Virus record (IMG/VR): IMGVR_UViG_3300046464_000709
Coordinates: 52,806 to 116,805 of that record
Length of the DNA stretch: 64,000 nt
Source of the DNA: a virus
Reading direction: 5' to 3' (one strand)
The translations under genes were made by a program, and so were the position numbers. The notes beneath the pieces are model-generated. The model ran no database searches. It worked only from the letters and a program-made list of their open reading frames with translations, and had not been told where the DNA came from. Positions 1 to 64,000 of this stretch are shown one piece after another; positions within the stretch are counted from its first letter, which is position 1; the number at the start of each line of letters is the position of its first letter.

Positions 1-846
1 TGTTATCATCAGCCCAAATCCAGCTTGCGGTTCTACCAGGCAAAAATAAAGTCTATCTATATTGGAATTATCGACTGCAGACCCAAGAAGTTGGGGCTGA
101 TTACCTCCATAGGATGAGTTTATTGAATTGAGACTGACCTTATAGTAATCTGATGGAACCCAAGCGCTAGACATCGTCATCTGAAGTATAGCATAAGAGC
201 TAGTATTATTTTTAAATGTCGCAAATGAATACGAATAGTAACTACTTATATCAGATCGGCCCATGAATGGAAAATTTTTAGGGTCAGAACATATTTGGGT
301 ATAGGCAGTGCTAGCGCCTAAACCCGTTGCTTCTGGGCCTTTCGCCCGCATTGTTGCAACAATATTTCCTGAGCCACTACCGCTTCCTCCAGCAGATGCA
401 ACAACTTTGATATATGGGTAAGTCGTAAAATTAGAGTTGCTTACATTATATGTGGCTCCAATATTTGGAATGAGCAATCCCTGACTACCTAGTACAACTT
501 GTATTGTGTTGCTAGTAATTAATGCTTGGCTTCCATAATCAGCTCTAGGAGCATCTGTCTGAGATATTTCATGATTTGATATATCTATAGCATCAGTTCC
601 AGAGTTATCTTTTGCAGCATAAACATTGTAAACTAAATCTGTCGTTCCCAAATTGTGATCAAATTGCATTTTAGCTCCGTTCGCAACATCTGTTCCGCTT
701 GCATCTTGATTTATCCATCCAGTGCTAAAATTTCCGCTTGTTCCTGCTACGCTTGCAATATCATAAATATTGTTTGCGCCTCGTTTTATGAATTTTTTAC
801 CTTTTATAGTAAAACTGTTTTCTCCGTTGTATGATGATAATGACAT
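1..846 (-). CDS. Tail-fibre-like protein, runs off the left edge of the window
   Basis: ATG at 846 opens MSLSSYNGENSFTIKGKKF...STGWINQDASGTDVANGAKMQFDHNLGTTDL, a paralog of the N-terminal module of 859-2334 (STGWVNTDG...FNHNLGTTDF). Absent from the ORF track because its stop lies outside the window. Confidence 0.7.
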   Translation of the reverse strand, partial: MSLSSYNGENSFTIKGKKFIKRGANNIYDIASVAGTSGNFSTGWINQDASGTDVANGAKMQFDHNLGTTDLVYNVYAAKDNSGTDAIDISNHEISQTDAPRADYGSQALITSNTIQVVLGSQGLLIPNIGATYNVSNSNFTTYPYIKVVASAGGSGSGSGNIVATMRAKGPEATGLGASTAYTQICSDPKNFPFMGRSDISSYYSYSFATFKNNTSSYAILQMTMSSAWVPSDYYKVSLNSINSSYGGNQPQLLGSAVDNSNIDRLYFCLVEPQAGFGLMIT

Positions 847-858
847 GATATTTTAAAA

Positions 859-2334
859 TTAAAAAACTATAAGTGAAATATAAGCGGAATCATACCAGAG
901 ATTATTAGACCCCAGCCCAATTTTAATAGAATTGTTTCCCACATTATAGAGATCAGAATACAAAATAGGATGCCCATCTGATCTTTCTGAATTATCATGA
1001 AACGCAACCGGATTCGGTACTGGACTAGTAAAAGTAACAGTATACTGACCAGCCTGATGGTCGGTAATACTTGACACATTAAAGCTATTAGAAGCACTTA
1101 ATTCTGTGGTCATATTTGATGCAGTTCCATCAAATTCTACATATGCGCGTGGGCCTGAGCCGCCACCGCCACCAGACGCAATGATTTTGATACGATATGC
1201 TGTGTTCCCAACTATATTTAAGTAATTTAATTCTCCAGGTGTCGCGGCACTCTCTCCAAGAATTTTTTCAAATATACGTATTGTGCCAGTATTTGAATCA
1301 ATAGGATTGTAATGCACTCCTGAGTCTGTACTCACACTCCATTCGTCTGACTGCAGGCCAATATTCTGCTCTTTTCCGGTAGATACATCTTGTATGTAAA
1401 CTTGTACTACAGGATATTTATTGCCAAGCATATGTGATATTGATAAGTCTGCGTAATTATCGCTAGAGCCGGCAGCATAATTTGGCACCTCCAGCCAACC
1501 ACTATCAAAATTCCCTCCGCTGCTTCCGCCGCCACCACCGCCAGCCAATAAATTGGTTCCTACTACATCAGCGCATTCAGTTAAATCGAGGTATGCACCC
1601 CTAAAAGGCGAGGCGCCTTCAAAAAATCTTAATCGATTTTCACATTGATCAAAATGTACATAACTTCCTCCGAGCGTAGAATTCGGAGCTTTTTCGAAAG
1701 CCATTTCTCCACCTTCGTTTCCAGATACAATTCCAGAACCAACTATCATTCCTGGAGCAAAAAGATTGCTGCCATCAAATTTTAAATTTACATTGGCGCC
1801 AAATGCTCCATTGTCATTGAATTGAAGTTGACGATCTGATCCGGCAGGCGTTCCTCCTCCACCACCAGATCCCATTTTTGCAGATACAACAACTTTTACA
1901 TATTTTGAAGCCCAGCTTTCTTTACTCCAGGTTCCAGAGCTGGAAACATTAAAAAATCCTCCAGCACCTAATTGAAGAGAAAGCTGGGTTTCGGATATGT
2001 TATCAATAATAGCTCCATCCATTTTTGAGCCGGCACTAGATGCAGCGCTATCAGTAAATATTTGATACGCGTTGCTTCCCAACGAATCATGTGATACCCA
2101 AATTTGAATCACAAAATCTGTCGTTCCTAAATTATGATTAAAAGTCAAAGTCGCACCATCTGCAACTGCTGTGGTTCCATCTGTGTTGACCCATCCAGTA
2201 CTAAATGCAGAACCATCTGTTCCTGCTGAGATATCATAAACCACTGCGCCGTTATCAACTCTTCGAGTATAAGTTTTTCCTCCAAATGAAAATGAATTCA
2301 TGGAGTTGTTGGTTAATGTATCTTTAATTGACAT
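859..2334 (-). CDS. Tail fibre / receptor-binding-like protein
   Basis: Gly-rich linkers between modules, PAGSDRQLQFNDNGAFG motif typical of fibres, C-terminal RAYVEFDG...SFNVSSITD...G.YT.TF tip module. Confidence 0.7.
   Translation of the reverse strand: MSIKDTLTNNSMNSFSFGGKTYTRRVDNGAVVYDISAGTDGSAFSTGWVNTDGTTAVADGATLTFNHNLGTTDFVIQIWVSHDSLGSNAYQIFTDSAASSAGSKMDGAIIDNISETQLSLQLGAGGFFNVSSSGTWSKESWASKYVKVVVSAKMGSGGGGGTPAGSDRQLQFNDNGAFGANVNLKFDGSNLFAPGMIVGSGIVSGNEGGEMAFEKAPNSTLGGSYVHFDQCENRLRFFEGASPFRGAYLDLTECADVVGTNLLAGGGGGGSSGGNFDSGWLEVPNYAAGSSDNYADLSISHMLGNKYPVVQVYIQDVSTGKEQNIGLQSDEWSVSTDSGVHYNPIDSNTGTIRIFEKILGESAATPGELNYLNIVGNTAYRIKIIASGGGGGSGPRAYVEFDGTASNMTTELSASNSFNVSSITDHQAGQYTVTFTSPVPNPVAFHDNSERSDGHPILYSDLYNVGNNSIKIGLGSNNLWYDSAYISLIVF
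1070..1146. repeat. 77-bp exact direct repeat, copy 1 (copy 2 at 3651-3727)
   Basis: cttgacacattaaagctattagaagc...caaattctacatatgc is identical in both fibre genes. Confidence 0.95.
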
Positions 2335-2337
2335 GAT

Positions 2338-2574
2338 TTATAGATTTTGTAATTTTTCTTTTAATTGCTCGGCATCTGTGCAAGCATCAATTTCGTCCTG
2401 CATGGTAGTATATTTTGCGCGAATTTTAACGCGCTCAGCTTCTGCATCATCGAAATCATTGCCTGGAATTTGTTTCATAATAATTTCGTCATACGACTTA
2501 AATTCTTCGGCTCTAGCTTCACGACGAGCAGAATGTACAATTTCTTTTGCTTTTGGTAAATTAATTTTGATCAT
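2338..2574 (-). CDS. Small tail-fibre-associated protein
   Basis: INLPKAKEIVHSARREARAEEF motif resembles small proteins next to marine-phage fibres. Start moved to the second Met. Confidence 0.5.
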   Translation of the reverse strand: MIKINLPKAKEIVHSARREARAEEFKSYDEIIMKQIPGNDFDDAEAERVKIRAKYTTMQDEIDACTDAEQLKEKLQNL

Positions 2575-3403
2575 CTTGATTTTCCTCGGGTTGTGGCTCA
2601 GATTCAACTTCTGGCTCGGGTTCTGGTTGAGGTTCTTCGTATCCTCTGCGACTTTCCAAAGGAAGCTTGGTTAATAATTCTTGTAATTTGCTTTCGCATT
2701 CAGCAACATCTGCTTGATATTGTTCAACCATAGCTTCAATTTCAGAAACTGCAGATTCAATAGATTCTGCAACACCTTTAAGGCTTTCAAGATCAGCTTT
2801 TTTCGAATCAAGTTCTGTAGTTGCTTCTGCAGCTGCTCGCTTTTTGGCAAACAAATCATCTTGAACTTTAAATGCTTCATCTGCAACCTTACGCAATTCA
2901 ATGGCGCTATTTTTTTGCTCTTCGGTTGGTTCTTCAGAATCTGCTACAACAGCTTCTGCAGCAGATAATTTGGTTTCCCAGTCTGTTTTTTTCTCGAAAG
3001 CTTCTGCTTTTACAACTTCCCATGCAGCAAGTAATTCTTCTTGTTTAGGTTCAAGCTCAGCAATTTCTTGCTTAAGCGATTCGATGCTTTCATTGTTTTT
3101 GGATAAATTTTCTTTTTCTTCGCTCAAACGTGATTCTACATATTTAAGGTTAGATTTGCAGTTTTCAAGTTTTGCTTGAGCTTCTACTTCGCCGCCAATT
3201 CCATCATTCAAATCGGCGTCATCAATATCCCAGGCGTCGCGAAATGTTCGGTCAGCAGGAACTTCGTCGGTTGTGCCGATTCTGTATAGTGTTCCGAATT
3301 TGAGCATTTTTTGCGCCTGCTCGTGAACTTTGTCAACCGATAAATTGTCCACAAAATGTGTGACGGCTACGGTTGGATCATTATATATTAATATATTTTT
3401 CAT
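2561..3403 (-). CDS. Tail-fibre-associated protein with long coiled coil
   Basis: N-terminal VPADRTFRDAW motif, then about 170 aa of E/K/A-rich heptads and an EPQP tail. Confidence 0.55.
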   Translation of the reverse strand: MKNILIYNDPTVAVTHFVDNLSVDKVHEQAQKMLKFGTLYRIGTTDEVPADRTFRDAWDIDDADLNDGIGGEVEAQAKLENCKSNLKYVESRLSEEKENLSKNNESIESLKQEIAELEPKQEELLAAWEVVKAEAFEKKTDWETKLSAAEAVVADSEEPTEEQKNSAIELRKVADEAFKVQDDLFAKKRAAAEATTELDSKKADLESLKGVAESIESAVSEIEAMVEQYQADVAECESKLQELLTKLPLESRRGYEEPQPEPEPEVESEPQPEENQDDQN

Positions 3404-3412
3404 GATTAAAAA

Positions 3413-5017
3413 TTAGTGAACTATAAGCGAAACATAACTGGGATTATGGTGACTACCAAGGTTACCACCGCTATCTATTTCATTGATTCTGAGTACTACA
3501 GCCGAGCTTGAAACGCTAGATATTCTGGCAAGAACATGATTATCGCTGCCAACGGAGGTGTTCGGGTTGAGGGCGTGCGCATTGACTACCGGGTTAGTTA
3601 CTGGGCTTGTAAATGTGATAGTATAGATTCCAGTTCCACCATCTGTGATGCTTGACACATTAAAGCTATTAGAAGCACTTAATTCTGTGGTCATATTTGA
3701 TGCAGTTCCATCAAATTCTACATATGCACGCGGACCAGTTCCGCCACCACCGCCGCCATTTGCTTGAATCCATCCGCCAATTGAATCGGTATAAACATAA
3801 AGTGCAGCGCTACTTTCGTCGTACCATAAATCTCCATCAGATGCGCTAGCTGGAACAGTCTCATCAGTACTAACACTTGCTCCGCCGCCTCCGCCGCCTC
3901 CGCCGCCTCCGCCGCCACCACCAGCATTAATTTTGAATATTGAAAGCCTACCTTTTAACGTGGGAACGTTATCGGAGCTACAGGTGTATTCAAAGTAAAG
4001 CTTATTCCCTGCATTTAAATATCTTGCGCCTGAAAAGTTTAAAGTTTCTTGGTTTTCTCCTGCTACTTGGCCTGCTGCAGCTAAATTTTCAGGAGAACCA
4101 TTCGGAATGGTGTCTCCTGTGTGCAGTCGTAAGGAGATTGATGTAGAAGTATTTACATTAAGTTGAATTGACGCATTAAGTTGATAAAATCCACTATCCG
4201 GCACGGTAAATACTGCGGCTCGATCAGTGCCCGTACCGCTTCCATTTCCTGTTGATAAACTGCTTGTATCATCTGTATGAATTGTTGCGGTAATATTTGC
4301 AGCGCTATCGTCAAAGCAAAACCATCCTCCGCCTCCAGACATGTGGGCTGCATTTGCCGTAAATTCAGCATCAATATTTACCGCAGCACTTGATCCACCA
4401 ACAGCTCCATTGGTTTGAATCCATGCATCTCTATCTGCAAAGTATACATACAATGAAGCAGTATCTGAATCCCACCATAAATCGCCATCGCTTGGCGAGC
4501 CAGGAGCATCTGTCGAAACAGAAATTGAACCACCGCCTGTACCGGGTGTGCCTCCAACACCTCCTTTTGTTATGATTTCATTTATTTTTGTACGAATTTG
4601 ATCAACAGAAACTGATGCTCGAGCTCCACCAAGATTATTTCCGGGCAATAAACCAGTACCGTATCCATCTTCAGGGCCACCATTTACGACTGGATGAGAG
4701 ACTTTTATCTTTCCATTCATTACAGGATGAGAACTACAAACATATGTATACGAACCTTCTCCAAGTAAATTTGCATCAGATATTAAAGCAATTTGTCCGT
4801 TCGATTCGGTCACTTGCCACGAAACATAATCTGCGCTCAAATTCATTACATGACCGCCGCTAGCATTGGTTATGGTTATATCGTCATCGCTGCGAATATA
4901 AATTGTCGGATTTGGAGCATCTTCTAAACCGTGTCCGTTCCATAAATATGCAGAGTTGTCAGATGCAGCAGTAACAGTATAATTATACGATTTAGATAAA
5001 TTGGTTCGATTACTCAT
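3413..5017 (-). CDS. Tail fibre / virion structural protein
   Basis: Two P.S.SDGDLW.D repeats, poly-Gly linkers, same C-terminal tip module as 859-2334. Confidence 0.7.
   Translation of the reverse strand: MSNRTNLSKSYNYTVTAASDNSAYLWNGHGLEDAPNPTIYIRSDDDITITNASGGHVMNLSADYVSWQVTESNGQIALISDANLLGEGSYTYVCSSHPVMNGKIKVSHPVVNGGPEDGYGTGLLPGNNLGGARASVSVDQIRTKINEIITKGGVGGTPGTGGGSISVSTDAPGSPSDGDLWWDSDTASLYVYFADRDAWIQTNGAVGGSSAAVNIDAEFTANAAHMSGGGGWFCFDDSAANITATIHTDDTSSLSTGNGSGTGTDRAAVFTVPDSGFYQLNASIQLNVNTSTSISLRLHTGDTIPNGSPENLAAAGQVAGENQETLNFSGARYLNAGNKLYFEYTCSSDNVPTLKGRLSIFKINAGGGGGGGGGGGGGGASVSTDETVPASASDGDLWYDESSAALYVYTDSIGGWIQANGGGGGGTGPRAYVEFDGTASNMTTELSASNSFNVSSITDGGTGIYTITFTSPVTNPVVNAHALNPNTSVGSDNHVLARISSVSSSAVVLRINEIDSGGNLGSHHNPSYVSLIVH
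3651..3727. repeat. 77-bp exact direct repeat, copy 2
   Basis: Identical to 1070-1146. Confidence 0.95.
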
Positions 5018-5038
5018 TCTATTTGATTACACTATAGT

Positions 5039-5770
5039 CTATTTTTTGCTTTGAATTTTTGTTATTACAAATTTTAGTATTTCACTTCGCATGATATCTT
5101 CTGCGCCAAAGTGAAAAGTATGAACTCCTTGAGCTTTACTTTCTTCGTCATTAAATAATCGATACATATCTGCAAATCCACTTTTGCCATTAATGTCGCT
5201 CTGCATAGGATCACCGCAAATGATCAATTTGCTGCCCTCGCCAAGTCGAGTCATTAATGTTGTCAATTCTTTGAATGTGAAATTTTGAGATTCATCCGCG
5301 ATTACTATCTCATCACGCCAACTAGCTCCGCGCAAATAATTGACAGGCATACCTTTAACAATGTCTTTCTCTTTGACAATACTTGCTTGCCCAGGAATCA
5401 ATAACTCGTCGAGCTTTTCATTCATTGGCATCATATATGGATTGATTTTCTCGGCCATTTCTCCGGGTAATGCGCCAAGACTTTTTTCGCCACTTTCAGC
5501 AATCGTGCGAACATATGTAATGCCGCGCTCATTTTTCATATTGTATAATTGTAATGCGCCGTAAATCGCGACATACGTTTTACTCGTTCCGGCGGGCCCA
5601 CTTATAAATATTATCTTTGATTCACTGTCAAATATTATTTTTAATAATTGGTTTTGTTTTTCAGTTAAATTTATTTTCTTTAACTTGATGTTTATTTTTG
5701 TTAATGATTTACGAATTTTTTCGATTTCGTCTTCATTCACGATTTCTGGTTTTTTCTTGCGTCGAGGCAT
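5039..5770 (-). CDS. phoH: PhoH-family ATPase
   Basis: GPAGTSKT Walker A, LGALPG, YLRGAS, IADESQN and IICGDPMQSD motifs. Confidence 0.92.
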   Translation of the reverse strand: MPRRKKKPEIVNEDEIEKIRKSLTKINIKLKKINLTEKQNQLLKIIFDSESKIIFISGPAGTSKTYVAIYGALQLYNMKNERGITYVRTIAESGEKSLGALPGEMAEKINPYMMPMNEKLDELLIPGQASIVKEKDIVKGMPVNYLRGASWRDEIVIADESQNFTFKELTTLMTRLGEGSKLIICGDPMQSDINGKSGFADMYRLFNDEESKAQGVHTFHFGAEDIMRSEILKFVITKIQSKK

Positions 5771-6108
5771 GATATATATTATTGTATAATAAAGTACACC
5801 TTTTTTAAGTTTTTTTAAAAGGCGGGCCGGATGTTTAATAATTATAAATAGGTTATTTTATAAAGGGCCGCCGATTTTTTTCGAATCGAACATATATATT
5901 GTAATTTATAATATGAAATTCATATTGAAAAAAGGCACCCCCCGCCGGTATTGCACAATTCAATTGAAAAATTAATCCATTTAATGGGTAGGGTCAGCCG
6001 GTGGGGGGGTATAGTGCAATAAAATAGTTTAATCTTTTTTCACTTTTTTCTTGCGTTTTGGTCAGAATATGTTAGATTGTATATATAGTAAGTTAAACAA
6101 TAAAAAAT

Positions 6109-6324
6109 ATGAAATTATCAAAACCACAATTCGCATCCAACCCTAACGCCGACATGATCCTTCATGCTCTTACACTTGAAGAGTTGAACGAAGAGTTTAC
6201 TCTCGCTCGGTTGTCATTAATGGATCTTGAGGAAGGGTCTGAAGAATACGAAGAACGCGAAGCGTACCTCGAAACCCTTAACGATTTCAGAATCGAAGCA
6301 ATCGGCATTTCTGAATTCGCTTAA
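6109..6324 (+). CDS. Small acidic hypothetical protein (early region)
   Basis: ORF downstream of a TTGCGT...TAGATT promoter-like sequence. Confidence 0.6.
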   Translation: MKLSKPQFASNPNADMILHALTLEELNEEFTLARLSLMDLEEGSEEYEEREAYLETLNDFRIEAIGISEFA

Positions 6325-6363
6325 AGCTTGACACATTCACACAAACCCTTTATTCTCTATACT

Positions 6364-6585
6364 ATGACAGAAACAATTAAAACAATAAAAAAATATCCAA
6401 CTCTCGAATGCTCGCTTGCAATGGCTAAAGCCGAAGGCAATTTAAAGTTTCTTGCATCTGCTAACATGGCGACCTTTACGCAAGGCGAGGCAGTGCTTGA
6501 CGCATTGCACGCATTACAACAAGCTCGCAAAGAGTTTGCCAAGGTAACCAAGGAAGTCGCTGAATTAAGAGACGGCTTAATTTAA
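6364..6585 (+). CDS. Small hypothetical protein, paralog family A
   Basis: TTGACA...TATTCT promoter just upstream of the ATG at 6364; LAMAKAEGNL...QG..VLDAL..LQQARKEF shared with 7102-7332. Confidence 0.7.
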   Translation: MTETIKTIKKYPTLECSLAMAKAEGNLKFLASANMATFTQGEAVLDALHALQQARKEFAKVTKEVAELRDGLI

Positions 6586-6643
6586 TGCTTGAAATAATAA
6601 TAATCTCATTCATGATAGGAATCATAACAGCACTAAAAGAATT

Positions 6644-6952
6644 ATGCGAAAAGTAACACAACAAATTAAACAAGCATTTGAACGCGGCGAAGCCAAGACA
6701 GTTGGCAATACCACCACAGACGGCAACACCGTTTGGTTACATGGCAACGCGATTGTCAAGCGTGACCCTGACGGCTTGGTTAGATGGTCGCTTGCAGGAT
6801 GGAACACACCCACCACACGCGAACGCGTCAATGGCATAGCCAATGCAGATGTCTGTCAATTCAAATTCGAGCCTGTACTAAACGGGCAAGTGATTGACTC
6901 ATCCGATTGGTTCGCATCGCCACCCAAGTTGCCCGACCTTCTAGTGTTCTAA
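6644..6952 (+). CDS. Hypothetical phage protein
   Basis: 102-aa ORF (LHGNAI...LAGWNTPTTRERVNGI). Its TAA stop is the first 3 nt of repeat module 1. Confidence 0.7.
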   Translation: MRKVTQQIKQAFERGEAKTVGNTTTDGNTVWLHGNAIVKRDPDGLVRWSLAGWNTPTTRERVNGIANADVCQFKFEPVLNGQVIDSSDWFASPPKLPDLLVF

Positions 6953-7026
6953 GTAGCACAAGATCAACGACTTAGGGCAAATCGCCCTAGCCGTTTTCTC
7001 GTAACTCGTTGAATACCAACGGCTTA
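6950..7026. repeat. Paired-palindrome module 1 (IHF-like cores)
   Basis: 25-bp units at 6950-6974 and 7002-7026 with a 27-bp linker gggcaaatcgccctagccgttttctcg. Confidence 0.9.
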
Positions 7027-7066
7027 CAACAAAATAAAAAAAAGTTAAAATAAATCAAAATAATGC

Positions 7067-7095
7067 TTGACTTTTGCCGTTTTGTCTGATACATT
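7067..7095 (+). promoter_or_regulatory. sigma70-type promoter, leaderless (representative)
   Basis: TTGACT-17 nt-TACATT, then 6 nt to the ATG at 7102. Confidence 0.75.
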
Positions 7096-7101
7096 GTATA
7101 T

Positions 7102-7332
7102 ATGATTAAGAATAATAAAGTTGAAGAAATAAGAAAAGAATTGGATTTGGATCTCGACCTTGGCTTGGCATTGGCTGAAGCAGAAGGCAACTTGAACCAC
7201 TTGGCACGAGAATCAAATTCTGCTAATTGGAAAGGTTCGATCACTCAAGGCATGACTATCCTTGACGCATTGAACGCAGTACAAAAAGCAAGAAAAGCTT
7301 TTCAACAAATAAAGCAAAATAAAACAAAATAA
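7102..7332 (+). CDS. Small hypothetical protein, paralog family A
   Basis: LALAEAEGNL...QGMTILDALNAVQKARKAF. Confidence 0.7.
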   Translation: MIKNNKVEEIRKELDLDLDLGLALAEAEGNLNHLARESNSANWKGSITQGMTILDALNAVQKARKAFQQIKQNKTK

Positions 7333-7401
7333 AGTTTGCAATTACGCCCCAACTGTGTTACCTTTAGGTATAAGATAAATTAAATAATAACAATAAAAAT
7401 T

Positions 7402-7587
7402 ATGAACTCAACATTAATAAAATTCCGAATCAGCGAGACTGAAAGAAATCTCCGAAACGCTACCGACTCGCAAGAGATCGCTCAACTTGAGAAGGATCTC
7501 AAGGGGTGGAAGACTCATTTGCACAACACCGAAATGATTGAATTCGAAGAGCGTGTCGGCTTCAAGTCAATGGAGCGTAACGCTTAA
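7402..7587 (+). CDS. Small hypothetical protein
   Basis: ORF in the co-oriented series, with an upstream promoter-like sequence. Confidence 0.55.
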   Translation: MNSTLIKFRISETERNLRNATDSQEIAQLEKDLKGWKTHLHNTEMIEFEERVGFKSMERNA

Positions 7588-7638
7588 ATAAATAAAAATA
7601 AAGCTCGACTTTTACAAATAAATACATTAGATTAAGAT

Positions 7639-7833
7639 ATGATTAAAAATAAAATACAAGTAAGAATCAAAGAGTGGTCAACTCATTGGTCAGTAAAAAT
7701 CTTCGATCAAGGTATCGACTCAGATGGCAATGATCGCCCACGAGTAAGGACTGCATCAAGTCAATCGCATCTTGATAAGATCATGCGAGACGAAGGCCTT
7801 AATCAGTTTCGTTTTAATGTTGTTTTTCAATAA
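7639..7833 (+). CDS. Small hypothetical protein
   Basis: ATG 5 nt after a TAGATT -10 box. Confidence 0.6.
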   Translation: MIKNKIQVRIKEWSTHWSVKIFDQGIDSDGNDRPRVRTASSQSHLDKIMRDEGLNQFRFNVVFQ

Positions 7834-7874
7834 TAAAGCTTGACTTGCCAAAATAAACTCATTAGTATAGTAAA

Positions 7875-8156
7875 ATGTTAAAGAATAAAAAATTCATCGC
7901 AAATGTTCATGTTTCTTCTATAGAGGGAAGACAAAAGCTTCCTTTGTGGAATACGAACACAAATTCGTTCATTGATACGCACATGACAAATAACATCTTT
8001 GAAATCGAAGCTGAAGACAAGCACGAAGTAAGAAGAAAAGTTAAGGCTCTCGTGAATAAGCTTCAAACCAAAGTTCAATTCAAGCGTGGTCTTGTGGGCA
8101 AAGAAGGCGATAATGCTATGTGGTACATCAACAGAATAACAGAAAAAAACTCTTGA
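7875..8156 (+). CDS. Small hypothetical protein
   Basis: TTGACT...TAGTAT, then 6 nt to the ATG. Confidence 0.6.
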   Translation: MLKNKKFIANVHVSSIEGRQKLPLWNTNTNSFIDTHMTNNIFEIEAEDKHEVRRKVKALVNKLQTKVQFKRGLVGKEGDNAMWYINRITEKNS

Positions 8157-8187
8157 CTCTATCGCAAAAATTTGCTTTAATAATAAA

Positions 8188-8343
8188 ATGATAAACGTAT
8201 TCAGAAATCCGAATTTCTCAAATTGGTTTAATGTCGCCTTTAATGGCAAGCTAATTGACGGAGCAAGAACTCATGCACAAGCTATTGAAATAGCTAATCG
8301 TTTAAGCGTAAAGTACAAGTCACCTATTCTCTCGAGTAAGTAA
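8188..8343 (+). CDS. Small hypothetical protein (51 aa, below the track cutoff)
   Basis: MINVFRNPNFSNWFNVAFNGKLIDGART... after a TTGACT...TTTAAT promoter. Confidence 0.55.
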   Translation: MINVFRNPNFSNWFNVAFNGKLIDGARTHAQAIEIANRLSVKYKSPILSSK

Positions 8344-8362
8344 ACAAAACTGCAGTTTTCCC

Positions 8363-8439
8363 CAAGTCGCTAAGTATCAACGACTTAGGGCAAACCGCCC
8401 TCCGGAGTTTTCCGTAACTCGTTGAGCGGCAACGACTTA
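8363..8439. repeat. Paired-palindrome module 2
   Basis: Units at 8363-8387 and 8415-8439. 8378-8449 is identical to 9581-9652. Confidence 0.92.
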
Positions 8440-8774
8440 CAACAAAATCGATACAGATTCCGTGCCAATCTTCCAAGAAAATCGCAGCCAAATCGTGCAA
8501 TAAAATAGTCGAAAGGTAAGTGAAAAAACCTCTTGACTTTGCTCCATTTTCTGATACATTGTATATATAACATTAAATTAATATAACAAAAATAAATTAT
8601 GAATTACGACATCTTGCTTCTTTTAACTTTTATTCCTGCTTTCTTCTTTATGTACAAATCTATGACAGAAAAGAAAATTGATCTTTTTTCAGATGTGAGT
8701 AAAGAAAAGCTTGACACAAAATAAAATTACTATAATATAAAATACTATAAAGTTAATTGCTAAAAATAAAAAAT

Positions 8775-9320
8775 ATGAAAATTAAAATATCTGAAGCTTG
8801 GAATAAACATCATGGAAAAAACTCTGTAAAGAGTAACCGAACAGATCTCGATCTCGGAGATATGCTGAAAATTTCAGAACAAATTCAAATCCAATCAGAG
8901 CTTGAGGGAATCGAAAAATTGCAAAAGATGATCGAAGCAAAAAAGAAAGAGATTGCAAACATCAAAGAAAAATACAAAAAAATAAGAAACAAAATTGCTC
9001 ACGACCCAAAAGTGGAAATGTTGACAGAATCACAAGAAAGACACTGCTTTCTTAAATCAATTTCAAATCTTGGAGTAAGAAAAAAGAGTCTTGGATGCTC
9101 GCTCGATCAATTCAGAATATTCTTAGATGTTCAACTCGAAGACGGCAAGTCTTGGTCTAATTGGACAAATAAAAATGTAGACAACGCTTGGAACATTGAT
9201 CACATACAAGAGCGACAAAGTGGAGGAGGAAATCATTGGTCAAACTTCGTACCTCGTGACAGAAAAGAAAATCTTAATAAAGGCAAACTCGAAAGTGCAT
9301 TTAATCATTTCTTAAAATAA
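8775..9320 (+). CDS. HNH-type endonuclease
   Basis: C-terminal WNIDHIQERQSGGGNHWSNFVP...ENLNKG. Start moved to the ATG at 8775. Confidence 0.65.
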   Translation: MKIKISEAWNKHHGKNSVKSNRTDLDLGDMLKISEQIQIQSELEGIEKLQKMIEAKKKEIANIKEKYKKIRNKIAHDPKVEMLTESQERHCFLKSISNLGVRKKSLGCSLDQFRIFLDVQLEDGKSWSNWTNKNVDNAWNIDHIQERQSGGGNHWSNFVPRDRKENLNKGKLESAFNHFLK

Positions 9321-9368
9321 TTCACATTCACGCTTGACAGAAACAAAAAAATAGATTAGATTATACTT

Positions 9369-9563
9369 ATGAACGAAAAACAAAGACTACAAAAAATAAT
9401 TGACGAAAATCTCGAAGATGCAGAAAATGGCTCTTCATCGGCTAGGATGTGCGTAATCGCAGCTCAGGCAGATCTTGACAGAATCGCACAAGCAGAGGTT
9501 AGCGAGTTAGAGGCGTACATTGCTAGCACTCCACTGCCTGACCCGTTAATTTTGGTTGACTAG
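9369..9563 (+). CDS. Small hypothetical protein
   Basis: TTGACA...TAGATT-6 nt-ATG; ends 2 nt before module 3. Confidence 0.65.
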   Translation: MNEKQRLQKIIDENLEDAENGSSSARMCVIAAQADLDRIAQAEVSELEAYIASTPLPDPLILVD

Positions 9564-9565
9564 CG

Positions 9566-9642
9566 TAAAGCGTTAGTAACCAACGACTTAGGGCAAACCG
9601 CCCTCCGGAGTTTTCCGTAACTCGTTGAGCGGCAACGACTTA
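9566..9642. repeat. Paired-palindrome module 3
   Basis: Units at 9566-9590 and 9618-9642. Confidence 0.92.
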
Positions 9643-9771
9643 CAACAAAATCAATACAGATTCCGTGCCAACTTCGCAAGAAAACCGCAGTCGAATTGTG
9701 CAAAAACATAGTTGAAAGGTAAGTGAGAAAAAGCTTGCAATTCACTAAAAAATAGATTAGATTACTTGTAT

Positions 9772-9975
9772 ATGATTAAGACAAAAGAAACACTAATAAA
9801 AGAAATAGACTTCGGAACTAAGCTTGCACAAATGGAGGGAGCAATAGACTTTCTTCATTATATGCAAACAGAGAAAAAGGATTCCGACAGAACCTTGAGC
9901 GAAGAAATGACCACCAAAGGACTTCTTGAAAAGGTTCAAGAGCTTAGAAAAATATTCAAAGAATTACAAAAATAA
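9772..9975 (+). CDS. Small hypothetical protein, distant member of paralog family A
   Basis: DFGTKLAQMEGAIDFL...VQELRKIF aligns by eye with 6364 and 7102. Confidence 0.6.
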   Translation: MIKTKETLIKEIDFGTKLAQMEGAIDFLHYMQTEKKDSDRTLSEEMTTKGLLEKVQELRKIFKELQK

Positions 9976-10024
9976 TTCACTTTGTGCTTGCAATTTACGA
10001 AAAAATAGATTAAATTAAATACAT

Positions 10025-10213
10025 ATGATTAAGAAAATTAAATTCAAAAAAGGCGATGTTCTCATCTCACGAGATAATAAAGTCTTTCAATTTATTCAAG
10101 CTACCAAGCACGACACGCTTGGAATTATCGCAATGGTTCGCCCATACAGAACCAATCGCAAGGTTGGCATCCGATTTGAGGATGTAAAAATTCACCCACT
10201 TTTTGCAAAATAA
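10025..10213 (+). CDS. Small hypothetical protein
   Basis: Promoter-proximal ORF in the series. Confidence 0.6.
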   Translation: MIKKIKFKKGDVLISRDNKVFQFIQATKHDTLGIIAMVRPYRTNRKVGIRFEDVKIHPLFAK

Positions 10214-10252
10214 GTTTGACAAACTCACATAATTAATCCATAATACTGAAAT

Positions 10253-10540
10253 ATGAATAACATTGATCTCATTCGCCAAGCAATCGAAAACGCAAAAGAT
10301 GCTCCTATCTCAAAGGATGTTTCTAACTTTATACAAGACATGAAAGCCGAAATTATGGCTGAAGAGTTAGTTGTAGAGCATGGACTTCTTCAAGTCTCAA
10401 AAGAAGAAGTCCAAGACCAAGTCTCAGAATTCGCTTCTTCAGAAGATAAAGCTGACGAGGATGACGACTTTGACAATGACGAAAATCTCCACGATATGGA
10501 TTCAGTCAGTCCATCCATGCGAGCAATCTTTGAAGATTGA
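10253..10540 (+). CDS. Acidic hypothetical protein
   Basis: TTGACA...CATAAT promoter; D/E-rich C-terminus. Confidence 0.65.
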   Translation: MNNIDLIRQAIENAKDAPISKDVSNFIQDMKAEIMAEELVVEHGLLQVSKEEVQDQVSEFASSEDKADEDDDFDNDENLHDMDSVSPSMRAIFED

Positions 10541-10577
10541 TCTCGACAAGTCGCCCTTAATATGGTATAATACAAGC

Positions 10578-10751
10578 ATGAATAAAGCAATAATAGAAAA
10601 AATCGAAACACTAATCAGCACACTTCAGGCTCTAACAATTCAAAGAGTTAAAGCCTTGAGTCTCGGCAAGCAAGAAAAAGCAAGCCAAATTCAAGCCGTG
10701 CAAATAGACATTGATAATAAAATCCAAGAATTGGAAAGGTCAATGTCCTAG
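10578..10751 (+). CDS. Small coiled-coil hypothetical protein
   Basis: TCGACA...TATAAT-6 nt-ATG at 10578 (MNKAIIEK). The track start at 10380 overlaps the upstream gene. Confidence 0.6.
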   Translation: MNKAIIEKIETLISTLQALTIQRVKALSLGKQEKASQIQAVQIDIDNKIQELERSMS

Positions 10752-10869
10752 TGGATATGTTAACAATTATGATAATCGCATCGTTAATTGGAATCTTTAG
10801 AGGCTTAACAGATTGTGCTTTTTAATTGCACGATGTCCTTGTAGGAAAATAAAAAAGTTCAGTTTTCTC

Positions 10870-10997
10870 TAAGTTGTTGAACATCAATGGCTTAGGGAAA
10901 ACCGCCCAAGGCGTTTTCTTGTAACTCGTTGAACATTAACCACTTAGGGAAAACCGCCCTAGGCTTTTTTCGCAAGTCGTTGATTGTCAACAAGTTC
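10870..10997. repeat. Triple-palindrome module 4 at the point where transcription converges
   Basis: Units at 10870-10894, 10922-10946 and 10973-10997. Confidence 0.92.
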
Positions 10998-11254
10998 GGA
11001 TTTCTTAGTTTAAATCATTATTTATGTATTTGTATTTACCAATTAAATATTTGATATTTCAATATTTGGTATTTGCTGCCTACAGAATTGTATTTGATGT
11101 TTACATTCTTGCCGTTCGTTTGACCAATGCAATTGTATAAGGTGAATGTTCAGTCGCTCGATCAAGATTTGATTCAAGGTTGCGAATGGCATTTACAATA
11201 TAATCGAGTGTGCCCACAATTCCGGCGGACTCTCCGTTTTTAAGTATTTGGTAA

Positions 11255-11620
11255 CTAATCATGACTTACTCTTTCTTTGTGTTTTGCGTCTAGTTCGTCA
11301 TTAAAATCTTGCCTAATTGAATGCAAAAGTTTTTCTTGTTGGAATCCATCTTGTTGGAATTGACTCATTAACTTAGAAACTTGCATTCTATCTTGCCAAC
11401 CAAGTACATCGTCACAGATCTGTAATGGAACAAAATCTCCACGCTGATTGAAAATCGCGACTTCATAAGTGTCAGGATGATTTCCGTAAAAAGAACTTCC
11501 TCCGTCCACATTGGATACAGCACTAATCGCGTAACCATTATCGAAAGTTATGCTCGCTTGAATGCCCAAATCTTTCGCACTTGGGTGAGGGTTAAATGTT
11601 AAGTCATCAAAGGTCTTCAT
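11255..11620 (-). CDS. Hypothetical phage protein
   Basis: 121-aa ORF (TFDNGYAISAV...YEVAI), first of the long - strand series. Confidence 0.7.
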   Translation of the reverse strand: MKTFDDLTFNPHPSAKDLGIQASITFDNGYAISAVSNVDGGSSFYGNHPDTYEVAIFNQRGDFVPLQICDDVLGWQDRMQVSKLMSQFQQDGFQQEKLLHSIRQDFNDELDAKHKERVSHD

Positions 11621-12165
11621 GGTAGATGTATATTGGATTATTGTTGTGTGTGAGTGTTGCGTGTTTTACGAATGTTTTACTTGCGATGTTTTTCTTGAAA
11701 GTAGACTCAGAGATAAAGACATCGGTATGTTCGGTCTTCTTTTCTGCTTTGACAAGCACAACGCATCCGTCTTTACTTTTGGTGATTAAATGTTTTTCCT
11801 TGTTCATTTAGTTGCGATAATGAGACGAGTCTTGTGATTCAGTGAGAGTTTCATAAGCGTGTGCTTTCTGAGCAATGCACTTTAAGGCACTGCCAACTAC
11901 ATTCAACATTGAAAGTTGACCATTGTCAAGCATATTCTTGTCGGTCATTGGCTCAATCATGTTGTCGTGAATGAATGCCATCACTAATTCGTTTGCTTCG
12001 AGCGAGTCAATATCTTGGACTTGCAAGTGGTTTGGGTCGTTAAGGTACATAAGTCAGTTTGGTTTTGTGTTTTAGTTTCCTATCAAGGATTTTGTTTTTC
12101 ATCTTGAAAGGTCGAGCCTTAGTGAAAAGGATTTGATGTCTGAGCTTTATCTTTTTCGCCTTCAT
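11607..12165 (-). other. Three small co-transcribed ORFs (11607-11807, 11808-12050, 12040-12165)
   Basis: Abutting or overlapping ORFs behind a TTGACT...CATACT promoter at about 12173-12200. Confidence 0.55.
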
Positions 12166-12228
12166 AAGTATTAGTATGACAGAATTTTTTGTGAAGTCAA
12201 GCGTTTTTTTGGTGAATAATAAAATGAT

Positions 12229-12330
12229 ACCAAACACGGAGGGAGTCGAACCCACAAGAGTATAATTAGGACTGCAATCCGCACCTCTCTTAATCACCAC
12301 TAATTTGCAGATTAGTTTGATCGTGTTGGT
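12229..12330 (-). ncRNA. tRNA-like small RNA candidate
   Basis: Own TTGACT...CATACT promoter; 5' ACCAACACG pairs with 3' CGUGUUUGGU; T-arm GGG-UUCGACU-CCC; two hairpins with GCA-containing loops; no canonical D-arm or CCA. Confidence 0.6.
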
Positions 12331-12396
12331 AAGTATTAGTATGTCAGAATCTCAAGCTAAGTCAACCCCTAAATGCAAAAAAAATAAAAATAGTTG

Positions 12397-12473
12397 TAAG
12401 CTCTTGATGCTCAATGACTTGCGCGAAACCGCCCAGGGCTTTTTGCCCTAACTAGTTCATAACCAACAGTTTA
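12397..12473. repeat. Paired-palindrome module 5 (flanks inverted relative to modules 1-3)
   Basis: Units at 12397-12421 and 12449-12473; ttttgcccta is the reverse complement of tagggcaaaa. Confidence 0.85.
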
Positions 12474-12717
12474 TGACATCTGCATAAATACATAATAAAA
12501 TATATGCACTAAAGGTTAATAAAATTGATGTAAATAATAATGCTTTAATCATTTTAATATCCTAACCATTCCAATACTTTTTGTGCATTATACTCTTCTT
12601 TGTCGCCCATGTCCAAAATAAATTGATGAATATCTTGGCAACCATGTTTTGAGAGTTCCTCAAACGCTCTTGTTTGGCTAATCATTAAATCTTCGGCTGA
12701 ATCGTAATATGTTTCAC

Positions 12718-13461
12718 TCATGAGTTTATCCCTTCCTTTACAAATCCTGTACTATCCTTTTTTGCCATGCCTTTCTCGATAAGACCAACGACCACACCTT
12801 GCTTGTCTAAAAAGCGAAGGTCATTATCATCACCATTAACAACCTCAAAACCTTTCCATGTCTTGGGTAATTGATTGCGAAATACAACGGCAACATTGCC
12901 ACCCATTGAAAGAACCATCTCGCATTTTGTATCGTTTGTTTCCGAGCGACTAAAAGTCAAGTGGTAATTAGAGGGAAACTTTGCCTCGCCCTTAATAAAA
13001 GGCTTGTCGAGAAAAGAACACATTCTTTTAAATGATTTCGTATAATCATAAAACTGAACATCCGAAAATTTATCAAAGATTGACTTTGGCTGATCTTCGT
13101 TAAAGAAAACAGATTCCCACATAACATCGCTTGTGAGATTGAGCCGAAAGACTGACTTCATCCCTTTCTTTGTTGCACTCTTAATTGAATTAGAAATTTC
13201 TTTCGATAGCTTGGCAAGAAAATCTAATTGATGATTGAAGAATAACTTTGTCTTGGCGACACGAGATTCTTGAATAGAATTCATTTGCCCACGACCTGCT
13301 GTATTGAGGCAAGATGCCGTGCAACCTTTTGAACGCCAACGGCAAACTTCGAAGCCTGAAAGACTTGCTGGGGCAAAGTGAATGCCTTTCGTTATGTAAC
13401 CTAATTTCTCGCCTTTGAGAATTTTTTGATTACCTGATGTGAGAAGTGTTGTCTTAATCAT
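12718..13461 (-). CDS. Gp88-like phage protein (Cys-cluster, radical-SAM-like fold)
   Basis: VCRWRSKGCTASCL, FRLNLTSD, QFYDYTK, NYHLTFSRSE and GDDNDLRFLD motifs. Start set at the leaderless ATG at 13461. Confidence 0.7.
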   Translation of the reverse strand: MIKTTLLTSGNQKILKGEKLGYITKGIHFAPASLSGFEVCRWRSKGCTASCLNTAGRGQMNSIQESRVAKTKLFFNHQLDFLAKLSKEISNSIKSATKKGMKSVFRLNLTSDVMWESVFFNEDQPKSIFDKFSDVQFYDYTKSFKRMCSFLDKPFIKGEAKFPSNYHLTFSRSETNDTKCEMVLSMGGNVAVVFRNQLPKTWKGFEVVNGDDNDLRFLDKQGVVVGLIEKGMAKKDSTGFVKEGINS

Positions 13462-13534
13462 GTATTCCATTATGACAGAATAAGGTGCGAAGTCAACCCC
13501 TAAATGCAAAAAAAGTAAAAAAAGTTTTGTTGCG

Positions 13535-13611
13535 GATGTCGTTGATACGCAAAGGCTTACGAAAAAAAGCCTAGGCCCGTTTTCCATAACTGCCTGGCCT
13601 GCAACGACTTA
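13535..13611. repeat. Paired-palindrome module 6
   Basis: Units at 13535-13559 and 13587-13611. Confidence 0.85.
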
Positions 13612-13632
13612 CGAAACAATAATTCAAGATGC

Positions 13633-13658
13633 AAAAAAGCCTCCCCGAAGGGAGGCTT
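13633..13658 (-). terminator. Rho-independent terminator
   Basis: GCCTCCC-TTCG-GGGAGGC followed by T6 on the - strand, downstream of 13685-13915. Confidence 0.85.
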
Positions 13659-13684
13659 GAGCCTACTCGTTTCCGAGCTTGCGA

Positions 13685-13915
13685 TTAACCAACTGACCTC
13701 TTAAAAGATTTGTTAGCACAAGTCGCACGAAGAACATGGCGACGATTAACTCGACGATTTGCTCCATTCATGTCCGAAAACATAACATGACGAGAAGTCA
13801 CGCTATTGACTTTAGCAGAGAAGACCTTGCGTTGCTCACCTTGCTTGACAAGAAGAGAAACGAAACGACCTTTGAGACTATCAACTACATTTTTGAGTTT
13901 TGCTTGATTTTTCAT
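13685..13915 (-). CDS. Small basic hypothetical protein
   Basis: 76-aa ORF between the DUF932-like gene and the terminator. Confidence 0.65.
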   Translation of the reverse strand: MKNQAKLKNVVDSLKGRFVSLLVKQGEQRKVFSAKVNSVTSRHVMFSDMNGANRRVNRRHVLRATCANKSFKRSVG

Positions 13916-13963
13916 AATTTTAATTTTTGTTAGGTTTGTGTTTTGGTTTTTGATTAAGAATGA

Positions 13964-14701
13964 TTACTTTACAAGTGCGACTTCGGAGTCAAGAACACCA
14001 TGCAATGCGAGAGAACGATTTGGTAAGGCATGAACTCCACCTTTAAGGACATGAGTAAAGCCGTTGTACAATGAGTGCATATTCCGAGCAGAAAAGTCAT
14101 CATGTTCGGGTTTGTGCCATTGCTCAACTACATCAGCGATTTTGCCCTTGCTGATAGCACCATTTTGAAAAGCACGGATAACAAGGTCATGGGCTTGCTC
14201 GTTGCCAAGTTCGTACTCTTTGTACGCTTCGATGCGTTTCTCATCGCTTGCCCATGTCTCAGTCATCTTGCCGAGAGTGCGAGCGATAACTTGAGACAAG
14301 TCAGTCAAAATGTTTTTTGTATGCCGTCTTGCAAGAGTCACTTCGTTAGTGAAGATAAGGTTGGAGCAAACAAATGGAGCATTGCCCATGCACAAACCTG
14401 CTGGAAAGCATTTGTCGTGCGAGTTGCGAAGACCGAGAACTGTGCCACGATCATCAGCATCAGAACCTGTGTTCTTGACATGGAAGAGACCGAAGTAACG
14501 CTGACCGAATCGGTGAAGAGAATGGTAAGTGTCAACAATTTCCCAACCATTTTCTTGGATTTGGTTTTGCACACGATCAACAAGGAACGCATGACCGATT
14601 GGTTGCCAAGACTCAGTCTTTTCGGGAGTCTGCACGGACTTTACTTCGCTAAAGTCAATTCTTTTTGTGCCACATACGGAGAGATCAATTTTTTTATTCA
14701 T
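13964..14701 (-). CDS. DUF932-like phage/plasmid protein
   Basis: LGLRNSHDK, FVCSNL, RRHT and SLYNGFT motifs. Confidence 0.75.
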   Translation of the reverse strand: MNKKIDLSVCGTKRIDFSEVKSVQTPEKTESWQPIGHAFLVDRVQNQIQENGWEIVDTYHSLHRFGQRYFGLFHVKNTGSDADDRGTVLGLRNSHDKCFPAGLCMGNAPFVCSNLIFTNEVTLARRHTKNILTDLSQVIARTLGKMTETWASDEKRIEAYKEYELGNEQAHDLVIRAFQNGAISKGKIADVVEQWHKPEHDDFSARNMHSLYNGFTHVLKGGVHALPNRSLALHGVLDSEVALVK

Positions 14702-14899
14702 AATTTTTAGTGTTGGTTTATCGTCTTTGATGGGTTAATTATACGAAAGTTTTGGGGTTTTGTCAAGCTTTTTTTCTTCGATTAAGTTTTTTTTGTTTCG
14801 ACTAATTTTTTTTAAGTTCAGTTATCGTCTTGATGTATACTAGTATGACAGAAAATAATGCAATGTCAACCCCTTTTTTTTATAAAGTTAAAGTTTTCG

Positions 14900-14976
14900 T
14901 AAGCTGTTGGATATCAATGAGTTAGGCCAAACCGGCCAGGGCGATTTTTCGTAAGTCGTTGAATGGCAAAGGCTAA
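14900..14976. repeat. Paired-palindrome module 7
   Basis: Units at 14900-14924 and 14952-14976. Confidence 0.88.
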
Positions 14977-15177
14977 GGCGAGCTTGGATTGACCAAGCCC
15001 GCCCCATAATTAAACCCTTTTTTCGAGAGAATAAAGTTCGCCAAGAAGAAGGTTGTGAGCCAATTTTTTGGCAAACAATTCCTTCCCTCTTAAGCCTCGC
15101 AATTCAGCTTGAGCCAAAGCGTAGCCCATATTGCGAACTTTATTCCTAAGATTTTCAATTCGAGAATTTCGCATATC

Positions 15178-15587
15178 TTATCCTTGGTTAGGTTGTGAAT
15201 AGTGGTTGTAAGATTGTTCTGCTTCTTGGGCAGAGTCAAAACTTACTGCAATTAAATCCCTTGAGTCGTAAGGATGCCAAGGTGTGTCAGACTCCTCAAA
15301 GTACAACTCCCATAGCTCGGTGTCTTCGTTAAAACTTGGTTTATCAAGAGGTTCTCCCTCGCATACTGCATCAATATATTCGTTCATTCTTATCCTTTCA
15401 TGTGTTTGATTAATTGGTCAAGAACAGATTGCTTATTGCCCTTGAATCCGAATTCAGATTTTACAATCGAGTAGCAACTTTGACCTCTTGACATTTTCAT
15501 GCCGTGAATTTCCATCTTTAAACCTCTTGCGAGAGTCCGTAATCGGAATGCGTTAATTTGTTGTGGTGTGTCTAATATCATGCTCAT
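15178..15587 (-). other. Two small ORFs (15178-15387, 15390-15587)
   Basis: Abutting ORFs behind a TTGACT promoter. Confidence 0.55.
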
Positions 15588-15625
15588 AATGTATAGTTTG
15601 TCAGATTTTCAGCGAAAGTCAAGCC

Positions 15626-16033
15626 TTAATACCAACAAGAGTAAAAAATTCTGTGCTTTTTCTCAAGCATTTTCCTTGCTTCCTTGATGAATGCTAAGTC
15701 AGATTCCTTGTACCAATAATCGTTATCGGCATGAGGTTCATCATTTTCGTCAGTCCAAAAATAAGAATCAGAACCAAAAAAGAATCCATTCGTTTGGGGT
15801 AGCTCAAAGTTAAGAATTGCCTCCTCAAGAGAATCAATATCTTCAGATGTGAGTGGTAATACTGCACAATTAAAATCACCATCTTCGCTTGCGTTTGGAC
15901 AACCTTTGCTTTGCCAAAGACCTTCCATCCAACCTTGCAAGCGATTATGTTTTCTCCACTCGCCAATTTGAATATCGTTATCTGAATTGCGTTTGCGTGG
16001 TGGTCGTGCGTATGCGTATTGATCTAATCCCAT
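15626..16033 (-). CDS. Hypothetical phage protein
   Basis: MGLDQY...WRKHNRLQGWM...GFFFGS...FYSCWY pattern familiar from phage early regions. Confidence 0.75.
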   Translation of the reverse strand: MGLDQYAYARPPRKRNSDNDIQIGEWRKHNRLQGWMEGLWQSKGCPNASEDGDFNCAVLPLTSEDIDSLEEAILNFELPQTNGFFFGSDSYFWTDENDEPHADNDYWYKESDLAFIKEARKMLEKKHRIFYSCWY

Positions 16034-16049
16034 GATTTTTTCCTTGTGT

Positions 16050-16298
16050 TTATAGTTGTGCTGATTGAAATGAAGACTCTATTCTAAGCTCATTTTGCAA
16101 TGATGTCAAACTTAAAATGATGTCTTCTAAAACTTCTTCGGCTGATTGAAATGTACTTCCAAGTGGAAACTTTTCGGGATGACGCTCGTTCTGCTCCAAG
16201 CATACCTTGGACATTGGATCTGCATATGCCATTTCTCCTCGAACGATGTTCAAAATGTTTTCTCTAATTTTTGCTTGCGTCATGATTAATTTTTCCAA
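16050..16298 (-). CDS. Hypothetical protein
   Basis: ORF in the co-oriented series. Confidence 0.55.
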   Translation of the reverse strand: MEKLIMTQAKIRENILNIVRGEMAYADPMSKVCLEQNERHPEKFPLGSTFQSAEEVLEDIILSLTSLQNELRIESSFQSAQL

Positions 16299-16431
16299 TC
16301 TACTGAATCGATATCTTCTTCGCCTTGTCCAAAAATCATCTCAAAGATTTTAATGAGCTCAGGTGGTGATAAAATAGGAAGGTTCTCTTGGATTTCCTTT
16401 AGGAGTTGCGTTTTGGTTGTTTGTGTTTCAT

Positions 16432-16830
16432 TCATAATACTGCTAATACTTGTTTGGGTTCTAATCTTACGGCAATAGCATAGTCTACCATTTGTTCCGT
16501 GTCCTTGTCAACAAAATTCTCATACTTATATGGATTGTAAGAAACAGGTCGTGCGGTGGGATGAGAATCCCTCCAATCGCCCATTTGCCAATTCTCTATA
16601 TAGCCTTCGACTCCTGCGTGAACATTTTTACGCTGTTCTTTTAAAACTCTTTCTCGCCCACTCTTGCTAACCTTGAAAGTGCAACTATGCATTGCCAATA
16701 ATTTAGTGTGAGCCTTGACCAATCCATCTTGCTTGATACTCCAACATTTTTTGTGAAGATTCTTGTAAACAAAAACAGGACTGCCAAAGTCAATCTTATA
16801 TCTTTTTTCGTTAGGCTTTGTCTCGATCAT
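16432..16830 (-). CDS. Hypothetical phage protein
   Basis: VYKNLHKKCWSIK...GRERVLKEQRKNVHA...YNPYK; leaderless promoter. Confidence 0.75.
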   Translation of the reverse strand: MIETKPNEKRYKIDFGSPVFVYKNLHKKCWSIKQDGLVKAHTKLLAMHSCTFKVSKSGRERVLKEQRKNVHAGVEGYIENWQMGDWRDSHPTARPVSYNPYKYENFVDKDTEQMVDYAIAVRLEPKQVLAVL

Positions 16831-16932
16831 AAATACAAGTATGACAGGTTTTCACCTCAAGTCAACCTTTTTCTTCATTTTTTTCTAAACCTATTCCCAA
16901 TTTATGTCGACTCTGTCGACAGGTCAAGCCGT

Positions 16933-16965
16933 ATATGTCGATAAAATTAGATTTTATCGACATAT
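16933..16965. repeat. Perfect 15-bp inverted repeat with a 3-nt loop
   Basis: ATATGTCGATAAAAT-tag-ATTTTATCGACATAT. Confidence 0.9.
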
Positions 16966-16995
16966 TGAAGTCAGGGCATCCTTTTTAAAACATTG

Positions 16996-17072
16996 CAAGT
17001 CGTTGGTAGCCAATTAGTTATGAAAAAACGCCTAGGCGGATTTTCCGCAACTTGTTGATATACAATGACTTA
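16996..17072. repeat. Paired-palindrome module 8
   Basis: Units at 16996-17020 and 17048-17072; the linker contains CGCCTAGGCG. Confidence 0.88.
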
Positions 17073-17282
17073 TGTAATTTTTAATTTTATTCTTTTTTTT
17101 CTGAATTTATTTACATTTTACTTCCTTTATTTGGATTGTTATTTGTTTCCCCCTTATTTGTAATATATATAATTGGTATTTGGTTGTTATATTTGAAGGA
17201 GTAGACTTTTATTCCTTATCGTCGTAGTAACCTCGAACCATTCCTATTAAAAATGCAGCGCAGATCAGTAAAGTTAACTCCA

Positions 17283-17858
17283 CTATGCTGTCTTGCTGTA
17301 TTGCTTCCAGATTTCAAGATCAAGATCAGTAACGGATTTACCTAATTGGCGAGCAATGTTCTTGAAAATATTCGCGAAATAATGGTATGTATTCTCCTTC
17401 GTTGGCGTGCTCTTTGGGGCGTCCGTGTATCCTTGATCACGAAGGAACCTGAGGATATGAGTGTCGAGCATTGGTTCATCAAAGTCTTCGCGGCTATGAG
17501 AGAGAAAGAACCTTGCTGTCTTAAGCCCGATACCAGCGACTTCTAAAAGCCTGTTTAATGTAACCGTTTGAAGATCTTGAATCTTTGATACAGCAACATA
17601 AGAGTTGTATCTTTGCTTGTATGGACTAAGCTTAGCCCAATGCATAATCTCTTGGAGCCGGCCCAATTTAATTAATTTTCTTATACAATTAAATGGACTT
17701 GTTTCTTTTGTTATGTTTTTTGCTCTCTCTATGAACACTTCTAATTTAGGTGCTTCGATTGAACTTTTCTTTCCTGCTACATTAATACAGAATAGGATAA
17801 ATTCTTCTAATTCGTTGTGTGATCTATTATAGTTTGTTACTTCAGCTGGATTAATCAT
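17283..17858 (-). CDS. HhH DNA glycosylase (Ogg/endonuclease III-like)
   Basis: HhH motif VAGIGLKTARFFL followed by LDTHILRFL. Confidence 0.7.
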   Translation of the reverse strand: MINPAEVTNYNRSHNELEEFILFCINVAGKKSSIEAPKLEVFIERAKNITKETSPFNCIRKLIKLGRLQEIMHWAKLSPYKQRYNSYVAVSKIQDLQTVTLNRLLEVAGIGLKTARFFLSHSREDFDEPMLDTHILRFLRDQGYTDAPKSTPTKENTYHYFANIFKNIARQLGKSVTDLDLEIWKQYSKTA

Positions 17859-17876
17859 ATGTTTTTTTGTTTATGG

Positions 17877-18131
17877 TTATTGTGCAATGTGAAATGCTTT
17901 ACGAAGGTTGTCGCATTCTTGTCCACAAAGAAATACTTCTCTGCAATAGTCAATGTTTTTTGACTCAATATGCTTGATGAGTTTTACTGCTTGATGAGCA
18001 GGAACTCGATCACGAGGCATGCCTCCCCATTTGATCACTACCCTCATGTGAGGAAAGTGTTCGTTGATTTCAGCAAGTTGAGCTGAGTTGATGTATCCGT
18101 AGTTCGCAAGAATGTTTTTTATTGTTTCCAT
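17877..18131 (-). CDS. Hypothetical protein
   Basis: Leaderless ATG at 18131 (METIKNIL) after TTGACA...CATACT. Confidence 0.6.
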   Translation of the reverse strand: METIKNILANYGYINSAQLAEINEHFPHMRVVIKWGGMPRDRVPAHQAVKLIKHIESKNIDYCREVFLCGQECDNLRKAFHIAQ

Positions 18132-18168
18132 GATATCTAGTATGACAGAATTAAAAGCAATGTCAAAC

Positions 18169-18211
18169 AAAAAAACCTGCCCAAGGAGAGAAAGAAAAAC
18201 CTTGGACAGGT
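18169..18211 (-). terminator. Terminator-like hairpin closing the ncRNA candidate
   Basis: ACCTGTCCAAGG/CCTTGGGCAGGT stem followed by a T-run on the - strand. Confidence 0.7.
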
Positions 18212-18234
18212 CTGAATGCATGATTAAGAAATAG

Positions 18235-18500
18235 ATGTGGGAAGGGATTACTGTATACCCTCGACTTTTCGGGATGAACATCAGTTCATTGTGTACCTAC
18301 TTTGCACTACAAATTAGACTTGGCATTCGTCATCGACTCATCCGATTGGACTCTATCGCTCCACCACAGAGAATTTGCATACCTTAGCCCGCTCATCACA
18401 GGCTTGCTCAGTCACCCACAGGAAGGATTATAAGCCCTTCCAAATAGAATGGAACGAGTCAATGTCCGATACTCAGCTATCAACTCATTGTTCCAAAAGT
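18235..18500 (-). ncRNA. Structured non-coding RNA candidate
   Basis: GC-richer stretch with no credible ORF, lying between a consensus promoter with boxA-like element and a terminator; hairpin at 18451-18494; GGAAGGG/CCCUUCC helix closing 18240-18441. Confidence 0.65.
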
Positions 18501-18561
18501 GTTTAAAATGTTAAAGATCGATTATTTATTTTGATTAAGTTTGTTTCTTAATTATGTATCT

Positions 18562-18590
18562 ATTATACTCTATTATTTGTTATTTGTCAA
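18562..18590 (-). promoter_or_regulatory. Perfect sigma70 consensus promoter
   Basis: TTGACA (18590-18585), 17 nt, TATAAT (18567-18562); boxA-like GATCTTTAACA at 18519-18509. Confidence 0.85.
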
Positions 18591-18829
18591 GTACTTTTTT
18601 ATTATTTGATGTTCTATTTATTCTTAATAAGTCTTCTTGTATTTGATTAATATATTTGTATGTATTATTTGCATCAATTATTTTATTGTTTGGATATTGT
18701 GTGCAATGATAAAGATCAGCAATAAATTCATTTAGCTTGGCGAGCTTAACATAAACATATTCTTTTTCAGTTAGCTCGTTACGAAGTTCTTGTTCTGTGG
18801 CGAACATCGAGGCTTTTGGGGATAGTGGC

Positions 18830-19315
18830 TTAATCATATGAATATTGAGCAAGTTTATTTAAGTTTTTTTTGTTTGCTTTTAACAAAGAATATGTTTGAA
18901 AAAGATCAGAAATAGATTTCTTTTTCGTGCTACAATTATTGTATTTTGGTAGGTAATTTAAAATAAATTTTCTTTCTGTTTCATTCATCCAAATAGTGCA
19001 AAGACTAGGATTAGGTTTACGAAGAGATATTCTTTTGGTTGAATTTTTACTTACAAGTTTAGCCTCTTTTTCTACTTTGCTCGGAGGAAGCAAATAATAA
19101 ACTTTACTAAAATTTTTGTTCGATTGATGCGACCCCACTCTTTGAAGTAGATTTGCTGTTTGCCCAACATAAACCACCTCATCTTCTTCTGAAACCAAGA
19201 AATAAACGCAACAAAATTCTTTTGCTTCTCCCTTGAATCTTCTTAATCTGCCAATCTTTTTAATTGATTGTCTGAATTCGGGGTTGATTATTTTTATAAA
19301 CTCTTCCGTTATCAT
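18830..19315 (-). CDS. GIY-YIG endonuclease-like protein
   Basis: CVYFL...VVYVGQT.NL..R...H, conserved E and PKYN. Confidence 0.75.
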   Translation of the reverse strand: MITEEFIKIINPEFRQSIKKIGRLRRFKGEAKEFCCVYFLVSEEDEVVYVGQTANLLQRVGSHQSNKNFSKVYYLLPPSKVEKEAKLVSKNSTKRISLRKPNPSLCTIWMNETERKFILNYLPKYNNCSTKKKSISDLFQTYSLLKANKKNLNKLAQYSYD

Positions 19316-21315
19316 TACGCAAAGAATCTCCTTCCCAATCTTGCTTTGCTTGCCTCGATTCGATCTAGTCTAGCTTGATCGGCTTTTTGAGATAGTTTTG
19401 TTGAATAGTAAACACTATCCTCGGCAACTGATCCATAATTTGCAAACTTACCTTGCTTGTTCGCAGGTGTGTGTTTACCACTTTTAATATCTGCCATTAC
19501 TTGGCTCGCTCTCGCATTTTTCGCAATACTCATAATTTTATATAATTTTTAGGTTAATTAGTTTTAGCAATTTGTTTTATGTATTCTAGTATATCAGAAT
19601 GTAATATATTGTCAAGTCTTTTTTTAAGAAACGAATCCGTATGTTGGCAAATCAAATTCATGATCGAACATTCCTACTTCGTCCCATCCATAAAGAATTA
19701 GTGCTTGATCGAGATCGTCTTTCATTAAATCTTTTCTGTCAATCACTGCAAGCTCGCTACCATTTGGTATCATGCCGTCAACATTTTTTATGTCGATTTC
19801 TTGAAATGTCATAGTACTTTTCCTCCGACTCTATAGACAGACCATGTTTCTTCACCCTTGTATTGGCTTAGTCGAAAGTTGTTGTCTGTTTCTGCCCAAT
19901 CGACTGCACTCTGTAGTGAACGAAAATAAAGAGGCGATTCGCTCGGACTCGCATCATCTACTAACATATATACTCCTTCTGCGAGATCGCATGGGTTGGT
20001 ATTCTTTTCTTTTTCTACTTGAGCTTGCCACTCAAGATATTCTAGTTGTTCTTCGCAATAGTTCATGCCCTCTAGTATATCAGATTAGGATTTGTTGTCA
20101 AGTCTTTTTTTATTGAACTTGCTTTTTCCTCCGAATGCACCTGTTGGAGTAGCTTGTCCGCCCTTGTGCCCAACCATTCCTTTTCCGCTTTTCTTTTTTC
20201 CAACTAAATATTTATTATGATTCATATTTTATTAAATTTTGTTTGCGATTAACCTATATGCTCTATCTACTGCAAGAGACATTAATGTTAAAATTGTTAT
20301 TGCTCCTACGCAACTTACTATTGAATGTATTATTTCGTATATCATATTGTATAAATTATTTTGTATAATTAAGTGTTTATTTGAGTTATATTGTTTTGCT
20401 TTTTATATCATGCAATTGTATTGTTTATTTAGTATATTGTATTGTATAAGAGTAAATACTATAATAAAGCATTTTATATCATGCAAAAATTTGTTTATTT
20501 ATTTCTTAATATTTGGGCAATCAACATTAGTGTTTTATTTAAATCAGATAATTCTTTTCTTACATCATCTGTATATCCATTCGAGATAGATATTTGGTCT
20601 TTTATCTTTTGCAATTCCTTTGTTATTTCGTCCATGATTAATAGTATGGCAGAAAGTTTGGCGGTTGTCAAGCCTTATTTTATTTGCCGTAAATATTTGT
20701 GCAATTAAATTCGGGCGAGTCAGTCCACATTCCCTTGGCATATTTGCCGTTATTTGTCTTGAGATTGATTGTCTCGTATAAGTGTTTTAGCATTGCCTTG
20801 TCATCTTTGTTTTCTTTATTTGATGTTTTATTTTTTGCAATTATTTCGCTTATTTGATCTAATATATGATCTATTTCTCTTCGTGCGTGCATTATTTATA
20901 TTTGTTGTTCTTTAATTTTATTAAATATTTTTTTAAATTGAGTGCTTCTATATATGCTCTATCTATATTATCATTCTCTACATGAAAAGATATACTCTCA
21001 TTACTTGTAATAACATTCTCTGTCTCATCATCATTAAAACATGAAATATTTTGTTCAATTAATTGTATTATTTCATAAGATAATTGCAATACATCATCTT
21101 CATTATATTTATTTGTCATTATTTACTATATTATTTAATATTTGTAATGTATATTTCGCTTCCCATAATGCTTTCTCTCGCTCGCCTAATTCCATGTAAA
21201 AATTCATGCTATTATTGCAGAGATTTATAGTTTCAGCTTGGTCTTCAGATAGTTTTCCTACCTTTGTATTGAATATTTCTATTATTTCGCTACTTATTTT
21301 TTGCAATTCATCCAT
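19315..21315 (-). other. Series of small hypothetical ORFs (19315-19533, 19624-19812, 19809-20066, 20680-20892, 20892-21119, 21109-21315)
   Basis: Co-oriented short ORFs, several behind TTGAC(A/T) promoters; very AT-rich after about 20170. Confidence 0.5.
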
Positions 21316-22098
21316 GATTTAATTTAATTATTTTTTTTATTCAATTGATCTAGGTTATTTTGCATCTGCTTTCTTATTTCTTCTGTTGGTGCAGTCTTTA
21401 TTGCTTGTTCTAGCATCTTTTTCTGTTGCTCTTCGTCTAAACGAGGAGGAGTCGGTAAGTTATTTGTGTTTTCTTTATTCATAATATACTATATACTATA
21501 CAATAATACAAAAGACAAGTCAAGAATAAATGTAAATTATTATAATAAATTGTAAATATTTGAAAGATAATGACTTATATTGTAATCATTTGAGAATCGT
21601 TGGAAAGCCGTGAGAATTTCGCACGACTTGCTTGCGAGGCTCACTTGGCTCTATATTTACTCGCTTGATCCGCCTTATTTGATAAAATATTTTTTGCAAT
21701 TGAGTGCGAATGAATGTCGCTAATTTTATTAATTTTTTCATTGAATTAGTAATTTTATATTTATTTTTGTTGTTTTGACTTGTTTGCTCGCAGTTTATTT
21801 TATACAATATTATAATGAATTATAGTTTATTTTATATATTATTTTGTGTTATTTGCCGTGACTTTTTCTAGTTTTTTCTTTTGTAGAGAATATATAATAG
21901 TATGAATTATTTTATATATTTAAGTCGCGTACTCCACTATCACCCATTTTAAACCATTTTACTCCACACAATATTTTATATATTTATTACAGAGAATGAT
22001 GTATTTTTATATATATTATATATTTACGATTGATATAGTATTGTATATTGTTGTATAATATGTACTATATATGTTTTGTATATGTTGGTAATCATATT

Positions 22099-23289
22099 CT
22101 ATTCGTAATCTCTGAAACCGATAGCATAAGGAAATCGTGGAATTCCATCGGGAGTAAGTTGAAAATACTTAATGGTTGCTAACTTACCAATATAATCTTT
22201 GCGATTATCATAGATTTCTTTGAGGTAGTCAAATGAACCTTTGATGTTGCTATTGAATGTGGTTTTTGTTTTCGGACAATAACACACTAAATGCTTTGCA
22301 GTTCCACTACGATTGCCGTTTCCAATATTAATATCTACAACTTTATATTCTGCATCAATAAATTCTTTTCTTTTTAATAATGATGTACTTCTCTTGTTAT
22401 CATATTTACTTGAATTCTTGCGAACCATTTGTCCTTCGTATCCTTGTTCAAGATATTGACCATACAAACTATTTAAATTGCCGAGAGAATATACTTCATT
22501 TGTTTCGACTAATACAATATGTTTGTTTGTCATTAATTTGGCTTTTAATTCATCTATTCTAAAGTCAAATGATTGATTTTCATTTATTACATCATTTATT
22601 CTTGGTGCATCATATACATGATATTGAATTGTATCTTCTGCTTCTGCGAGTCGTTCTTGATATTCAGTTTGCTTTTTGGCAAATGCTTTATCAGTCATGC
22701 TTGCTGACTTGGTTGGTCTTTGCTTGCGAACAAGCGAAGTGATCTTGTTAAAGTTTTCACGCAAATCATGGTTGTATAGTTCACCATCAAGAATAGCTTT
22801 AGGATGAGCGAGAAAGAACCCATTTAGGCTTTTAAGGATATGAGGTATGCACTCTATCTCCTTGCCATTGCGAGTCCTTCCAATGAGCGTATCGCCTTCT
22901 TTGCGTACTATGCAACGAATGCCATCTAATTTTGGTTGCGAATAACAAGGATACTTTCCAACCAATTCATCTTGACGATCCTTGAAGTTGTGTGCGAGCA
23001 TCGGCTCATAGAACTTTTTTTTCTGTGCATCTATCTCATTTAGTGCATATCCACTATCTAATTTCTTTTGGAATTTAGCTTGAGCTTGCAACTCTGCTTG
23101 ACCTTCGGGAGTTGTTTCATTACTTCGCCCAACATTCTTGGCGATTGTGGTTGTGGCTTTATCTTGAGTCTTCTTACCATCAACCAAACCTTTGACTGCA
23201 TAAAAGGATGCACCATCAATGTGCATCGTCCATTCACGCAATTTTCCTTTAGTATCTATCTTGTATAATGTCTGCAATGTTTTTGTCAT
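22099..23289 (-). CDS. lig: ATP-dependent DNA ligase
   Basis: Motif I SQPKLDGIRC, LDGELY, YHVYD, GYEGQMVR, LLKRK and the terminal GIPRFP. Confidence 0.93.
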   Translation of the reverse strand: MTKTLQTLYKIDTKGKLREWTMHIDGASFYAVKGLVDGKKTQDKATTTIAKNVGRSNETTPEGQAELQAQAKFQKKLDSGYALNEIDAQKKKFYEPMLAHNFKDRQDELVGKYPCYSQPKLDGIRCIVRKEGDTLIGRTRNGKEIECIPHILKSLNGFFLAHPKAILDGELYNHDLRENFNKITSLVRKQRPTKSASMTDKAFAKKQTEYQERLAEAEDTIQYHVYDAPRINDVINENQSFDFRIDELKAKLMTNKHIVLVETNEVYSLGNLNSLYGQYLEQGYEGQMVRKNSSKYDNKRSTSLLKRKEFIDAEYKVVDINIGNGNRSGTAKHLVCYCPKTKTTFNSNIKGSFDYLKEIYDNRKDYIGKLATIKYFQLTPDGIPRFPYAIGFRDYE

Positions 23290-23320
23290 AATATAAATAT
23301 AGTTGATTTTTTAAAGTCTG

Positions 23321-23977
23321 TCAAGACAATTTTATTAATTTAAGTTTTTCTATTGAATCGAGCAATATTTTTAATGAAATTAAATTCCCGCCATTTATTG
23401 GGAGTATCTGATTTTGATTATCCATAGGAATGCCCAAGCTATATTGAATAAATGACATTGTACTTAAAGCAACCCCTTCTGCAATCCCATAATATGTTTT
23501 CCATCTTGCATGAGTCGGAATTTCAGTTAGTTTTCCTTTACATAAATACAAACTTTTCGATCCACCGAATGTAAGTTTATTAATATTTCGTTTGTTGGGT
23601 CGCAAAAAGGCGGTATGACCAAAATATAGCTTGCGTTCGTCCTCTTTAGTAAATTCTGTTGATGGAGAATAAGAGATTACATGACCACATTTTAAGGTTA
23701 AATTAAAACCATCTTTTTTTAAATCGAATTGTAAAACATCATTCTGATTGACCATTCCTTTGCAGACTTCAAACTGATAGTTATCGAAAGACAACTCAGA
23801 CTGAAAGAATTTTTTACTATAATTAGAGCGATGGGCTTTTAATCTTTGTTTTAAGTTTTTCGAGAAACCTACATAATTTTTTATAACATTACCTTCAACT
23901 CCTATAAGGTTATATATCTTATTACCAAGATAATTTCTGTCTGACTCAATTCTTTTTTTCTTTTGCAACTTAATCAT
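23321..23977 (-). CDS. GIY-YIG-like endonuclease
   Basis: KIYNL...NYVGFSKNLKQRLKAH; adjacent to the ligase. Confidence 0.55.
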   Translation of the reverse strand: MIKLQKKKRIESDRNYLGNKIYNLIGVEGNVIKNYVGFSKNLKQRLKAHRSNYSKKFFQSELSFDNYQFEVCKGMVNQNDVLQFDLKKDGFNLTLKCGHVISYSPSTEFTKEDERKLYFGHTAFLRPNKRNINKLTFGGSKSLYLCKGKLTEIPTHARWKTYYGIAEGVALSTMSFIQYSLGIPMDNQNQILPINGGNLISLKILLDSIEKLKLIKLS

Positions 23978-24016
23978 AGTTATAACTATAAGAAATTATT
24001 CGTTCATTGTCAATCC

Positions 24017-27000
24017 CTAAATTAGTTTTTGTAAAATTTTTAATTCTTTGATTCCTAAGTGTTTAGATAAATACAAGCAAAAATCTATTAAATTAGCCCG
24101 ATTTGAGAATACAATATCATGCCGAATGTAATCTGCGACTTGAGCATATTGTCCATCTTGCCAACGCTCTGTTAATTGCAAGAATAAATTGCTTTGATTA
24201 TCTTGATCCATTGTTTAATTAACTTCTGAATCTAAATGATCCCAAGGAAATCCCTCTATTTGATCTAAAACTTCGTTCAGACAACTTAATTCTGAAATGT
24301 ACGCTTGTTCTTCTGCTTGGCAATTTGTGTGTGCATTTGCACAAAATTCCATTCTTTCGTATATTTTATTTATTATTTCTTGCATTTATTTTTTTCTCCA
24401 TCTTGTTTGTTTTAATGAAAGTTTTATTTGTTTGAAATTCAAGTAAACATGATTTAATGTATTTAAATAATTTATGTTTTTATTTAAGTAAGCAATCATG
24501 TTCTTTTCTGTATGAAAGTTTATTTGTTTGTCTTCTTCGTTATCCTTGTATGAAATGTTGTACTTCAAAATGGAATCTCGTCTCTTGGGTCTTGTTTGAA
24601 ACTTCTAATATCTTTCTTTTTGTTCATCTTCTCTGCAAATGTTCTTGTGTTATGTTTAATGTAACGCTTGTTGCCGTGCTTGTCAAGTTTATTATAAGCT
24701 ACTGCAAAGCCTAATTGCTTTAGGGACTCAAGGTCAACATCATCAATAGTTTGATTACGAACCATATTATTAATCGCTTCCTTGTGGATAGAAGTTACTA
24801 TATAAATCGGACGATCATAGTCATCCATCTCTCCATCTTTTTTTTCAACTAAAATTTCGTCTTTCATTTCGATCCACCATTTATATTTTCTAAGTAATTT
24901 TCTTGAGCTTGCTTTCTTTTGGCTTCATTAATTTCTTCTTGCAATAAAGTATTGACTTTGTCCATATCCTCGATGTAAACTTCGGGATAATACTTTTCAA
25001 TTACATTCGCAATCTCTTCTGTGCAATCATAAAATGTTTTCATTGTTTTGTCGTGATCTTCTGTTTTCATTGGCAATTTTGAGCTTTGTCTAATACAACC
25101 TTCTATTATTGAGTAATCGCACATTTTTCTTTATTCATTAATTTTTTAATTACAGATTTAGTTTGACTCCAATGTTCATCTGTATCCTCTATTATTCTTG
25201 ATATGCTATAATTATACCATACATCACATATCTTGTCAATGTTTTTATCGTCAGCTTTTACTTTAAAATGATTCCAATTTTTTTCTCCATCAATTATTTC
25301 TTGCTCAATCCATTCCGCAGTTAAGCCGAAAGGAAAATACATTAAATTATTATCTAACGCAAATTTTTGTGCAACTGAAACAAAACTTCCCTCTGTTTTA
25401 TGACATTCATAATAGTTTGAATCTTCACCCCAAGACTCGTAAACGCTAATGTAGAATTGAAAACTACCTTTTACTGCAACATCTTCTTGTCGCCATTTTT
25501 GCAACTCTTCGTCTCCATGCTCAATCAATTCAACACTATATTCTTCGCCATACCATTTCATGTGAGACATGATCTTTTTGCTAGAATAAACCAATGCTTT
25601 GAACTCTTGTAAGAGTTCTTGGTTCGATTTAGTCGTTGTTATTGTTCTTCTAAAAGTTACCGATAATCCTTCACCACTCATCTTTTATTCTCCTCTGATA
25701 TACTTTCCAAACTCATCATTATCCATGCTAGATGTTCCACCAAGAGGTTCGCAAAATGAAACTTCTGCATTTTGCTTCCACGCTTTACTAATCTCCCAAT
25801 CTCCATCCATTTCCGATAAAGCCAATTCTTGAGCCTTTTCCGCTGATTCAGCTTCAACTTGGAATGTGCGATATGTTGTGCTTGCAATTTCTACTTCAAA
25901 TGTTTTGTTCATAATTAAAGAATAAAGCAAATCCTAGTTCTTGTCAAGCATTTTATTTTCTAATATAAAAATCAATTATAAATGCCAATGCAAGGCAACA
26001 AATAAAAATAGTAGGTAAGATAAAATCATTCATTTGAATACTTTCTGAGTTCTTTATTTTTTAAATTTAATTCTCTTTCTATTTCTTTGGCAACATTTTC
26101 GCCAACAGATATTTCGTGATCTCTCGATAAGGAATCTAATAATTGCACTAAATTTTTTCCTATTTTAATTCTCTCTTCATCACCAACTAAAAATAAATTC
26201 TCAGCATTCACAAGCATAAGATCATCTATTTTGACGATGATATGATTGATTGCATCTGTGCTTCCTCGTATTCCTAATTTTATTTTCATATTTTAAATAT
26301 TTGCACGGAGAGTATCCGTGACTAACTCCAATATAGTAGTAATCGAATTACTTGCTAGTCTTTTTCTGCTGATCGGACATGGTAGCTCTTGCTCATTCAA
26401 TAAGATCAAGTTACTAGCAAACTATCACGAATTACTGAAATCACTCACATTAAGAGGTGAACCTATTTTTAATCTCCAAAAGAATTTGTTACGATTAAGG
26501 CAAACAATAAAACCAATACACAAGCAGTGATTACATTGATTGCATAAAAAACATCGGGTAAATTATAAATTAAATTGTTCATAAAGAATTTCCATGTTCG
26601 TCATCGCAAGCAATTCTTCCACCACTAGATTCCCACAATGCTTGTGCGTGAGACATTTCGTTCAAGTGCTGATTAGAACCTTTATCGTGACATTCATATT
26701 CTTCTTCATGTTCATTTAATGCTTTTTCAATAACACTAGCAAGAACCATGCTTTCGCCATATTCTAGCATACTATATCCTTCGCCAACAAAAATAGAACG
26801 ATTTTCACATTCAACATAAATTTCTGCTCCACCTTTTCGAGTTTCTGTTTTCCACTTCATTTTTTAATTTCTTTAAGTTTGTGTTGTTTTGCGAATTCAA
26901 TATCTGATCGAACAAAAATTCTCATGCAACTAACTCTATACCTTGCTGATGAGGAACTAAGACTTCAAAAAGAAATCTACGAACTGATTCGGTTATATCT

Positions 27001-29655
27001 AATAACTCGGAAAATTCGTTGTAACTAAGTGAATTGCTATCTCCTTGTCCACCATAACAAATTCGATAACCTTCTTCAAGAGGGCAAATGTTCTGACCTC
27101 TTTTCTTGGTATAGTGTCCATTCTGACCTTGACTCCATGTCCATTCGCAATGAAATGAATTTATGTAAATCAATATATTAACTCGCCCAAGATTATTGCC
27201 AACGCTATCTTTTCTGTGAGTGCAATCGACAAAGTCAACATTCGCACTAGGAAACTCTGATTTAACATCTTTGAGTTGTACATGAACTGCACGATAATTT
27301 TCATTTGTATGATACGAACCCCATGAACTCGTATGCAATTTACCATTCGTCTTTTTGCACATTTGTGCATCACGATCACTCTTGCTTTTATAACTCAACA
27401 CATTTTCTTGTGGCATTAACTTTTTAATAACATTATTACTTTTAAATATAATGTCTTCGGGACTCCATGTGTTCCAATTTACTTTCGCATTTTTAAAATA
27501 ATTCATTTTTTTCAATTTGGTTTTATTGTTTATTCTTTGTATACTAGACTATAAATTATAATGTGTCAATCTTTTTTTTGTTCTATTCTTGTTAAGTTAT
27601 ATTCTTCTTCTGTGATGTAGCTATAACTTGATAAAAAATCGTCTTTACTTAACTTCTCGAAATCTTTCATCTTCTCTTCGTCATCACAAAAATCAGTATG
27701 ACTTATTTCGGGATTCCACTCTTCTTCCCAAAGTTGAATGTCTTGACCTTCCCAATTAAGAAATTTACGCAAAATCTTTAAGGCTTTCATTACTTCTCGA
27801 CTATTCTCATTCTCTGAATAATCTCCAAGAGCAGATGACTCTGCTTCATTCAAGACTAATTCTATCGCCCTAGATAATCTCATTCTTCTTCTGATTCTTC
27901 AATCGTTCCAATGACCAATAATTTTATGCAATTTCCTTCTCCCGATAATCCGAAATGAGAAATCGTTTCATTAAAAATAACCCCATCTTCGGGGTTTACA
28001 GAAATCCAAGAACAATTTTGTTTTCTGCCTTCTGCTTCAATTTCTACGATGTCCCAACCAAACTCAATTAATTCATTCTTCTGTGCTTTTGTTAATTTCA
28101 TGTTAAAATTTGTTTAATAATGTTCTTTCCATACTTCATCAAATCCAACTAATGCTTCGGTATCTCCACCGATATAATCTCCATCGAATCCATTTTTGTT
28201 TTCAACTATCAATGCTCCTCTTGATTGAATCTGTTTTACTTTTCCACATTGTTCAATGTCGCATTTAAATCCAACCCAATCGCCAACATTGACTTCAAAC
28301 TCTTCGTCCCATTTGTTCTTAATTTTCATAAATCCCATTCTCCATTTTTTACATTGTCAATATCTTGCATTGCTTTGTCGTAAGCAGTTTCATTGCTATG
28401 ATCTTCAGCCTCGTCATCATACAATTCAACTATGTCTTTTGCATAATTAACATTAAATGATTCTTGTTTAACCAATCTTTGCAACTCTTCTATTAGTGCT
28501 TGTCTGTATGTTTGCATGAGTATAAGTATGTACTAAATTTTAATCTTTGTCAACCCCAAAAAGTTGATCCCATTCTTCTTTAATTTCAAGATCAGAAATG
28601 TTATCTAGTCCCTCGTATCCATCAATAAGCAAACTAATAATGTCAGAGACATTCATGTTCATTGCTTCTGCTTCTGCGAGGTCATAACGCATATCGTCCA
28701 CGCTTGGTTCTTTATCTCTCATTTGTCGTTCAGTTGTTCTCATCGCTAATTTTATCTAATTTTTCGTATAGTTCGTCAATTTGTTTTTCTAGGCTAGAAA
28801 TATATTTTATCTCATCGGGTTCTCTTGAATACATAAACTCAAGTTCCATTTCTAAATCTTTGATATGCTTGTGCGTATCTTTAATTGTATCAATTTCTTC
28901 TTGCACTTTTCTTAGGATTTTGTGATTCATATTCTTTGATAAATTGTTCATAAGTTGGATGGTCATCGCCTATGATGGGAGGAAACCTACCATAGTTTCC
29001 CATTCCGTCATAATCCATATCGTTATATTCCATATCGTCACCGATTCGTTCAATAAGGGATTCGTTTTTACTGATAGATTCAGCAATTAGTTCATCCATT
29101 TGCTTTTTATTGAGCTTTGGGGTAGACTTAAAGACACTAAAAATTTTAGAAAATAAATTCATCATACATAAAAATAGGTTTGTTTTTGTCTTCCATTCCA
29201 TTAAATGTTCCAAGAGTATTAAACTCAAACCATTCAAGTGCTTCTTGCTCATCCATGCCATCTTCATCCATCAATGCACGAATAATCTTGGTTACTGAAT
29301 ATACAATTCTGCAATCAGTATCGCTTCCGATAATCGCACGATTAAAGGTTGATCTAGGCTCAAGTACGACTGCCTCTTCGTTAATATCTGACAACTCTTC
29401 TAGGATTTGATCTCCTTCTGTAATTTCGTTTTGCATGATAATATCTTATTAAACTTCTGCGAGATTGTCAACAACTAAATTCATGGAATCTGATAAAGTT
29501 GAGTCTTCCTCAATTTCTTTGATTGAAATAGAAATTCGATCATCAAACTCCTCAAGCTCTGTTGGTAAAAAATTAAACTTGATATGCTCTCCATCTTTAA
29601 TGGACGAAATTTCTTGTGAAGTTAAGCCCAATGTTATGTTATATTCTTTTTTCAT
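24017..29655 (-). other. Dense series of about 20 small hypothetical ORFs (e.g. 24565-24867, 25106-25681, 26922-27515, 27566-27883, 29146-29436)
   Basis: Abutting - strand ORFs with ATGA/TAATG overlaps and recurring TTGACA promoters; no recognisable domains. Confidence 0.6.
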
Positions 29656-29820
29656 TTTTATGATTTAATTTTATTTAAAAAATTCTTCATTAATTTTACA
29701 TGATGGTGCATTGCATCCAATTCATACTGATCGTATTGATCTGTAATGTGACCAATAAGTAAATAATGTTCTGTGCAATCAATGAGGTCTTGCAAAGCGT
29801 AAAATTCTTCGTTGTTCATG

Positions 29821-30576
29821 TTAAACCTCTAAGCAGTAACTCCAATAGCGAGAATTTCTTCTGCCTTGAACCTTGTTCCAATACATTTCTCTTGCAACAT
29901 TTGGGGAAATGCCATACTTGTTGCAACGAGCAAGCCACTCGTTTTCCATCTCCTCATAAACCTTGAGGCTACTTGCATGACCTTTCTTCAGATCGTGACC
30001 CATGAAACGCAATAAGTGAACATCCAAGCAACAAAGTTGTGCTTCTGTTGGATAACTTAATGCGAGAGCATAAGTTGTCTTTGCGTTACCTAGCCCATAA
30101 ATTGTTCCAATTAAACGATTGCGACATTCTTGCCATGTCTCATCATCTTGTTTTTTGAACTGATCGGGGTTTTCACGAAACTTAGTTACCAAGTCCCACA
30201 ATCCACGCTCTCTACGCTCGTACAAGCCAACCTTAGCCTTTACAATCATTTGCTTGAGCTTGTCCTTGGATAAAGTCCAAGAAAGGTCGCTCATGGCAAT
30301 CTCGTAGCCTCGCACATTGCTTTCCCAAGTTGTGTGAACGCTCATAATGGCGAAGACCCAACGAGCAAACATTTCTGCATCATCTTGAGGAATGAGATTT
30401 GTCCAATACTCTTGTTCGGAATGAACTGCACCGAATTTAAGATTGGCGAAGAAACGATCCACATTTTTACGAGGATCAACTTTTGGTTGAGTCTGCTCGA
30501 TACGCTCTTTAATTGGAGCGATTGAGTTCTCTAATAATAAAACTTGTTTGTTCAATGTATCTTTTGCAATGTTCAT
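29821..30576 (-). CDS. Second HhH DNA glycosylase-like protein
   Basis: IYGLGNAKTTYAL and CLDVHLLRF motifs; leaderless ATG at 30576. Confidence 0.65.
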   Translation of the reverse strand: MNIAKDTLNKQVLLLENSIAPIKERIEQTQPKVDPRKNVDRFFANLKFGAVHSEQEYWTNLIPQDDAEMFARWVFAIMSVHTTWESNVRGYEIAMSDLSWTLSKDKLKQMIVKAKVGLYERRERGLWDLVTKFRENPDQFKKQDDETWQECRNRLIGTIYGLGNAKTTYALALSYPTEAQLCCLDVHLLRFMGHDLKKGHASSLKVYEEMENEWLARCNKYGISPNVAREMYWNKVQGRRNSRYWSYCLEV

Positions 30577-30663
30577 GGTTATAAGTATGACATAATCCAA
30601 AGAAATGTCAAGAGTTTTTTTGTGTTTTAGTTTTTTTGTTTTAAGTATGTGGTATTCAGTAAT

Positions 30664-31071
30664 TTAAACTTCGCAAAAATCAAATATGATAGGAGAATCG
30701 TCTATCGCTCCACAATTTTGAGGATTAATATCAAGTCTCTCGCAAATGTTTATACCTAATTCTTCTAAAATTTGTTTGTAATTAAGTTCTGAGTTTTCTG
30801 TATTTGCTTTTTGTTGTATCACAATTCTTTCGTCAATATAATATGGTTTAATATAATAGTTTTTTATTTCGCTTGGAACACTTGCAAATTCATCGTTGAG
30901 GGAGTTGGCTATTTTAATAACATAACCTAACTTTTTTTTAGAGTAAACTGACTTGTAACTTCCAAGACCAATTTCTTTAAACCCTCTAGCGATGATTTGC
31001 TGAATGAATTTTTCTGTATTTTTTTCTAGTTCCAAGTAAAGATTAAAAATCTTCGACTTGGTTTGCCTCAT
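30664..31071 (-). CDS. Minimal protein-kinase-like protein
   Basis: IGLGSYKSVY (Gly loop), YVIK (Lys), DINPQN (catalytic loop), IFDF. Confidence 0.55.
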   Translation of the reverse strand: MRQTKSKIFNLYLELEKNTEKFIQQIIARGFKEIGLGSYKSVYSKKKLGYVIKIANSLNDEFASVPSEIKNYYIKPYYIDERIVIQQKANTENSELNYKQILEELGINICERLDINPQNCGAIDDSPIIFDFCEV

Positions 31072-31073
31072 TG

Positions 31074-31325
31074 TTATGAGACTCCAATTAAAGCATCATG
31101 TATTAGATGTCGAGTCTTATAGTCTAATATTCGTCCTTCTTCATCTTGGGGAAGACTGCCAAGTATGTTTTCAAAATCTTGATTCAAGACCTCACACATA
31201 CAAGCAACCTTTCGATAGATTCCGATTTCTTTATATTTAAGTATCGCCCACATCGAGTCTACTTGAGCCTCGTTCGCTTGAGAAATTTTTTCAAGCAACT
31301 CTATTTGTTCTGTTTCTGTATTCAT
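31074..31325 (-). CDS. Hypothetical protein
   Basis: 83-aa ORF downstream of the rIIB-like gene. Confidence 0.6.
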   Translation of the reverse strand: MNTETEQIELLEKISQANEAQVDSMWAILKYKEIGIYRKVACMCEVLNQDFENILGSLPQDEEGRILDYKTRHLIHDALIGVS

Positions 31326-31345
31326 AATTTTATCAAATTAATTGT

Positions 31346-32482
31346 TTAATTAAACTCAACTCTCCACATAGATCGAGGTAAATCTTCATCTTCAAAAATG
31401 TCATATCCAAGATCAATTACTATATCTTGTATTTCGCCACAAGTCAACTCTGAACCTTTCATTCTGCTTTGAATTTGTTTGAGCATTGGACATTCTCCAT
31501 CTTCATGCTTGTTTTCAATGTAATTTCTGATTGAAAGATAATCGTTGGGCATATCTTCTAATGGCTCATTGTAATCATCATCATCATAGTTTTCGGGAAG
31601 ATAAACTTTTGGTTCTCCATGTTCGTCAAGATCATAATTATCATCATCAGAGAAATCGCAATCACAATCTTCACAAGAATCTGATCCATAGATAGGCTTA
31701 TTAGCCTCGTAGATGGGCTTATCAATCTCTTTGCGAGTTTCAGTAATGTCAGACACTACCTTGTACTTTGAAACCCTAAGTTTCTGAAAATTGCAATCAG
31801 TAGGAACGCTAACTGCATCTGATGGATCAAATTCAACGACAAGTAATTTGCCGTCTGATCCCGCCCAATCGTTAGCGTAATCGTAACTACCCACATGAAG
31901 ACCAAAAGAACAATGATGATCCTTGTTATCGTCTACACATCTCCGAGCAACTTCAATCGTTGCACCAACTTCGTTGAGAATTTGATGTCTACCATTAGTC
32001 TCGCCTTGTAATACGATTGTATCTGCATTACCTGTTTGTGACCAATAATCTCCCGAAACTCCCTTATACCCCAACACTTTTCCTTCGGGAGTATTTGGTA
32101 GGGATTTATAACTCAAGAAAGAATACAATTCATTTACAGAATTTGCACTTGGATTGGATTGCAAACGAGTGATAAAGTTTACAAGAGGAGCAGAATCTTT
32201 CATTCCACTACGAAGCATTTCTAGCAACTTGTCAACGACAACTCCATGCAAACGATTGTTCTTGTAATAAACAACTTCGTCACGCACTTCAATATCTCCT
32301 TCGATAAAGTTTTCGACTGACTTTTTGATGTCAATGAGATCGCCAAGATCATCATATCTAGCATCAAACAATGCCTTGCGTACAAGTTGGAAATTTGGAT
32401 GGTCACTACGAAGAGTGTATGGCTTGCCGTCCCAAAAGATCGTTACTGAATTTTCGCTTAATGTATATGGTACTTTTTTCAT
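31346..32482 (-). CDS. rIIB: rIIB-like protein
   Basis: LVNFITRLQSNPS...ELYSFL, GYKGV, CSFGLHVG..DYA and P.D.VSVP.D....KLRV.KY motifs; follows the rIIA-like gene. Confidence 0.8.
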   Translation of the reverse strand: MKKVPYTLSENSVTIFWDGKPYTLRSDHPNFQLVRKALFDARYDDLGDLIDIKKSVENFIEGDIEVRDEVVYYKNNRLHGVVVDKLLEMLRSGMKDSAPLVNFITRLQSNPSANSVNELYSFLSYKSLPNTPEGKVLGYKGVSGDYWSQTGNADTIVLQGETNGRHQILNEVGATIEVARRCVDDNKDHHCSFGLHVGSYDYANDWAGSDGKLLVVEFDPSDAVSVPTDCNFQKLRVSKYKVVSDITETRKEIDKPIYEANKPIYGSDSCEDCDCDFSDDDNYDLDEHGEPKVYLPENYDDDDYNEPLEDMPNDYLSIRNYIENKHEDGECPMLKQIQSRMKGSELTCGEIQDIVIDLGYDIFEDEDLPRSMWRVEFN

Positions 32483-32518
32483 TATTCTAATATAATATAT
32501 TTTTGTTTGTTTGTCAAG

Positions 32519-34807
32519 TTAATTTTTATCACAGAGTAAAATATAATCTATAATATCTTTAAAAAGTTTTTCATCTGCTCTGTATGAATTTACACTATTT
32601 GATACATAATCGAGGAAGGAATACTTTTCTCTGATTGTATCTATATCTTTTGCGAATTGCTTCGCAGAGAATCCATTGTCAAGATTGAATTTGAGCCAAT
32701 CTTTATCGAACTTAGAAATGAATGCGATTGCAGAAGAACATTGAGGGCAAGCACCTTCATTGATAACGATCTGAAAGTTGCCTTTGATTTTTCGTATCAA
32801 ATTATCTTTTGGTAACTTGTTGAATTTAATTCTAGTTGAATTCATAATGTATGCAAGATTGTATCTGCAATCAGCAATAGATTTCTGAATGTCCGTATCA
32901 TCGTGATGAAGAGAGTCTACGCTAAACTTAATGTACGATTTTTTTGCTTCAGTTAAGTTTGAGAGTAAATAATCTTTAGAGTTTTGAAGAAGAAAATCTT
33001 CAAAAGAAATCCAAGAATCTGAATCTAATTTAGATACATCTCCACTACGAATTCCGAATAAGCGGAACTTTTTCGCATCTGATTTTTCATCTGATCTTCT
33101 ACGCACTCTACCGCATAAATCATATACCTTGCTGAGATTATAGTCATCGCTATCAATCTTGTAATTCTTGATTTTTACATATACAAGTTTACCATCAATA
33201 GCACCATCAGTATCATCTTGGATTTTGTCAATATCTTCTTTGACATTTTTCCAATAATCTATATTGCGGTAGCTAGGTCTATCTTGAACCATTTCAAATA
33301 ATGGAATGTTTGCACGACTACCATTAGATTTGCGTACTCCATTGTATTGAATTTTTTCTTTAACTACATTGGATGTAAAGCGAATATGTTTTTTGTCTAC
33401 AAGATCGAAATTCCATTCATCTTTGATGTAATCCTTTGCAGATTTAGTCAATGGATTAATGAAAAATATATTATTCAACTTTTCGTTTTCATTAAATATG
33501 GTTCTTGCACGAAGATTGTTGCCGTGTGAAGATTCTATATCTTGCATAAGAAAAATTGTCTCATCATCACAATGTATTCGAGTAACTTTATTCGAGCGAA
33601 CTTTAAATCCATTTCTTGCAGAAGAGTCGTTATCCCTAGTTGTTTGAGTAAGAATTAAATCATCATACATTTTATGATCTCGATGAAATGTTGCCGATTG
33701 AATCTTGATACCATTCCACTCGAAAGCGTTTTCAAAAATTTGCCTCATGTTATATGGCATAGAATTAACTATTCTTGCATAGTTACTTTTTGCCTCAAAA
33801 AGATCATTTGAATCTGCGAGTTTTTCTTTAGCTATTTCTTGCACTTCATCGCAAGCCTTCAACATTGCACCAATAATCTTTTGTTGGGTAGCTTTGTTGT
33901 ATTCCAATGACTCTCTGCTATGATGCAATTTGACTGCACCTAATGGTAGTCGCAAATAAAAATTTGTTTGACCAAGTAGGTTGTAGATAATATCTTTCTT
34001 TCTTGAACTCTCTACAAAATTATCAACTTGAACAGAGTTTTTATCTAGTGGATAGGCAACTCTTCCCATGATAATGTGAGCATTATAACTTCTTTGACTA
34101 TAATAAGAATCATTGCGTTCATCTTCCAAGAAAAACCAAGAACCATTCTTCGATTCAATAACCTTACTTCTATTTCTAATAAAAGTTCCATCGTCACCAA
34201 TAAACTTTGGCATTTCTTTATCAGAAAAGAACTCAAAAAAGTTTTTAATTATCTTGCGAAAATCATCTACATCTGATTCTGCAACTGCAACCTCAATACA
34301 AAGACCACTTGGCTCATTGCTTGGTTCGGGTTCTTGTAACTCTACAATTTTTGTGTCATCATCGTCATTAACAAAGACATTGTATGAACTCTTGAGTCCA
34401 CCATTATAGGAAACGCAAGTAAAGTTGTCTCCATAAGAAAGAGGAGCAAATTTACCAATGCCAAATGCACCAATATAATTGTTCGATTGTCTCTTGGTAC
34501 TCTTGCCATACTTAGAATATAAGCCGAATACATCTTCTTTGCTTAGTCCACCGCCAAAGTCACGAACTCTGAAAGTAGGACTTAGCTTGCTAGGGATTGA
34601 GATTTCAATCGGTCGAGTTTCGTTTGCTTCGACATTCGCATCTAGTGCGTTGGCACTAATCTCACGAACGACTGCAAGTCGAGTGTTAGAGTAATTGTTT
34701 CGCAAGAGCGAAGCAACATAACGCATATCTTCCGCATCAATCGTGCAATTTACTGATTCAAAATCGTGCGATTGCACAATGGTTTTTTTATCTTTTTCAA
34801 TTATCAT
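32519..34807 (-). CDS. rIIA: rIIA-like protein (N-terminal GHKL/HATPase domain)
   Basis: AVVREISANALDA, VRDFGGGL, YGKSTK...IGAFGIGKFAPLSY and SRESLEY. Confidence 0.85.
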   Translation of the reverse strand: MIIEKDKKTIVQSHDFESVNCTIDAEDMRYVASLLRNNYSNTRLAVVREISANALDANVEANETRPIEISIPSKLSPTFRVRDFGGGLSKEDVFGLYSKYGKSTKRQSNNYIGAFGIGKFAPLSYGDNFTCVSYNGGLKSSYNVFVNDDDDTKIVELQEPEPSNEPSGLCIEVAVAESDVDDFRKIIKNFFEFFSDKEMPKFIGDDGTFIRNRSKVIESKNGSWFFLEDERNDSYYSQRSYNAHIIMGRVAYPLDKNSVQVDNFVESSRKKDIIYNLLGQTNFYLRLPLGAVKLHHSRESLEYNKATQQKIIGAMLKACDEVQEIAKEKLADSNDLFEAKSNYARIVNSMPYNMRQIFENAFEWNGIKIQSATFHRDHKMYDDLILTQTTRDNDSSARNGFKVRSNKVTRIHCDDETIFLMQDIESSHGNNLRARTIFNENEKLNNIFFINPLTKSAKDYIKDEWNFDLVDKKHIRFTSNVVKEKIQYNGVRKSNGSRANIPLFEMVQDRPSYRNIDYWKNVKEDIDKIQDDTDGAIDGKLVYVKIKNYKIDSDDYNLSKVYDLCGRVRRRSDEKSDAKKFRLFGIRSGDVSKLDSDSWISFEDFLLQNSKDYLLSNLTEAKKSYIKFSVDSLHHDDTDIQKSIADCRYNLAYIMNSTRIKFNKLPKDNLIRKIKGNFQIVINEGACPQCSSAIAFISKFDKDWLKFNLDNGFSAKQFAKDIDTIREKYSFLDYVSNSVNSYRADEKLFKDIIDYILLCDKN

Positions 34808-34879
34808 TTTTATTCAATTAGTTTTGTTTTAAGTAAGACTCTATTATAATATAGGTTTTAAAGTTTGTCAAGAAAAAAG

Positions 34880-37800
34880 TTATTGCCGTCTTCCGTTGCC
34901 ATCTAAGACATTACGCAAACAACTTGATTGACCCTTTCTTGAGGAAACCGATTTAGCTTGGTTGAAGCTATCTGCACTAGCGTACTGCACTAAAATTGGA
35001 GTGCTTTTATCTAAATATACCATCATACCCTTGCGAGGTTGCGAGGCTAACTCTTTTTCATGCTTCTTGATTGAAGCGTTCATGTCTGCAATAAAATCTA
35101 TCATTCCTAAAGTATGGCACAAAAACAAAATTGTGTCAAGTCTTTTTTGAAAAAATTTGTAAGTTATTGTTCTTGAGTTATTTGAGTAAGAATATCACTC
35201 TCATCAGCCCATCTATGTGTCGATGCGTATGGAGAGAAAGTTTTTCTTTCGAGGCTCACCAATTCTATTTCCCAATGTTTGTGATCCATCATTTCGAGTT
35301 GGTACTCAACTGCTTTTTCAGCGTTTTCTGCGAGATAATAATGATAATTATGACCTTGCGAATTTCTGCTAATATATTTTATTCTGTACTCAAATAATTT
35401 TTGTTCTTTATTTGAGTTATTTTTTTTCATTTTATTTTAAATCTTCTAAATCTAGTTCTTCTACTTCTTCAACTGCTTTATTTAATTCTTTTCTTTCTTC
35501 AGTTATCTTTTCTCTACTGAATCCCCAAAATGTTATTTCCCATAATACATGAGCAACAATAGTAGTTTGATTAAATTTTTTAGGAGCAACAACTTCGCAG
35601 TCGATTATCTCGCCCCAATCCATAAAATCTAAAGCATAGTGTTCGTCTTGCTTATCATCAAAAAAGCATACATCTATTATTTGCTCTCCTTCATCCTCTA
35701 TTTCATTTAAAGAAACTAAATTTTTTGTTTTATTCTGTTGTTCAATATTCTTTAATTCTCTGAATGCTTTTTCAAATTTTATTGATAGATCAACAATTCT
35801 GTCTTGAGGGTGATCTTTTAAGAAAGTTTTATATATAACATTAAAAATATTTTTATATGATTTTCTGTACAATAATTCTCTTAATGTCATATATTTATAT
35901 ACACCTTATTTGCTATTATAGATTTTCGTCAGTCCAATATATATTGGAGAATAATACAAGATCAACGACATTTTCATTTTCTATTTCTATTCCGACTGCA
36001 TCTCCTTCGGGCACAACTTCATCTGAACCTTCGTAGAAAAATTCTTCTGCATCAGACGCACAAGTTACTTGCCAATTATTCATATTTTTTATTTGTTTAT
36101 TATTCATTTAAAATTCATCATGGAAATTGTCTAAATCTAAAAATTTAAAAAGCCAATCACTAAATTCTTGTAAATCATATAAAAATCTTTTTGTGTTATT
36201 ATTTGCTACCCAAAACATTTGTTGTTGCAATAACATTCCATGTCTTTCTGATATTTCTTCTAATTTAGAAACAGGTAAATCTTCGGTGCAAGTTTCATAC
36301 ATTAAGTTGATGGCTTCCATTTTTCTATCAATTTCTTCTTCATAATTTTCTTGCATATTTATTCTCCTATGGTGGATAATTCTATCATTTCTGAAATATG
36401 CTTTTGTAGTTCGAGTTCTATTTTATTTGCTAGAATTTCTCTAGCACTTTCGCTTTTTATATTTATTTGTGAGTCTTGCAACTCCTCTAAAACTTTAAGG
36501 ATTATTTCTTTCATATTCATCTATTATAGCATATCTATTATTATTTGTCAAGAATATTTTTAGCCTTCGTAATCGTCAAATTCTTTTGATTCGGGATCAA
36601 AGATCGGGAAGAGGTAACTTATTTGTGTACCATCGCTTTCTTCTTCCATTACCGCTTCGTACCTTATTTCTCCATTCGCTTCATGCCATAGTCCACCTAC
36701 CATAATTCCGTTTTTAAAAACAGATGAATATGTATGATCCATGTGGAATCTGACATATCTTTTACTCCTCTCTCCTACATCCATTTGACTCTTTCAAGCA
36801 TAAAGCTAGTGATTCTAAATCGAACCGAGATTGGGTAAGAGTATGAAAGCAATGTCTGTTATCCATCTGATTCCATATTTGCTCGCATAAAGAAATTTTT
36901 TCAATTAGAGGTAAATTCGTCATTGTTTCAACAATTTTCTTCCAAAACTTATAGGAAATTCTTTTATGTATTTGTTTGTCTTTGTGGAAAGTTGTTATTT
37001 TATTTGAATCAATTAAATCTTCAAAATCTAAAATTTTAAAAGATGTGAGTTTTTTATTTATGCATACTTCTCTCATCTACCCTTATTTGCTATTGTTCCA
37101 TTTTTAATTAACTGCTCGAATACATTCCACATTTTTTGATAGCGAGTGTCGTGCATTTGTTTCATGCCAATCAACATATTTAATAGTTGGTCTTCTGTAT
37201 GTTTGATCGGAGAGTCTCCAATCGCATATATAATTGTTTCTATGTCTTCGCCTATTTGGTGAAGATTGCTCATTGCGTCTTCTAATTCAAATCTGTTCAT
37301 GCAAATACAATACAATATTTTTAAAACTTTGTCAAGCCTAATCTTCTGTTGACTTTATTATTTTTGAAATTGATGCAGTATATAGCCTTTTTCTCTCAAG
37401 TAATTGCTTGTATTTTTTCTTGGCTTTATCTAAAGAGTTAAATATTTGCCACTCGTTTATATGCAAGGGGCTTTGTTTGATAGTTGAAGACCATGTAACA
37501 ACATACTTTTGAGTATCTGATGTCATTCAATTTGATCTTTAGTAAGCCTATGTAGAGTTTCTAGTCTATCTTCTGCGTCAGCAAGCAAAGATAGAGCCTC
37601 TTCTGCATTTTTATAAAAGTCTTCGGTGGAATGATCCCCAATTCCGACTGCGTTATTTCCTAGCAAATCAAGACTCAATTTGGCTTTTGCTATATCTGCT
37701 TTTGCGGATGTTTTTAACATTTGATATAAATTATTATTCATTTTCATTCGTAAATAGTAACATAAAACTTGCCCAAATGCAATAACAAAGTACGCCAATC

Positions 37801-39513
37801 GCCAAAAAAGCTCCTTTAATCCAATCTAAAAATTTATTCATTTAAATAAGGTTTTACATCTTTGTTTAGAAGAATTTTCTTGTCTTCGTAATCGGAAATT
37901 AGTCTTCTATATAGTTCCATTTTTGCACATTCTAATGCCCCGATAATGTCATTATATGTTTGATAGCTTTCTTTATTTTGAGATATATATCTCGAAACTA
38001 TTTGGTGAATTGTATAATTCAATCCTCCCGAATCTTTAATTTCAGATAAATTTAGGGCAATTAAGCCTCTGTCTATCTCTTCTTTTTGTGATGTTGGTAT
38101 ATACGGCATGAAGACATTATATTTGATTTGCTTGAAAATGTCAAGTGTTATTTTTCTTGTTGTTTATAAATACTATATTTGTGTGTTTTTGATAATGCAT
38201 TTTTAAAGTATGTAAAAAATTCTGCTTCTCTAGCATGAATATTGTAACCATCGTTATCGAATATTCTATATAGTGATGTTTTAAATCTCATAGGTAAATA
38301 TAAATTTTCTTTCATGCATTTCTTGATGAATAAAACTGCATGATCTAATACTTTTCGGGATATTTTATTTGCTTTAAATTTGTTTTTAATAAATTCTAAA
38401 TACTCTTGTTTTTCTTTGTTTCTTGCCTTTGCTATATATTTATCATACGCAGATTCTCTGCTTGCAATATCTCGTCCGACATCTTGTTCTGTTGTGAATT
38501 TTTTAGAAGTTTTTTTTTCGCTTATTTTATTTCGACATTCTATATTTGATTTATACATTTCCTTTTGTCGCTTTAATTCGAGATCGTTATCTTGCATTTT
38601 AAGTATGGCTTTGTTTTCAGTCATTTTTCCATCAAGAACCTCTCTAACGCAAATTTGCACTATACTCGTTGTGACTCTGTAAGGATAATTTCTGCAAATG
38701 AATTTATAAAACTTACCACTTATTTTGCCGTGCTTTAATTTTTTATGCAAGTATCTTCTGTAGTTGCAATTTTTTGTATTGTGCAATGTTTTCATGTACA
38801 TATTTTAGCTTTTTATCGACATATATTTAAAATGTGTCGATTTTGTAAGCATATTATTTTTGTTTATTTGCGTTTGTTATTAACATTTCTCTTTTTTTCG
38901 GTCTTAATTTACAAAACTCTAAAAAGGTCATTTTTTTATCAAAATTAAATTTTTTCCATTGCTCATGTAGCTTAACTCTTTTTGGGATGAACTTTCTCTG
39001 ATTTTTTCTGACTTGCTTTGAGAACTCTATTGATATTTCATTATCGAATCCGCCCATCATTTATTTTTGTTTATTTGTTTTTTTATCTCCCCAAAAGCCA
39101 CAAACACATGGCTTATTATTTTTTTGATTTGCTCCTTCTTGAAAGCCTTTTTCGTATGATTGATTTGCGTTTTTACTTAATATTTTTTCAAATTTTTTAG
39201 ATAATATTTCTTGTGCATCTGCGAAGCCTTTATCGTATCCTTTTTGGAAGTATATATCTTCTGTCATTTGCTCAATCATTTTGCTTTTCTATTATACTAA
39301 ATATTATTTGATTTGTCAAGGATTTTATTTATCTTCGTGCAACTTTCTTTTATTTATTGTCATTTTCCAAACCTTGTGATCTGTATCTAGCTCCATGCTC
39401 CAATACATTATTTTACTATAGACAGGATATAAGAAAGCAAATAAATCACAACGCAATAAAAAACTTAATGCGTGACCGCAATAATATAAAAAATTACTTG
39501 CAATTAACTTCAT
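34880..39513 (-). other. Series of small hypothetical ORFs (incl. 35164-35430, 35432-35890, 37834-38109, 38148-38801)
   Basis: Co-oriented, tightly packed ORFs; no recognisable domains. Confidence 0.6.
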
Positions 39514-39784
39514 CTATTTTAGCTTGCACTGCTTCTTCGCAGAGTTCATTAAATGTTATATTTTTTTCGTGTGCGAATTTCATGTATTTGAGCAATTCTT
39601 CTTCATCGAATTCTAGTTCTACATTTTCGTATTTTACTTTTTTAATAATAAATGCTTCGTCTTGAGGAATGAATTTTAAATCATCCCCTTCTTCCCAACC
39701 CAAACGATTCAAAACATCATCGGGGAGGCGGAAATATAATTCACCATTGAAACTTTCTTTAATTTCTAATTCTGATATTTTCAT
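39494..39784 (-). CDS. AbrB/MazE/SpoVT-like DNA-binding protein
   Basis: ELYFRLPDDVLNRLGWEEGDDLKF. Confidence 0.7.
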   Translation of the reverse strand: MKISELEIKESFNGELYFRLPDDVLNRLGWEEGDDLKFIPQDEAFIIKKVKYENVELEFDEEELLKYMKFAHEKNITFNELCEEAVQAKIDEVNCK

Positions 39785-39981
39785 TTATATGTCTTTTCTG
39801 CTCTTGATTGATGCAATGATACATTTAGCTCCATGCTCGTTTGAGGTCATTAAAGCTTCTCCGTTGGACATCATTATTTTGTACATTAATTTTCCAGAAT
39901 GAATTCTTTCTTTTACATAAATTACTTGCTTAGGGTTTATGTAATATTTTTCGTTATTTGCGTCTTCTATTGTTATCATTT

Positions 39982-40353
39982 TTAGTTGAACATATCGTCC
40001 ACTTGATTGTAAAGATCGTCTTGAAATTTTTGCACTTTATCTTGATGTTTTGCTTCATCCCAACCTTTTGCATAACCTTCGTTATATTTTTTCATAAAAT
40101 CTTCTTCTTGTGCAAGATACATTGGATGGTCGGGGTCAGTATAATTATATTTTGTGTGACCTTGTCGATTTTCATCTATTTCTTCTTGTGTGAACCATTT
40201 ATATTCTGTATTGAATAATTCATCAACATTACTTGGATGGTATCCCATACCGACAAGTAAGCCCTTGAACATATCTCCAACGCTTTCTAAGTCTGCATCG
40301 TTATCATATTCAACGCTATAAGTTTTATCGTAATTTGTAATTGTTATTTTCAT
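39982..40353 (-). CDS. Hypothetical protein
   Basis: 123-aa ORF in the series. Confidence 0.6.
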   Translation of the reverse strand: MKITITNYDKTYSVEYDNDADLESVGDMFKGLLVGMGYHPSNVDELFNTEYKWFTQEEIDENRQGHTKYNYTDPDHPMYLAQEEDFMKKYNEGYAKGWDEAKHQDKVQKFQDDLYNQVDDMFN

Positions 40354-40534
40354 TATTTATTTCCAATTTTTTTCTAGTATATATTTCTTTGCAACTCTAT
40401 TCATTTTAAATGCTTTATTTTTTTCTTGTGCTTCATATTTTGATAACATTGCACTGCTTAGTTTTGCGTAGGATGCTCGTGCGGTTGTATCAATTAATAT
40501 GTATTTGTATAATTTTGGATTGTTTTCTATCATT

Positions 40535-40855
40535 TTAGTATTTTAATTTTACTCCGCCTTGTATGTAATTTTGTTCTTGTTTTATCCAATTTGGTAAATC
40601 TAATCTTTTTACTCTTGCATACTCTCTAAGAAAAAACATGAATGCTTGTTCGTCATCGTTTATTTGAGCTATTCTTATTTCTTCGAGGTATATTTTTTCT
40701 TCATATTTGTAGGATGCATCTAGTGCAAGAAGGTCATCTATTTCTTGTTGCATTTCTGCTGAACGAGAAACTTTTGTGTCTTCGGGTTTAAGTATAGCAG
40801 AATGATTGCATCCTGTCAACACCGAAATTAAAAATAAATTAATAATCGTTTTCAT
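40535..40855 (-). CDS. Putative lipoprotein
   Basis: Hydrophobic N-terminus ending in a LTGC lipobox. Confidence 0.5.
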   Translation of the reverse strand: MKTIINLFLISVLTGCNHSAILKPEDTKVSRSAEMQQEIDDLLALDASYKYEEKIYLEEIRIAQINDDEQAFMFFLREYARVKRLDLPNWIKQEQNYIQGGVKLKY

Positions 40856-41199
40856 TTTTTAAACTTATTGTCAATCCAAACCTTGTAGGTATAAAGAGCC
40901 ATCAACATAAAAGTCAACATCAAGCCGTCTCCCCAAGATAAATTCCACAACTCTATTATTTGATCCATGAAACTATTTTATCACTTGTCTTTTATTTTGT
41001 CAAGCGTTTTTTTGATTTTGCTCCATTTTATTTTGGAGTAATTGTCTTGAAATTGTTTTGATGTATTATTTCGTGGCGAGTCGCCTTTGCCATTTTGATT
41101 ATTTGATGATTTGCCTTTTGTCATTTTACATAAAATATATAAACATAATTATTATACCTACAACAATACCCAATTCAATAAAGAATGTTAGTCTGCTCT

Positions 41200-42219
41200 T
41201 CATCCATATAACGCTTTTTGCAGTAAGCGAATAGCTTTGTCTTTACCTTTAACTTCGCATTCCCACTTTACGGGTCTATCTACATCTATCGCAATATGAG
41301 GGGGGGTATTTCCAAGAGCGAAATAATCTGCGTGTGCTCTTGGTTTTTCGGGCTTACCTTCAGACCAATGAAATACAGGAGCAAAATAATCTGCCACTGC
41401 CTCGCATTCATCGCTATGCGGTTTATCTGTATTTACCCATGTGTAAGCACATCTCTCTGCTTGAAGTGTAATATTGCGTTCTTTTGATGGATTGCAAAAA
41501 TCATGCAAATTGTCATAGCAGACAGGTATTTGCGCTCCGAATGTATCGTATAAGTGGTCGCTAAATTTAATGCAATTATCTACATTAAAGAAGCCTTTGT
41601 CTTCGTTTTCTATAGTTATTCGTTTGTAAACTCCTTTATCGCACATAGAAAGATTGCGGAAGAATCTGGTAGCAACGATCTCTAATGTTTCATCTGCTTG
41701 TGGAGTATAATTAATGTGAATATTCATTGGAGCATTATGATCTTGAGGTAAGCCTAATTGGTCAAGAACGCTTGCTTGAAAATTTAATTCATTTATCGTT
41801 CGCTTTACTGCATCTTTATTATTTGACGCAAGAACATTAAATTGATCGGGGTGAGAGCCGATAGAAATCCTCAATGTTTGAGCGATTAATCCTGCTTGCC
41901 TTAATTCTTGTTTGATCGTGGCGTAATTCGGAAGGTCTTCAAGAGATATTTCCAAAGTTTGATCGGTAAGGAGAGGAAAAAGAGAAGAGCTAAGACGATA
42001 ATGCCTAATATTTGTGGCACTACAATGATTGATAATATATTGAGTAACAATAACATTGTGCAAAATTCTTTCAGAGAGTTGATTAAGGGCTTCATTTCTA
42101 CTTTCTGAGTTACACAAATCATTGAATCTCTTGCGAGTCATTGTGCGAAATGAGTATTTCTTTTTGTCTTTATCTTTTAGTTCTTCGCTGATGCAAGTTA
42201 GTCCTAGTGTTGTTGTCAT
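41200..42219 (-). CDS. uvsE: UV-damage endonuclease
   Basis: LGLTCI, YRLSSSLFP, HPDQFNVL, NIH, TIENED, YDNLH, FHWSE, AHADY and ECEVKGKD. Confidence 0.92.
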   Translation of the reverse strand: MTTTLGLTCISEELKDKDKKKYSFRTMTRKRFNDLCNSESRNEALNQLSERILHNVIVTQYIINHCSATNIRHYRLSSSLFPLLTDQTLEISLEDLPNYATIKQELRQAGLIAQTLRISIGSHPDQFNVLASNNKDAVKRTINELNFQASVLDQLGLPQDHNAPMNIHINYTPQADETLEIVATRFFRNLSMCDKGVYKRITIENEDKGFFNVDNCIKFSDHLYDTFGAQIPVCYDNLHDFCNPSKERNITLQAERCAYTWVNTDKPHSDECEAVADYFAPVFHWSEGKPEKPRAHADYFALGNTPPHIAIDVDRPVKWECEVKGKDKAIRLLQKALYG

Positions 42220-42500
42220 GCTCTAATTGTACCACATATTTACGATCCTGTCAAGATATTTGAGTGTAATAATGTATAACACAATAAAAATTATTATGCA
42301 AACACTCGTTGATCTGTGGAACTTATTTCTTATCGCTTATGTGGTATTCGCATTGGGTATGATATTTTTACCCCGAAAATAGTTAATATCCTCTAAAATA
42401 TTTTATAATAGGCTCAATTAAAAGGTAATACCAAAAAGCGAAGGTCATTAAAGTAAAATCAAATAATTTTCTTAAAATTTTCTTCACTCATATATTTACA

Positions 42501-43352
42501 CTATTGTTTGTATTTTGATAGTGCTTCTTCTAGTGCTTCTATTGCTGTTCTTGTTTTAATATATTGTTCGATTTTTGTTGTATCAAGAACGCAATTTGAT
42601 CGTGGAGCAATTGTTTCTTTGCCGAAAGATTCTAAATCATCAAAAAACTTAAAATCTTTATTTGACAAATTATGTTTTTTAATTAACTCTACAACATCTT
42701 TTGTTGTGACGCCACCTTTATTTGTAACATTATAAATTCCATGCGGTACTTCTTGGTTAATTAACTGCATTACATATTTAGCAAAATCTGCACGATGAGA
42801 TAAAGAATTTTCTGCATCTAGCAAAGTGTCATAAGATAATAATTTAGTCAAGTAATTTCTTGGAGATTCACATTCATCGAAAGGAATACGCAATCTGAAC
42901 ACATAACTATTTGGATTATTTTGAAGCACAACTTTCTCTGCAAGAGCTTTTGTTCCGCTATAAAAACTACCATTTTGGAAATCAAAATTGGGAGTATCTT
43001 TTTCAGTAAAATGTTTTTCGTATCCACCATAAATACAACCCGAAGATATTTGCGTGAATTGATATTTCTTTTCGCAACATAATTGAGCAAGCATTAAAGG
43101 TAGCAAAACATTACCTTCGATGCAATCTGCTTTCTCCAATTCACAAGCATCAACATTTGGTTTGCCGATATATCCTGCACAATTAATTATATGCAAGTCA
43201 TCGCCCAAAATATAAAGGTTGTATTTGAGTTCTGCAAGATTTGTATAATCTACCTCGCTTCTGCTCCATGCAACATGGGGTAAATCGCGTGACTTTAATT
43301 CTTTAATTATAGCTTCTGCTATGTATCCGTTTTTTCCTAATATAATGTACAT
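42501..43352 (-). CDS. NAD-dependent sugar-nucleotide reductase/epimerase (RmlD-like)
   Basis: ILGKNGYI, INCAGYIGKPNVDACE, ISSGCIY, FYSGTK and PRSNCVLD. Confidence 0.85.
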   Translation of the reverse strand: MYIILGKNGYIAEAIIKELKSRDLPHVAWSRSEVDYTNLAELKYNLYILGDDLHIINCAGYIGKPNVDACELEKADCIEGNVLLPLMLAQLCCEKKYQFTQISSGCIYGGYEKHFTEKDTPNFDFQNGSFYSGTKALAEKVVLQNNPNSYVFRLRIPFDECESPRNYLTKLLSYDTLLDAENSLSHRADFAKYVMQLINQEVPHGIYNVTNKGGVTTKDVVELIKKHNLSNKDFKFFDDLESFGKETIAPRSNCVLDTTKIEQYIKTRTAIEALEEALSKYKQ

Positions 43353-43373
43353 GTTATTTTTAATAAATTTACC

Positions 43374-43901
43374 CTAAAGTTCAATCCAATTTTCAAAATC
43401 AGCCAACTCTTGCGTTGATTGTTCACATTTTGGGATAGCTTGATTTACAATCATATTTGTCAAGTCTTCGTCTGCTATTAATTTATCTTTAAATGTATCA
43501 AAAAATAATTCGAATGCGTCGATTCTGTTTTGTGAAAATTTAAATTCTTTACCTTTTGTTACTCTGCCCTTTTTTAGCCAAAGCAAGGGGTGCTTGTTGC
43601 TTTTGTTCGCATTGCAAGTTTTACATGATGGTATTATATTTCCTTCATGCTCTAATCCAAACATTGGCGGATCAAACAATCTTCCATTCGTGGGCATAAA
43701 ATGATCCATGTCTCTCATTTGCTCAACTCCACAATACCAGCATTTTCCTTCCACTATTATATCTTTAAATATTTTTTGTTTTTTAATTTCGTCTTCTTCT
43801 GTCCATATTGCAGATTGAAAATAAGCTAATAAATCTTTTATCAAGCCATTTAAAATGCTGTGTCCGCGAAAAAGAGTGTTTGCGTTATACCTCTTGACCA
43901 T
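43374..43901 (-). CDS. HNH endonuclease
   Basis: CWYCG...DHFMP...NIIPSCKTCNANK. Confidence 0.85.
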   Translation of the reverse strand: MVKRYNANTLFRGHSILNGLIKDLLAYFQSAIWTEEDEIKKQKIFKDIIVEGKCWYCGVEQMRDMDHFMPTNGRLFDPPMFGLEHEGNIIPSCKTCNANKSNKHPLLWLKKGRVTKGKEFKFSQNRIDAFELFFDTFKDKLIADEDLTNMIVNQAIPKCEQSTQELADFENWIEL

Positions 43902-44072
43902 TTTGTTTTTTACATTTTTTAGAATATGTACCCATTGCACAAAAGAATGCCCAAAATAAATACAAAAAAGATAATGTATTATTTACTTTTAAAAATTGTA
44001 TACATACTACGATATTTATGAACATGCACACAATACATAATTTACCCAACAAGTTGCAATGTCTCCAAGGTC

Positions 44073-44381
44073 TCATTCTAGACCATGATTCTTTTTGTCT
44101 TCATCTGTCCATTTTGGCGTATCCGAGCCAAAAAGATCGTCTATGACGCATGTTCCAAACTCTTCAACGGAATGGTTTTTAGGCATTAGGGATTGTATGT
44201 AAGCTAAAACTTTTTTACCGACTTCTTCATGTACAGGAGAAAAAGCGTATGTTGTCATATCTAAGTCGCTACCATATCCAAATTCTAAAATAATGTGGCA
44301 ATCATCTAAGACATCTTTGTTTGTTATTGGGCAAGTGATATTTAAATCGTCATCATAAAATGGATCTGTTTTTTTACTCAT
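44073..44381 (-). CDS. Hypothetical protein
   Basis: LEFGYGSDLD motif; own promoter. Confidence 0.6.
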   Translation of the reverse strand: MSKKTDPFYDDDLNITCPITNKDVLDDCHIILEFGYGSDLDMTTYAFSPVHEEVGKKVLAYIQSLMPKNHSVEEFGTCVIDDLFGSDTPKWTDEDKKNHGLE

Positions 44382-44422
44382 AATTAAAGTTTAGCATATT
44401 TTTTAAAAAATGTCAAGGAAAA

Positions 44423-44516
44423 TGGCGGAGAGAACAGGATTCGAACCTGCGGAAGAGCAATAAACCCTTCAACGGTTTAGCAAACCGCCGCCTTAAACCT
44501 ACTCAGCCATCTCTCC
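44423..44516 (-). tRNA. tRNA-Ser (GCT)
   Basis: GGAGAGA acceptor stem, CGGT-TT-GCT-AA-ACCG anticodon arm, long variable arm, GGTTCGAATCC, encoded CCA. Confidence 0.95.
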
Positions 44517-44955
44517 TAAAATTGTTTATTTTCCTTTTTGCCCAAGCTTTCTTCATTGCAATACTTTGCTTGGCTTTGTATTCGGACGAACTATGATTCT
44601 TGGAATTCATATTATTCTTCATGGAGCTGCTTAATTTTAATTTCTTTTTTTGTACATCTCCTTTTTTCCAATGACTTTTGTTGCCAGTATTAGAATCACT
44701 GATTTTAGATTTATGATCTTTGGTTTTTGATTTTCCTTTATTTTTTAATCCTCCAATGCGAGATGTCTCGGCAAAAATCTGCTGGTGTCCAATTTGTTTT
44801 GTGAGGGATTTCCACGCAAGATAGTCTTCTTGCTTGCCATGTTTTTGATAAAGTTCAAAGTGAGCCTTGGCATGTTCTTCTACAGATAACTCAATAATAT
44901 TATTAGGGTCATCTGTGCCACCCATGTGTTTTGGAATAATATGATGTTTGTGCAT
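44503..44955 (-). CDS. HNH homing endonuclease with NUMOD3-like repeats
   Basis: HKHHIIPKHMGGTDDPNN...EHAKAH, then HKSKISDS and KAKQSIAMKKAW helices. Confidence 0.85.
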   Translation of the reverse strand: MHKHHIIPKHMGGTDDPNNIIELSVEEHAKAHFELYQKHGKQEDYLAWKSLTKQIGHQQIFAETSRIGGLKNKGKSKTKDHKSKISDSNTGNKSHWKKGDVQKKKLKLSSSMKNNMNSKNHSSSEYKAKQSIAMKKAWAKRKINNFRRDG

Positions 44956-44965
44956 GTTTTAAAAA

Positions 44966-45040
44966 TGGAGGCTCCAATCGGAATCGAACCGATGATTCAT
45001 GATTACAAGTCAAGTGTTTTGCCGACTAAACTATGGAGCC
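44966..45040 (-). tRNA. tRNA-Thr (TGT)
   Basis: GGCTCCA acceptor stem, CT-TGT-AA loop, GGTTCGATTCC, encoded CCA. Confidence 0.93.
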
Positions 45041-45053
45041 AATAAATATTATA

Positions 45054-45942
45054 TCATCCAATAACAATTCTGTCAACATCGTGTTCAAGTTCATAGTTGT
45101 TCCAATAATCGTGATCGTATTGGCTGTATTTTATGTCTTCAAAAAGAACTAGATTTGTTATCGGTCCTGCAAGATCATGATCTTCTTGTTCGTAGCCAAC
45201 CGCTATTCCTTCGGGCACTCGACCACTACCGTCAATATATTCAAAACATTCATCGTAGTTATGCTCGGAGTAAATTATTTGATCTGAATTTATATTCATT
45301 TTTTTGTAATTCTTTCTCTGTTATTAACATGATTTTTCATTTCTTCATATATTTTTCGCAAAATATCTTTTTGAGATAATATTCTCAACTTTGTTTCTTG
45401 ATCGGATACTTTATTGTATTGTTTTTCTAGCACGTCTATCTGATCGGTGATTATTGAGCGATCAAATTCTCCTTTGTAAGTCCATCCAAGATCAAAGCCT
45501 CTTGTTAAACCTGTTTGGTGGGCTTTCTCGAAGTCATTATTTATTCCGTCGTCAAAGATCATCTTGTTACTGATAGAGGTTTTATCCAACCTTCTCCCGA
45601 GTGAAGCTTTGCGGCGTGGATTTTCTGCCTTGAGCTCAAGTCAACTGCTTCTGCTAATTTTTGAGCTTCTTGAGGTGAAATGTTTAATCTTTTACCATTT
45701 ACCCAAATAACACAAGGTATATGACCATTAAGGTTGAATGGGTGCGGTATTTCGTTGATTTGAATTTTCGCTAGTTTTGCTGTATTTGGTATAAAGTTAG
45801 GAGCTGGAATTGTTGGCAATATTGACGGAGGTGGGGGCGGAGCCTTAAATGTTTCCATATCTAAGGTCGAATTTTTAATCTTTGAAGGTTCGCAGCCAAC
45901 AAAAAACAATAAAAATATAAAATATAAACTATAAATTTTCAT
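45054..45942 (-). other. Three hypothetical ORFs (45054-45299, 45296-45589, 45559-45942; the last has a lipobox)
   Basis: Overlapping co-oriented ORFs; FVGC lipobox in 45559-45942. Confidence 0.55.
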
Positions 45943-46095
45943 TTAAGTGTTTCTCTATAAATTGTTTTGCTTTTTCAAAAGCTTCGGTGTGATATTTTTC
46001 GCACCACTGCAAGACCCACTCTTTTGTGTAAAGATTTATTAAGTCTTGTTTTTCTATATCTAATTTATATTTGTTTCCTGCTAGTTCGTTCATTT

Positions 46096-46353
46096 TTAAA
46101 ATAAGTTTAATTGATTTGGGTCTTCTGTTTCTATCTCTTCGTTATTTTCTTGAGTTTGTTTGATTTTTGATTTTGTTGATCGCAGCCAATTTCTTTGAGC
46201 CATTCTAACAACAAATCTCATAAAGGCAAAGGCATAAATTTTATTCAGCTCTATAGTTCCGTTAAATCCGTCATGGTCGTATAAAGTAAAAACCTTGCTT
46301 TCTTCGTCGTATTCAAAGGTTGCGTTCTTTAGTTGTTTTGTTATTTTTCCCAT
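46096..46353 (-). CDS. Hypothetical protein
   Basis: Own sigma70 promoter; degenerate paralog at 47642-47792. Confidence 0.7.
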   Translation of the reverse strand: MGKITKQLKNATFEYDEESKVFTLYDHDGFNGTIELNKIYAFAFMRFVVRMAQRNWLRSTKSKIKQTQENNEEIETEDPNQLNLF

Positions 46354-46440
46354 ATTTTTACACTATTATACCATACAGGAATCCCTGTGTCAAGCCGAAA
46401 AAATCCGCACGGATGCTAAGATTCGGGTGTATATACAACC

Positions 46441-46803
46441 ATGCTGAAAGGAAAAGAAAGACAAATAGTGCTTGATTATTTATATCAAGAATGTATTATG
46501 AGATCGACGGATTCGTCTGCGGTAAGAAAAAAAATGACCTGCAAAATAGAATCCCAACTTAGATATGAGCATATATCTGGTAAGGAAAGAATAGAAATTT
46601 ACAACAAAATTATAAACAAAAAAATAACAGAGTATTTAATAGATAATATTACTCATTCACTCGCTCTTAATTTTGTAAACGGAAGTCCTGACAAAAGAGA
46701 TTTTAGAATAAAAGAATGGGCAGAAAATAAATGTAAAAATATGCCAAAAGCTGAAAAAATAGCAATCTGCGAAATAATTGGATTTAAATATTTAAGCAAT
46801 TAA
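46441..46803 (+). CDS. Hypothetical protein
   Basis: GTGTA-N9-ATG; paralog of 47869-48108. Confidence 0.65.
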   Translation: MLKGKERQIVLDYLYQECIMRSTDSSAVRKKMTCKIESQLRYEHISGKERIEIYNKIINKKITEYLIDNITHSLALNFVNGSPDKRDFRIKEWAENKCKNMPKAEKIAICEIIGFKYLSN

Positions 46804-46826
46804 AAAACAAAGTGTACTAAAAAAAT

Positions 46827-47630
46827 ATGAAAAGAAAAATTCTTATAATGGGACTTCCTGGATCAGGAAAAACAACATTAGCTGAAAAGCTTGTTGCTAA
46901 ATTAAATGCCGCATGGTTTAACGCAGATGCAGTTCGTCAAGATATATATTCTGAACTTGGATTTTCTCCAGAAGATCGATTGTCTCATGCAACACGAATG
47001 GGAAAACTTTGTGATTGGGCAAAAATGGGAGGTTCATATGTTATCGCAGATTTCGTATGCCCAACCCAAGAAACTAGAGCCGCTTTTGGTGCAGATTTTG
47101 TAATATGGGTAGATCGCATAATGGAGGGTAGGTATGAAGACACAAATAAAATGTTTGAAAGACCTATGAATTATGATTTAAGACTTACCGATGGAACTCC
47201 AGAAGAGTGGGTTGATAAAGTTGTTGAGAAATTAGAAGAAACTGAAGCGTGGGATAATCAAGCTCCAACTGCGTTACTTATAGGTAGGTATCAACCATTT
47301 CACATCGGGCACAAGAGCCTTGTTGCTGAAGCTGTAAAAAGAACAGGTCAATGTTGCATTGCATTAAGAGATGTCGGCGGAATTGATGATAGTAATCCGT
47401 ATGATTTTGAAAAAGTAAAAAAAGAAATACACTCTGCTTGTATAGAATTCGGAAACAAAATTAAAGTTGTAGAACTTCCAAATATTATGGATGTATTTTA
47501 TGGCAGAGGCGTTGGTTATAATATCGAACAGCTAGAATTAAGCAAAGAATTACAAGAAGTTTCTGCCACCAAAATCAGAGATGGTCAAATTGGTCAAGAT
47601 GGAAAACCTTTAGGTAAAAGACCAGAATAA
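46827..47630 (+). CDS. Adenylyl-sulfate-kinase-like domain fused to a HIGH-motif nucleotidyltransferase
   Basis: GLPGSGKTT, NADAVR, LGFSPEDR and DFVCP (CysC-like), then GRYQPFHIGH, YGRGVGY and SATKIR. Confidence 0.8.
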   Translation: MKRKILIMGLPGSGKTTLAEKLVAKLNAAWFNADAVRQDIYSELGFSPEDRLSHATRMGKLCDWAKMGGSYVIADFVCPTQETRAAFGADFVIWVDRIMEGRYEDTNKMFERPMNYDLRLTDGTPEEWVDKVVEKLEETEAWDNQAPTALLIGRYQPFHIGHKSLVAEAVKRTGQCCIALRDVGGIDDSNPYDFEKVKKEIHSACIEFGNKIKVVELPNIMDVFYGRGVGYNIEQLELSKELQEVSATKIRDGQIGQDGKPLGKRPE

Positions 47631-47641
47631 TTTATGATTCA

Positions 47642-47792
47642 TCATGTAACAACAAGACGCATAAAAGCGAAAGCGTAAACTTTATTTAGTTCGACAACCC
47701 CTCCATCTTCAGTGTCGGTTATAAGAAACTTTTTTGTTTCTTCGTCATACTCAAAAGTGGCGTTTTTAAAATTCTTTGGTTATTTTTGACAC
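47642..47792 (-). pseudogene. Frameshifted, truncated paralog of 46096-46353
   Basis: VSKITKEF/(+1 T)/KNATFEYDEETKKF...ELNKVYAFAFMRLVVT-stop versus MGKITKQLKNATFEYDEESKVF...ELNKIYAFAFMRFVVR. Confidence 0.8.
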
Positions 47793-47868
47793 TTTATGAG
47801 TGTTAACATATTTTACTTATAATGTAAAGCTATAAATGATTTTTTTGCAAAAAAGTGTATATTATGGC

Positions 47869-48108
47869 ATGCTGCAGCCACAGGAGCGTAAAGACGTGCT
47901 TGATTATTTGTACCAAAAATATATGCAAGAAAATGAAGATGAGTTTATAATAAGAGCGAGAATGACCGCCAAATTAAAAGCTAAAATGCAATACAAAAAT
48001 CTTACAGATTCACAAAGAAAAAAGATTTATAAAAATAAAAAATTAACCTCAAGATTTATATCTAAAATACTAAATCCAGCTACCATCCCAGTGGTGGACT
48101 GCATATGA
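47869..48108 (+). CDS. Shortened paralog of 46441-46803
   Basis: MLQPQERKDVLDYLYQ versus MLKGKERQIVLDYLYQ. Confidence 0.65.
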   Translation: MLQPQERKDVLDYLYQKYMQENEDEFIIRARMTAKLKAKMQYKNLTDSQRKKIYKNKKLTSRFISKILNPATIPVVDCI

Positions 48109-48360
48109 ATCTGGAAAAGTTTTTTTTAATTCGTTATGATCTGTTGGTTGATTTTCTTTTTCGTGCCACATATATGGATAAACATGCCCAGAATCAAGCC
48201 AAAGGCTCTTTGGTACTAAGTCATTCAAGTAGCCTGGCCCATATTTCCAAACACAGCCTTTGTTTTTATGACTTTTTGACCTAGGTTCAACTCCATCAAT
48301 TAATTTTTTAATTACAATGTGGTGTTTGGCTGCAGCCATAAAAGCCCCGCATATTTTTAC
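48070..48360 (-). pseudogene. C-terminal remnant of a GT32-like glycosyltransferase
   Basis: GAFMAA...YGPGYL...YPYMW...YAVHHWDGSW, with no matching N-terminal DXD half upstream. Confidence 0.55.
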
Positions 48361-48662
48361 ACCAGAATGCAAATTCTGTGGAGTTTGTTTGCAAATTAAA
48401 AAATCAATTATCTTTGTAAACCAAAAGAGAAAATTTGTATTGAGAATCTCTTCGATCCTAGAAGTGACATCAATGAACACTGCAACCGAGGCAGTTGGTT
48501 CGAGGGCCAAGTTTACATAAAACACACTTATCGATCGACTCAAAGTGCCGCTCGAAAAGAAAGACAGCGAAAAGCCCATGTAACTGAAAGAATGTTCAGT
48601 TTAGCAATGGAAATTGTGGAATTTTTGATTTTCTAGGATGAAATTACTAGTGAGCAGAGAAC

Positions 48663-49262
48663 TTAATTTTCTCCAAATTTATATCCAAAATACTCAATGT
48701 CTTTTGCGTATTTTTCCGCAACGATTTGCTTCGTTTCTTCATTGTAGTATTCGGTATAGTGTTTGTGGTTGCTTTTGTTCTTGTGCGGAAGTTGTTGGTT
48801 TGGGATTCTAATTTTTTCGCAAACTGTATTAAAGTCTTGCTGTAAGTTTTCTAGTCTAATGACAAAATCAACTTTTAAATGATCATCATCAAGAATATGT
48901 TCTATCAAGGTAGAGCTGTGCCATTTTGCGGACTTAGAAGGATACTCTTCTTTTTTAATTGAATTGCAAAAATCTTTAAAAGTTTTTGCAGAATTCCATG
49001 ACCAATGTTTATACATCGAAACTGCACGCGAATATGGATTTCTTGCAGTTGTAAAAACAAAACTTTCGTCGTATACTTTTTGACCTACATAATTTGATAT
49101 GCATTCATGTAATTTTTCGGAAGTATTCTTTTTGAGAATTGTATCATATCCCCAAAAGCCCATATCTCTGCCACCAAAAAATCGAATTTTTTCGCTGCGA
49201 CAAAAATCGACTATTGAAGTTGAGCCGCACCGAGGCATTCTTATGTAAATAACCCCCCTCAT
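48663..49262 (-). CDS. Sulfotransferase family 2 protein
   Basis: MPRCGSTS (5'-PSB), RNPYSRAVSMY (3'-PB), IRLENL. Confidence 0.85.
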   Translation of the reverse strand: MRGVIYIRMPRCGSTSIVDFCRSEKIRFFGGRDMGFWGYDTILKKNTSEKLHECISNYVGQKVYDESFVFTTARNPYSRAVSMYKHWSWNSAKTFKDFCNSIKKEEYPSKSAKWHSSTLIEHILDDDHLKVDFVIRLENLQQDFNTVCEKIRIPNQQLPHKNKSNHKHYTEYYNEETKQIVAEKYAKDIEYFGYKFGEN

Positions 49263-50068
49263 TGTTTGTTGCAAAAACTAATGCAGGATATTATTTTTTT
49301 TGCTAACTCTTTCAGCATAAATTCTGGAGAAAGTTCATTTTCTAGTAAATTGATATTATTTTTAATAATTTTTTTGTACAATCCTGGGTCTGATTCTATT
49401 ATTTGATACTTCTCCATAAGATCTGAAAGATCGTTTTTGACTGGAATATAGTTTTCCCAAGGATTTAAGTGGCTTGCTTCCCAGTTTAAAACCTCATTAT
49501 GTTCAGAAGAAAAATAAACTCTTTTGGAGGCGAGAAATTGATATGTTTTAGTGCTGTAGCTATGACCTTTTAAATCAATCAGGTATTTATAGTCTTTTTT
49601 CAGTTTCGCCACGCTTGTAAAGTTGGGCGAATTTTTAGAATATCTATTGAATTTTTCAGTTGAGATATAGTTCAGCTGAGAAAAACTTTTGCACATTTGA
49701 ATGTATTTTAGCCTCTGAGGCTTAGAGTCTCCCGCTAAGAAACCAAAAGAGGCAATTTCGTTTGTGCTATATTCGCTATTATCTAATTGCAGGTCGGATA
49801 TGATGTTTGCGTATATATCCCTTATCGTCTCAGCGCAGAAATAATGTTGATGTAAGTTTATTTTTGAGTTTTCAGTTATATGGACAATCTGACCGCTTTC
49901 GTAAATTTTCACACAAACATCATTTACAAACTTAACCAACATCTCTGGATCGACTTTGAGAGTAGCGCTTGGCGCCAGAAAATCTATTGATTTACATACT
50001 AAAAATTTAGAGGTCGGGCAGATGGAAAAATGCACTTTAAAAATTGGATCTGAGACAAGTTTAATCAT
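49259..50068 (-). CDS. Glycosyltransferase family 90-like protein
   Basis: YKYLIDLKGHSYS and LNPWENYIPVKNDLSDL. Confidence 0.7.
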   Translation of the reverse strand: MIKLVSDPIFKVHFSICPTSKFLVCKSIDFLAPSATLKVDPEMLVKFVNDVCVKIYESGQIVHITENSKINLHQHYFCAETIRDIYANIISDLQLDNSEYSTNEIASFGFLAGDSKPQRLKYIQMCKSFSQLNYISTEKFNRYSKNSPNFTSVAKLKKDYKYLIDLKGHSYSTKTYQFLASKRVYFSSEHNEVLNWEASHLNPWENYIPVKNDLSDLMEKYQIIESDPGLYKKIIKNNINLLENELSPEFMLKELAKKIISCISFCNKQ

Positions 50069-50640
50069 TTTCCAAATTTATAATTAAAATACTCAATGTC
50101 TTTTGCATATTTTTCCGCAACAATTTTACGAGTTTCGTCATCATAGTATTCTGTGTAGTGTTTGTGGTTTGTTTTATTTTTGTGGGAAAGTTCTTGCCGT
50201 AGGATTCCGATTTTGTCACAAATTATGTCAAAATCTTGCTGGAGGTTTTCGAATCTACCAATAAAATCAATATTATTTAGGTCAATTAAATTCGACTGTA
50301 ATTCAACATGCTCATTAGATGATGTAATAAAATTCTTGACAAAAAAACCAAAGCCTTTATCCTTATATTGTTTAAAAGCATGTATCCTCCATCTTCGAGA
50401 TTTCTCAGGAAATTTATCTGACCATTGTGTTTGAATTTTATCCTTCCATGTAGATAATAATCTTTCCCAAGGATTTCTTACTATTGAAAAACTAAAAACA
50501 TAGTCGGTCTCACTCTCTTCTTTTTGTTTAAGGACGGCAGATGTATTCATCCTCAGAATATGCAGGATACTGCGAGAGCCAGTCTTGGGCACTAAGTACC
50601 ATTTGATATTATCTTGAATTATTATTTCTCTCATTATCAT
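50065..50640 (-). CDS. Sulfotransferase family 2 protein
   Basis: VPKTGSRS, VRNPWERLLS, IGRFENL. Confidence 0.88.
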   Translation of the reverse strand: MIMREIIIQDNIKWYLVPKTGSRSILHILRMNTSAVLKQKEESETDYVFSFSIVRNPWERLLSTWKDKIQTQWSDKFPEKSRRWRIHAFKQYKDKGFGFFVKNFITSSNEHVELQSNLIDLNNIDFIGRFENLQQDFDIICDKIGILRQELSHKNKTNHKHYTEYYDDETRKIVAEKYAKDIEYFNYKFGK

Positions 50641-51212
50641 TTACCCTCAAATTTGTATCCGAAACACTCGATGTCTTTTGCATATTTTTCTGCGACAATT
50701 TGTTTTGTTTCTTCATCGTAGTATTCCGCGTAAGGCTTATGTTCGCTCTTGTTTTCGTGGGAGATTTGCTGTAGTTCAATTCCAAGTTTATCACAAATCA
50801 TTTTAAAATCTTCATTCAAGCTATATAAATCGCCTATGTGGTTCAAGTGCTCCCACGGAAGCATGACTGCCTGTAATTTAATATGATTGTCACATTTTTC
50901 TAGGTTATTTTTGCAAGCTTTCTTCAGAAAAACTTTAAAATCTTTGAATTTTCGCAAATTATCAACCCCTGTTTCATGGTCATCTATAACTTTATTTTTC
51001 CAAACTGAAACCATTCTGTCCCAAGGATTGCGTGTGAAGCCAAATTTAAAATAATCTTGATGCTTCTCGAAGTCAAGCTCTTGCATCTTGTCCCCTTTGA
51101 ACTCAAAACCTAAATTTTTGAGGTATTTTACTATAGTCCTGGATCCTGCTTTTGGGGTAATGAAATATATGAATTTAAATTCATCGCTTTTTATGTAAAT
51201 ATATTTTTTCAT
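50637..51212 (-). CDS. Sulfotransferase family 2 protein
   Basis: TPKAGSRT, TRNPWDRMVS. Confidence 0.88.
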   Translation of the reverse strand: MKKYIYIKSDEFKFIYFITPKAGSRTIVKYLKNLGFEFKGDKMQELDFEKHQDYFKFGFTRNPWDRMVSVWKNKVIDDHETGVDNLRKFKDFKVFLKKACKNNLEKCDNHIKLQAVMLPWEHLNHIGDLYSLNEDFKMICDKLGIELQQISHENKSEHKPYAEYYDEETKQIVAEKYAKDIECFGYKFEGK

Positions 51213-51214
51213 TT

Positions 51215-51868
51215 TTAAACTTGTATATCTGAGGTGAAGTTGTTGTTTGTTATTGGTATGTTTTTGTGGTATATGTTAAGCATGTCATTGTGCAGTACGC
51301 CATCAATGTTAGATACATGTTCGCAATCAAGAAAATTTATTATTTTTGATGTAGATTTTTTATTAAATAGCATGAAATGTGTTCCCCCCATGGGCCTGCA
51401 AGGTCTGCCGTTATAGAATCTTGAGTTGAATATAATCCCTCTATGCTTGATCACCATTTTATTATGACTAGACCAAAAACTTCCAAATATATCCCAATCA
51501 TAACCAACTAAACCTTGCGAAAAAATTTCGTTGATCTCAGTAATGCATTCGGGCTTCACGTCCCAATCATCTTCTAATACTAGATAATTGCCATGTTTCG
51601 ACTCAAGGGCTTTTTTTTGTATAAAATAATGAGAAAGATAACAGCCAAGGGTTCCTAATAGCTTAGCTTGAGAGTCCCCTTCTCTTTTTGCCCAATCCTC
51701 CATCCTGTTGTAAAAAAATTTATACTGCCCATTTAGATCTTCTTCTGTGGGGCATATTGCTGAAAATCTTTCGTATGGGATTTCAATTTTAGACAAGCAG
51801 TTTTCCATAAATTCTCTACGGTCTTCTCTTTTGTCAAGGTTAATATAGTATACTTTATCGATATTCAC
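51215..51868 (-). CDS. Glycosyltransferase family 25
   Basis: YINLDKREDR, ERFSA, GCYLSH, LVLEDD. Confidence 0.85.
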   Translation of the reverse strand: MNIDKVYYINLDKREDRREFMENCLSKIEIPYERFSAICPTEEDLNGQYKFFYNRMEDWAKREGDSQAKLLGTLGCYLSHYFIQKKALESKHGNYLVLEDDWDVKPECITEINEIFSQGLVGYDWDIFGSFWSSHNKMVIKHRGIIFNSRFYNGRPCRPMGGTHFMLFNKKSTSKIINFLDCEHVSNIDGVLHNDMLNIYHKNIPITNNNFTSDIQV

Positions 51869-51869
51869 A

Positions 51870-53558
51870 TTAAATTTCTCCTTCTAACAGTAAAAAAGAA
51901 ATAATGGAAACTATTTTTAATTTTAAATCGAATTCAGATTGGGTTTTTGGTTCAGTAAATAAGCAGCTCATGTTGTCTTTTAAAATTTCTTCAACACCTT
52001 TTACACCTTTCATCCACAAATCTCCTGTCAATGCGTTAGATACGGCTTGCCAAGCTACTCGCTTTACGAACCATGATTGATTCAACCTACTAGGGTCAAC
52101 AATATGATTTACCTTGCAATCTGGAGTATAAAGTGCAGAGTATTTTTTTCTAATTTGCGTAACTGCCTGACCTTCTTCTCCACTAAGAAGCGTACTCGTT
52201 CCACCTTTGCGACCTAAATGAGTACCAAATCCTCCAATTTCTTTAAGAACCTGCAATCTAAAACAAATATTCGCCCCTACTAACCAGATAGGTTTATCAT
52301 ATTCATGCAAGAACACATCTCTTTCCAAGAAATCTGCCATGGAAAGCTGTCCAAGCTGCTCATCGCTCAACCATTTTGGTCTTTCTGCGATTTGCCAATC
52401 TGGGATGACTTTTCCTCCAACCACTCCTATTGATGGGTTTTTGAATTTATTAACCATGTTTCGAATTAAATTTGAATCTACAATTGTATCATCATCTATG
52501 AAATAAATTAAGTCTGATTTAGACTCTTCTATACAAGCGTTTCTTGCTCCAGATAAGCCATCTGTTAACATGTTGATGTATCTGCAATTTTTTATTGTTT
52601 TTGATAAATTGTGAACTTTATTGTATTCTTTTTTTGATTCAGCTATAGTTTGTGTTGGAGTATTATCTAATATAATAATTTCATATTCATCAGAAGGCGC
52701 TGATTGATTTGCTGCAGATAATAAACATTTATATAATAAATCATAATTATTGTATGTACAAATGCATAAGCTTGTAGTTAAATCTTTATTCCAATATTCG
52801 AAAGATGGGCTATTAATATCTTTCATTAAACCCCAGTGCTCTTTTAAGTAATAAGGTTTTGAATCTTCGTTGTATATAGAAGATTGAGCCTCTGACAAAT
52901 GACATAAATCTATACATGGAAAAAATTTATAATTAAAACAAGTTTCTGCAACATGCATCACGAATCTATCTGCAGGAGCAGTAATTGAATTTTGCTTATC
53001 CCAGGAATAATCTGGGTATTCGCTTTTAATTTTATTTAATGCATCTGTAGGAGTCTTTACGCATGAAAAAGGATCGCAATCTTTTAGCGGTGAAGAATCT
53101 TCAACAAAAGAAATTAATTTTTGAGCTCCTGTTTTGTTTAAAACATACGCTTCAAGCCCATCCCATTCTCTCGCCCCCAATTGAATAAAATCTAATGATT
53201 CATCAATATCTGGGTTTGTCATTAAATAATTTACTAAATCACTAATAACTATATCATCCTCAACAATAAGTGCGAAATCTAAATCTTCATCAATGATTTT
53301 TCTCCACGAGGAATAATGGCTTAAAAAACAGCCCGATGCTCCCGCGCTTTGAGAAAAATATAATTTATAGAAAATTCCAACAGGATCTATTTTTAATCCA
53401 AAATCATCGACTGCACTTAAATCTTTGCGCGTGTCAATTGCATCTATTCTTTCGAGGCAATTTTTAATTTCATCGGGTAATAAAGAAAATAAATTCTGCG
53501 CTTTTAGCCAAGGTTGCGGGTTCTCTTCTAAGTTAATAAAAAATACTTTAAATTTCAT
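51870..53558 (-). CDS. GT25-GT2 fusion glycosyltransferase
   Basis: N-half FINL, GCFLSH, LIVEDD; C-half ICTYN, IIILDN, GLSGARN, FIDDD, GANICFR. Confidence 0.85.
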   Translation of the reverse strand: MKFKVFFINLEENPQPWLKAQNLFSLLPDEIKNCLERIDAIDTRKDLSAVDDFGLKIDPVGIFYKLYFSQSAGASGCFLSHYSSWRKIIDEDLDFALIVEDDIVISDLVNYLMTNPDIDESLDFIQLGAREWDGLEAYVLNKTGAQKLISFVEDSSPLKDCDPFSCVKTPTDALNKIKSEYPDYSWDKQNSITAPADRFVMHVAETCFNYKFFPCIDLCHLSEAQSSIYNEDSKPYYLKEHWGLMKDINSPSFEYWNKDLTTSLCICTYNNYDLLYKCLLSAANQSAPSDEYEIIILDNTPTQTIAESKKEYNKVHNLSKTIKNCRYINMLTDGLSGARNACIEESKSDLIYFIDDDTIVDSNLIRNMVNKFKNPSIGVVGGKVIPDWQIAERPKWLSDEQLGQLSMADFLERDVFLHEYDKPIWLVGANICFRLQVLKEIGGFGTHLGRKGGTSTLLSGEEGQAVTQIRKKYSALYTPDCKVNHIVDPSRLNQSWFVKRVAWQAVSNALTGDLWMKGVKGVEEILKDNMSCLFTEPKTQSEFDLKLKIVSIISFLLLEGEI

Positions 53559-53788
53559 TAATTTTTAATTACACCAGCTTTATACCTTTGTTTATCATAT
53601 TCTTTAAGATATTCTGGCCAAAAAAAATAATAAGCCGCTCCGTCATCATTCTCTATTGCGGTTTTTAATTCTTGCTCGTAAACTTTTAACCAATTTCGTT
53701 TTTGAGGGTCGAATTCTGTTTCACTAATTTGAGGGTTGTGTTTACTAACACAGCCTGTTAATATCAACAAAAAGCAAAAAAACCTCAC
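53558..53788 (-). CDS. Putative small lipoprotein (similar to 40535-40855)
   Basis: LTGC lipobox; AIENDDGAAYYFFWPEY resembles AQINDDEQAFMFFLREY. Confidence 0.55.
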   Translation of the reverse strand: MRFFCFLLILTGCVSKHNPQISETEFDPQKRNWLKVYEQELKTAIENDDGAAYYFFWPEYLKEYDKQRYKAGVIKN

Positions 53789-54163
53789 ATATAATAGTAC
53801 ACTTTAATCCAATAAATTCTTGAGTATGCCTATTTGTTTTTCAACATCGGAAATTTCTTGCTGTATTTTTTGGGAATAATCTTTTGTTTTGTTTAATTGT
53901 TGAAGAATTCTTGTTGTCAGCTCAGACAGTTCTTCGGCTAATTTTAATAAAACTTTATCTCTCTTGGTCATTGATTGAAATTCCTCTAGCTTCACAATAT
54001 GCAACTGCATAGCCAGTCTTAAAGTTAAATCTCTCAATAAACAAAACAAGCCCCATGGTGACATAGGGCTCCCAAGTTAAGAATCCGAAATTAAAGAAAA
54101 GTATGAACCCGACTAAGAATAATGGACAAAACTTGTTAAGTGAATAGTTTATTATTCCCTGTA

Positions 54164-54400
54164 TCACGAAGCTCGTGTTAAAGAAATAATACGATCGTGC
54201 CTAAAGGATCGAATTTCGTTTCTCGCGAAACAGAACGCTTTAAAACCAATGTTGTTGCGCTCTTCGTTTTTGTTGCCAAATGATTCTGTTAAATCTGGGC
54301 GACCAATTTCATAAGTCTTAACGGCGTTGTCAGCATTTTTATAAACAATAAAGTATTTTTGATTTTTCATTTTTTTGATTTTTGATTTTAAGTTAAACAT
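54164..54400 (-). CDS. WYL-like domain protein
   Basis: AFCFARNEIRSFRHDRI. Confidence 0.6.
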   Translation of the reverse strand: MFNLKSKIKKMKNQKYFIVYKNADNAVKTYEIGRPDLTESFGNKNEERNNIGFKAFCFARNEIRSFRHDRIISLTRAS

Positions 54401-54445
54401 GCTTGTATTATACTATATAATGGATTGTATGTCAAGGGTAAAAAA

Positions 54446-54874
54446 TTAATTTCCTGTGCTTCCGAATCCACCTTCTCCGCGATCTGTCTCAGATAGCTCG
54501 TCAACCTCTTCGATATCGACCCAAGGAAGCTTCATAATAATTAATTGAGCTATCTTGTCTCCGTTTTTATATTGCTTGCGGCCTAATTCGGGAATACTCA
54601 TTCTTATTTTAATTTCGCCGCGATAGCCAGAGTCGATGACTCCAACAGAATTTCTAAGATAGTGATCTGTCTTTGATATACTTGATCTTGGGAAGATGTA
54701 GCCTACATGGCCTTCAGGTATCTCCATAGCCAAGTCTGTTCCGTATTCAATAAAATATCCGTTGCTGACCGTTGTCGTCGCAATCAAGTCAATTCCTGCG
54801 TCGCCTTTCTTGGCATAATTGGGAATTTTTGCTCGATCATTTAATTTTTTGATTTTTAATTTAATTTTGCTCAT
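54446..54874 (-). CDS. dut: dUTPase (trimeric)
   Basis: AGIDL, PRSS, GVIDSGYRGE, IAQL and RGEGGFGSTG. Confidence 0.96.
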   Translation of the reverse strand: MSKIKLKIKKLNDRAKIPNYAKKGDAGIDLIATTTVSNGYFIEYGTDLAMEIPEGHVGYIFPRSSISKTDHYLRNSVGVIDSGYRGEIKIRMSIPELGRKQYKNGDKIAQLIIMKLPWVDIEEVDELSETDRGEGGFGSTGN

Positions 54875-54948
54875 TTTTTATTCTTTTTTTGTATTTTTTT
54901 GTGTAGCACGTGAGGCTTTCTGTCGAAAATTTTTTTTCAGATTTGGAG

Positions 54949-55536
54949 TTATTTTATTCTTACTTCTTTCCATGAGACCAGTTTTGCCTTTACTAAATCT
55001 CTTATGTGTCTTTGTTTCTGACTGAGTTGACTGTTGCCGCTCTTCACTTCAATAAAAGTTATCTCATCATCTCCGAATGAAATATAATCTATGGGCTGCC
55101 CTAAAAAAGAACACCTCTCAGGCTCAAAGTCAAACTGATCCAGAAATGGTGCAAGCGTTTCTGCTATATGACCCAACCTAACTTCACCACTTTTCTTTTG
55201 CGATAAAACTTTTTTGCGAGCCAGCGTTTCTTCTTCCAGCTTTTTCTCTAATTCTTGTTGCTTGGTTATTAACTCAGATTCTTTTCTTTTTGATTCTGCA
55301 TTATTTAATGCGGTTATATTTTGTTGCTTGGATATGCTTGATTGAAGCTCTTGTATGGTTTTATTAAGATTGAGCTCTCTACCTTCAGTTCCAGCCGTCT
55401 TTTCGTTGAGTTTCTGCCTGAGAAACTCGTTCTCTTCTTTTAGGGCTTTCTCTAATCCGTCACTTGATTGCTGTTCTTTAAAGAACAATAAGTATAAGAC
55501 TCCGCAGACGGAACAGAACAGAAAGAATTCGGTCAT
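54949..55536 (-). CDS. Holliday-junction-resolvase-like endonuclease with N-terminal TM segment and coiled coil
   Basis: G.IAE.LAPF, FLGQPIDYI.F, FIEVKSG...LS..QR.IRD. Confidence 0.8.
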   Translation of the reverse strand: MTEFFLFCSVCGVLYLLFFKEQQSSDGLEKALKEENEFLRQKLNEKTAGTEGRELNLNKTIQELQSSISKQQNITALNNAESKRKESELITKQQELEKKLEEETLARKKVLSQKKSGEVRLGHIAETLAPFLDQFDFEPERCSFLGQPIDYISFGDDEITFIEVKSGNSQLSQKQRHIRDLVKAKLVSWKEVRIK

Positions 55537-56025
55537 TTACTTTTTCCAAAGTTGAAACGATTTTAATTTCTTAATTTCTTTTAACTCTACTTGAGTAAGT
55601 TCTTCTTTTTTGTCTGGCCTTTTGTATATTCTATACTTAGCTCTTTTTGCCAACGATACAAATGGTAAATCATAGCGAATTTTTTGAGAGCTACCGCACC
55701 AAGTCACAATTTCTTTTCTGTTCACGAATACAAAATCATCTGTTCTTTCAAAAACAATAAAGTCTGCGTCTCCATGTAGCCACCCTGGATTTCCCAGAGG
55801 ATTTTTGAACTCTAGCCACAACCAGTCTTCATTTTGTTTTTTATTTTTAATTTTTTTAAGATCTATTCTTATGTAGGTCGCTTCGCCTTTTGAGTTTTTA
55901 CCCTTTAAGATATGAGAAACGTTTTTGCAGTTTTCTCTATAGCTTTTTAATTTTTCTGGAGCGTAACCTCTTTTCTTTGCTAGCTCGTCAAAAGGGAACT
56001 TTTTATTTTTATTAGATTCTTCCAT
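55537..56025 (-). CDS. Possible PD-(D/E)XK-like nuclease
   Basis: IDLK...WLEFKN..G.PGWL.G.AD pattern. Confidence 0.45.
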   Translation of the reverse strand: MEESNKNKKFPFDELAKKRGYAPEKLKSYRENCKNVSHILKGKNSKGEATYIRIDLKKIKNKKQNEDWLWLEFKNPLGNPGWLHGDADFIVFERTDDFVFVNRKEIVTWCGSSQKIRYDLPFVSLAKRAKYRIYKRPDKKEELTQVELKEIKKLKSFQLWKK

Positions 56026-56222
56026 CTAGCGTATTCTTGACGGAGATTCTGTGTGAACCACTTTAACTTTCTTTACATCAGGGTCTTTGTATTTTTTTAA
56101 TACTCGAACTAGTTGACTGGCTCTCTCTTCTGCGGCGCTTTTATCTGTGTAATTTTTGTCTTCTACTCTTCTAGAGTTTCTTGTAACTACGTAAACTTTG
56201 TTTTTTGGTTTTGTGTTCATGT

Positions 56223-57149
56223 TTATATTGATTGAATTAATTGTTTTCCAAAATTGGTGATTTTTCTTTCTCCATCGATTTGCATAAAATTATTTCTAAG
56301 AAGGTACACTTCATGGTCTCTTCTTAGGCTAGTTGGGCTTAGCCCTGTGACCGCAGAGAGGGTTTGAAGCTTGCAACTTCCTCTTTCTGAAAGGATTTCT
56401 AGGATTTGGCGCTCAGTGCATGTTATACCGTGAGGAAGTATTCCAAGCAGGTCGGTGAGAAATTCGTAGTCTTTAACCTCAAAGGAATTTTTGTTCTCTG
56501 ACTCGCAGTACAAAACTATTTCTCTCGATCTCATTACAGCATTTCTAGCATTACCTCTTACGGTTTTAGCTGTCATTTTCAATGACTCATCAGTGAAATT
56601 TATTCCTTCGCAGTTGAGCTTGATTATCTCTCCGAGGTTTTCTTCTGAATACTGCTCAAAATCAACTGTGCTTAGCCTGTCTTTCAGTGGAGGAAAGAGT
56701 TTGTCACTCTCCGTCGTGGCAAAAATAAAAGTTTGCTTGGTGAAATCGAATGTAAAAGTCTGCTCGTCATAAACAAACTCTTTAGTGTTTGTTTTTTCGG
56801 TATTAAAAATTGTTAAAAAAGCCATGGTCAAATCCTTTGGAAGAGCGTGGGCTTCATCAAACAGAATTGTAATTTCATTGTTCATTACCAATGGAATAAA
56901 GATCTGCTCAAAGAACTGCGCATTATTCTTTATTGTCGAGCAATTCAACTCCAGAAATGGGCGCTTGCTTCCATCTTTGTTGTTGAGTTGTTTTGCGAAT
57001 TCTTTCGCGAACAAAGTCTTTCCTAAGCCTTTGGCTCCAACCAAATTTAAAAATGGACAAACGCTTGTTGCTTGATAGGCTTTTATATAGAAGTTTAATT
57101 TCTTCTTTACGTTTTCTTGTCCGATTAAATGTGAGAAATAATTATTCAT
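56223..57149 (-). CDS. ruvB: RuvB-like AAA+ branch-migration ATPase
   Basis: LIGQENVK, GAKGLGKT, LFDEAH, FATT, PLKDR, RGNAR and a C-terminal winged-helix-like region with HE.YL. Confidence 0.8.
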   Translation of the reverse strand: MNNYFSHLIGQENVKKKLNFYIKAYQATSVCPFLNLVGAKGLGKTLFAKEFAKQLNNKDGSKRPFLELNCSTIKNNAQFFEQIFIPLVMNNEITILFDEAHALPKDLTMAFLTIFNTEKTNTKEFVYDEQTFTFDFTKQTFIFATTESDKLFPPLKDRLSTVDFEQYSEENLGEIIKLNCEGINFTDESLKMTAKTVRGNARNAVMRSREIVLYCESENKNSFEVKDYEFLTDLLGILPHGITCTERQILEILSERGSCKLQTLSAVTGLSPTSLRRDHEVYLLRNNFMQIDGERKITNFGKQLIQSI

Positions 57150-58162
57150 CGCTAAAGTCTGTCAACGCGTACTCGACCTTGTCTTCTACTGACTGAAGTT
57201 TGCTAAAATCATTAGAAACTTTTTTGTTCGACAAGTAGTTTGCATATAATCTACCCTTTACCCAATCTTCACTAACGGGAATTGAAGTAACTTCTTGCGA
57301 CAAGAGATCCAGAATCTCATCTACCGAAAGGGAAACAATTGAAGCGCCGCTCTTGGTTGAGTTGCGGCGTCTTCGTGGAGTACCATCTTTATTGAGTGAC
57401 ATTTTTTTCATATACAAGTATTATCTCATAAATAAGCAATATAGTCAAGAGTAAACTATAATTCTTTTATGTATTGTTCAAAAAGTTGAAATGATTTTTT
57501 TACTTTTGCTTCTCTTATTTTTCTTTTGCCTTTTGATTTTAACTCAAGCTTTTGTTGTTTGCATTCAAATCCAAATTCAATTTCGCTTAATATTTTGTTC
57601 CACTCTTTGCTTGTAAGATGTGCGGGGGCATCTTCTTTTCTTCTTTTACTTATTAGTTCTATTGCTAGGTCGCATAAGTTGCTGTAGTTTTTTTGCGTTT
57701 TATCTTTTTTTAAAAACGTTTTTATTTTATTTAAGAATTTCATGATCTCCAATAATTTGTTAATGTGTTTAGGCTTACATCTTGTAGGCTCCAAACTTGA
57801 CAGTAAAAGTTTTTTTTGCTAGTCCAATCCATTGTATTCTTCATCATGTATATATGAGAAATTCCAAAAGATTCTCCGAAATCAAAAAAGGCACACTCTG
57901 TGTCTAGCCTACCGTCAGAAATACCTCTGCAGATTATTTCTGGTTTTATAGCTTCCATTCCAGATATTAGTATTTCGTAAACTAGGTCTTCGTGTATCGG
58001 GTTTTTGTAAAAATCAATATCATATATATTTGATCCATTATCTGCTTCTCCATCAAGCAACATTAAATCAACAAAATATTCGTGAAAGCATTCTAATTTT
58101 TCGAAGAAAATACTGACTGCTTCATCTTGAAATATATATTTTGTTTGTTGGCTTGTCTGCAT
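57142..58162 (-). other. Three hypothetical ORFs (57142-57417, 57456-57794, 57740-58162)
   Basis: Co-oriented ORFs; no recognisable domains. Confidence 0.5.
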
Positions 58163-58169
58163 TTTATTT

Positions 58170-58536
58170 TGGTGGACGCGGCGGGAGTCGAACCCGCGTC
58201 TTTAAATTTTAAGAAGTAAAGGTCTACAAGTTTAGTTAATTTTTTTTAAAGTTGAGATATTAGCATCAAACTAATTGTTTCAATTATTTTCAGTTTGTGG
58301 AACAATTAAACTTTTTCTGTTTTGCAGATGGATGACCCCTCTTCTGCCGTATCTGCGTCTGACAGAGAGGGGAAGCAGCTTTAAGCTGCTAATGCGAGCT
58401 TTTCAGCTTTTGGGCTGAAAGCTACAACACGACTTTTATTTTTGCCATGTATGAACTTATGCCTTTTTACGAAGCCTGGCATCTCTTCGACTTGCACTAT
58501 ACTAAATTCAACTTAAATCGAATCCAGTGCGCGCCC
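58170..58536 (-). ncRNA. ssrA: tmRNA
   Basis: 5' GGGCGCG pairs with 3' CGCGUCC-ACCA including G3:U70; GGAUUCGA after the 5' stem; T-arm GGGUUCGACUCCC; tag frame 58446-58381 GKNKSRVVAFSPKAEKLALAA-stop; boxA-like GTTCTTTCACA upstream. Confidence 0.93.
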
Positions 58537-58553
58537 ATTAAAATGTGAAAGAA

Positions 58554-58739
58554 CTATTGCTTTTTGTTTTTCCCGAGATCGGCGAGGCCTTGCCCAAGAA
58601 TATATGCGAAAATAGGGCCAGTAATCTGCATCATTACCTCGGGCGTTAATCCCAAGTGAAAATAATGGTTTAGAACTGGGGCTGAGGCTGCGAATACAGC
58701 CGCCCAGAACTTTTTACTATGCCAGAATTTTTTTTCCAT
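58554..58739 (-). CDS. Small two-TM membrane protein, holin-like
   Basis: SKKFW followed by two hydrophobic segments and YILGQG..D. Confidence 0.55.
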   Translation of the reverse strand: MEKKFWHSKKFWAAVFAASAPVLNHYFHLGLTPEVMMQITGPIFAYILGQGLADLGKNKKQ

Positions 58740-58756
58740 AATATTTATTACACGAA

Positions 58757-59089
58757 TTAGAACAATTCGTCAGGAATATCCTCATCCGAAGACGCTTTTG
58801 AAGACTGAGCTTCTTGAACTGCTTCTTGAGCTACCTGCTCGACGTTTGCTTTCGCTTGAACTTGATCTTCTGATCTGTAGATCACGTAATCTGGAGCTTT
58901 TTCATTCTTTTCTCGACCCTTGTTGGTGAAGACAACAACCTTGACAGGTTCCGTAACACCTGGCATTGTTTCGACATTAATCGTTCCCGATAGGTATTTT
59001 TGGTTCTTGCCGTTTCTAACCCAAAGGGCTCCAAGTTCTCTACTCTTCCACTCTGACTGCTTTTCTGTTTGTTTTTCTGTATTTTCCAT
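58757..59089 (-). CDS. DUF736-like, possible ssDNA-binding protein
   Basis: GALW...KYLSG.I...KAPDY with an acidic DEDIPDELF tail. Confidence 0.55.
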   Translation of the reverse strand: MENTEKQTEKQSEWKSRELGALWVRNGKNQKYLSGTINVETMPGVTEPVKVVVFTNKGREKNEKAPDYVIYRSEDQVQAKANVEQVAQEAVQEAQSSKASSDEDIPDELF

Positions 59090-59304
59090 AATTATTTGTT
59101 GTTATATAAATTTTTTAATTCTTCTATGAATAAAGGTTTTGCGCCTTTTGATAATTTGTTGTATTGTTTTTTTGCTCGAGAGTAAACTCTTTTGCTTGTT
59201 TCGTCCGCACAATTGGGATCGAAGTTTAAAATTTTTCTTATTTGTTTTGCTTTTGTTGCGTTCATGGGGTTAATTATAATATAAAATATAAAGAATGTCA
59301 AGTA

Positions 59305-59823
59305 TTAATTAAGTTTTTTTACATAAGTTATTATTGCTGGCGAAAAACCCGAGTTTGTGTAGAAATTAGTAATTTTTTGCCGTCCGATACTGTGATGCGA
59401 AACGTCTCTTGTTACCCTGAAAGAATCAAAGTTATTTTTTTTAGCAAAAGCTTCTGCTGTGCGAAGTATATCTAGTAAGGTTTTTTTTTCGAGAAACGTT
59501 GTCGCAAGCTTGCCTTTTGTTTGCCATATCAAATCTTGAAAAACTGTCTTGTTTGTTAACTGGCATATTGATCCCATGAAAACTCCGACGCATGTATAGT
59601 TTGAGTTTTTTTTGTCCGCCCAGATTTTTAGTCTTGGCAATTTATTTTTATCACTAGATAAGTTTTGAAAAAAAAGGTTTTGAATTAGATTTTCAATTGA
59701 ATTGAGATCATAGTCGCCTACTTTTTTGCAAGATCTCTGTTTCCAGAAAAAATTATGTTTTTTGTTGAAGAATTGTTGGCATAATTCTTGAAATTCTTTT
59801 ATAGTTGATATTTCTTTTATCAT
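59305..59823 (-). CDS. Hypothetical protein, possible GNAT-like fold
   Basis: AEAFAKKN...FYTNSGF resembles a GNAT C-terminal motif. Confidence 0.4.
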   Translation of the reverse strand: MIKEISTIKEFQELCQQFFNKKHNFFWKQRSCKKVGDYDLNSIENLIQNLFFQNLSSDKNKLPRLKIWADKKNSNYTCVGVFMGSICQLTNKTVFQDLIWQTKGKLATTFLEKKTLLDILRTAEAFAKKNNFDSFRVTRDVSHHSIGRQKITNFYTNSGFSPAIITYVKKLN

Positions 59824-59959
59824 TTTTTATTCATTAAAGGTTACCTTTAAAAGTCTTCATCTTTTTTTGACTTTATATACCAAGTTATTGTTCCTGCGAG
59901 ACCAAACAAAACGAAGTCTCCAGGAAAAAATTGAAAATATGAGCTCGCTATTATTTCTA

Positions 59960-60499
59960 TCATCTAAATTCTTTTCTAAGAAGCCTCCATCTGTCTGAAT
60001 CAATTGGCTTTGTTCCGTCATCAATAGCTTTCAACATATCTACTATTTCATCAAGAGAGTTGTAGATATATTTATGAGGAAACATTCCTAGCATCCATAA
60101 AGGAGTTTTTGTTTTTCCTCCTTCCATTGAAACGAATACTGGTTTTTTCATTCTAACTGCAGTAACAATTTCTTCAGCACTTCCCCAACTTGCCACATCG
60201 GGAACTAAGTGAGCTATAATAAAATCACTACGATCTACTAAATTTAAATCGTAGGATCGCACAACTTTCATTCTCTCGGTCACTCGACTATACTGTTTCG
60301 TTTTCATCCAAGCTTCCATTTCATGCCTAGAGGCTTCATCTTCTTCCACATCTTTCATGAAAGGTTTTTTGTATGGATTAAAACAGGTCACATTTAATTC
60401 TGAGAGTTTTTCTGTGACATCATCTCTCCAGTCTCTTCCCGAGAGATATTGCATGTGGCCTACTAAATAAGTTTTTGTTCTGTGTAACAAGTTTGACAT
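59960..60499 (-). CDS. Nucleoside 2-deoxyribosyltransferase-like protein
   Basis: YLVGHM...WR, FNP, DL..VDRSD, SWGSAEE and KPV. Confidence 0.75.
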   Translation of the reverse strand: MSNLLHRTKTYLVGHMQYLSGRDWRDDVTEKLSELNVTCFNPYKKPFMKDVEEDEASRHEMEAWMKTKQYSRVTERMKVVRSYDLNLVDRSDFIIAHLVPDVASWGSAEEIVTAVRMKKPVFVSMEGGKTKTPLWMLGMFPHKYIYNSLDEIVDMLKAIDDGTKPIDSDRWRLLRKEFR

Positions 60500-60635
60500 T
60501 CAATCATAATACTATAAAAATATATGATTGTCAAGAAAAAAATACTTGATATGCGCTGCAGTAGATAGGTTGTTTAGCGAATTTTAAATTCCTCCTGTAA
60601 ATGTGCCTGGAATTAAATGGCCAGCTGTTGAGTAA

Positions 60636-63600
60636 CTAGCTGCCATAACTTTCCTCTGTGGATAATAAAGTATTTCCTATTACAGGTGCTATATACATAC
60701 TGTAATCTATCTCTTCATTGCCACTAATATCTTCGCTTTTCCCCCAACTACTGGTGCTTAATGGTGTCGTATTTGTTGCATTTGTACTCGTTTGTGAATA
60801 CTTTACAGATGTGGTGCCTGTTTGAGCGCCATAGGTAGTAGTGTTCCACTCCCAGTTTAACTTATACACACAGTCGCTAGATGACGTTGCATTAGTTGTT
60901 TGTAGTTGATGGAGATCCTGATGCGGCTCAAGTCTCGGAGCACTTCCATTGTAAATGCCAAACTGGTTATGTATCGTTGACCATCTAATGATATAGTTAT
61001 TTGATTCGTGTCTATAATAGGGGTGTCCGTTAAGGTCGTACTGCCCATTGTCTCCTAAGAAATAGTTTCCGTCCCAAATATAACTGCTTGAACCTCCCAT
61101 AGCTCCAAACCATACTCTATTACAAAGACCATTATCTGCTGAGCGATAATAACCGTGTGTAAATTGACCGTCAAAATTGGCATTGCTTCTGTATAAATCC
61201 CAATTAGTGGAAGTAGGGTTGACAGAATAACTGGTGTTGAGAACAGGGCAATTATTTCTATTTGTAGCTATCTCAATACCTCCTCCAGGTTGTGTCTCAT
61301 GTGAAAGACCTATATGGAAGACAAAATCACCTGTGTTAACTGTTCCGTATTGATTATTATATGTACCTGGCACTACTATACGTAAGACTCTCCAGTCATT
61401 CTCAATATCCACAGTTGGCTGCCCCATTATAGATGAGAAGCCAGAATCAAGAGTATTATTGAGTGTAGTTTCTATTCCTGTTGTTGAGTCTTCAACACTC
61501 CACATCTCTACACCGCCTATAGTTACACCCACCTGAATCCTGCTGTTTGCCTCTTTAGGTTTGTAAAGTATTTCAAATCCTAGCTTTCTATAATCAACCT
61601 GAGTCGAAAGCATGGTCTGGTGAATGGAATTATCGGCTACCCCTGAAGCACTTAAATTTGCATTTGCTGAAAGACTAATTGTTGAAACAAGATCACCAAG
61701 CCCTCGGGTGTTGTCTATAGCAGGTACAGGTGCTCCGCCCGAGAAAGATCCCGCAAGTATACCACTTGTAGTTTGTGTGCCATTCTGAACATGTATAATG
61801 CTTGTTTTGTCCTCGGGTAAAGCACCATTTACTGTTTGAGTTATAGTCAGCACGGCATTATTGCGTGAGATATTTAAGGGCGCTGCAACTTTTCCTGCAG
61901 CAAGTGGGCCTACTTGGGTGTGCGGATTAGAGGCAGCATTCGCTATCGCAAAAGCAACGAGCGCATCCGAACTCGTCAAATTATCAAAATTAGGCTCAAG
62001 AGTAGCATAGTAGAATGTGCCATCTGAGTTAAGAGCTGGTATCATTATTTGATCTCCAGTGTTCCAAGTAACTGTATGATCAGCAGTCGCTACGACTGTT
62101 GCTGGGTGTGGAACAGAGACAGTAATCGAATCGGTAGTTAAAGAGGCTTCGCGGAAATCTGCATTCCCTGGCGCAGATATTGTTATTGTAAATACTCCGC
62201 CTGCTAGCGGTGTCACCAATCCATTTGAGTTTACTGTTGCAATTGATGTATCGCTACTTGTGTACGAAAGCGTGACTCCTGAATCGGTAGAAGCTCCCAA
62301 AGAAAACGGACCATCACTCAAGTTATGAGAAGTATTATTGTTCCAAGCGATTGTCTGAAGTTGCTTTGGTACCAATGCAACACGGAAGCCGATGCCTCCT
62401 GATATACCGCTCGGATCCCTGATTAATCGCGCACCCGAACGAACTAAATAGTTCGGCAAGCCATAATTCCCTCCCTTGGTCACGCGACCGTGTTGAGAAG
62501 TGTGGCCCACTGGACCAGGCGGACCTTTAGGGTCGGTCTGTGCGTCCGCAGTGTGCTCCTCGAACCAGTCTGCGGTCCACTCCTCCACATTTCCATGCAT
62601 GTCAAAAAAGCCCCACGGATTGGCGGAAGCTCCAGCTCCACGGAAACCCGCATCCCAGGTTTGACTCCGACTCAGTCCGTTATAATTGGCAGGACCCGTC
62701 CAAATCCCTGCGCTATGATTGTATGTACCAAGGCCATTTGCATTGCCAAGCGTATTTCCCCAAGAATATGCAGTGGTCGTTCCTGCTCGACAGGCGTACT
62801 CCCATTGCGATTCGGTAGGTAGAACATAGGACCACCCGACGGGAATATTTGCTGATTGCTGGGCATTTAAACGAGAAAGGAAAATTTGAATATCATCATG
62901 CGAAACTTGTTCAACTGGGCGGTCCGCACCGCTAAATGCGCTGGGGGTGGCGCTTAATCCATCCGAATTACCTGTCATCACCGTTTCGTATTGAGCCTGC
63001 GTCACCTCGAGCTTGCCCAAATAAAAACCTTTGGTCAGAGTGACTTGATGTTGGGTCTCGCCATTCTTGTTCAGGCCAAATTCGCTCGTCGGGGCGCCCA
63101 TCGTAAACGTACCTGGTTCCACCCAAAGCATTTCTAATTCAACGGTCGGACTTAAATTGGCGTTGCGAGTCACAGTGATCGAGGCAGTAGTCAAAGAGGC
63201 TGCAAAGTAACTTGCATTGGCTGGCGCAGATATTGTTATTGTAAATGTTCCACCCCTTAGAGGTGTTATCGATCCATTTACATCTACTGTTGCAATCGAT
63301 GTGTCGTTACTTACGTAAGAAAGCGTGAGCCCTGTTTCACGATTTGTAAACTTCGAAGGATCGTAACTGTAAGCCCCCAAAGAAAACGGACCATCATTCA
63401 AATCATGAGAAGTTTGACCGTTGTAAGTGATCCTTTGAACTTTCTGTACGTCATCAATCACAGTAATCGAATCGGTAGTCAAAGAAGCTGCAAAGTGACT
63501 TGCATTAGCTGGCGCAGATATTGTTACTGTAAATGCTCCGCCTGTTAGCGGTGTCACCAATCCGCTTGAACTTACCGTCGCAATTGATGTGTTGCTACTT

Positions 63601-64000
63601 GTGTACGAAAGCGTGACTCCTGAATCGGTAGAAGCTCCCAAAGAAAACGCACCGCCACTCAAATTTCGAGAAGTATCATTGTCCCAAGTGATCGTTTGAG
63701 CTTGTTGAGAATCTAGCGGAAAATCGTCGTCGACATCTGGAGTTCCATCGTTATCATCATCTGTATCTGCAACGTTTCCTATTCCATCTCCATCTGTATC
63801 AATTGGTTTAGAGTTGTCGTCCAATGGATCGGTACCTTCTACAATTTCCTTGGCATCGCTCCATCCGTCATCGTCATCATCTGTGTCTGCATTATCTCCT
63901 GTTCCGTCGCCGTCTGTATCAGTATCTTCTGTGGGGTCTAGCGAAAAATCGTCGTCGACATCTGGAGTTCCATCGTTATCATCATCTGTATCTGCAACGT
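60636..64000 (-). CDS. Large surface/virion protein: Ca-binding DxDxDG repeats, three Ig-like (Big-2) repeats, FGE-sulfatase (SUMF1-like) domain; 5' end lies outside the window
   Basis: Frame stays open from 63824 to 64000; YTSS.TSIATV.S.G.VT repeats; VEPGTFTMG, EVTQAQY, LPTESQWEYACRAG, NPWGFFDMHGNVEEW, GFRV. Confidence 0.85.
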   Translation of the reverse strand, partial: VADTDDDNDGTPDVDDDFSLDPTEDTDTDGDGTGDNADTDDDDDGWSDAKEIVEGTDPLDDNSKPIDTDGDGIGNVADTDDDNDGTPDVDDDFPLDSQQAQTITWDNDTSRNLSGGAFSLGASTDSGVTLSYTSSNTSIATVSSSGLVTPLTGGAFTVTISAPANASHFAASLTTDSITVIDDVQKVQRITYNGQTSHDLNDGPFSLGAYSYDPSKFTNRETGLTLSYVSNDTSIATVDVNGSITPLRGGTFTITISAPANASYFAASLTTASITVTRNANLSPTVELEMLWVEPGTFTMGAPTSEFGLNKNGETQHQVTLTKGFYLGKLEVTQAQYETVMTGNSDGLSATPSAFSGADRPVEQVSHDDIQIFLSRLNAQQSANIPVGWSYVLPTESQWEYACRAGTTTAYSWGNTLGNANGLGTYNHSAGIWTGPANYNGLSRSQTWDAGFRGAGASANPWGFFDMHGNVEEWTADWFEEHTADAQTDPKGPPGPVGHTSQHGRVTKGGNYGLPNYLVRSGARLIRDPSGISGGIGFRVALVPKQLQTIAWNNNTSHNLSDGPFSLGASTDSGVTLSYTSSDTSIATVNSNGLVTPLAGGVFTITISAPGNADFREASLTTDSITVSVPHPATVVATADHTVTWNTGDQIMIPALNSDGTFYYATLEPNFDNLTSSDALVAFAIANAASNPHTQVGPLAAGKVAAPLNISRNNAVLTITQTVNGALPEDKTSIIHVQNGTQTTSGILAGSFSGGAPVPAIDNTRGLGDLVSTISLSANANLSASGVADNSIHQTMLSTQVDYRKLGFEILYKPKEANSRIQVGVTIGGVEMWSVEDSTTGIETTLNNTLDSGFSSIMGQPTVDIENDWRVLRIVVPGTYNNQYGTVNTGDFVFHIGLSHETQPGGGIEIATNRNNCPVLNTSYSVNPTSTNWDLYRSNANFDGQFTHGYYRSADNGLCNRVWFGAMGGSSSYIWDGNYFLGDNGQYDLNGHPYYRHESNNYIIRWSTIHNQFGIYNGSAPRLEPHQDLHQLQTTNATSSSDCVYKLNWEWNTTTYGAQTGTTSVKYSQTSTNATNTTPLSTSSWGKSEDISGNEEIDYSMYIAPVIGNTLLSTEESYGS
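63720..64000. repeat. About 56-bp exact intragenic repeat (about 63720-63775 and 63945-64000)
   Basis: aaaatcgtcgtcgacatctggagttccatcgttatcatcatctgtatctgcaacgt occurs twice. Confidence 0.85.

What the first reader, a model, noticed from the sequence alone, without database searches (positions are those of the whole stretch)
18169..18590. Unannotated structured RNA gene with a perfect promoter, boxA and terminator
Seen: TTGACA-17-TATAAT (18590-18562) is followed by a boxA-like GATCTTTAACA (18519-18509); a similar element precedes the tmRNA. Next come about 270 nt of GC-richer sequence with no credible ORF: a 44-nt hairpin (18494-18451), then a roughly 200-nt domain closed by GGAAGGG/CCCUUCC (18441-18240), then a terminator (18211-18169). 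Established: boxA antitermination marks untranslated stable-RNA transcripts. I could not match it to RNase P RNA (no GAGGAAAGUC), tmRNA, SRP RNA or a tRNA. Inference: a highly expressed phage ncRNA, possibly of an undescribed class.
Basis: partly seen in the sequence, partly recalled or inferred. Interest (0 to 1): 0.8.

Follow-up and report, generated by a model that had tools for sequence, protein, structure and literature searches.

The report
Free-standing phage manA RNA gene
The flagged stretch is a self-contained gene for the already catalogued "manA" folded RNA in an uncultured marine T4-like phage, so it is not a new RNA class, but its gene-like layout argues that this RNA works on its own rather than as a switch for a neighbouring gene.

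Summary
Window 18232-18441 (- strand) is a full-length match to Rfam RF01745, the manA RNA (71.3 bits, cut-off 55.2).

One detail fails. GGAAGG pairs locally, and the domain is closed by UGUGGG/CCCACA.

In 13 unique related phage loci the layout is conserved. It runs promoter, small hairpin, boxA-like element, optional insert, manA, terminator. In 9 of 13 a fresh promoter then drives a leaderless next gene.

The same leader element abuts the tmRNA gene in 5 of 5 relatives. Across 5 related phage records, 7 of its 8 occurrences lie in those two leaders.

I found no antiterminator pairing. In other phages manA sits inside tRNA arrays.

Best reading: a stand-alone early phage RNA, not a riboswitch. 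A 2026 preprint reports that manA RNAs self-assemble into cages in vitro. The function remains unknown.

This scan has reached the same reading before on other genomes.

The parts
18562..18590 (-). sigma70-type promoter TTGACA-17-TATAAT (-35 at 18590-18585, -10 at 18567-18562). The predicted start is near 18555 (inferred).
   Evidence: 12 of 12. A promoter of 10/12 or better stands at the same place in 12 of 13 unique related loci; the flank of L073 is cut.
18534..18552 (-). Small AU-rich leader hairpin (AUUAAG-AAACAAA-CUUAAU) in the position of an rrn boxB-type hairpin.
   Evidence: 5 pairs, 100% paired in 11 sequences. There is one compensatory change (G-C to A-U), which is the window's own. 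42 of 500 shuffles score as high, so support is modest.
18503..18519 (-). boxA-like element GAUCUUUAACA plus the U-rich spacer UUUUAA.
   Evidence: It matches 10 of 11 positions of the published gamma-proteobacterial BoxA consensus GYTCTTTAANA (PMC5725501). It is present in 13 of 13 unique related loci, 41-92 nt after the start of the -35 box.
18451..18494 (-). 44-nt hairpin: a variable insert module between boxA and manA.
   Evidence: -15 kcal/mol, z -3.3; 7 of 13 unique loci have a closed insert of 44-140 nt at this spot and 6 of 13 have none.
18232..18441 (-). manA RNA (Rfam RF01745), full length. P1 is 18441-18436 with 18426-18421. The closing helix is 18420-18415 with 18241-18236.
   Evidence: 71.3 bits, cut-off 55.2, model positions 1-192 of 192, E 3.8e-16. 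(12 of 48 predicted pairs have compensatory changes within the clade). (closing helix complementary in 118 of 118 unique cores, with 4 pair combinations).
18169..18211 (-). Intrinsic terminator: stem 18211-18200 with 18186-18175, 13-nt loop, U-run 18175-18169.
   Evidence: -19.8 kcal/mol, z -6.3; a terminator of -15 kcal/mol or stronger lies within 40 nt of the manA end in 9 of 12 clade loci, against 12 of 1008 control positions. The stem sequences differ between loci.
18139..18166 (-). Separate promoter TTGACA-16-CATACT (with TG) for the next gene. It begins 2 nt after the terminator U-run.
   Evidence: 10 of 12; 9 of 13 unique loci have such a promoter, with the ATG 6-7 nt after the -10 box.
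17877..18131 (-). Downstream 84-aa gene of unknown function, apparently leaderless. It is not part of the RNA gene.
   Evidence: No Pfam or PHROG family and no tblastn hit in phage records.
58538..58554 (-). Second copy of the boxA-like leader element (GUUCUUUCACAUUUUAA), ending 1 nt before the phage tmRNA gene (58170-58536).
   Evidence: the same element lies directly before the tmRNA in 5 of 5 clade phages, and 4 of 5 match GYTCTTTAANA at 11 of 11.

Best explanation
The stretch is a free-standing gene for a divergent member of the manA RNA family (RF01745) in an uncultured marine T4-like phage.

Shown:
- The RNA is manA.
- It lies between a consensus sigma70 promoter and a strong intrinsic terminator.
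- The next gene has its own promoter.
- This layout is conserved in related phages.

Inferred:
- Host RNA polymerase transcribes a primary RNA of about 390 nt (about 18555 to about 18169) early in infection.
- The leader hairpin plus the boxA-like element recruit the host NusB/NusE (S10) complex, as in rRNA operons. That would carry the polymerase through this untranslated RNA without Rho termination and may help it fold. The phage uses the same device for its tmRNA.
- The terminator releases a discrete RNA that acts in trans. The most likely form is a self-assembled multimer, as a 2026 preprint reports for other manA RNAs in vitro. It does not sense a ligand to control the downstream gene.

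The cellular target is unknown.
For: Identity:
- Rfam hit of 71.3 bits against a cut-off of 55.2, full length.
- Clade covariation and family-wide covariation of the closing helix.

Phage origin:
- rIIA, rIIB, DNA ligase and tail fibres are present.
- Relatives are IMG/VR virus contigs of 184-214 kb with one manA each in 5 of 5 records.

Stand-alone unit:
- 12/12 promoter.
- Terminator in 9 of 12 clade loci against 12 of 1008 control positions, with unrelated stem sequences.
- A promoter directly after the terminator with a leaderless ATG in 9 of 13 loci.
- The downstream gene differs in L004, L005 and L073.
- No antiterminator complementarity in 10 of 10 loci, z from -1.13 to +0.97.

Leader:
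- boxA-like element in 13 of 13 manA leaders and 5 of 5 tmRNA leaders.
- It matches the published consensus GYTCTTTAANA at 11/11 in 3, 10/11 in 7 and 9/11 in 3 manA leaders, and at 11/11 in 4 of 5 tmRNA leaders.
- 7 of 8 genome-wide matches of the 15-mer in 5 phage records lie in these two leaders, while the reversed control pattern gave 1 match.

Family context:
- manA abuts co-oriented tRNA genes within 11 nt or less in 5 other viral loci. One example is tRNA-Thr, 2 nt, manA, 11 nt, tRNA-Ala in L014.

In vitro assemblies: preprint 10.64898/2026.07.01.735769.

RNA libraries: contigs identical to the window cover 18236-18538 in runs of two studies.
Against: - In most other manA loci a promoter abuts manA and a protein gene follows directly, the 5'-UTR layout on which the published cis-regulatory reading rests. 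This holds for clusters 7 and 8, which hold 102 of the 130 pattern instances.
- One RNA-library contig (X15 record 1, 17982-18265) runs from the manA 3' part across the terminator into the next gene. Read-through or DNA carry-over cannot be excluded.
- The window's own boxA copy departs from the consensus at position 2 (A, not Y), and its tmRNA copy departs at position 8. The 11-mer is not enriched in the window.
- The host, and so its own rrn boxA, is unknown.
- NusB/E binding, transcript ends, abundance and multimer formation by this clade's RNA are all untested. This clade scores 71-88 bits against 166-195 for the cyanophage types, and its peripheral helices differ.
Confidence: 0.68

Rival explanations
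1. manA is here what the literature proposed: a cis-acting riboswitch-like leader. The terminator at 18211-18169 would be its expression platform, and ligand binding would decide whether transcription reads on into the 84-aa gene.
For: - Weinberg 2010 rated manA as cis-regulatory and a probable riboswitch because it lies in 5' UTRs. Rfam types it Cis-reg.
- A terminator follows within 20 nt.
- An RNA-library contig bridges manA and the next gene.
- In clusters 7 and 8 genes follow manA directly.
Against: - The terminator's 5' arm has no better pairing with manA than shuffled arms in 10 of 10 loci.
- Terminator sequences are unrelated between loci, while the manA 3' strand is invariant.
- The next gene has its own promoter with a leaderless ATG in 9 of 13 loci and is not always the same gene.
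- manA also sits between tRNA genes, with no protein gene to regulate.
- A preprint reports closed homo-oligomers, which is not typical of a riboswitch aptamer.
Confidence: 0.12
2. The conserved leader element is not a Nus-factor boxA. It would instead be a 5'-processing or stability signal, for example an RNase E/RNase P leader or a site for a phage protein, that marks where the mature stable RNA begins.
For: - It ends 0-1 nt before the tmRNA 5' end in 5 of 5 phages, whatever lies upstream: a promoter in 3 and an ORF stop in 2.
- In 6 of 13 manA loci it ends only about 10 nt before P1.
- The window's two copies each miss the consensus at one position.
Against: - In 7 of 13 manA loci a folded insert of 44-140 nt separates it from manA, while its distance from the promoter stays at 71-92 nt in 11 of the 12 unique loci with a visible promoter, and 41 nt in L003.
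- It matches a published functional consensus at 9-11 of 11 positions, and the following spacer resembles the rrn spacer listed in PMC2724277 Table 1.
- The two roles are not exclusive.
Confidence: 0.15
3. Chance resemblance or a decaying remnant: the stretch is not a functional RNA.
For: None beyond the AT-rich context, which makes promoter-like hexamers common (25 found against 19.3 expected in 5 kb).
Against: - E-value of 3.8e-16 against Rfam over the whole window.
- Compensatory changes in 12 of 48 pairs among 13 relatives.
- One copy in each of 5 of 5 related phage records.
- Present in RNA-library contigs.
Confidence: 0.01

Closest known systems
manA RNA motif (Rfam RF01745; Weinberg et al. 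2010, PMC2864571; alignment revised in Rfam 14.3, PMC7779021; cryo-EM assemblies in preprint 10.64898/2026.07.01.735769)
   Same: - Full-length covariance-model match above the curated cut-off.
- Same P1 hairpin, closing helix and conserved cores: GUGACUGA, GUGGUG, CUGAUG, GGGUAUACAGUAAUCCC.
- Marine phage origin.
   Different: - A divergent subclade: 71-88 bits against 166-195 for the cyanophage-type copies, with the outer P7-type helix not matched.
- It is not in a 5' UTR. It has a leader with a boxA-like element, its own terminator, and a separate promoter for the next gene.
- I saw no mention of terminators, tRNA neighbours or boxA for manA in the passages read.
ROOL and GOLLD RNAs (phage/prophage RNAs that form RNA-only nanocages; Kretsch et al. 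2025, PMC12286853)
   Same: - Phage-borne.
- Unknown function.
- Often beside tRNA genes.
- Homo-oligomeric closed assemblies in vitro (for ROOL/GOLLD; for manA).
   Different: - Much larger. One search gives more than 800 nt for many GOLLD members; about 600 nt for ROOL is my recollection. manA is about 210 nt.
- No Rfam match to either family here.
- A likeness of lifestyle, not a family relationship.
rRNA-operon antitermination leader (boxB hairpin, boxA, spacer; NusB/NusE/NusA/NusG/SuhB complex) and BoxA-regulated genes (Baniulyte et al. 2017, PMC5725501)
   Same: A small hairpin followed by a boxA-consensus-like 11-mer and a U-rich spacer, near the start of an untranslated transcript.
   Different: - It stands before a ~210-nt phage RNA and a phage tmRNA, not rRNA.
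- The window's copies have one mismatch each.
The phage's own tmRNA gene (RF00023, window 58170-58536)
   Same: It carries the same leader element directly upstream, in the window and in 4 relatives.
   Different: An unrelated RNA. In the window it follows an ORF, with no nearby promoter of 10 of 12 or better; the nearest is the 12/12 promoter at 59301.

Membership tests
manA RNA (RF01745) | Covariance-model score at or above Rfam's gathering score, over the whole model | tested here: met
   71.3 bits against 55.2, model positions 1-192 of 192, E 3.8e-16.
manA RNA (RF01745) | Local P1 hairpin followed by a long-range helix that closes the multi-helix domain, kept by compensatory changes | tested here: met
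   95.5% of cells paired, 3 pairs with compensatory change, 0 of 500 shuffles as high. The closing 5-mer is complementary in 118 of 118 unique cores, with 4 pair combinations.
manA RNA (RF01745) | Conserved single-stranded and loop cores of the consensus (GUGACUGA, GUGGUG, CUGAUG-type loop, GGUAnnnAnnAAUCC) | tested here: met
   Alignment to the model. The columns are invariant in 13 clade sequences.
manA RNA (RF01745) | All peripheral helices of the consensus | tested here: inconclusive
   The outer P7-type helix and part of P5 are marked as non-standard pairs in the model alignment. The clade's own consensus fold leaves that stretch unpaired.
manA RNA as a cis-regulatory 5'-UTR element or riboswitch (published reading) | Lies in the 5' UTR of the gene it controls, with an expression platform that overlaps or competes with the aptamer | tested here: not met
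   A terminator is followed by a separate promoter and a leaderless ATG. There is no antiterminator pairing above shuffled controls in 10 of 10 loci.
manA RNA as a cis-regulatory 5'-UTR element or riboswitch (published reading) | Binds a small-molecule ligand | not testable with these tools
   No ligand is reported in any passage I read.
Self-assembling RNA (manA decamers and 60-mer cage of the 2026 preprint) | Homo-oligomer formation through kissing loops | not testable with these tools
   The preprint's construct sequences are in supplements that I could not open. No RNA-RNA complex tool was available. The GUGGUG loop and the UGCCA loop are complementary by eye, which is not a test.
rrn-type BoxA (NusB/NusE site) | Match to the consensus GYTCTTTAANA (PMC5725501) | tested here: inconclusive
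   The window's manA leader matches 10/11 and its tmRNA leader 10/11. Relatives match 11/11 in 3 of 13 manA leaders and 4 of 5 tmRNA leaders. The consensus was derived for gamma-proteobacteria, and the host is unknown.
rrn-type BoxA (NusB/NusE site) | Located in the transcribed, untranslated leader, promoter-proximal | tested here: met
   41-92 nt after the start of the -35 box in 12 unique loci. It is almost confined to the two long ncRNA genes, at 7 of 8 sites in 5 phage records.
rrn-type BoxA (NusB/NusE site) | Binds NusB/NusE and confers resistance to Rho | not testable with these tools
   This needs biochemistry or genetics.
Intrinsic terminator | GC-rich hairpin directly followed by a U-run | tested here: met
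   12-bp stem, -19.8 kcal/mol, seven U. Conserved as a structure in relatives.

The most novel reading that the evidence does not exclude
manA is not a riboswitch at all. It would be a phage-made, trans-acting, self-assembling RNA particle, a small counterpart of ROOL and GOLLD. A group of marine T4-like phages would produce it early from a dedicated 'stable-RNA cassette': a consensus promoter, an rrn-mimicking hairpin plus boxA leader that borrows the host Nus antitermination and RNA-folding machinery, and a terminator. The same cassette serves the phage tmRNA. The 5'-UTR and tRNA-array copies in other phages would be alternative ways of making the same free RNA.
Probability: 0.3. Interest if true: 0.75.

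Novelty: new variant of a known kind. Interest (0 to 1): 0.45.

Why it matters
manA has been an orphan 'riboswitch candidate' since 2010, and no ligand or function is reported in the passages I read. A 2026 preprint shows that it builds RNA-only decamers and a 60-mer shell in vitro, but says nothing about its biology.

A phage clade in which manA is a discrete, terminated gene with an rRNA-style leader gives genomic grounds to treat it as a trans-acting stable RNA. So do the other phages that place it between tRNA genes.

The clade also offers a clean system for testing this: defined ends, one copy per genome, and a leader that can be mutated. The shared leader on manA and tmRNA further suggests that phages borrow host Nus-factor antitermination for their own non-coding RNAs.

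The RNA class itself is not new, and this scan has reported the same layout before in other genomes.

Tried and rejected
- blastn of the locus and of the manA core against 50,697 phage records found no real match. tblastn of the downstream 84-aa protein found none either. rIIA finds only relatives below 32% identity, so no cultured relative or host could be named.
- No whole genome is held for the window.
- The genome-contig scan with the degenerate pattern was badly chosen. It says nothing about bacterial hosts.
- Of the 130 pattern instances from viral contigs, the small clusters are partly false. 9 of the 12 small-cluster loci scanned had no manA above the cut-off. I dropped them from the later counts of 121 instances and 118 unique cores.
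- A third window match to the 15-mer (7870-7884, 1 mismatch) lies antisense over the start of a + strand ORF and was set aside as chance. The eighth genome-wide match (G003:200443) lies in DNA that looks like the antisense of a coding region and has no Rfam hit.
- A T4 MotA-box reading of the leader element was considered by eye and dropped. No -10 box stands at the required spacing. The MotA consensus is recalled, not tested.
- RNA libraries: none of the four RNA runs has a contig over 18540-18650, the promoter and the end of the upstream gene. This is a gap in contigs and is not evidence of a transcript start. Contig breaks at 18444 and 18236 carry loose ends that match relatives' flanks, so they are strain-variation breaks, not RNA ends. 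Depth was not used.
- The literature hits PMC7029224 and PMC5473149 held only the word-start 'mana' ('manage') and say nothing on manA RNA. The search for boxA with tmRNA found nothing relevant.
- Supplements were closed. Weinberg 2010 Additional files 1-3 (manA contexts) and the preprint's supplementary figures and sequences may already show terminators, tRNA neighbours or the constructs' relation to this clade.

Full report
What is there.
On the - strand the window reads, in order:
- a perfect TTGACA-17-TATAAT promoter (18590-18562);
- a small AU hairpin (18552-18534);
- an A-rich run;
- GATCTTTAACATTTTAA (18519-18503);
- a 44-nt hairpin (18494-18451; -15 kcal/mol, z -3.3);
- a 210-nt GC-richer domain (GC about 0.45 against 0.18-0.31 just upstream);
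- a 20-nt linker;
- a strong intrinsic terminator (18211-18169; -19.8 kcal/mol, 0 of 200 shuffles as good).
Two bases after the U-run a second promoter begins (18166-18139, 10 of 12, with TG). The ATG of an 84-aa gene lies 7 nt after its -10 box. No credible ORF lies inside the unit.

Identity.
Rfam's manA model (RF01745) matches 18232-18441 (-) over its whole length. The score is 71.3 bits against a gathering score of 55.2, with E 3.8e-16 for the whole window. The other Rfam hits above cut-off in the window are a tmRNA (58170-58536) and two tRNAs.

One structural claim fails. GGAAGGG does not close the domain by pairing with the distant CCCUUCC. On 13 related sequences that pairing is kept in 74.7% of cells, with no compensatory change. 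The local P1 hairpin plus the UGUGGG/CCCACA closing helix is kept in 95.5% of cells, with three covarying pairs. Across 118 unique manA cores the closing 5-mer is always complementary, in four different pair combinations. RNAalifold on the clade alone recovers the Rfam architecture, with 12 of 48 pairs showing compensatory changes.

The organism.
The window encodes rIIA, rIIB, an ATP-dependent DNA ligase and tail-fibre proteins. Its best protein matches in cultured phages are below 32% identity. It is an uncultured marine T4-like phage, and 14 seawater DNA runs hold at least half of the sampled words of the locus. No genome is held for it, and I could not name a host.

Relatives.
An exact 17-mer from the manA core found 12 IMG/VR loci, and 11 of the 12 carry a full-length manA at 74-88 bits. 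That made 130 instances in all, 125 of them unique, falling into 14 clusters at 75% identity.

Rfam scans of 19 of these loci gave the following:
- The two big clusters (82 and 20 instances) are the classical cyanophage-type manA, at 166-195 bits.
- 9 of the 12 small-cluster loci scanned are false pattern hits, which I dropped.
- The window belongs to a separate clade of 16 instances and 13 unique sequences. It scores only 71-88 bits, so it is a divergent subclade.
Each of 5 related phage records, three of them complete at 184-214 kb, has exactly one manA.

Conserved gene layout in the clade (13 unique sequences).
- A promoter of 10 of 12 or better stands upstream in 12 of 13; the flank of L073 is cut.
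- A small hairpin UUGAG/CUCAA follows. The window's UUAAG/CUUAA is the one compensatory variant.
- A boxA-like element is present in 13 of 13.
- Either a linker of about 10 nt (6 of 13) or a closed insert domain of 44-140 nt (7 of 13, including the window's hairpin) comes next.
- Then comes manA.
- A terminator of -15 kcal/mol or stronger starts within 40 nt in 9 of 12 testable loci, against 12 of 1008 control positions on the same strand. Its sequence differs from locus to locus.
- In 9 of 13 a promoter follows directly, with the ATG of an ORF of at least 79 aa 6-7 nt after the -10 box. That gene is not always the same one (L004, L005, L073).

The leader element.
Baniulyte et al. 2017 derived the BoxA consensus GYTCTTTAANA for gamma-proteobacteria (PMC5725501, passages). 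PMC2724277 Table 1 lists the rrn boxA plus spacer.
- The manA leaders match the consensus at 11/11 in 3, 10/11 in 7 (including the window) and 9/11 in 3 of the 13.
- The same element ends 0-1 nt before the tmRNA gene in 5 of 5 clade phages, matching 11/11 in 4 and 10/11 in the window.
- In the window alone the 11-mer is not enriched (18 matches against 22.5 expected at 1 mismatch or fewer).
- The 15-mer TCTTTMAYATTTTAA matches exactly only at the two RNA genes.
- In 5 related phage records a 15-mer pattern has 8 matches, 7 of them in manA or tmRNA leaders, while its reversed control has 1.
- In manA genes its distance from the promoter is nearly fixed (71-92 nt from the -35 start; 41 nt in L003). 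Its distance to manA varies with the inserts. That fits a promoter-proximal loading site better than a processing mark for manA.
Binding of Nus factors is inferred, not shown.

Stand-alone RNA or switch?
- The terminator's 5' arm pairs with manA no better than shuffled arms in 10 of 10 loci (z -1.13 to +0.97).
- The linker is 12-21 nt in 9 of those 10 loci, and 87 nt in L005.
- The next gene has its own promoter.
- Elsewhere in the family, manA abuts co-oriented tRNA genes within 11 nt or less in 5 viral loci. These are L014 on both sides, L126, L056, L024 and L078; in L041 the gap is 46 nt. They come from 121 instances considered, of which only 11 loci hold any tRNA. There manA can only be a product of tRNA-type processing.
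- Against this, most cyanophage-type copies have a promoter abutting manA and a gene following directly. That is the basis of the published cis-regulatory reading (PMC2864571, passages).
- 25 of the 82 instances in cluster 8 instead have a sequence-conserved hairpin plus U-run after manA.

RNA data.
Contigs from three RNA-library runs of two studies cover manA, and two contigs identical to the window extend 5' to 18519 and 18538, through the insert hairpin and boxA. One contig bridges the terminator into the next gene. Contigs cannot show ends, strand or level, and DNA carry-over was not controlled.

Literature.
- manA was described in 2010 as a probable riboswitch from marine metagenomes, T4-like cyanophages and two gamma-proteobacteria.
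- Its Rfam alignment was corrected in release 14.3 (PMC7779021, passages).
- It has been annotated in cyanophage S-CREM1 (PMC9964418, passages).
- A July 2026 preprint reports cryo-EM structures of manA octamers, decamers and a 60-subunit icosahedral-like shell built from pentamers through kissing loops (10.64898/2026.07.01.735769; abstract, outline, passages and section 8). Its main text has no occurrence of 'terminator', 'tRNA' or 'in vivo'.
- ROOL and GOLLD are phage or prophage RNAs, often near tRNA islands, that form nanocages (PMC12286853, passages).
- My searches found no paper describing manA as a terminated stand-alone gene, inside tRNA arrays, or behind a boxA. Supplements were closed.

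How it most likely works.
Host sigma70 polymerase starts near 18555. The leader hairpin and the boxA-like element load NusB/NusE, as on rRNA operons, which would protect this untranslated RNA from Rho and perhaps assist folding. The terminator releases an RNA of about 390 nt, which may be trimmed to the manA core. This RNA then acts in trans, plausibly as a multimer.
- Shown: identity, promoter and terminator anatomy, conservation, and absence of an antiterminator.
- Inferred: timing, Nus dependence, ends, assembly and target.

Verdict.
This is a known RNA family in a gene-like setting that differs from its published description. It is a new variant of a known kind, not a new class. Earlier follow-ups in this scan reached the same reading on other genomes (e1-5860023, e1-6031902, e1-5932872, e1-5936184). 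I saw those notes only after my own analysis.

Noticed in passing
window, whole - strand (e.g. promoters at 32517, 23324, 42254, 18166): Early genes look leaderless. Of 47 sigma70-like promoters scoring 10/12 or better on the - strand, 19 have the ATG of an ORF of at least 40 aa exactly 6-7 nt after the -10 hexamer. These include rIIB, DNA ligase and a 339-aa endonuclease. The gene after manA shows the same in 9 of 13 relatives.
   Followed up: partly
L129, L008, L010, L007, L005 (manA leaders of relatives); absent from window 18520-18552: 4-5 nt in the loop of the leader hairpin are complementary to a segment just 5' of the boxA-like element, with four different sequence pairs: GGAU/AUCC, GAGGC/GCCUC, GGGC/GCCC and AGCU/AGCU. 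This suggests a pseudoknot in the leader. It was read by eye and not counted formally.
   Followed up: partly
L014:12365-12842 and L126, L056, L024, L078: manA is embedded in or abutting phage tRNA arrays, with gaps of 2-11 nt and the same strand.
   Followed up: partly
cluster-8 loci such as L039, L027, L054, L107: A sequence-conserved hairpin (GACCUAAGAUGCAACUC...GAGUCGGGCAGAUGGUC) plus a U-run follows many cyanophage-type manA copies, ahead of a talC-like gene (naming recalled from its MKIFLDTADT start). It could be a terminator or a further conserved RNA module.
   Followed up: no
window 58555-58740 and 58170-58536: The phage tmRNA (tag GKNKSRVVAFSPKAEKLALAA) follows a small ORF directly, with no promoter of 10 of 12 or better nearby. 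The nearest is the 12/12 promoter at 59301. It is probably co-transcribed with that ORF.
   Followed up: partly
window 18830-19315 and 17283-17858: A GIY-YIG domain protein lies two genes upstream of the RNA gene, and an Ogg-HhH-like (8-oxoguanine glycosylase fold) protein lies downstream.
   Followed up: no
L142 (genome contigs, record titled as a Methanobacteriota MAG): This was the only real manA among the 120 genome-contig pattern hits (nhmmer E 8e-48). It is probably a phage contig binned into an archaeal MAG.
   Followed up: no
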